A stretch of 63,187 bases of DNA, the filler included, from Collodictyon triciliatum (taxonomy: Eukaryota), in the NCBI GenBank assembly GCA_043381765.1. It is 6 parts of 6 records of this genome, joined end to end, with 100 filler letters (N's around TTAATTAATTAA, not from the genome) between each part and the next. Parts side by side here need not be neighbours in the genome. Positions count along the whole stretch, not along the records: positions 53,580 to 63,187 come from JBHJMP010002656.1; 5 more parts are not named here. One strand, written 5' to 3'. Position 1 is the stretch's first letter. The number at the start of each line of letters is the position of its first letter. The position numbers and the translations under genes are program-made. The notes beneath the pieces were generated by a model. It made no database searches and was not told where the DNA came from. It worked only from the letters and a program-made list of their open reading frames with translations. This document shows, one piece after another, positions 1 to 63,187 of this stretch.

Positions 1-397
1 AAAAAAAAAAATAAAAAATAAAAAAAAAAAAATAAAAAATAAAAAATAAAAAATAAAAAATAAAAAATAAAAAATAAAAAATAAAAAATAAAATATAAAA
101 ATAACAATAACAATAACAATAACAATAAATCATAGTCGAACAACTTTTTCCTGTTTCACTTGATTAACAAGAAACAACCCAGATTTACAAGTATGGTCAG
201 AATTTGTTGTGTAATTTTCTTCATAATTTTCCATCATTCGATTCAATGCACTTTATTTTATCTTAATTATTATTACAACATTATCACCATCATAACCATT
301 TCTCACGTTTTTGCCGTGACCGATTAATTGGGGAGAAATCTTAAAACTTTTAATTACACTACACTTATTTGAACGGAAATTCAGTGTCATCTGGAGT

Positions 398-3170
398 TCA
401 ATCCGACCCTGAACCCACTCCTCCAAAGGAATCGAAGCCTGACCCCCCACCAGCACCCCCAGAACCTAAAGCAATTTTAATGAGTACTCTGATACGATCA
501 AAAATCTTCCTATTTTTCTCCCTATCTGAATAGTAGCATTCCGCACATATCACATATTTCAAACTGTGGAAAATCGGGATATGATTAAACATTCCTAAAT
601 ACCTTACAACTAGATACTGAATTTAAGTGGATCGCAATTTCATATGATCAACAATATACATACTGACACATACACACTCACGTATGTCTGACTGATTAGA
701 TTGGAAAGGTGTTATTGACTTAAACGAGATCGGCGTCCGCGAGTGGGGCAATATCGAACACAAGAGCGCGCATCCTTTTGTGGGCAGAGAGGCCGAATGC
801 TCCGCTGTGATTTCAAACTGGCTCTTTAACTGGAAAAATACAAGGCAGTAAGTATATTTTTTCCCTTCATTCGAAAGGCAGTAAGTATATAATAGTATGG
901 AGTACGACAATATTATTTTCTCTTTTTTCTCCTTTCATTTTGTCTACATCCAAGAACTGATTTATGAAGTTAATTGAAATAAATATCAATAGATATATCA
1001 GAAAATGCTAATGTTCTAATAATTTTAATAATCTTTTGAATTTTAATGAATAAAGCAAATGATAAAATATGTAGCAAAAAACATAATTTACACGATTTGT
1101 AGTTAAAGTGTAAAATATCTTACATAATTTGTTTCTACATGTCAGAATAAATTATATTTTTAATAGTTTCACTATATAACGTTCTTAGACCGATGATTGT
1201 TCCTTTAGTGCCTTGTATAATTTCTGGGAAAGGAATAGGAAAATCCAAAGTACAATATATACATTATATTTTATCATGTAAGGCATTCACCGGAAATTAA
1301 TTCCGTATTACTTGTCCAGTTTGGAACTGAAGTTGCACGCAGTCCCTGGTTAAGCCCTGGGTTCATGGAATTTTTTTTGAAAGATTGCCACCCAGATCAA
1401 AGGTGAAATCCAAGTATAGCCGTCTTGCCCTTGTAGACCTGTAGAAGACAAATACATTCAAAATTTCGCTTTTTTTTTTTTTAACAATCGATATGAATAT
1501 TAGGGAAAGAAGCCTGTTTATCCACACACTGCAACAGTCTTATAACTCTGCGATGGCATTAGGAATCGACTTTCGTCGCCTTCCAGAGCCCCTGAGGTAG
1601 TATACTGGATAGAATAACCCAATGCCCGTACTTTTCTTATCACATAAAATATTAAAGCTAAATCACACCAAACAACCCCTTTTTTTTTCAGCCAAATTAT
1701 CAAAGAAGACGAGGCTGAAAGATCGATTGCACTCTTGGTTTTATTTTTCGGGCTTGTAAAATACAGTGGCTATTCGGTTTCTCTAGGCGTAAATTAAAAT
1801 TAAAATTAAAATGAAAATAAAATAAAAAAATAAAAATAAAAATAAAAATAAAAATAAAAATAAAAATAAAAATAAAAATAAAAATAAAAATAAAAATAAA
1901 AATAAAAATAAAAATAAAAATAAAACAGCATGTAATAACGAGAACGATGAAAACAATAATGAAATACCATAAAAATCCCAATACCAAAACTTGATTTTGA
2001 TCAAGCAACCATGACTTCTTCATAGGGAGTGCATTATGATGTTCCTCAAAGTCTATTTTGTCATGATTCACTAGTGGGGTTCATGAAACTTTGCGATGCT
2101 AGCTATAAATCGATATCTTTGAACCCCAGTATCATGTTTGCTTTCAATACTGCACTCGGAATAATACCAGGCGACAAATGTCCACCAATTTCAGGTTTGA
2201 AATTTCTACACCTCGCGTATTATTTTCTCCGTAAAAAAAAAAAAAAAAGCACATTCAACAGACAAGAATGACCCCTCGTTAAAAGAAATATGAATCTTAT
2301 ACAATAAATACTTTAAGATAATATCTTTTTCTCAAATGGATAATTGAACTATATAGTGTCCAGCTGCCTTCACTTCCTCAACCAAATAGCCATGTTCAAC
2401 CCTTTCGATCGTTTGTACGGGCTGTCTACAATAGGGTATTGCATATTTCTATGGAAGCGTATTTCTACGAATTGTTTAGAATGGAAATAAACAACTTTTA
2501 CCAAAATTTTCTCGATAGTGTGGTTACTGAGGCTATGAAACCTTTGATACAATTCCGAACTATTATTTTCCTGGACAATGTAGAAATTCTTAGCACTGTT
2601 GTGCTAAAAGCGATGATAAAGTGAGATACTTACATATTTAGTTTATGTAATATTTATACTCCGGGGTGATTTGATTTCTGTACTTATAAAGTATGCCTAT
2701 TCCATCATACTACCATAAATAAACAATACAGGTCAATAGTGCTAGCATTTAATTCTGGCTTGTGTTTCCCTTTAATATCCACATCAAATATTTCAATACT
2801 GCGACAAGTATAATTTAAATATTATGACTATTCGCAAAATATATACTTTTTGGGTTTAAAATTCAAATATCGATGCAGTATTTTGAATATTTGTTTTCCT
2901 AAAAAAAAAAATATTAAAAAATTAGACAATTGACGGCACACAAGCTCTTTTGGAACCGCTTATACTAAATCCACTGCAAAGTCAGGAAACATTCATTGCC
3001 TTGCTGAATCAGTTCGCTGCAATTCAAGTTATTTCTCACTTTATGGAAAAGATTTCTTATGACAACATGGTTTACATCGCTGTTTTCTTTCAAAATATTG
3101 CCTTTCCTTTTCTCTTGTTGTCCTTTCCTTATTTACTTAAAATTTTAGCATCCGACGAGTGATCCACCTG
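398..3170 (-). pseudogene. Probable decayed multi-exon gene; weak TPR-like start (ELIQQGNECFL) and Gly-rich last exon (GSGGAGGGSGFDSFGGVGSGSD*)
   Basis: Exon-like blocks, several with recognisable AG or GT flanks, at about 2950-3167, 1985-2210, 1670-1782, 1530-1591, 1291-1438 and 398-465. Several blocks have stops in every frame, and I could not build a consistent spliced ORF. Confidence 0.3.
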
Positions 3171-3862
3171 AAAGTATACGAGCTAGGTTTACCATTTTTA
3201 ATATAGAACATTTTCTATTATGTACATATAGTCTCTGGATACTCTTGCAATATTTATCACGAAGAGCAACTATCACCAAAACTGCACTCAACTATGATTG
3301 ATTAGTATGATAGTTATTAGACAATTTAACTAATACATGACTTCGATCAACCAGATTAGGGAGAGGTGAAGATGTAGTAACGGAAGGTGATGTGACATTC
3401 TGCTCAAACCCCTTCTGGGTACAAATTCTAGATTGTTTTCGTAGGTGTTCAGGTACGCACACTCACGGACTAGTGATTCGAAATATACATACAGTCATTT
3501 AAAAAAATCATGATATCACAGCCACGCCAATACGGTACAAAAATGTCTTTATTAATGATAAAATTTAAATCTAGGCAGCCCAAGGTTGTTTATAGCTCTG
3601 GCAGAATATCTTAGGAACGAAAAATATAAAGTAATACCGTTGTCATTAGTAGTTTTTACATCTGTAATAATACAAATTTTAATAAAATTTATTACGTCAT
3701 AAAACATACGAATCAATAAACGAATATATAATAGAAAATAACATACAAACAAATAAGCGAATAGAGATCTTATGATGTAACGTGCGAATTATGTTACCGA
3801 GGTTTCCTTCAAATAATAATAAAGTATAAACTGTATAAAATAAGGGTTATCAATCATCTAGC

Positions 3863-7308
<3,446 letters not shown>

Positions 7309-7787
7309 TCCTTTATGCTAAGCCTGAAATAATCTTTAAGTAAGGGAATGGTTCTGATAAGACCTTTAATGATAATTATAATAACAATAATAATAACAAT
7401 AATAATAACAATAATAATAACAATAATAATAACAATAATAATAACAATAATAATAACAATAATAATAACAATAATAATAATAATTGATTAGGACCACCTT
7501 TCAGGTGGACAGCATGAACACCTATCAACACCACCCACTAAGGATAATCCAGATAGTTCTTTTTCTGCATTCGATACATTTGTAGTTATGAAATACAACA
7601 TCGGGATTCGGATGGCATTTATGAAATAATAAACTCCTTTATTTTAATGCTGTATTTATATACTCCTGATAATATCTATCTGCAACTACTTTCGAAATGA
7701 AAATAGAATGGTTTCTTCTCATATGTTTCAAAAATGACTTTTTTTAAAAAAAAATTTTTTTTTTCTCAATCACACGTTTGGTGCACC

Positions 7788-9400
7788 ATGGCATCATAAC
7801 CATGCCTTCCTTGTGTCATCTTTTTTATGGTGGACAGCCCCTGCTCTCAGTCTTAGAGTCACTTTCACAAGAAAAGAAAACGCAACTGCTTTCATGAAAG
7901 AGGGGTCTTTCCAGCTCCTCAATCACCAATACACTCCCATGCCAGCAAAAACCGTCACAAAGGTTGCGCACCTGTCTAACATACCGCTGGGGGTAAACTG
8001 GACTGATATTTTTAAGGCCTGCAGTGAATACTTCACCCCAATCCAAATCAACTGGAAAAAGCCTGAAGCAATATGCATGAATGATGCACTCTTTACTTTT
8101 GACGAAGAACAGGAATAAATGGGAAAATACCTACCTATGTCGTCATTCATGATAGAAGTTGTCCGGTGGAGATGCGCACCCTCAAAGAGACTGGCATCCC
8201 ATCAACTCTCCCCAACAAAGAAGGGTATGACACACAAGGTCAAACCACCAAAAAAACAACGACCACCAAACAAGCGGCCACCAACAAAAAAATATCATCA
8301 CATACACCTTGGGCTTCATCACAAAAGTAGCCAACTACAGCGCTGAAGAATGGCCAAGTATTGTGAATCGTCTGTGCAAAACAAGCCCAGAGCCCAACAA
8401 CAAGGCCTAAAGCAACACGCGTCGTCCTCTAATGCCAGAGGGAGAAATCGTGACAAAACACCCGTGGATGAAGTACTCGAAGTCTCAATCAAGACAAAGG
8501 TTCAGGAACGGCCCCAATATCAAGAAATGGATTCCGAATATATGGACGAATCACCATTCGTATTGTGTGAACGTGCTTCATCAAGTTCGCCAATGAACAC
8601 GGAGGAAGCAATAGAAATAGTGGAATGGCTTCAAGGAAGTGGAGGAAACATCGCTAGTCTTTAAGATTACCAACCAACTTTTCCAAGCCGATGATATCTC
8701 ACTAAACGCTCCTCTGAATTATGAAGAGGATTTGAGGAAAGGGAAGCCCGAGCCAACTCGGCAACAAAATCGGGAAACAGCATAATTGCACCCAGCAAAC
8801 CACACCCGCCTGCCTCCTTAGAGGTCATGGCTCCTGGAACCACCCAAGAGACTCCCTCTCCAGCAATCACTGTGCAATCCACAACAAGTGACATTCCAGA
8901 CTCGAGATTGTAAGAACAACAGTCTATCCAACCTTTCGTCATTATAGAAGGTTCTGCTGAAAAAGGAGCAATCAACTCCAAGCCTTGGGAACGATAAATG
9001 ACTACTCAAGTACTGTATATGAGAACAATTCTGACCATTGAAATAATCACGACTCCCAAGCCAGGAAGAAACTTTCCCTCCACAAAGAAAAATATGTGTA
9101 TCTGGAGCTAAAACACCGGTTACTCGATCAATCATCGCAACCGCACCACAAGAGAATGAAACAGATAGAACCTCGCCTGATGAAAAGAGACTGCGTCATG
9201 CGAGCCAGAAAGCAAATCAGCCACATGGTTCGCCCTGGCCATCACACAACATACAAACATGAAAATCTAACCGCGTGAAAAGGCAAGCAGGCGCCCGAGA
9301 GAAACGTGCTGCCAGTCGACAGAGAATGTTCGTGAATACTGCGTATATTAGGAAGATCAAGAACAAAAAAAGAGTGGAAACACAGATGGAAAGAAAAATG
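7788..9400 (+). mobile_element. Decayed non-LTR retrotransposon ORF1-like (RRM-type) remnant; no ORF2/RT visible
   Basis: Intronless, A/C-rich block translating to LRVTFTRKENATAFMKEGSF...KVAHLSNIPLGVNWTDIFKACSEY. After a stop and frameshift it continues KIPTYVVIHDRSCPV, then a low-complexity S/T/K/P tail with many stops. This resembles L1/Tx1-type ORF1. Confidence 0.45.
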
Positions 9401-9662
9401 ATGTGGGGAGAAGTAGAGTGTACCTGACAGAATCTATTTTTAACAGTACATAGCCTGCCACAATTTTTGAGATATGAGCGATTACGCTGTGTTCATTAGT
9501 CGGCTGTCATATACTCATCCCAAACGAGAACTTGAGTTGCATAAACCATCAAATACTGTAATATATATAGAAAAGAATCTACTTTATTATTTCTGTATTT
9601 CGACGGAGCGATGCGCACTTATTCCTTGCTGCTGTGATGCCTTTTACGAACAGAGCCGCATA

Positions 9663-10494
9663 TCAAACGGAGCTCTGTAATGTGGATTCGTGCGTCTGAG
9701 CTTGTCTATTTGTGATAAGTTTTGTAAACATCACCACACTCAACAGAACAGAGACACACCCCACAAAGAGGGCAAAGATTGCTAAATCGGACGTCATATG
9801 CGCAACTGCTGGGTTGGGAATGGTAAGATGCGGTTCTTCACTTGATGGCTCATCTGACCCCATGTTTTCATGGAAGTAAACTCCTCCGTTTGAGTCTTCA
9901 ATGCGAGTGATGGGGTACGGAAAGTTGCCATTATTTGTGTTGACTATCTCTGTCAGGACTGTGTGCAGATTTTGTGTCGTCAGCGCGGTGGTCGTGTTTG
10001 AGACGCTAAAGTCAAAGGCCACTAGTCTTTCTGCAATCGACTGAACGAGGAGGACTTGGATACATGATGTATGTACATTAAGCATCGAACTAAGAAGACT
10101 GACAATTTCATCAGACGACTTGTTTTTGGCAAAGTTTGTATAATCTATTTGAAAGACGATTCTTGTGAAAGACGACGGCGTAATATCTATTAGATGAAAT
10201 CAGATTAAATAGTGAAGACAACAAGAAAACAGTTTTTTCGATTTTAAAAATAAATGTATAAATAGGCTTATTCATCGTGCAAATTATTTGTTGACCGAAG
10301 AAAATCCAGAGTAAGTCGTGGTATAAAGTAGGAGTAACTCCAGCCAATTTTACTCCAAATAATAGATACAACAATATATATGTTCATGAGAGATTTACTT
10401 GAGTTTGCTTTCGGCGAAAGTGAACGTGTCCGTGGTTTGGGAGATGATGTTGTTGTGGTTTGTCCAGCAAGTGCAATTTCAGATGCACCGATGG
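9663..10494 (-). CDS. 3' part of a single-pass membrane protein (S/T-rich stalk, SEA-like region, C-terminal TM); 5' end lost at contig edge
   Basis: Last exon about 9663-10186 reads DITPSSFTRIVFQID...LAIFALFVGCVSVLLSVVMF...SSV*. An upstream exon at about 10399-10494 reads AIGASEIALAGQTTTTSSPKP. Confidence 0.6.
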
Positions 10495-10625
10495 CTTTTT
10501 TTTTTTTTTTTTTTTTATCAAATTTAGAGCTCAGAAATTTTTTCCTTTATCGATTCGATGTAAATTTAGAACCCAAAGATATACTAATAGAGCTCTGGTG
10601 AAAAATGATTACGATAACATTTAGA

Positions 10626-10725
10626 NNNNNNNNNNNNNNNNNNNNNNNNNNNNNNNNNNNNNNNNNNNNTTAATTAATTAANNNNNNNNNNNNNNNNNNN
10701 NNNNNNNNNNNNNNNNNNNNNNNNN
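10626..10725. other. Artificial contig-joining spacer N44-TTAATTAATTAA-N44
   Basis: Stop-in-all-frames linker; identical copies occur four more times. Confidence 0.97.
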
Positions 10726-10867
10726 AAAAAAAAGATAAAAAAAAGATAAAAAAAAGATAAAAAAAAGATAAAAAAAAGATAAAAAAAAGATAAAAAAAAG
10801 ATAAAAAAAGATAAAAAAAAGATAAAAAAGATAAAAAAAGATAAAAAATAGAAAATGAAAAGAAAAC

Positions 10868-13800
10868 TTTTTCATATCATCATAGGCGATGCCGATGTTA
10901 TTGTATGACATCGCAACATCTGGGTGTATTTCTCCATATACAGCCCTAGTTATTTCAAGGTCTTTCTGATAATATCGTAGTGCCTCTTTGTGCCTATTTA
11001 AACATTTCATTTTAAAATATCAGTACGGATTACTATTTTACTGGAAGAAAAAAAAAGGGTGTAAAGTACTTTCCGAGGTCGCCATAAGCCAATCCAATAT
11101 TGTTGTAGGAAGAGCCCACATCGGGATGCTTCTCACCATATATCTTCAATCGAATTTTCAGAGACTTTTGGTGGTACTCGAGTGATTTCTGATGCCTGTA
11201 AAGTAGTTCATATACTCAAAACCCAAACATAAAATATCACCTGTCACTCAGAAGACCATATTAAGGAGCAATACATACTTTTCTAAATTCTTGAAGACAG
11301 CACCAATATTGCAATATAATGACGCAATTTCAGGATGAACTTCCCCAAACAGCTTCAAATTAATTCCAAGAGACTTTTGATAATATTCTATCGATTTTTC
11401 ATATCTAATATGCATGCGCATATCCCGTAGGATAACTCAATATTACAATTTATAACATTATTGCAATTAATGACAGACAAACATACCTCCCCAGGTCGTC
11501 ATAAACATTTCCTATATTGTTATATGACTTTGCAACTTCTGGGTGCATCTCCCCAAAAGCTTTAATTGTCATCTCCAGGTCTTTGTTGTAGTATTCTAGT
11601 GCCGTTTCATATCTAAAATTTTGTTAATATATATTCGACGGTATGAATATACATATGCAGAATTTACTTTCCGAGAATCTGGTAAACGTTTCCGATATTG
11701 TTGAACGATTTTGCTACGTTGGGATGACTATGCCCAAACAGCTTGGTGATAGCCTCGAGATCTTTGATATAGTACTCCAGAGCCTTCTCATGCCTGAAAG
11801 TTGGGTAATTTATATATTCTTAAACATAAAAAAAAATTACTCAGAAAATACTTACTTTCCAATATTCAAATATACGCTTCCCAGCAGATACATATTTTTG
11901 CTGTTGGATCCTAAAAATCAAAGAGGAAAGTCAGGAAATTGCTAGGAGAAAAAAGAAAAAGAGAAACCAAAGATCCAAACCTTCATCAGTCTCTACGGAA
12001 ATTCGATGTTCGAGTATAGGTATTAAAAAAGCATTTTCTTGCATGTCTTCAAAGTAACTGACAAGAGAATATCCGACAGAATTTAGCTCCTTTGGTAAAA
12101 TGTGCTGAAATTAGTAATAATTGTTGGGTTCAAAATCAACGTACATATTACCTTCGCCATTTCTCCGTATACAATCTTGTGATCAAATCCATTGTCATTC
12201 AAGTCTCTCCAGCATTCAAAAAATTCGAAGCGATAATCATCCTCCAAAAGACTTTCGATAACCTAAATCCATCTTGTAAGGGTATATTTCTATGCAGATA
12301 TAAAAATTTTTTTGTGATCGACCTCTTCTCTTTTCATAAAATCAACAAGTGCATCATATTCCCTGGAAATCCTCAAATTATGACTGATTTCAGCAATCAT
12401 GCTCTCTTCCTCAGCATCAGAGCCATATTCATTTAGTAGCCACATCCCATATTCACGTGCTTCAGTTTGTATATAGACTTCGTCATTAAAGTATCGCTCC
12501 TTGATTGATTGTGATAGCAGCTGATGGGAAAATGCGTATCTATACAATCAAATATTAAGCTCCTTTCTATGTTTCCTTCTTGCATAATACTCGAATCCAC
12601 TGAGTACCTTCCATTTCTCACAAAGAGCGACTCCAGCAAAACAAAAAGGAATGATTTCCTAAAAGATTCATTAATACATATTAGATTGCAAACAGTATGA
12701 TGCAGAATTCAGTTACCATGTTGCATGATTCAACGTCTGATTGAGTTGGCTGAGTCGATGCTCAACGTATTTATCAAGCTCATTCTCATCAAGTCCAATA
12801 CGAGAGATGTATAGAACAGTAATCGATATTCTCACTATTGTTTCGCCTGGATTGCACTGGATTATTTATATGAATCAACATGATTGAATGATAGATTCAT
12901 TAATGCACCAACCATATTTCCTTTCCCAACGGCTCATGACGAGGTTATACAAACTGACAACTCCATTCGTCATCAACATTTCATGTAGCTCTGCGTCGAT
13001 TCTCTCGTAAACTCCAAAAACACGAAGTTCATCAACCACAATGCGCAAGTAGAGTGGATGGCCTATAATGGTGTTTCAATTTTATCTCTGTGTGATAATT
13101 ATTTAAATACAAAAAAAGAAAAAAAAGAATAATCTAAATCAGCTAACCAAATTACCTGTATCCTCACGGTCACCGAGAATCATTTCCATTTGACTCTCGT
13201 TCAACGTTTTGTTGTAGCGCTTGAAAAAAGACGCGGCAGCCTGTTTAATTCCGATATCATCAAGCCGGGAGACTGGAATAACTTCGAGCCCCAGTGACTT
13301 AGCAACCTATTAGATATCACCAACATCTTTTTACTATCCTGAACAGAAAAATTAAATTAAAACTATGATAATATACATCACAAGACTCATGCGTGTCGAT
13401 GGTTGATGCAACTATGGATATATTCTTTGGTGTCTTCTTAGGAAGCCATTCGAGGCGATGAACGTGCTTGTATTCTTGCGAATCAACCAACTGATTACAG
13501 GCATCGATGACTAATACGACTCTCTTTTCCCTTTAAAGGAATAAAAACTGTTTAATATGATATTACCTTTTCTAACTATATTTAAGCATCTAAATTATAG
13601 TGCACTGTTTCATTTTGAAGAAATAATTGACAAGGCGACTTATTTTCAGATGCACGTCTTAGTATATGTTCAAGTCCTTCCTCCAAAGCTTTTTTCCCTT
13701 TATAATGTCGTAAAGAATTAAGATTGCACCGACACGTTTATGGAATTAAAATTGAATAAAACCACACACAAAACTGCAGACAATATATATCATGTATAAA

Positions 13801-15575
13801 CCTTCTTCGGAATCGAGATTAAGTTCAATTACTGCATTTTCAATCAGAATACGAGCCACACGTTCCACCATACTGCGATAAAAATGTTACAAATATTGGC
13901 TAATGCATTTCTTCAAACCATTTTTATCAAGATGCATGTATCTTACTCTTCTACATAATTACTCAAGTTCGAGCAACCAACAAAGTGATAGATGACGACT
14001 AGATTTGGCTTTTTGTCGACACCCAGGTCACGAACAAGTCCGCTCATGATTGTTGATTTTCCGACACCAGACTCGGCTCCGACAACGATGATATCGGATC
14101 CATCAATATCAAGCTGGGTTACAACCTTTTCATTCAAGTTTTTCAGAATGGTATCCCTTCCTTCTAGCCCTATGAGCCGATGTTTCATAAATTGCTCGTG
14201 TGCTGCATCTTCAGGGTTTTTATGCTGTGCGGTTTGATTTATTAGCACAGTTTTTACATAATTTCATGGGGTTTACTTGATTAATGCAATATGAAAAAAG
14301 TTCAACTTTTTAATATTAACCTCCGGGTCTGGAAAATCTTTTTCAATTGCCTCTATCAAGTCATCCACCATCATTGCGATAAGTTCCTTTGGTGTCTTGT
14401 ACGGTTTGATACCGAAGACATTCCCAATCTTTTCTTTCAAGCCATCTTGATTCTCTTTCTGAATTCACACCACGAACATAGGGCACATGTATCAAGTATT
14501 CAATATTTACTATTATTTTCAATTAAAAACAAAGTATATTGATTTTACGGCCTGTTGGCTCTCAAGTGGCGATCATAAAAATAGGGGCTGGCAAACTATG
14601 ACCACAAATACCAAACTGTATCGAATAGCATCATGGAACAACATAAAATAAAATAACTATCTATCTATCAAACTTTTACAAACATCTTTCTCATTGACTG
14701 GACAATATAAATCTCTTTCAGTATCTGTTTCGGCAACATAGTTGATTGCGTATGTCTCATCGCGTGAATAAAAGAATGCGCGGCGAGCGACAGGCTTTTC
14801 TCTCAGAGCTCCATGTACAATCTATATTTGCAAAGAAATAAAAAAAAATTATAACATAATGAGCCGAATGGAAAGTAGTCTGGTAAGGAGAATTAAAACC
14901 TCATAATCAGTTACACTAAGCCCTCTAATCTCCTTAAGATACGGAAACTTCAAATCTGTGTTTGCATGCCACTCAGTAGGATTTTCGTGGTTCGGAGACC
15001 AGCCGTAGCGCGATCCGAGTGTACAAAGAAAATAAGGACACTCTTCTATGGCTTCAAGACAGTTGATAACGACCTATGAAGAAAAAAAATAAAACACCAA
15101 AAATGAAAGAAGGTAAAAAGTATATAAATAATTATCTAGCCTGTTCGTACCAGTCCGTTTTTGGATATTTCACTAGTCAATCCCCAACGCAGGTCTATGA
15201 AAACAAGAATAATACCCTTCTTCTTTGCAAAGTCTTTGAGTCTTATGTTACATATGTATGTTTGTGTTAGTATCTTAATTATGTTCGAGAACAAAACGGA
15301 AAAATGATCATTTCTCACTTTTTTTCGGCATTTGCAAAGAACTCATCTCTTTCTCTCTGCATGTCCCTGAAAGTGGAGGACATAAAAATTCTCAAGACCC
15401 TTGCATCGCAAACAATAGCCCATTTGTCTTCCCCATCAGAGTACACAGAACCAGGTATCAAGAATCCGTGGGCTTTAGTTGGCGTTTCAAAATGCTCATC
15501 TAGTTTCATGGGGTTGAGAACTTGTCCTTCGTATTCGAACTCTCTAGCTTCAGAGCGACTCCAGGGACATCCCAT
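10868..15575 (-). CDS. DUF4062 (TIR-like)-NACHT-TPR STAND NTPase, NPHP3/TTC41/TEP1-like architecture; 3' end lost at contig edge
   Basis: Start MGCPWS at 15575. DUF4062 motifs RIFMSSTFRDMQRERD, FIDLRWG and CPYFLCTLGSRYGW. Walker A GAESGVGKST (14051-14080) and Walker B VVLVIDACNQL. GHPLYLRIVVDELRVFG motif. Five 42-aa TPR exons at 11668-11793, 11487-11612, 11279-11404, 11070-11195 and 10868-10993. Confidence 0.92.
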
Positions 15576-15614
15576 TTTGCTCTACAATAGGAAGTTCGGC
15601 GTATATTTTAATTA

Positions 15615-15723
<109 letters not shown>

Positions 15724-16739
15724 TTATTGTGTAAAAAAATGTGTATTTCACGTCCAAATCTGAAATGAATTATATCATGGACAGTTAATTATCTAATAAC
15801 ATCATAATGCTCAAAGTTATCGATTTATATTGCCATCAATATAAATAGCGAGTCAAATGAGCTAAAATAGGGAAATGAAAGGAGTAAGATAATATCATAC
15901 AATATGTGTATAGAAAATTCCATTCAACTCACATAAAAAGAAAATTAAATTAAATTAATAAGCGAGGAACTCTATATGTTAATGTTCACGATGGGAATAT
16001 ATAATCACCGAGTGAACAATACTCAAACAAGTAATCACATTACTATTGCTATTTATTAAGTCAGATATTTGGCAGTATAATTGTCCTGAATTCATTAATC
16101 GATTCAATTTTTGAAAGTACAACTACAATAGAATGTGTCTCAAAAATTCAAATGAATTATTTTTATTTTTCAAAAGCCGAATCATCAATTCTTTTGGATG
16201 ACATACATTTCACCCCTTCTTAACCAATAGTTGTAATACAGAAAACATATGATAACACTTTCTGAATTAAATAGTGGATTTTTTTTCCTACTGTCTAGTT
16301 CCGACCACTTTAAAATAAAATATCTATGTGCAGCGATAATATTAGACTGCTACGATAAAAATGTTTCATTTATGCACATGTTGCTCTAATCTAATCAAAT
16401 AAACTAACCCATAATAAGCGAGCTTATATAACAAAAGATTCAACTGCGGTGGCACACTCTACTTTGAGCATATTTGAAAACCTGTCATCATATAAGCTGG
16501 ACGAACGAGGATAATTAGAATGCTATACCAGAATTTAAATCAGAGGAGGATATTGTTTCATAAACGAAATAAAATCATAATACATTTTGGAAATAAAAGC
16601 AAGACAGAAGGAAATAGTCTCTTCGTTCATGGAGAAGAACAGTACCATTTCGTGACCGAAATTTACGAAACGTGGAATTATGCCTATATCAGACATTATA
16701 TCGAACAAATGGGTAGATTTATTCACAAAACGAAACAAC

Positions 16740-43069: not shown

Positions 43070-44054
43070 ATGAGTAAAAGACGTGTTGAAAAGCCAGCTC
43101 TTCGCCAAGAAAACAGCATAGAACTTGGTAGGTACTTTGTAGCCAACCGAATGATAGACGAGCGAGAGATAATCTTGCAAAGTGAGCTAGACGCTGTTGT
43201 TGTTTATAGAGACGCTTCTCAATGCACATGTCATTTTTGCCTAAAAGAAGTACAGAGCGACAAAGTGGAATGTGAGTCATGCAAGCAAACATACTGTAAT
43301 CCGGACTGCCGCTCTATTCACCACGCAGACCAGAATTACCTGTGCAGTTTGCTTTCGGAATGGAGAAGCAAATATGAGAAGAGTTCTCTGTGCATGAGGC
43401 CTGAAGATGAAGAAGGCTTTTTGCTCGGTCCCGATGAAGCAGATGCTTATGGCCGGTTACTGCTCTGTATCTTGAACAACCCAGGAATCAATCGTGATGA
43501 ATCAGCCCCTTTCCCACATCAACCGGCCACTGCACGCACACGTGTAGACTACCCTGCCAGTATCGATGGACTTTGTTTCCATCCCATGACCCAGATTGCT
43601 GATGAGCACGTTCGCTGCGAGCTTCAACAAATAGTTGAGTTGGTGGAGGACGTCATGAAAGCCTATAATCTACGTTGGAAGGAGTCAGTCCAAGGAGACG
43701 CAGATAGAATCCTGGAGGAGAAAACTGTATGGCCGATAAGTGAGATTGAGAAAAAGCTGCTGCAGTTGTATTATAATTGTGTTGTGGTGAGGTCTCGACG
43801 CTACGAGCAGATAGGTCTTGGCATCCACACTTCGCTTGCGCTCTTCAACCACAGCTGTCTATACAATGCGAGTTGGGGGAATAGCGGGCGTGTATTCTGT
43901 CCGGGCGGTGGAGACCATTTATCCCGGGGATGCTGTTTGTATATCTTACATTCCAGAGATGCACCTGGAGTTTGCCGAAAGGAAAAGGATGCTGGGCCGC
44001 TACTGCTTTGCGTGTCGGTGCGAACGCTGTGCGAGGGAACATGATTGTGCTTGA
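43070..44054 (+). CDS. SMYD-type SET/MYND lysine methyltransferase, intronless, with one frameshift near 43875-43879
   Basis: GRYFVANRMI, MYND CHFC..CESCKQTYCNPDC and ALFNHSCLYNA in one frame. VRAVETIYPGDAVCISY and post-SET YCFACRCERC lie in the +1 frame. Confidence 0.85.
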
Positions 44055-44583
44055 TTATCACCGGTGTGGACAAGAACCTATAAGCAAATTGATTGATGAG
44101 GCAATCATCACCATAATGATAATAATAGTAATAGTAACAGTAAAAAAAAAAAAAATTAATAAAGTGTATTAGCAAACGATCATGTTTCTTTTTCTTTCTT
44201 TTTCTTTTTGTATAGAGGTTTAATAATCAACGCAATGGTTTCGATAAAAGGTTTTGTGTGAATGTGTCTGGTGGGTTTTGTGGCGAAAGATGCTGTTTTT
44301 CTTTATCTTTTCATGGAGACAAGAGCTGAAAAGAAAATGGATTCATGGATTTATATTACACAGCTGACATCTGACTCAATCATCAAACAAGGTTTTAAAT
44401 AAAATTTTTTATTAAAAAAAACGATCTTTTTGAATTCTGTTCGATGCCGCAGAACAGATTTGACATGATTATTTTATGAAGAGTGAGAGAGATGGTTTAT
44501 TTATTTTAAATGAAAAAGTGACATACCAAGAGCTTGGAGTTTTTAATGATGAAGAAAAGTATAGTCAGAGGTAAAAACATTAA

Positions 44584-45767
<1,184 letters not shown>

Positions 45768-46017
45768 GGTTGAGAATTAGGTCCTTCATAATAGAAAAAA
45801 AAAGGAAACGGCAATATGATTATAACAAAAGAAAAGGAATTTTAATAAAGTAAAATAAAAATAAAAACAAAAACAAGTATACGAAACAAATCCGATGCTT
45901 CGCCACTTCATCATTATCTTTCTTTTTTTTTTTTTCATTTTTCCTTTCATTATTTTCATTATTCTTTTTTAGACGCAACGAGGACCGCATCCTTCAACAC
46001 TAGCACTCACATCTATC

Positions 46018-46512
46018 TCATAACCCCCACCTGCAAAAGCGCGCCTCATACTGCCCAAGAAACCAGAAGCTGCGACGAAGACGAATCGACCCCGCATGTG
46101 CACGCTTGTAGACCGGTGGATCATTGAGCCCATCCGCAGGATTTTCCGGCTGGCGATCACGTAGAAGAGCCGGCGAATGATCGGCCTGGTCAGAGTGCTG
46201 GGCGCTTGAGAGCTCGGCCTGTGGTCTGCGGCGAAGGGCGGCCATCTTCTCAGCCTCCAGCAAGCGGATGATCTCATCGCGGAGCCGACGAATCAGCTGG
46301 GGAGAGCTGACGCGCAGATCGGAGCGCAGCACTTGCTCGGACAGCAGCGGCAGCAGCGACCCAGTCACGCCGCGGGCACGGAAGGCCGCCGCAACATCCT
46401 CGGGCATCCCGATGGCCCGCAGCCACGCCACGATCGTCTCTGCGTCCCACGCGCGGAACTCGTGCAGCGCCCACGTCCCCGTCCCCGTCTGCAGTTGCGG
46501 CCGGTCGGTCAT
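46018..46512 (-). CDS. Small SAM-domain protein
   Basis: WDAETIVAWLRAIGMPEDVAAAFRARGVTGSLLPLLSEQVLRSDLRV..LIRRLRDEI is a SAM consensus; ATG at 46512. Confidence 0.82.
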   Translation of the reverse strand: MTDRPQLQTGTGTWALHEFRAWDAETIVAWLRAIGMPEDVAAAFRARGVTGSLLPLLSEQVLRSDLRVSSPQLIRRLRDEIIRLLEAEKMAALRRRPQAELSSAQHSDQADHSPALLRDRQPENPADGLNDPPVYKRAHAGSIRLRRSFWFLGQYEARFCRWGL

Positions 46513-46742
46513 CTCCTGTGCTGCGGTAATTCCTCTTTCTTTTATAAATATAAAGAAAAAAACGACGGAAAAGGGAGCAGCGAACGAGAGAGACAGGGTG
46601 ATTACATGGAACATTGGAAGGAGAAGGAGGCTATGATCAGAGGCGGAGAGTGTGCGCGTGTGTAAGGGGGAATTCAGGAAGGGGTGTGGCAGAGAGGCAA
46701 GGGCGCAGCATATGTGGCATGAATCCGCGGGATGGGGTGCAG

Positions 46743-47423
46743 TCAGTGGATCAGGAAGCGGATGTCCATCTTGTTTGGGGGCGCGGCGGCGGGCGGGTCC
46801 GGGATGCGGATCGGGGGCCGGAAGTGGGTTGGGAAGGCGGAGTTGCGGAGATGGCGGTTGCGACGCAGCAGCCAGCGTGTGCGGCACTGGACATCGGAGC
46901 GCGTGCGGACGAGGCGGGCAATCTGCATCCACGAGCCGGTGCCGCACTGGCAGACCGCCGCATAGAGCGCATCGTCCTCGGGCGCAGTCCACGCGCCTTT
47001 GTGCAGCTCCGGATTGACCACGCGATTCCACCGCTGCGCACACTGCTTTGCGCTCTTGCCCGCCCCGCCGACCTGCGCGACGGCCTTTGCGACTGTGCGC
47101 CACTGGCTCGCCTGCGGCTGGTGTGGCTGTTTCGTCATCTGCATCTGCATCGCGAGCAGCACGGCATCCTCGGCCTCTGTCCAAACGGCATTGCATGCAT
47201 CTGATTCGCTCTCCGTCCCTTCGTCCTCGCATTGCCGCATGCGATGTGGCGTCAGAAGTGTGATGCGCAGAGGCGCGCCGGCCGTCCCGTGCAGCAGAGT
47301 CCGCTTCACTCGGCTCTGCGCGGTGCGGCTGCCCATGAACTTGATCACGCCCTGCAGTCGATGCGGCCCGGGCTGCTCTTCTCGGGCGAGGCCTGGTCTT
47401 TGCGTCTCGGCGTACTCTTCCAT
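46743..47423 (-). CDS. Two-repeat (R2R3-type) Myb DNA-binding protein
   Basis: WTEAEDAVL...WRTVA...KSAKQCAQRWNRVVNPELHKGAWTAPEDDAL...WMQIARLVRTRSDVQCRTRW. ATG 47423 preferred; an upstream in-frame ATG at 47612 is possible. Confidence 0.9.
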   Translation of the reverse strand: MEEYAETQRPGLAREEQPGPHRLQGVIKFMGSRTAQSRVKRTLLHGTAGAPLRITLLTPHRMRQCEDEGTESESDACNAVWTEAEDAVLLAMQMQMTKQPHQPQASQWRTVAKAVAQVGGAGKSAKQCAQRWNRVVNPELHKGAWTAPEDDALYAAVCQCGTGSWMQIARLVRTRSDVQCRTRWLLRRNRHLRNSAFPTHFRPPIRIPDPPAAAPPNKMDIRFLIH

Positions 47424-47460
47424 CTGGCCTGGCTCTGTGTTAAGGTTCGCTTGCCGTCTC

Positions 47461-47466
47461 TTTATA
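47461..47466 (-). promoter_or_regulatory. Candidate TATA box for the Myb gene
   Basis: TATAAA on the minus strand about 40 nt upstream of ATG 47423 in a GC-rich context. Confidence 0.35.
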
Positions 47467-48594
47467 ACTACACCGCAGAGGGAATAGTCGCGCAGGCGAT
47501 TAGTTGCGGAGACGCCAGCAAAATGGGGTGAATGCGGTGATTGCCCGATTACAAGATGAGACAAAGGAGATGGAAGCGATTCATCCCATCCGTGATGACC
47601 CCAAAGCATCATTTTCCTCTCTTATGATTTGCTCTTTCTTCCGAATCTTCCCATGAGGCCGGTGCGTGCGATTCCTCGCCTTTTCTGCGCGTCCCCCTCT
47701 TCTCTGCGTGTTCGGTTGGTTGGTTCTGTTTTAACTGTTGTTCGGGTGGTGGTGTTTGGTGTGTCCGCTTGGGCTCGGCTGGCTTCTTCGTCTTTTCCGA
47801 CCTGAATATATACCCGCTCTTCGGCCATCATCTTCCCTATTGCGTGCACATGTCCATACATGGTTAATGCTTCGGTGTGAATTGGAAAAACTGCCGAACA
47901 CTATGCATCCTCTCTTGGAATTTCGTGTTGTCCTATCGACATTGAAGGAAACATTGGACAAAGGCTCTCCTCCTATTAGGCATCCTGCTGCCGCCTAGTC
48001 ACCAGAAAAACTGCAGAAATGAGACATAGATGACGAAAGTGTGGCGAGGCACGGCATAAATGCGGATTTTGATTTCCAAAGTTTTTCTTGGGCGATATCA
48101 GTCAAAGAACATACCTATATTTGGTGTATTATCTGTTCAAAAATCCGCATCCGTAATCCAAAATAGGCAGATTATTTAGCAGCGAATCCCCAATAGGAAG
48201 CATCGAGAAATTGTGATGATTCTGTTTGTGGAATATTATAATCAGGCTGCAGAATAGTTTTTCGATTTCGCATTTCACCCGAAACCTTCGTCTCTGGCAC
48301 TTGCATCTGGCGCTTCGCAGGCTAATCTAGGGGATTCTTTTTTCATAGTCCTCATTACGCAGGAAAAAAGAAGATAGAATATATATATATATAAAAAAAA
48401 AGTCAAAGGTGTGTGGGATAAGCATCATATATTTTATTCCTCCTCGACATCTAGTTTTGAATTCGAAATGTATGATTGCGATGAAATATTTACATTAAAC
48501 AAAGGGAATCCTATCCAAAAGGACAAATTAACAACGTATCAATCCTCGGTTGTGATCACAAAAGTGTCCATAAATTCAAATGGTGCAGTGATAC

Positions 48595-50702
48595 TCATGA
48601 CTTTGAGCCAGTGCGAATGGAAGATGTCCCGCCACTTCCCGGGCGAATCCCTGGTCGTGTGGCAGATGAGGAAGAAGGTCGCTGTGGGCCAGTCGATGTG
48701 CGTCTCGTTCCACCTATTCGTGTATGTTTTTTTAAAAAATAATAATAATAACCCAGTATACGCATATGACCAGAAATATTGGAATGAAAAGAAAGGAACT
48801 AAAAATTCACTAAACAATCCACAGCTTTTGATGAGTATGCATAACTTCAGGATAAACCCAAAATTCACTTTAATCACATACACAATTAAGACAATCATTG
48901 TTAAAATTGACTAAAAATTGTATCCCACATCAATCATATCATTTTGTAAGGAGGGCAAACCACTTGGTGGAGGACTTGCAGACGGTCTTTGAGAAATGAT
49001 CGTATTTGCAGTTTGGAGAAGCCTTTTAGAGTCCTCGATATTTCCTTTCCATCATGAAATGATTTTAGTCTCATTATCTGATCTTTCGAGCAGAAATTGC
49101 AGACTTTGAGCGGCTGTAAATATCGAAGCTTTGTTTGTAAATGAAATATAGAAGGAAGAGAAAAAATAGCAAATTTGAAGCATTACTTCGAAAAAGGTCC
49201 GTGTTCAGTGATCTTTCGATTTTTTCTTTAGGGATAAACATGTCGTCCCATTTGAAGCCTTTATTATTTTACTATCAATTATCAGTGGCATTGTAATTTT
49301 TCTTATATCATAAGTGTTGTGAACAGATGTTCTATAATTAAATAATTATAATAAAAAAATGTAAGATGATATAGAGTAAACGTACTGCTTCCCCATGGTT
49401 TAAACTCGGGGATTTGGATAGATTGGCTGCTGTCTGTGTCCATCAAGGATGAAACCTAAATTAAAACAATGATTGAAACATAGGGTAATCGGGGACACAG
49501 TCACAGAAATCAAAATGTACCATAAGCGACGCGTTCAACGCCTCGGAAGATGACACCCTTTCTCCATCCAATACAGCGAGGGAAGGTAAGTACTGCAATA
49601 CAAATCCTTTGTATCCCTTGCGAGAACACACTGGATATTTTGATTTATTCTTAAATTTTTGCCATAAAAAAGAAACTCGAGAAAAGATAGAAATATACAA
49701 AATCATATGAAGGTAAGTGTTGTTTGAAGCTCATAATGTGGCTGATTGTGCGATGAGAATGCAACATCGATTGTAGTTAAATAGAAAATTACAGCAGTTT
49801 TCTTTCAAAATACTTAATATGTACGAAAAAGAAAGACTCTGCTTAAATAGATAATTTTGCTTGTTTCATTACAGGTGAGGTAGAAAAGGTTCAGGGTGAA
49901 TTTTCAAATACTCATTTACCAGGGTTTGCCAGTTCTCCGCCTGTATTTTGAAGATAAAGAGAATGCAGCCTTGGAAGTGTATTCAAATGAGTGACCTCTT
50001 CTACTTCCTGAATTGCATTGTCTTGTAGATGAACATGCTCTAAATTGATCATGTGGTCGATATTTCCTGTAACAAAATATTTAACTAGTCAGCTAGGTAA
50101 TAGTTTTTTTTACTTACTGTTTATTTGTAGGCGATATCGATGTAATACACAGATGTATTATAATACAGCTTCTAACATAATCGAATAAAGGGGGAAATAA
50201 TACAGCCACCATCTCGAATTTGAAAGGATTATGGAATCTTCTGTGACTCATACCAATCTTTGAAATCCTGTTGGATATCAGAACAAGCTTTCGCAGATTC
50301 CTGAGCATGGATATCCCTTGGATAGATTCGATCAAGTTCCGCGTGAGATTCAGCTCCACCAGATTCTTTAATCCTTCTAATCCTTCCATTCGCCGAATCC
50401 CTATCACACAAACTTAGATGCCTTCATACCACTCCTAGCTCTCATCTCGGACATAGCTCATACAAACTCGTTTCGATCAAGCAGCAGATGGAAGAATGAA
50501 GTCATAAATAATCGCTTCTTACGCAGCCAAATAGAAAATGAGACGGAAAGAAAGCCTGTGCAACGAACATACCCATGTTTGACAGGATCAGCTTGCTAAC
50601 GCACAAAAGATCATACTCGCCGGTCTTTGATCTGATTAAGGCGTCTGTTATTCGAGTTTCTCCAGCGTTTTCTTTTTTCCCCTCTCGCCTGAGGTCGGCC
50701 AT
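48595..50702 (-). CDS. LRRC61: LRRC61-like SDS22-type LRR protein with LRR cap
   Basis: ITDALIRSKTGEYDLLCVSKLILSNM|GIRRMEGLEGLKNLVELNLTRNLI...LHSLYLQNTGGELANP|VCSRKGYKGFVLQYLPSLAVLDGERV follows the LRRC61 pattern as I recall it. S/G/R-rich tail ends in TGA at 48595. Confidence 0.72.
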
Positions 50703-51381
50703 TCTTGCAAGCCCTAAAGTTTGGGAGTCAAATGAAAGAAGTTGAAAGCTAGTCGTGAGTCACCTCCTTGTTGGGGCCACAGCGATCGAAAGGATGCGCA
50801 GATTCTCTCGCGGACGCAACAGTGAAGGGTACAAGTCCTCTGCGATCCTCATTCCAACTGCGAAAAAAGCTCGTAACGGCCGTTTGTTAGACACATTGCT
50901 TCCTCTTCCTTTCATATATTGTATATAATATAATTATTGTCAAATATTTTAGCTTATTTGAATAATTGTAATCATCAATAACACATAAAATGGTATAAAA
51001 TATATATTTTCCGTAAATAGAAGATAAGTTCTGCTTTTATATATATTTTACTTCTGAGCCCACCGTATCACACTTTGGCCATGCTCCCGAAACAGCTCTG
51101 TGTCCATCCACAGCCGTGTCCTGATGCTTTTCACCACGCGTATAAATTAAGCAATTGGTAAGAGAAGGATGTATGTAGCGCGTTTCAACCTTTTCAACTC
51201 GCATACAAAACGATACCAATCTCACAAGCATAGCAAAGGGCTTGCTCGATTATTTAGACACAAAACCTGGAAACTCACGGCATGGCTAATGAGATTAAAG
51301 TGTGAATGGAAACCGTCGATGTCTGATGTGATTTTGTAATTCATTTCGTTTTATTTAGAGACAAGCACCAGAAAACGAAAT

Positions 51382-52978
51382 ATGGAGCCCGAAGAGCTTA
51401 TCATCGCCCCAATTACGATGGCCGGAGGTTTTTTTTTAATAAAAAAAACATTATCAATAAATGCAAATATAGTACCATATTCACAGACCGAAAGGGGATT
51501 CATCATTCAATAACGAATCTGAATCTCCAATTTTCTCAATCACACCTCTTTTCGCTAACCACAAATATTCGTTCCAATACGAAAGACTTCCAAAACTTCA
51601 CCGCAACGCAAACAGCAGACTGGGCTAGGTCCCAAAACTGCAGCCCATCGTCTGTTCAATACATTCTTAACAACGGAGTAACCGGCCAAGATATGTTAGC
51701 AGCAAATGAAGAGCAGATGAAAAGCGTTTTTGGAGATGCTGACGGTGTCCTATTCTACCGTGCTCTTGAGAACTGGCGTGCAAGGAGACCACAGAGTACA
51801 GTTCTCCCTGGCCCACCCATCCATCAAAATCAGACACTCCCGACGGTGGCTCCATCTGGGCATACAGGATATGGAGGTTTCTTATGGAATCAACCCCCTA
51901 ATGCGAATTAGCTTCATTTTTGTTCGAGATTTTTGTATCGAGATGGCTTGGTTTTCTGAGGGAAAGGAATTCTTAAATACCTGACTCCATTATGTAATAT
52001 TAGGTATGAACTCAAACATCGGGTATGTTCCAGGCTCCGTTCATCCTCAGAATTCAACTAAAAAGAAAAAGTTTGGCATGGCAGGAGCTGCAGGATGCTG
52101 CTTCTGTTGCTATGAGTTTTCACTCCTTTCTCTAGCTGTATCCACCCTTGTCATACTGGCGATTGCCGTCAACAAGCAAAATCAGAACAAAAATAGATTG
52201 CATTCTCTGATCGATGATACCAATCGCATTTTGAGAAATAATGGAGGAAATACAGTGAGAACTGTTGGAAAAGAAATTGGAAACTCTTTCATTACATCTT
52301 CGGTTCAATATGATGATTATAATGGACACATTTCAAAGGTTTGTTCATATGATTTTCGATTTTCAGAAATCTGCACAAACCATGTATGATTCAGCATAGC
52401 AAACAACCAAGATTAAACCCACCAACAGCTTCATTTTTTATGAAAAAAAAATATGTTATAACGAAAAATATTAAAATTTGAAAAAAAAAACATTGATGGA
52501 AATCAAAGATTGAGTTTGAGATTCCCGACCCGTCCCATTGGGGTGATGAAAATTCTGTCGCAGTGAAGTTTGACCAAGAGAGTGCAATCCCATGGGAATC
52601 TCTAAAACTCCAACGAACAGGGTCTGATTTGCTCGTGGAGCTACAATTTAATGACGCTAGCTTTATAGCTGATGTAATTGTAATTTTACTTGCATATACC
52701 GACTACTCAATTTAATACTGCATCCCGTTGAGCATTTCAAAATAAAGGTTGAGGGCAACTATGAATTAATTATGTATTGGTTAGGGGCTTGGTGAAGAGA
52801 ACAGTTTGTTGTGGACATCAAGAAGAAATATGGTAAGCATATGAAGAGCACATATGACAATTCTACTTCATGATTGCTAGAAACTTACTACATGGATAAC
52901 AAGAAACGTTACCATATTTTATCTGGACACGGTTTTGCACCGGTCGATGTTGACGGGATGACTTATGGATCGCGCTGA
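51382..52978 (+). CDS. Membrane protein with N-terminal SAM-like domain, Cys cluster and single TM
   Basis: Phase-compatible exons: FTATQTADWARSQNCSPSSVQYILNNGVTGQDMLAANEEQMKSVFGDADGVLFYRAL (SAM-like), GCCFCCY, TM FSLLSLAVSTLVILAIAV, and an end at GMTYGSR*. Confidence 0.7.
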
Positions 52979-53479
52979 AAACTTATTGGTTGTAGGACAT
53001 CTTGAGGGAGCTTGCAAATGACTTTGCTGTTGTTTGTAGCTCAATTGCCGATGCTTATCCGAACGACCATGGGTTTGCACCAACCACCCACTGCATTCAC
53101 TCAAGACAAGATGGAACAGTGGTTCTGTCTTTTCTGGGGTTTTCTGGAGATGATTCGGCTGTGTAGCTCGTCGCAAGTTAGACGCAAAAGTACGCTGCCC
53201 TGGAGTGCTCTTAGTATTTGTCACGTCAACGCACTCGGGTGCTACGCCTTGTCCTGTCAAAATCCTCAGAATGTCCCTAGAAGCAAGCCAGCCCTTGTTT
53301 ATAGCTCATCAAAACCCTTCTGAATCTGTTCGTGCCAACTAGCTAACCGCAGAGTGCGGTAAAAATCCCAAGATGATCAAACAAAATAAAAACAAATTGT
53401 CTGAAGAAAAAAAGGCAAAACAAAAAACAAAAAAACAAAAACAAAAAAACAAAAAGCAAAAAAGCAAAAAAACAAAAAA

Positions 53480-53579
53480 NNNNNNNNNNNNNNNNNNNNN
53501 NNNNNNNNNNNNNNNNNNNNNNNTTAATTAATTAANNNNNNNNNNNNNNNNNNNNNNNNNNNNNNNNNNNNNNNNNNNN
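53480..53579. other. Artificial contig-joining spacer
   Basis: N44-TTAATTAATTAA-N44. Confidence 0.97.
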
Positions 53580-54238
53580 AAGAAATAAAAAAGAAATAAA
53601 AAAGAAATAAAAAAGAAATAAAAAAGAAATAAAAAAGAAATAAAAAAGAAATAAAAAAGAAATAAAAAAGAAATAAAAAGTAAAAGTAAAAGTAAAAGTA
53701 AAAGTAAAAGTAAAAGTAAAAGTAAAAGTAAAAGTAAAAGTAAAAGTAAAAGTAAAAGAAACATAAACATAAACAGAAACAGAAACAGAAACAGAAAAAG
53801 AAAAAAGGAAAAGAAAAAAAGGAAAAGAAAAAAGGAAAAGAAAAAAGAAACAGTGAGGAGCCAGATGAATGATGCATGAAAGCATAGAATAAATCGCATC
53901 CTGTGCGCTTTCAATTGTACAAATGGAGAAAAAGAGAAAACCGCATCCCGCGTGCGACAACCTCCGCCATTCGCTTGGGAGTGCAAGCGCGACAGATCAA
54001 ACACATAATATCCAGTTAAGGAGACCGTTTTTTTTTTTAATAGAATTTGTTGATGCAGGGCGTTAAACCCTCGGTTTCGTGTTATTCCTTTTGTTGTATT
54101 TTTCGTATCTGGTGTCTTTTTTTTTCTTTTCCTCTTCACATTCTCTGCGGCATGGAGTTTGATAGTGGTTTGAAAAGTGAATCGGCATAGGTACCCCTGC
54201 TATTTTCACCCCACCTATCATTCGAAATCATCCGCTTG

Positions 54239-56766
54239 CTAAGAGAAAGAAGCATTTGATACGGTTGATAGAAGCAGTCTGTTGGATTCACTCAAATTCA
54301 CAACCCCTTCAAGCTTGACCTCACCGCACTCCAGCATCCTTGCGCTTCCGACTCTGACGAATTTCCCATCATTGACCTTCTGAGTTTCAATGAGATTGAT
54401 GGCATCAGACAAACGATTAAATGTAGCAAGCACCTTTTCGCGTTTGTCTTTCTTTACGAGATGTCTTCCTTTTGTATAAGTGACCTCGCTCCTTTGCAGA
54501 AGGTGCATTTGGCTTCCGGAGGAAATATCCCATGTGCGGAGAGTCTTGTCCATTCCGATGGACGCCAACCAACATTCTCCATTGGGACCAGAAACAGGGC
54601 AGATACCCACCAAAAATCGGATGTGACCCTTGAGTACTTTCTTTTCGTTACCGTTTGAAGGGTCCCATATGCGGATGGTCTTATCAATGCTCCCCGACGC
54701 CAGCCACCTTTCACCGCGGGGGCCGACAATACTAGCAAGACAGGATATCGAGTCTGTGTGGCCTTTCAAGGTGTTGATTTGAGTACCGGTATCAACATCC
54801 CATATACGAATCACTTTGTCCAGACTTCCAGTGGCCAAAAGCAACTGACTGCTCTCATTCTTTATCAGGCAATACGCAAAGGCGGATACTGTTGATACGG
54901 GCACTCTCTTTACTTCCAATCCTGAATGGATATCCCATAGGGCAATTGATTTATCAGGACACTCTGCTGCCAACCAAAAACCACCAGAAGATGTCTTCAC
55001 AAATTCGTGGTAGGGTCTTTCACAAGCGATGTCATCCAAAACTTTGAGATAGCCTGTCTTCATGAAATCCCAGAGACGTATGCTCTTGTCCTCACCTCCA
55101 GAGGCTATCAAATATTCTCCGTTCGGCCCAACCACTGATGAAACACAATAAATCGAATCAGAATGCCCCTCGAGTGTCTTGACATGAATACCAGTGTTCA
55201 AACACCATATTCGAACTGTCTTATCGTTACTTGCTGATGCCAACCACTTTTCTCCGTAACGGCCATTCACAATGCACACATGATTGACATCCTTGGAGTG
55301 GCCTTCAAACTGTCGGACCTGACATTCCCTTTCCAAGTCCCAAACTCGGACAGTTTTGTCCTTACTGCAGGAGGCAAGCCAAATCTCCCCTTTTGGCCCT
55401 TTTGCCTCACAGATACTGTATACAGACTGATTATGACCCTTCAACCTTTTGATTTCTTCGCCTGTAGATAAATCCCATATACGAATGGACTTGTCTTTAC
55501 TTCCCGAAGCCAGCCATGTACATCCGTTGGGTCTTTGAATAATGCAAAGACAGGTTACTGTGTTTGTATGGCCCTTTAGGATTTTGATTTGGCTTGAACT
55601 ATCATTATCCCATATACGTATAGTTCTGTCTGTGCTGCTGGAGGCTAGCCAAATCTGCCCTCTAGGCCCTTCTAAATAGCAAACACATTTGACATGGTCG
55701 GTGTGCCCTTCGAAAACTTTAATTTGACTCATAGTACTAAGGTCCCATAGGCGTACAGATTTATCATTACTTGCCGAGGCAATATACATCACACCATCCT
55801 TCTCAAAGTGACACATACTGTTCACAGCCTCTGAGTGACCAGCAAGTGATTTCTCGATAGACCCATCCGCTAGATTCCAAATAGTAATGGATCTATCGAA
55901 GCTTCCACTGGCGATCCATTTCTCTCCATTCATTCCTTTCATTTCACATAGACATGATATCGAGTCTGTGTGCCCTTTTAATTCTTCACATGAGATGCCA
56001 AATGTGACATCTTTCATATTCGTTCCGTTAAATATGCAATCGCCAATGAATGCTTTTGTCAACTGGGAGCCAGCTAGATTAGAGCCAGTAAAATCAGTGT
56101 TATCTAAAAATGAGCCGCTTAGATTGGCCTTCGGTATATGAACCCCAGAGAAATCAAATCCAGTGAGAGGTATATTCATAAAATTTAAAAAAGTGATTGC
56201 TATTGACGAATTTTCTGAATTGACGTGATTCTCTTTAGAAGAGTAAACAATTTTCAAGAGCAGCGCCACTATTTGTCCATAGTTCCACTGGGTGTCGAGT
56301 TGTACACCTTCGACATTTTTAAGAATGAAATCTTTCACTGATGTAAATTCAATCGCCTCCATATTCTTCCCTGCCTCTTTGCTGTGGTATGAAATATATT
56401 CGCACGAATTTAAAGTTCGAGAATGCATCCACCCCAATTTTTCTCCAAACATATCTCTAATATGTATCCAAAATTCAATAGCTTCTGCATGAAGTTTTTG
56501 TTCTTTGCAATATAGAGTGGCATATTCGCAAGAAATCCACACATTCCAGTCCTCAAACGATGATATTTCTCCATATATAAGGGCAGCATATTTGTAGAAC
56601 TCAAGGACCAGAGTGTTCTCTTTCTTTTCTTTTAACAACTCTGCAACCCTCAAAAACTTGGTCCCATCTCTAAGAATCATTCTTGACTGCGTATCTTTTC
56701 GTATTCTTGAAGCCTCTTTAAAATACTCAATAACTTGATCAGTTCTACATATGAAAGCGCAATATG

Positions 56767-56798
<32 letters not shown>

Positions 56799-59700
56799 AA
56801 AGAAAAAAAAAAAAGAAGGAAGAAAGAAAAAAAGGAAAAGAAAAAAGTTTAATGTAAGCATGATAAATATAAAATTGATTTAAACAGGGCATCTTTTTTC
56901 TCCATAATTAAATAAACCTTTGAAGCTCAAAGTTTATGAATCCTATGTTTTCCAACGATGTTGCAACATCAACGTGGTCATGACCAAGTGTTCGTTTCCT
57001 AATTTCTAAAGACGTTGTATATGCATCTAATGCCGGTCTATACCTTTTTTTTTTTAATTTTTTTAAAACACACATTATTTGCCGAATATGAACACAATAA
57101 TTGGCATACATTTTCCCAAAAAAAAAATCTAACCTCCCTTTCTCTTTTATTTAACCTTTAAAAAAAAATAAAACTCACTCCCCAAGATTGTAGTTGATAT
57201 CTCCGACCCTGTCATATGCCTCAACTACTTTGAAGTGGTTGGGGCCAAGACCTTCCACATAAATCTCAAGAGATTGATTGGTTGCAAACAGAGACTCTTG
57301 CAACCTAGTATATAATTATTTATTCAATATCAAGTTGAACTGTTCAACATAATTATGAGGATTTAATTGAAGGATATGTAAAGGGTCAACCTGCTCTGTA
57401 GAAATCGAACATTTCCTATATGTGAAATAATAGACGCAACATTAGGGTGTCTTTGTCCGAAAGATTTCTCAAGTATTGCCCTGGCCTTTTCATAATGCTC
57501 TATGGACTCATCGAATCTAGTGTTTTTTTTTTAATTCATCCGTTTTCAAGCTGTTGACAGAGAAATCACCAAATGTAATTTTCTTTCATTTTTTTTTTTT
57601 TAAAAAAAGGAACTCACTTTTTCTCCAATGTATAGACATGTCCTATGTTTTCAAACGATAATGCTACCAAAGGGTGTTCATTGCCAACTCTTTTAATTCG
57701 AATTTCGAGAGACTTGTTGAAGTATAAAAGAGCATCAATCACCCTGTTGATGGATTAGAAGCTTTATATATATCTATTTCGTCCTTCAAAATGAGGGAGG
57801 GGAAGGGGGTTAATACTATAACAATTTTTAGTAGCATACTTGGCCTGTAGGAGGTATATATGACCAAAATTATCATTTGATGAAGAAGCCAAGAGATCTT
57901 CGATTCCATGATAGCGAACACGAATATCATACGACTTCTTGTACTCCAATAGTGCCTCTTCGTATCTTTTGTTCAAATATAAAGTCCATAGTTCTTAAGA
58001 TTAGATGAAAAATTTGCTTCTGAAAAGTCGTTCGTAAAAAACATATACCACCATCTAATTACTAGACATGATTATATTGATTACTTTTTCTCTTTCTGAT
58101 ATATGAAGCCAATTTCATCATATATATCTGCCACTGTTTCGTCATTTTCATGACCTAACTCTTTTTTCAGCTGCAGGCATTTTTGAAGACAAATCATAGA
58201 TTCTTCCCAACTGATGTTTTTTTTTTCATTTTAATAAAATAATGCTAGACTTCTCACAAAAGAGTAATAATATAATATAATATAATATAATATAATATAA
58301 TATAATATAATATAATATAATATAATATAATATAATATAATATAATATAATATAATATAATATAATATAATATAATATAATATCACTTTTGGAGGTTTTT
58401 GTAAACGCGTCCGAGAGAAAGGTAATCATAAAATTTCGATTCTAAACAATATAAAAAAATGGGTAAGTTATGACAGGGACTGAATAGAATTATCACTTGA
58501 AAATATTCAAATACAAATCAATCGAAGGAAATAGTTTTTTCTCTATATATCTTTTCATTCACCTTCCGATGTCCTTCTGGATATACGCTGGACAATGATC
58601 GAAGATAGAAACATATTTTCGAATGATTCCAAGAAAAATTCCACAAGAACGTCTCCAACCTTGGAAAGAGTCTGAAAGATAAACCGCCAAGGCATTTGAT
58701 ATTTACAAAAATAAGCAAGAACGAAGAGCAAAAAAATCTGGTTCTCCCTTTTTCAGAAACAAAGAAACAAAGAAACAAAGAAACAAACAAACAAAGAAAC
58801 AAAGAAACAAAGAAACAAAGAAACAAAGAAACAAACAAACAAACAAACAAACAAACAAACAAACAAACAAGTAAGCAAGCAAACAAGTAAAACAGCAATG
58901 GAAACGAACCTTTATTGAAGAGCCATATACATCTTTATAATTGGCTACTCCGATGGAATTTAAAACTCTCCAGCAGGAGAAAAACTCGTATCGGTGACGG
59001 CTTGTCAACATACTCATAACAACCTATATTATCTCTTATTCATATTTGTCTTCTATGAATAATTGATATACAACAAGCTTGTTTAGATTTACTGCATGAT
59101 ATACATGTTCAGTCTTTATGTATTCAACAAGGAGTTCGTAGCTCTCTCCTTCAAGAAGTTGGTGGCAAACTTCAGCAACAAGTTCCGGGTCTGTTTCGTT
59201 GTCCTCTGCATATTGACCATAGAGCCATGTTCCATAATCTCTATGTGTTTGCCTCTTTGTTTCCTTTTCGTAGAAAAAATACTTCTCTGCTGTCTCTAAG
59301 AGCAGTTGGTGGAAGTACATATACCTGCGATGTATGGTGATGTACGCAATAGTAAGAATAAATAAGAGTGATATTAAATTAGCCATCTGAGTAGTGAATT
59401 ATTTTCCAGGCAGCCAAACCTCCCGTTACGAACAAAGAGAGATTCTACAAGAGTGAAGAAGAATGATTTCCTATAAAATTTTGACCTCAATTCAACACCA
59501 GAGTTGTAATAGGTTGTGAAATTCATCGATTATTAAAAGATTTTTCTTGAACCATTCTGCCAAGCTGAATCGCCTGCCTACGAGGCTCTCGACATATTTA
59601 TCCAAGTCTCCTTCGCTTAGACCAATACGAGAGATATAAAGAACCTTCATGGAAAGATCAACTATGTTCGACCCTTGGAAATGTTAAAAATTAGTATCAT

Positions 59701-62700
59701 CCAATAAAAACAGGATTGCTTCAAAAATAAATAATTGATTTAAAAAAGTCTTTTATATTTACTTATATGTAAACCTACCCGGAGCATTGAATTTCGATTT
59801 CCAGCGATTTATAACAAGTGTATAAAGTTCAATCACATCGGATGTCGAGAGGAGCTCAAAAAGTTCGCCATCGAGCTTTTCATAAACTCCAAAGATTCGA
59901 ATTTCATCCAAAACGATGCGAAGATATAAAGGATGTCCTTTACAAAATTAATTTTTCTTTGTTAAAAATTATGAAGCTTATGACATTTTAATTCTCCTGA
60001 TGATTGATTTTTTCCCCATATTTTAACCTGTCTTGCTTTCTTGAGCCAGAATCATATCTATCTGACTTGAGTCAAGTTTTTTGTCATAGCGTTGTAGAAA
60101 ACAAGTGGTACTCTCTTCAATCTCGCCACAAGAGAGCTTTTTAATTGGAATCACCTCCAATCCGATTTCAATTGCGGTCTTGGTGTTCGGGTCGAAAGGA
60201 AGGTTATAATTCATATAGAGCGGGTTCATTGCTAAAAATAGTAGAAGTAATAGCAAAAATATGACAATATGATGACATAAATGAAGATTATAAGCATATT
60301 ACCTTGCATGATATATGAGTGTCGATAGATGAGACAACCAATGCTGTATTTTTTGGTGTTTTCTTTGGAAGCCATGTAAGTAAATGAGGGGCTGGAGTGT
60401 TTTGTGATGGCGACAACTGGTTGATGGCATCAATGAAGAAGACGACTTTATTTCTCCTAAAACAGACAACCATAAATATTCTTGTATATAATACGTAAAT
60501 AAATATTAGCATATTTAATTCTGATACCTATATACTTAATATTAAGTATATATTGATATCAAATTCTCTCTTTTTTTTTTTTTAGGTTTTTTGCGAGGGC
60601 GGTACGCTATATTTTTTTTCTGACAAACGTTTTTGTTCTCTCAATTGCTTTCAACAATCCTTGGATTCCTTCTCTTTCAAAATCTATTATAGTTTGACAG
60701 ATTAATCTTGAAATTAATACAATTTTTTATAATTTTTTTAATCACCTGAATCTTTCATGTTTTCTGTAGAGAAGGACCGCAAAGTCGAAAAGGACTGTCT
60801 CCAAAACCGAATTGAAATGCTGGTGTTAAGTGTTGAATTATTTTGATTACTACTGATGGCCTTTTTTTCTTTCATAGAAAAATGAGAGTTAAAAAAGAAT
60901 AATTAAAATTTCATGAAAAGAATTTAGTAAAGTAATATCAAATACCTTTCAACGTAATTGCTCATACTCGTGCAACCAACGAAATGGTATATAACATTAA
61001 TACCCAACTCTGGATTAGAATCCAGCTCTTGAATAGTCGCAGCCATGAGCGAAGATTTTCCAATCCCAGATTCTGCTCCAAGAATGGTTATTTCCTTTTC
61101 AAATCCATCAAGCTGCTCAATGATCTATGAATCGGTTGTTACAAATATAAAATATGTGAGATTCGAATTCTGTATATTTCCTTTCAAATTATACTCCTTC
61201 TCCTCTATTATGTATCTTTATGGTGAGGACATGAACCAGAACCTTCTCGCTGATTGTTTGTAAAAGTTCTCGACGACCACCGAAGCCGATCAGTCGATGC
61301 ATTTTGAATTGATGCTGTGCTTGATCTTCGGGGTCCCGTACCTGTGTTAAAAACCGGCATAATATATTATCATTTATACAAAAGGGGATATGTTTCATAT
61401 AGAATAGTAGTGACATGATGTATCTTAAATTAACAAGCAACACAATCATTTGAAATTGTGAGTACCATGCGACTTGTAAAATCTTTATCTAACGCATATT
61501 TTAGATGTAATGTCACAAGGTCTGAATAATGCCTTGGCCCTTGATATATGTAAGATCCGAATTTTTCTCCAATAACCAGTTTTAGGGTGTCTTGTCTTTT
61601 GCGCTGTGCAGTAACATTTCATTAATTGATTTGTAGGTTTTAAAAGATGATTAAATTGGGACACATACCGCTTCTTGGTTTTCTGAGCGATACAAAACCC
61701 TTTCTTCTTCCGTTTTTGCTTGTTCAATTGCATATGCTTCATCCCTGAAGTAGAAGAATACTCGGCTACAGGCTGGTTTTTCAATCAGCGCTGCATATTG
61801 CACCTTTAGAAAAAAAAAGTCAGATGTTACAGCCTATCTAGTTATTATTTTTGACTACACATTTTCCATTAATATTTTGCTCCATGAAGTATCTCTGTTG
61901 ATCAAAAAATAATAGCAGTGGGGAAATATAATCAAACCTCATATTCTGTTACACTCAACCCAGGCATGCCATCGAGGAAGGGGTATTTTTTGTTTGTTTC
62001 ACTACGCCACTCAACAAATATTTCGTCAATTGTAGCATTTGGTTTTAGTCCAAGTAGCTCTTGGAGCCTTTCATTCTTGTTAAGCTCGGTATTACACTGG
62101 TTTGGAATCCAGCCATATCGAGCTCCGAGAGAGCAAACAAAATATGGACATTTCCCGATGGAGTCTAAGCATCGGATGACAACCTGAAAAGTACAGAAAT
62201 TTTTCTCAGTACTAGTATAATACAGCTATGTGTAATTGATGACAGTGATTAAGCAAAATACATGATTAAAAAATTATCGAAGAATGTCATTGGCACTCAT
62301 GTATTACAGTTCCTCAATTTTCAATGGGACATACCCATCCCTCACTGCTATCATCTGATGTGAGTCCCCAACGCAAATCGATGAAAACGAGCTCTATTCC
62401 CATAGACTTTGCATGCTTTTTGAGCCTTAGTTTGAGTCAAGTAAGAATAGACGTTGAATAACCAAACGTTCTGAATAGCACAAAAAAGCGCCAATATATA
62501 TGGTATATAAGGTACGTGAGACTTACTCAACTGCTCCGTATTGGAAAAATGCATTTCTCTCATTTTGCATGTCTCGAAATGTTGAAGATAAAAACACACG
62601 CACGACACGCTCTTCGAAAACTTGGATGCCTATTGACTTTGGTGTTGAGTAGCGCTGAGGAGGTGGTGTCCACTGCGTAAAATGTCTATCTTTGCCTTCA

Positions 62701-63077
62701 TCTCGGATTGAGTTGATCTGTTGTGAATTTTTCTGAAGTTATAACACTCGAAAAATAATCTTGAGTTTTTCTCATTTATGTATTAATAATGGAGAAAATT
62801 TTATATTATTTAACACCGTGTTTTTTTTTATCACCTTATCAAAAATAATGCATGTTCTAATCAGAACAGCACTTCCTTTTCCTTCTAGCCCAAAATCTAC
62901 AAGAGAGAGAAAAGAGAGGCGGGTCATATGATGCATATTAATGATGGTATTAAAATGGATATTTGAGGAAGGAGGAGGGTGGATAACATTAAAATTTAAA
63001 TACCACTGAAAGCAAACGGAATTTTTCCTTCATCAAACAATTCTTTGGCCATTAGGAATCGTTGAGACTCTGCTTTC
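54239..63077 (-). CDS. DUF4062-NACHT-TPR-pentapeptide-WD40 STAND NTPase; 5' end beyond window
   Basis: RVFLSSTFRDMQNERN, FIDLRWG, CPYFVCSLGARYGW. Walker A GAESGIGKSS (61050-61079) and Walker B VVFFIDAINQL. GHPLYLRIVLDEIRIFG. Six 126-nt TPR exons (58085-58210 down to 56918-57043) splice in phase into a 2506-nt last exon 54239-56744 with pentapeptide repeats and about 11-12 GH...WD repeats. Confidence 0.92.
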
Positions 63078-63187
63078 TGAATATTTTTAAAAATAAAGAG
63101 GATGCGATTTTTTTTTTTTTTTTTTTTTTTTAGAAAGCCCTTTTTTATTGGGTGTTTAATTTTTTTCTTTATTTCATAGGGGGTTTT

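Follow-up and report, generated by a model that had tools for sequence, protein, structure and literature searches.

One 42-residue TPR period per 126-nt exon in NLR-like genes of the protist Collodictyon triciliatum

Two loci with consecutive 126-nt TPR exons

The window analysed here (the whole stretch of 63,187 nt, six contigs of C. triciliatum joined by filler) contains two NLR-like genes, located on different contigs and both on the minus strand. In gene 1, five consecutive exons of 126 nt, at positions 11668-11793, 11487-11612, 11279-11404, 11070-11195 and 10868-10993 (exons 1 to 5, respectively), encode one 42-aa TPR unit each. All five are in phase 2 at both ends and consist of 1 base, 41 codons and 2 bases without a stop, with AG before and GT after the exon, and the codons split at the successive junctions between them are AAA, AGA, AAG and AAG, encoding K or R. 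The exon coordinates, lengths and phases of this array in the initial annotation were borne out, and the arithmetic of its claim that exons could be skipped or added without a frameshift holds, the exons being symmetric (126 nt, phase 2-2).

Upstream of exon 1, a 55-nt exon (11856-11910, minus strand, flanks ttag|...|gtaagt) that is entered in phase 1 and left in phase 2 encodes the first helix A of the TPR array (..NMYLLGSVYLNIG plus the split K codon); in the proteins of Diphylleia rotans it corresponds to the segment ahead of the first unit. At the opposite side, exon 5 is the last exon before the contig end. The intron that follows it is occupied by a tandem repeat (10726-10866, no strand assigned; 11-nt period at 10726-10863, 12.9 copies) that reaches the contig end and adjoins the linker N44-TTAATTAATTAA-N44 at 10626-10725. 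The contig end truncates the array behind exon 5, and five exons therefore represent a minimum.

The TPR period in gene 1 is exactly 42 aa. The Pfam scan took in units 1, 2 and 5 (three of the five), which matched TPR_12 (E 1.9e-7, 3.6e-6 and 9.1e-8, respectively) as well as TPR_10. Against a TPR_12 gathering score of 30.1 bits, units 1 and 5 reached 31.6 and 32.6 bits and unit 2 was slightly under it with 27.5 bits; unit 5 also obtained 36.7 bits for TPR_10 (gathering score 27.5). Units 3 and 4 were assigned by alignment, with 37-56% aa identity to the other units. The scaffold shared by the units (A4, L5, Y8, K10, L12, I14, G20, H23, P24, A27, Y30, N32, I33, G34, Y37) is real, as initially described, and equals the ordinary TPR_12 consensus. 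Positions 1-15 of Pfam TPR_1 correspond to exon residues 27-41 and positions 19-42 of TPR_10 to residues 2-25; the exon boundary is located at the turn that connects helices A and B, with the exon offset from the structural TPR.

Gene 2 carries six consecutive TPR exons of 126 nt and phase 2-2 between 56918 and 58210 on the minus strand (58085-58210, 57840-57965, 57618-57743, 57391-57516, 57179-57304 and 56918-57043), identified by tblastn, with AG/GT flanks and open frames. The aa identity among these units is 17-39%, and the maintenance of the 126-nt phase-2 layout despite such divergence indicates that the layout predates it. The exons encoding DUF4062, NACHT and the helical arm were located by tblastn of the Diphylleia protein P0001 at 58868-62621 (minus strand). 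A long terminal exon (54239-56749, minus strand; acceptor ..tgtag|A, phase 2) contains an unbroken 869-aa frame that comprises the last helix B of the TPR array, then a helical region and WD40 beta-propellers whose repeats are not separated by introns; it matched Pfam WD40 (E 1.1e-78, eight stretches) and also TEP-1 propeller models. The best Diphylleia relatives of gene 2 are P0007 and P0010. Unit 1 of gene 2 and the single unit of P0007 show 20% ungapped identity and, with one gap, have W1, C11 and YDEIG in common, which is no more than suggestive of positional orthology.

Analysis of the whole window on either strand revealed 130 stretches of 126 nt with AG...GT/GC flanks and an open phase-2 frame, the only TPR-like ones being the five exons of gene 1 and the six consecutive exons of gene 2. 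The five-exon layout is not due to chance.

The DUF4062-STAND part of gene 1 and its relatives in Diphylleia

According to the descriptions given in two preprints (bioRxiv 10.64898/2026.05.01.722283; 10.64898/2026.09.04.749371), DUF4062, now NIR, is a TIR-like NADase domain, most eukaryotic copies of which are found at the N-terminus of NLR-like proteins. In gene 1, at least three N-terminal exons (14849-15575, minus strand) contain the start codon (MGCPWS.., 15575-15573) and this domain. Exon 14849-15073 matched PF13271 with 27.9 bits (gathering score 24.7; E 2.8e-6), and exon 15315-15581 gave 18.3 bits, under the cut-off, over profile positions 1-19. As criterion for the catalytic residue we used the conserved glutamate that corresponds to TEP1 E1008 and PsAvs2 E108. 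A phmmer search aligned GLSVTDYEV of gene 1 to SVTEMEV of TEP1 chain 11gz_A (E 0.032, best PDB match), and both the Arg of GSRYG and the Glu of SVT.YE in this TIR-like structure are present in gene 1. Residue E115 of the chain would be E1008, since R83 of the chain (GSRYG) then corresponds to R976, following the residue numbers mentioned in one of the preprints (bioRxiv 10.64898/2026.09.04.749371). On the basis of these alignments, the N-terminal domain of gene 1 is a presumed NADase with a presumed catalytic Glu and active-site Arg. A protein atlas search with the DUF4062 part gave best scores of 0.80, under the lead threshold.

The exon with the P-loop of the STAND NTPase (GAESGVGKS; 13943-14263, minus strand) is 58% identical to P0001, which carries PF05729. 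Taken alone, this 106-aa exon scored below the cut-off for NPHP3_N (17.4 vs 24.8 bits), NACHT (16.8 vs 26.7 bits) and NB-ARC (13.6 vs 23.5 bits), the latter ranking below the other two. Between the NTPase and the TPRs, helical and winged-helix arm exons separated by several short introns were located at 11982-13520 (minus strand) by tblastn of P0001. The DUF4062-NACHT chassis proposed at the outset is retained on the basis of the PF13271 match above cut-off and the NACHT-type P-loop, whose NACHT score is below cut-off on the single exon.

The nearest relatives of the gene 1 family were found in the protist Diphylleia rotans, in agreement with the protist setting initially assumed. They comprise at least 11 transcript (Trinity) genes and carry PF05729 or PF20703, not NB-ARC. 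Full Diphylleia arrays consist of 5-7 units with a strict 42-aa period, and this variation in unit number across paralogues implies exon gain or loss at some time.

Exon divergence, splicing and origin of the array

Pairs of gene 1 TPR exons were 53-63% identical at the nucleotide level and 37-68% at the aa level. Identity by codon position was 67% for the first, 71% for the second and only 34% for the third position, and mean pS was 0.89 vs a pN of 0.30, with nine of the ten pairs too saturated to correct; dS being saturated, dN/dS is meaningless for these exons. A search for near-identical TPR exons in genes 1 and 2 found none, the maximum being 63% (nt) and 68% (aa). Likewise, no pair above 68%, such as recent exon duplication or exchange would leave, was present among 45 units of eight genes (the two genomic loci and transcripts of the relative). 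The nine introns of the arrays range from 55 to 135 nt and are unequal in length. A repeat search revealed no repeat common to the introns between TPR exons except for the splice-site edges, and this search together with tblastn using the units as queries detected no inactivated TPR exons in the nine introns.

These data bear on the proposal of the initial annotation that the locus belongs to a diversifying sensor system like that of the brown alga Ectocarpus, in which duplication of TPR cassettes, their exchange between loci or their alternative splicing would give a varied repertoire. The symmetric exons of equal length, identical in size to the 126-nt TPR exons of Ectocarpus, are in line with such a system, as is their presence in an NLR-like protein with a defence-type NADase domain. 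The family also seems expanded, with members on two of the six contigs of the window, no fewer than 11 Trinity genes in Diphylleia, and many contigs of paralogues in sequencing runs X1 and X8. However, the nucleotide identity of at most 63% between exon pairs with saturated synonymous sites, and the short introns devoid of inactivated exons, argue against it, and the persistence of the layout in gene 2 at 17-39% unit identity points to stasis.

In a tree of the 45 TPR units, none of the 42 inner branches was starred and the tree was unresolved. Position labels required 29 changes on it, no better than the shuffled mean of 29.5, and gene labels were weakly clustered (26 changes vs 32); only 12 of the 45 units had their best match within their own gene. 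A unit number of 5-7 and a unit similarity that tracks neither gene nor position are compatible with cassette exchange. The poorly supported branching and the 12 own-gene matches likewise fail to establish a stable order of units by position, and the 45-unit tree neither shows nor refutes shuffling.

Splicing was followed in sequencing runs, of which X1, X8 and X10 are presumed RNA runs; all runs were kept as contigs, which drop rare variants. In X1 and X8, spliced contigs lack precisely positions 11196-11278 and 11405-11486, so that exons 4, 3 and 2 are joined in order: exon 3 is spliced on both sides (X1, record 1; X8, record 23), to exon 2 and, with 83 nt skipped, to exon 4. In X2 and X4, which hold DNA-type metagenome contigs, the exon-intron boundaries of gene 1 are unspliced. 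Further joints of the minus-strand GT..AG type were observed in X1 at 12657/12716 and 12845/12912, and intron 15242-15318, in the N-terminal part of gene 1, was removed in two X1 contigs. The base differences listed in exons 2 and 3 (11531 and 11317, respectively) are both at third codon positions and were read as synonymous. No exon-skipping joint was present among the 15 of 24 joints listed, which again argues against a diversifying use of the cassettes; the exon 1/2 and 4/5 junctions were also absent among these 15. Exon skipping at low frequency could be missed in contigs, which lose rare variants.

Joints 10936>12183, 11545>11770 and 10936>10900 in the TPR region are at non-splice positions and were taken as partial matches of paralogous transcripts, a reading supported by a 15-mer common to 10928-10942 and 12159-12173. 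In X1, 25 of the 47 contigs matched at less than 90%. The occurrence of the family on two of the six window contigs, together with these many contigs less than 90% alike, hints at a large, possibly dynamic family.

All 16 shorter Diphylleia isoforms, which stem from six genes, follow the longest form collinearly, and an internal 42-aa gap, the trace that deletion of a unit would leave, was found in none of them (0/16), a further point against cassette splicing. In nine of the 16, the end or the point of divergence coincides exactly with a unit boundary of the same register, as in a series of 783/825/867 aa, which is consistent with retained phase-2 introns at conserved positions. In one isoform, P0012, the array breaks off at a unit boundary and is followed by 11 unrelated residues (the split-codon residue and ten more), an ending that may correspond to an alternative 3' exon. 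It could be argued from the stepwise endings that retention of individual phase-2 introns is a regulated means of shortening sensor arrays, and several of the introns would, if retained, bring in a stop codon immediately or within some twelve codons. In gene 1, the donor that follows exon 1 reads AA|GTAA, encoding K and then a stop. Nevertheless, what usually lies behind such Trinity isoforms is unspliced pre-mRNA or a break in the assembly of repeats, and the runs kept as contigs provide neither quantity nor strand. We consider regulated truncation very unlikely.

With respect to the origin of the layout, bacterial and MAG proteins with PF13271, PF05729 and TPR_12 matched P0001 with E values of 1e-69 to 1e-40 and 26-30% identity (query, residues 260-960 of P0001; coverage 83-99%). 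A metagenome scan with an alignment of 11 Diphylleia proteins yielded eight loci, which look bacterial because no tblastn match needed an intron and their GC content is 36-65%; no protist TPR arrays were among these eight. At bacterial locus L001, residues 25-1051 were matched over 2991 contiguous bases in one frame. Such single-frame homologues would fit an array of bacterial type, originally intronless, in which every repeat independently gained an intron at an identical proto-splice site (G-K|Y/H context), and so would the constant context of the exon boundaries (..GGA AA|G/A) and the fact that the introns resemble each other in neither sequence nor length. This origin would require, however, at least 11 independent insertions, all at the same base and in the same phase, for the two paralogues, with additional ones in Diphylleia. 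The proto-splice consensus is MAG|R, to which the junctions AAA|G, GAG|A and AAA|A conform only loosely, and the organism's WD40 and LRR arrays are contained within single long exons free of such introns. Parallel intron gain thus appears highly improbable.

Altogether, we favour, with a probability of about 70%, the interpretation that gene 1 is an ordinary, expressed NIR-STAND-TPR member of the NLR-like proteins, and that its one-period-per-exon layout is the fossil of an exon-duplication array, now frozen. According to this interpretation, a symmetric 126-nt exon and its phase-2 intron would have been duplicated in tandem long ago, earlier than the split of the paralogues and of the two species, and purifying selection would afterwards have maintained the TPR array, with constitutive splicing of the exons in their genomic order. 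By homology with Avs2-type proteins and TEP1, the C-terminal TPR solenoid would bind a ligand, the NTPase module would oligomerise and the N-terminal TIR-like domain would hydrolyse NAD+. The TPR exons are modular on paper, and nothing at the two loci (gene 1 being partial) shows that this modularity is used, although diversification may take place over long times or by rare splicing.

The cassette-diversification reading invokes exon gain, loss or exchange, or rare splicing of the cassette or truncating type. As far as the initial proposal is concerned, the comparable diversifying system found no support, with no near-identical exons, pseudo-exons or listed skipping joints in the window and no 42-aa deletions in the Diphylleia isoforms, and we regard an Ectocarpus-like sensor at this locus as unlikely. 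It is equally doubtful that diphylleid protists (CRuMs) possess an expanded NADase-armed NLR-like family that diversifies its ligand specificity via interchangeable 126-nt cassettes.

Comparison with known receptor systems

The precedent invoked for the array is real: in Ectocarpus siliculosus, 124 TPR exons of 126 nt/42 aa from 13 NB-ARC loci have been described (Zambounis et al. 2012, PMC3341825). The same description includes inactivated TPR exons inside introns, identifiable local exon duplications, and diversifying selection with a high birth/death rate for the NB-ARC-TPR genes. In both systems a STAND NTPase precedes TPRs whose 42-aa periods are encoded by one 126-nt exon each, and in both the exons are of equal length, a multiple of three and in principle shufflable. 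The NTPase is NB-ARC in Ectocarpus, whereas here it is of NACHT/NPHP3_N type with an N-terminal DUF4062/NIR; the organisms also differ in supergroup, Ectocarpus being a stramenopile and the present one Diphylleia-like (CRuMs). In contrast with the pseudo-exons and recent duplicates reported for Ectocarpus, the present arrays have introns of 55-135 nt without pseudo-exons and saturated synonymous sites. Moreover, the Ectocarpus exon corresponds by its description to a 34-residue TPR plus linker (PMC3341825), whereas the boundary found here splits helices A and B.

Our literature search found neither repeat-per-exon TPRs outside brown algae nor Diphylleia NLRs. The present data add a second, distant lineage with a STAND/NLR-like receptor in which each 42-aa TPR period occupies its own symmetric 126-nt exon, in this case on a chassis with the recently characterised NADase domain NIR (DUF4062). 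In comparison with Ectocarpus, the modular layout is equal, but the exons are old, diverged and spliced in plain order, which suggests that the layout alone documents how the array grew by exon duplication and does not prove an ongoing generator of diversity. As it stands, one TPR per exon is a tidy gene-structure observation. If cassette diversification were true, the strategy known from the brown alga would have arisen independently for a second time, with a different NTPase and in a different supergroup, and exon exchange or cassette splicing would bear on innate receptor diversification in unicellular eukaryotes.

The NIR-STAND-TPR chassis itself has already been described as common in bacteria and eukaryotes in the two preprints (bioRxiv 10.64898/2026.05.01.722283; 10.64898/2026.09.04.749371), which surveyed proteins (EukProt) rather than gene structure and do not appear to treat exon layout. 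TEP1, NWD1, NWD2, TTC41 and NPHP3 are described with the same arrangement: DUF4062/NIR at the N-terminus, the STAND NTPase in the centre and TPR or WD40 repeats at the C-terminus. The resemblance to TEP1 extends to the WD40 propellers of TEP1 type in gene 2 and to the aligned active-site Glu and Arg in gene 1; the absence of a TROVE domain here is a difference from this set of proteins.

Among bacterial proteins, those of Avs2 type share the combination of NIR, STAND and TPR, and PsAvs2 is described as sensing phage terminase (bioRxiv 10.64898/2026.09.04.749371). By analogy, the sensor repeats likely release an NADase, as in the bacterial Avs2-type proteins. The latter are encoded by intronless single ORFs, whereas the TPR array described here is split by introns. 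Fungal NLRs, according to what Dyrka et al. reportedly showed in 2014, combine NACHT or NB-ARC with arrays of 42-aa TPRs (TPR/ANK/WD) proposed as diversifiable sensors, and these arrays are said to be intronless, with highly similar, recombining repeats. In contrast with such highly similar, intronless fungal repeats, the units of the present array are 37-68% identical and have an intron between each of them.

The 126-nt TPR exons of gene 1

The five consecutive TPR exons of exactly 126 nt and phase 2 that the initial annotation had described in gene 1, the minus-strand DUF4062-NACHT-TPR gene, held on closer analysis. Exons 1 to 5 (11668-11793, 11487-11612, 11279-11404, 11070-11195 and 10868-10993, minus strand) are each preceded by AG and followed by GT, consist of 1 + 41x3 + 2 bases free of stop codons, and are connected by the split codons AAA, AGA, AAG and AAG. 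A Pfam scan of units 1, 2 and 5 matched all three to TPR_12 and TPR_10, with the gathering score of TPR_12 surpassed by units 1 and 5 and that of TPR_10 by unit 5. Exons 4-3-2 were found joined in contigs from two public sequencing runs of one study (X1 record 1 and X8 record 23, the RNA library type being a guess), with the predicted 83- and 82-nt introns removed exactly, and the exon-intron boundaries were present unspliced in freshwater metagenome contigs (X2 record 7, X4 record 15). These data confirm that the 126-nt exons of gene 1 are real and spliced. When both strands of the entire window were scanned for 126-nt stretches bounded by AG and GT/GC with an open phase-2 frame, 130 were returned; of these, only the five gene-1 exons and a run of six exons in a row on the sixth contig are TPR-like.

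Regarding the proposal of one TPR unit per exon, each exon does encode one 42-aa period but not one structural repeat. Positions 1-15 of TPR_1 (helix A) correspond to exon residues 27-41, and positions 19-42 of TPR_10 to exon residues 2-25; in this Pfam register each exon therefore carries helix B and the linker of one TPR followed by helix A of the next, with the intron in the A/B turn. The first helix A is encoded by a 55-nt exon (11856-11910, minus strand) with phase 2 at its exit. The intron 3′ of exon 5 passes into an 11-nt tandem repeat and then the contig end, so that five units are a minimum for gene 1; complete arrays of the relative Diphylleia rotans have 5-7 units.

The 63,187-nt window is a chain of pieces rather than a single locus, and the second of these (10726-21346) carries the array, at its low-coordinate end. 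N44-TTAATTAATTAA-N44 linkers at 10626-10725, 21347-21446, 32064-32163, 42778-42877 and 53480-53579 separate pieces of 10621, 10617, 10614 and 10602 bases. This steady fall in length is typical of unrelated contigs from a fragmented assembly that were sorted by size and joined, and genes on opposite sides of a linker are therefore not linked. Long microsatellites (10726-10863, 20197-20754, 44584-45396 and 53580-53900) occupy contig ends and several introns and intergenic stretches. They consist of an A-rich 11-nt unit or of trinucleotide runs readable as poly-Y/L/N, and are probably the reason for the assembly breaks at these sites, one of them within gene 1.

The gene 1 protein and its relatives

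According to two 2026 preprints (10.64898/2026.09.04.749371; 10.64898/2026.05.01.722283), DUF4062 is a TIR-like NADase, named NIR; bacterial Avs2-type NIR-STAND-TPR proteins deplete NAD+ upon sensing of phage proteins, and eukaryotic NIR domains are mostly N-terminal in the NLR-like proteins TEP1, NWD1/2 and TTC41, with NPHP3 near threshold. The 5′ exons of gene 1 start with MGCPWS and match DUF4062 at 27.9 bits (cut-off 24.7); further exons encode a helical arm and, with weak matches to NPHP3_N/NACHT, a P-loop (GAESGVGKS). The top PDB match for the DUF4062 exon was the TEP1 TIR-like structure 11gz_A, in which GSRYG and SVTEMEV align to GSRYG and SVTDYE of gene 1; from the preprint numbering, we infer that the aligned residues would correspond to TEP1 R976 and catalytic E1008. 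The DUF4062 (TIR-like)-NACHT chassis of the initial annotation thus fits the DUF4062, P-loop and TEP1 matches, and is itself already published.

Among 5.8 billion proteins searched, the close relatives of gene 1 were Trinity transcripts of D. rotans and no others. They represent 11 genes (assignment by accession name checked for 7 of them) with 32-71% mutual identity in the query region; none of the Diphylleia proteins compared with the genes of the window was identical, so the source organism is related to Diphylleia but is not the strain of that transcriptome. A twelfth Trinity protein came from Cavostelium instead. Next in rank were bacterial/MAG DUF4062 + NACHT + TPR_12 proteins (26-30% identity, 83-99% coverage) and, likewise, animal TEP1-like proteins. 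By analogy with these bacterial and animal relatives, the gene 1 protein most likely works as they do: the TPR sensor would lead to STAND oligomerisation and this to NIR NADase output.

An MGC start was observed in gene 1 (codon 15573-15575, minus strand) and in the Diphylleia relatives P0004 and P0008 (MGCPWS, MGCGSS, MGCASS). It resembles an N-myristoylation/palmitoylation signal, in which case some family members would be placed on membranes. Precomputed Pfam lists place an RRM (PF00076) before DUF4062 in P0001 and a calponin-homology module (PF00307) in P0007, whereas P0008 has a long coiled-coil-like N-terminal region, so effector/adaptor ends vary inside the family. One contig (X1 record 5) joins 13089 to 13218 with 0 mismatches; the 128 nt skipped (13090-13217) start with GT and end with AG on the plus strand, antisense to gene 1, and do not match the gene-1 intron 13063-13155. 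This joint may reflect antisense transcription with splicing, or a variant carrying a deletion.

Search for marks of exon shuffling

The Ectocarpus precedent for repeat-per-exon TPR arrays is real: that study (PMC3341825) analysed 124 TPR exons from 13 NB-ARC loci, each 126 nt long and encoding 42 aa, and describes inactivated exons within introns, local duplications, a poorly conserved order of exons and indications of diversifying selection. These marks were sought in gene 1, in its paralogue gene 2 and in the Diphylleia transcripts. Unlike the local duplications of Ectocarpus, the gene-1 exons are only 53-63% identical pairwise at the nucleotide level (37-68% in amino acids), with identities of 67%, 71% and 34% at codon positions 1, 2 and 3 and a mean pS of 0.89 vs a pN of 0.30, nine of the ten pairs being past correction. 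The gene-2 units are 17-39% identical, and no unit pair exceeded 68% identity among 45 units of 8 genes. Whereas Ectocarpus introns contain inactivated TPR exons, no TPR-like sequence was found in nine introns of genes 1 and 2, which are 55-135 nt long and mutually unrelated. No exon-skipping joint was present among the 15 of 24 joints listed, and the spliced contigs, blind to rare splice forms, follow plain consecutive order. An internal 42-aa gap was found in none of 16 shorter Diphylleia isoforms (6 genes). As to strain differences, the base differences listed in exons 2 and 3 (n=2) fall at third codon positions and are synonymous by reading of the codons.

With no recent duplicates, intron pseudo-exons, listed skipping joints or internal unit deletions in isoforms, the suggested diversifying sensor system comparable to that of Ectocarpus was not borne out. 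Active exon shuffling or cassette splicing would be consistent with unit numbers differing among paralogues (5 to 7), and with an unresolved unit tree whose branching tracks neither gene nor position and in which the first and last units group weakly (SH-aLRT 84-86). It would also suit a family that is probably large, being carried by two of the six contigs of the window and with 25 of 47 X1 contigs compared less than 90% alike; we nevertheless consider such shuffling improbable. The most economical explanation is an old tandem exon duplication followed by stasis: a symmetric 126-nt exon would have been duplicated in tandem with its phase-2 intron before the paralogue and species splits, and the array would thereafter have evolved slowly, under purifying selection and with constitutive splicing. 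Parallel intron gain at a codon context common to the repeats would require many identical events and is very unlikely.

Nine of the 16 shorter Diphylleia isoforms end or diverge precisely at a unit boundary, in the register of the exons of the window (e.g. 783, 825 and 867 aa), as would result if phase-2 introns with GTAA/GTA starts were retained. Regulated truncation through intron retention is nonetheless hardly probable, since Trinity artefacts account for these isoforms more simply. One of the nine, P0012, runs on into 11 unrelated residues (its split-codon residue and ten more), possibly through use of a different 3′ exon.

Neither exon-per-repeat TPR arrays beyond brown algae nor NLR-like genes of Diphylleia were found in the literature searched; Table S5 of the NIR preprint (10.64898/2026.09.04.749371) may already list these Diphylleia proteins. 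Published precedents exist for the gene family and for the exon layout; the lineage is new, and the array is apparently static.

Gene 2 and other repeat arrays

The N-terminal parts of gene 1 recur in gene 2 (62621-54239, minus strand), which has six 126-nt phase 2-2 TPR exons. A single 2.6-kb exon (54239-56749, minus strand) starts with the helix B finishing the last TPR and continues into WD40 propellers, with no introns between WD40 repeats. The same holds for an LRR protein of the third contig, encoded in one uninterrupted 769-aa frame (21399-23708, minus strand; LRR_8 E 2.9e-30). The per-repeat intron is therefore peculiar to the TPR arrays of the NIR-STAND-TPR family.

The gene 2 protein joins DUF4062, NACHT, ~7 TPRs and TEP1-type WD40 propellers; the ~11 WD40 repeats all fall within the 2.6-kb exon, unlike the TPRs, as does a short stretch that by eye is pentapeptide-repeat-like. 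The LRR frame has a GC content of 37-49% at its ends and 65-77% in its core, the remainder of the contig being AT-rich. A second GC-rich island (46018-47621, ~60% GC) contains frames that are Myb/SANT- and SAM-like by eye. These islands may stem from mosaic gene structure, from biased conversion, from foreign DNA or from chimeric assembly.

Follow-up and report, generated by a model that had tools for sequence, protein, structure and literature searches.

Probable old fusion of two STAND families in a TeTIR-NACHT-TPR gene of Collodictyon triciliatum that ends in a pentapeptide-WD40 block

Analysis of a stretch of DNA from Collodictyon triciliatum (the window, 63,187 nucleotides joined from six parts of the assembly GCA_043381765.1) has revealed a gene in which a TeTIR effector domain, a NACHT-type ATPase and an array of TPRs are followed by a pentapeptide-WD40 block (Table 1). 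The gene, located in the part from JBHJMP010002656.1 (window 53580-63187), is novel within the TeTIR-NACHT STAND family and goes back to an old fusion, not a recent one, that a single protist lineage has inherited and multiplied. Very likely it originated by one fusion of two resident-type STAND families in an ancestor shared with Diphylleia rotans. In that ancestor, a recipient family of TeTIR-NACHT-TPR genes, rich in introns and with each TPR on a 126-nt exon of its own, would have existed side by side with a donor family of intronless NACHT-pentapeptide-WD40(-Sel1) genes. A single in-frame DNA recombination or fusion would have put the donor block, from the cap helices onward, onto the end of the recipient's terminal exon, replacing the stop, and the hybrid would then have been amplified to about 100 copies, in which segment exchange and change of WD40 number would still be going on. 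An old fusion origin combined with a sensor-NADase function is probably the best explanation of the whole.

Table 1. Coordinates of the gene, its parts and the RNA features in the window
Feature	Position	Strand	Evidence or remark
TeTIR(DUF4062)-NACHT-TPR-pentapeptide-WD40 gene	54239..63076	-	27 exons, 1917 aa; colinear with D. rotans P0013
TeTIR/DUF4062 NADase-like effector domain, four exons	61669..62594	-	Pfam DUF4062; TEP1 residue spacing
NACHT-type ATPase and helical domains	59105..61341	-	Weak per-exon Pfam; P0013 alignment
Six TPR exons in phase 2-2, each of exactly 126 nt (42 aa)	56918..58210	-	TPR_12
Last intron, TPR boundary	56745..56917	-	Splice scores; paralog comparison
Terminal intronless exon, 2506 nt	54239..56744	-	Open frame; gene model
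Three degenerate intron-free TPRs	56375..56743	-	Profile comparison; AlphaFold2
Fusion zone	56261..56386	-	Recipient likeness to exon aa ~119, donor likeness from aa ~162
Cap helix pair and pentapeptide beta-helix, common to donor family	56000..56281	-	Pfam; profiles; AlphaFold2
11 WD40 repeats of ~45 aa, pairwise identity 35% on average	54515..55996	-	Pfam; motifs; AlphaFold2
Family C-terminal tail	54239..54514	-	Paralog comparison
69-nt GT-AG intron, removed from antisense X1 contig	56170..56238	+	RNA contig
AG acceptor joined to repeated 50-nt leader in X1 contig	54312..54314	+	Candidate spliced leader

The model was built from coordinates as 27 GT-AG exons in a single open frame of 1921 aa, shortened to its present length when one donor was moved to fit the D. 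rotans protein; the 5' end of the gene lies beyond the contig edge. The gene runs from TeTIR/DUF4062 through NACHT and the helical domains to the six TPR exons and the long last exon. The 26 upstream exons measure 51-246 nt and the introns 62-238 nt, and the frame from 56848 to 54239 on the minus strand runs for 869 codons without a stop. The model thereby agrees with the preliminary description of this DNA, in which an intronless exon was joined in phase to the TPR array of a gene otherwise dense in introns. The NACHT region gave weak per-exon matches to Pfam NPHP3_N and NACHT, with Walker A in exon 61124-60946 and Walker B in exon 60456-60303 (both assigned by eye), and four of the six TPR exons matched TPR_12. 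The last intron (173 nt, phase 2) has a donor score of 7.0 and an acceptor score of 4.1, both within the range of 203 reference sites, and its repeat position and phase are identical to those of the introns bounding the six TPR exons. The junction intron is an ordinary TPR-boundary intron with nothing special about it. The window also contains a second TeTIR-NACHT-TPR gene at about 15500-10726 (minus strand) with at least five 126-nt TPR exons, which is cut by a contig edge, as well as a SAM-domain ORF at 46021-47439 (minus strand) and a kinase exon at 27706-28056 (plus strand).

The terminal exon opens on a TPR helix, in register. AlphaFold2 modelling of the exon (mean pLDDT 82, pTM 0.50, 21 sequences in the alignment) placed helices at residues 2-123, with pLDDT of about 70-94, in three helical hairpins of 42-residue spacing. 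Pfam detected no TPR in residues 1-160 of the exon, and the TPRs there emerge by profile comparison only; the second and third resemble the native terminal exon of TPR-only paralogs. The pentapeptide domain PF00805 was detected at residues 206-240 (E 1e-8) and WD40 repeats with an E-value of 1e-78, and the structural model has one beta unit beyond the 11 repeats. The degenerate TPR helices, pentapeptide repeats and roughly 11-12 WD40 repeats described earlier are thus recovered in a more exact form. The recurring WD40 signature reported with them is real, but it is loose, and exact GPNGE is present in 2 of the 11 repeats. The copy in the window ends before the Sel1-like repeats into which many of its paralogs continue.

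Proteins that span the junction have been found in D. rotans. The EukProt EP00002 transcript protein P032243 (2619 aa; P0013) aligned with model residues 9-1380 at 50% identity over 1,372 residues, gap-free across the splice junction. Only 3 of the best 150 matches among 1.84 billion representatives covered the whole of a 293-aa junction query, namely P0013, P0014 (P040976) and P0015 (P021718), all of them transcript proteins of D. rotans. The same species has donor-type transcript proteins (P0016 and P0021) in addition to these fusion-type ones. RNA data for the window copy came from three runs of one study, presumed to be RNA, which were compared as contigs over 54100-58250. Run X3 had no contigs on the region and 57030-58250 was uncovered in all runs, none of which is evidence on expression, and the splice from 56918 to 56744 was not seen in any RNA contig of the three runs. 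This lack of a spliced contig would fit a separate WD40 gene, the fusion then being an artefact of the gene model, a reading whose probability is close to negligible given that the transcript-derived P0013, P0014 and P0015 all cross the junction, that in the paralogs inspected the ORF begins shortly upstream of this acceptor as well, and that the exon starts with a TPR helix in register. Since no RNA contig has the splice, splicing of the window copy is judged by its splice signals, by conservation and by the homologue in D. rotans. By the measure of the D. rotans protein, the terminal exon is part of the TeTIR-NACHT-TPR gene.

Comparison with TPR-only genes of the same genome has located the fusion point inside this exon. 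These genes have the same 126-nt phase-2 exons, and 10 of the 14 examined end in a phase-2 exon that starts from the same boundary and encodes two intron-free TPRs, with a stop after the two TPRs in eight of them, N in L080 and a long tail in L092. A profile built from the 10 terminal exons matched residues 43-119 of the fusion exon with an HHalign probability of 95.6% (E 1.3e-8). The donor region before the cap matched neither the fusion exon nor the TPR-only terminal exons (HHalign about 2%). Between the two likenesses lie 42 aa that resemble neither parent, and the fusion exon has one intron-free TPR more than the two of the TPR-only terminal exons. As far as such likeness can place it, the breakpoint is within the exon, at about 56386-56261, downstream of the recipient's own terminal TPRs. 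The first 120 or so residues of the exon match TPR-only terminal exons, hence the graft was not made at an intron, contrary to the earlier proposal of a graft at the intron edge. The terminal exon is without introns because both parent pieces were already intronless, and intronlessness inherited from both parents is no evidence for an RNA intermediate. Among the paralogs, L089:6120-9998 has about 170 additional residues of degenerate TPR-like sequence in its terminal exon. At L076:4280-5542 (minus strand) a long exon, SPRY-like to the eye, comes after a TPR-only paralog and may be a second, independent capture downstream of a TPR array, and L086 and L094 are nearly intronless TeTIR-NACHT-TPR genes with ORFs of about 960 codons that form a separate branch.

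Recipient, donor and hybrid types coexist in one genome. When the genome was searched with the linker-cap-pentapeptide piece, 1203 candidates came up, of which 150 were scored, and all of these were significant. By hand count, 104 of the 150, the window copy among them, start within the linker specific to the fusion, and 20 start only from the cap. TeTIR, NACHT and TPR exons were present upstream in each of the 20 linker-starting loci fetched. By these numbers the architecture is not a one-off; fusion-type copies are approximately 100, near-identical ones of which may be alleles or assembly duplicates. Shuffling among the copies seems to be ongoing. The loci L038 and L053, which may be young paralogs or alleles, have the same sequence (100%) for about 5 kb, introns included, and fall to 85% identity at the start of the terminal exon. 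In the degenerate TPRs, two pairs of multi-residue motifs were seen in each of the four possible combinations among 27 paralogs, which indicates recombination. The WD40 motif count per paralog ranges from 0 to 25 (some ORFs are cut by the locus end), and the window copy is diverged, with at most 49% identity to the nearest module. At the locus L071 the pentapeptide is kept and no WD40 motif was seen.

The recipient and donor types were sampled in two further sets of loci. With a TeTIR exon as the query, 134 matches were obtained among 140 candidates, and of 20 loci taken from the weaker ones, two were fusion-type and 18 had no cap, pentapeptide or WD40, TPRs being present in 16 of these 18. 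Twenty further stretches were picked for very long ORFs. Three of them were full fusion-type (two genes), two held the TPR end only, and 15 had no match to the upstream TeTIR-NACHT-TPR part and contained ORFs of about 1,800-2,900 codons that lack introns and have the cap-pentapeptide-WD40 block directly after NACHT (Pfam NACHT on the one tested). Many of these intronless donor-type genes have the WD40 signature, the tail and the Sel1-like repeats in common with the fusion type. Bacterial contamination as their source was ruled out by eye from four fetched flanks, which look nuclear, with short-exon eukaryote-like genes, homopolymers and microsatellites. The suggestion that the C-terminus was taken from another STAND family holds, the family being NACHT-pentapeptide-WD40, although the event was neither unique nor recent. 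Within the donor type, L056 and L057 (G000:C2561) belong to one 3173-codon ORF that has the cap-pentapeptide block twice. The N-termini of the donor-type L056-L072 and P0016 have an LRGG-G motif followed by G-N-x-S, which resembles a ubiquitin-type cleavage site that would expose a myristoylation signal.

Phylogenies of the two halves have been computed separately, as the preliminary description had proposed. The TeTIR-NACHT tree (36 rows of concatenated best tblastn blocks, 479 columns) split 19 fusion-type rows, including P0013, from 17 TPR-only rows at 100/99. The module tree (70 rows, 121 columns, midpoint root, bootstrap unsettled at 0.965) leaves out P0102, which had no match, and L057, which shares its ORF with L056; it grouped 27 fusion-type rows with P0018 of D. 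rotans and a 132-aa fragment at 96/65, and this group joined 10 resident intronless genes at 98/80. In the module tree, four divergent resident donor-type genes and P0016 are left without a resolved place among rows that are bacterial or unnamed. A single fusion that predates the split of Collodictyon and D. rotans is favoured as the simplest reading of these sequences. With many copies, a D. rotans homologue and the TeTIR-NACHT tree, the architecture has turned out to be common and vertically inherited within this lineage, a result the preliminary description had named as counting against its view.

Relatives of the block alone are more widespread. A protein search with residues 1-290 of the exon gave 11 matches among 1081 candidates, weak and mostly through the pentapeptide part. 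The preliminary description had placed the block in Mortierellaceae, their endosymbionts and ciliates, and relatives of it were found in Mortierella (P0010), a Tisiphia endosymbiont (P0036) and the ciliate Cyclidium (P0125). Its presence in Tisiphia, the tie of Mortierella NACHT-WD40 proteins to Mycoavidus by possible HGT in the accessible part of one paper, and a GC3 of 0.44 in the pentapeptide-WD40 block against 0.37 upstream are the observations in favour of direct transfer, with a bacterial endosymbiont as the source of the block in the TPR gene. Such a transfer is very improbable, as the nearest relatives of the block are resident nuclear genes with the same WD40 signature, tail and Sel1-like repeats, and full cover of the junction query among the best 150 matches was confined to D. 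rotans. HGT may well be the earlier source of the donor family itself. To explain the fusion, neither retroposition nor HGT is needed, since the closest source family resides in the nuclear genome and had no introns to begin with. DNA recombination or fusion is favoured, and no sign of retroposition or direct HGT was seen.

The RNA contigs have also pointed to an antisense transcript. Run X1 gave four contigs between 54312 and 57029, two of which run into the last intron unspliced. Run X2 gave a contig over 54100-55615 with 16 differences, whose loose end resembles a cDNA template-switch adapter and whose orientation would point to a sense transcript of the WD40 part. Of the 113 GT sites on the plus strand of the exon, the donor of the 69-nt intron scores best, its acceptor is weak (54th of 127), and the ends of the intron were not conserved in any of 20 paralogs. 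Read as a sense-strand splice the 69-nt gap is in frame, but it has non-canonical ends and would delete a cap helix, and this reading was rejected; a template-switch artefact is possible. An antisense coding gene was rejected as well, with a longest open stretch of 100 codons in the spliced contig and two plus-strand ORFs that have no Pfam match. Taken together, the X1 contigs suggest a leader-capped, cis-spliced antisense RNA at 54314-57029 on the plus strand, over the terminal exon and the last TPR exon.

The leader motif of this RNA is absent from the window and has 37 copies in the genome. Among 40 genomic matches to the leader surroundings, 21 run beyond the 50-nt leader and have a downstream part in common, and the other 19 end precisely with the leader, at the donor position. 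The 16 extending copies inspected have a GT donor, a T-rich motif downstream where the contig reaches and a TATA-like box where read; the flanks of the T-rich motif differ from the usual purines. Candidate SL RNA genes with a 50-nt exon and hairpins have been located at L100:1440-1600 (G000:C532), where the leader occupies 1477-1526, and in clusters at L101, L102 and L122, and no Rfam family matched the leader gene at gathering level. Extending copies are often inverted pairs about 2.6 kb apart and occur on both strands. The inverted pairs raised the terminal repeat of a DNA transposon as a candidate, which is disfavoured by the TATA-like box, the splice donor and the 19 exact stops. Most of the leader-only copies inspected (from L098, L099, L039 and L103-L121) continue into AG repeats and a shared element, and one of them, in L108, heads a LINE-type endonuclease ORF. 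The base before the leader is T in all 15 leader-only copies inspected versus A in the gene copies, and the leader-only copies are likely retrocopies of trans-spliced RNA. For cryptomonads, the available text of PMC5619915 gives multicopy leader genes, a GT donor, a U-rich motif and both strands as genomic criteria for SL trans-splicing. Leader genes with these properties are present here, and the transcript side consists of one RNA contig with one AG. SL trans-splicing is likely in this supergroup, and a largely non-subscription literature search located no report of a spliced leader in Diphylleia or CRuMs.

Retrocopies headed by the leader indicate that RNAs are copied back into this genome, which has elements of LINE type (in L077 an ORF that is RT-like by eye, in L108 the endonuclease PF03372). 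The LINE machinery could hence have put a donor cDNA into the last exon of the TPR gene, and the extra intron-free TPR of the fusion exon would be compatible with such an RNA intermediate. The donor family is intronless regardless, so the absence of introns is uninformative on this point, and no leader relic was found in the window or near the donor and fusion exons of loci L001-L102; on the one family locus with a leader copy, L039, this copy stands at the head of a repeat that lies upstream of the gene. Poly(A) or target-site traces would no longer be expected from an event of this age. An RNA intermediate is improbable on balance, and DNA recombination or fusion is the preferred route.

The upstream part of the gene has features of a TeTIR NADase. 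Pfam DUF4062 was matched on two exons, each alone below the curated cut-off, and the comparison with the TEP1 structure 11gz gave a weak match on one exon (E 0.18). All eight of the TEP1 residues F902, S905, R908, R914, R942, W943, C959 and R976 are present at exact spacing; the accessible text of bioRxiv 10.64898/2026.09.21.753143 reports that they were tested by mutation in the human protein. A SVTEYE glutamate motif at model residue 221 follows an insertion and offers candidates for the counterpart of TEP1 E1008. In its resting state the protein would be an autoinhibited NLR-like receptor. The TPR solenoid, the rigid pentapeptide spacer and the WD40 propellers would bind a ligand, probably microbial or prey-derived, upon which NACHT would undergo nucleotide exchange and oligomerisation and TeTIR would cleave NAD+ to signal or kill. 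The TPRs and the WD40 repeats may be two sensors, or the TPRs may act as a structural brake. This sensor-NADase function, read from sequence, is moderately favoured. The same preprint, in the part available, describes TEP1 as active in NADase assays, NWD2 as weak and the prokaryotic homologues as inactive, and no STAND activation or higher-order assembly as demonstrated for the human relatives. On these grounds the protein could have the same origin and yet serve outside immunity as a scaffold or in trafficking, in the manner of NPHP3 or TEP1, with little NADase signalling. That role is unlikely, since about 100 recombining paralogs with variable repeat numbers better fit a receptor repertoire, and the catalytic glutamate motif, for which there is a candidate here, is absent from NPHP3 according to the preprint's accessible text. 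A sensor-NADase therefore remains the preferred function. A bolder synthesis, in which CRuMs would have about 100 dual-repeat NADase receptors with a swappable terminal-exon cassette and this copy would be restrained by the leader-capped antisense RNA, is doubtful.

The gene does not represent a new kind of system. It is of value as a clear example of NLR-like domain shuffling, with both parents, the hybrid and the breakpoint visible in one genome, and for its occurrence in a deep-branching lineage whose immunity is unstudied. In addition, the roughly 100 copies are natural variants for asking if the STAND domain switches the TeTIR NADase, a question left open in the 2026 preprint as far as its available text goes. 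The leader and antisense observations may outweigh the fusion finding if transcriptomes confirm them.

The architecture was not recognised as described in the preliminary account, and a largely non-subscription literature search likewise located neither it nor Diphylleia NACHT proteins in print. Several known systems resemble it in part. The fungal NLR surveys, in their accessible portions, have a 'mixed' category for several canonical domains, so that stacked repeat types have a precedent. Brown algal NB-ARC-TPR and ROCO-LRR genes (PMC11378527, citing Teng et al., 2023) are candidate immune receptors that likewise have symmetric repeat exons, each with one repeat and in phase 2 for the LRR exons, but their NTPase is different and the available text reports no fused second repeat block. 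The TeTIR-NACHT STAND family of TEP1, NWD1, NWD2, TTC41 and NPHP3 is set out in the accessible part of bioRxiv 10.64898/2026.09.21.753143. As in that family, TeTIR/DUF4062 stands here directly upstream of NACHT, C-terminal repeats follow, and the RWG loop, the Cys and Arg residues and a candidate glutamate motif are kept. Its members are described as having 'either WD40 or TPR-type' repeats, whereas both are present here with a pentapeptide beta-helix between them, and against five human genes there are about 100 of the fusion type. The cap, pentapeptide and WD40 are shared with the NACHT-pentapeptide-WD40 proteins of Mortierella, ciliates and endosymbionts (P0010, P0125 and P0036; 10.1101/2022.03.16.484565, in its available part). 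In the resident intronless family the block directly follows NACHT, with no TeTIR and no TPR, whereas here it follows the TPRs. The unannotated D. rotans proteins P0013-P0015 share both the TPR-pentapeptide-WD40 order and the junction, and P0013, known as a transcript only, has about 300 additional N-terminal residues that correspond to sequence beyond the contig here.
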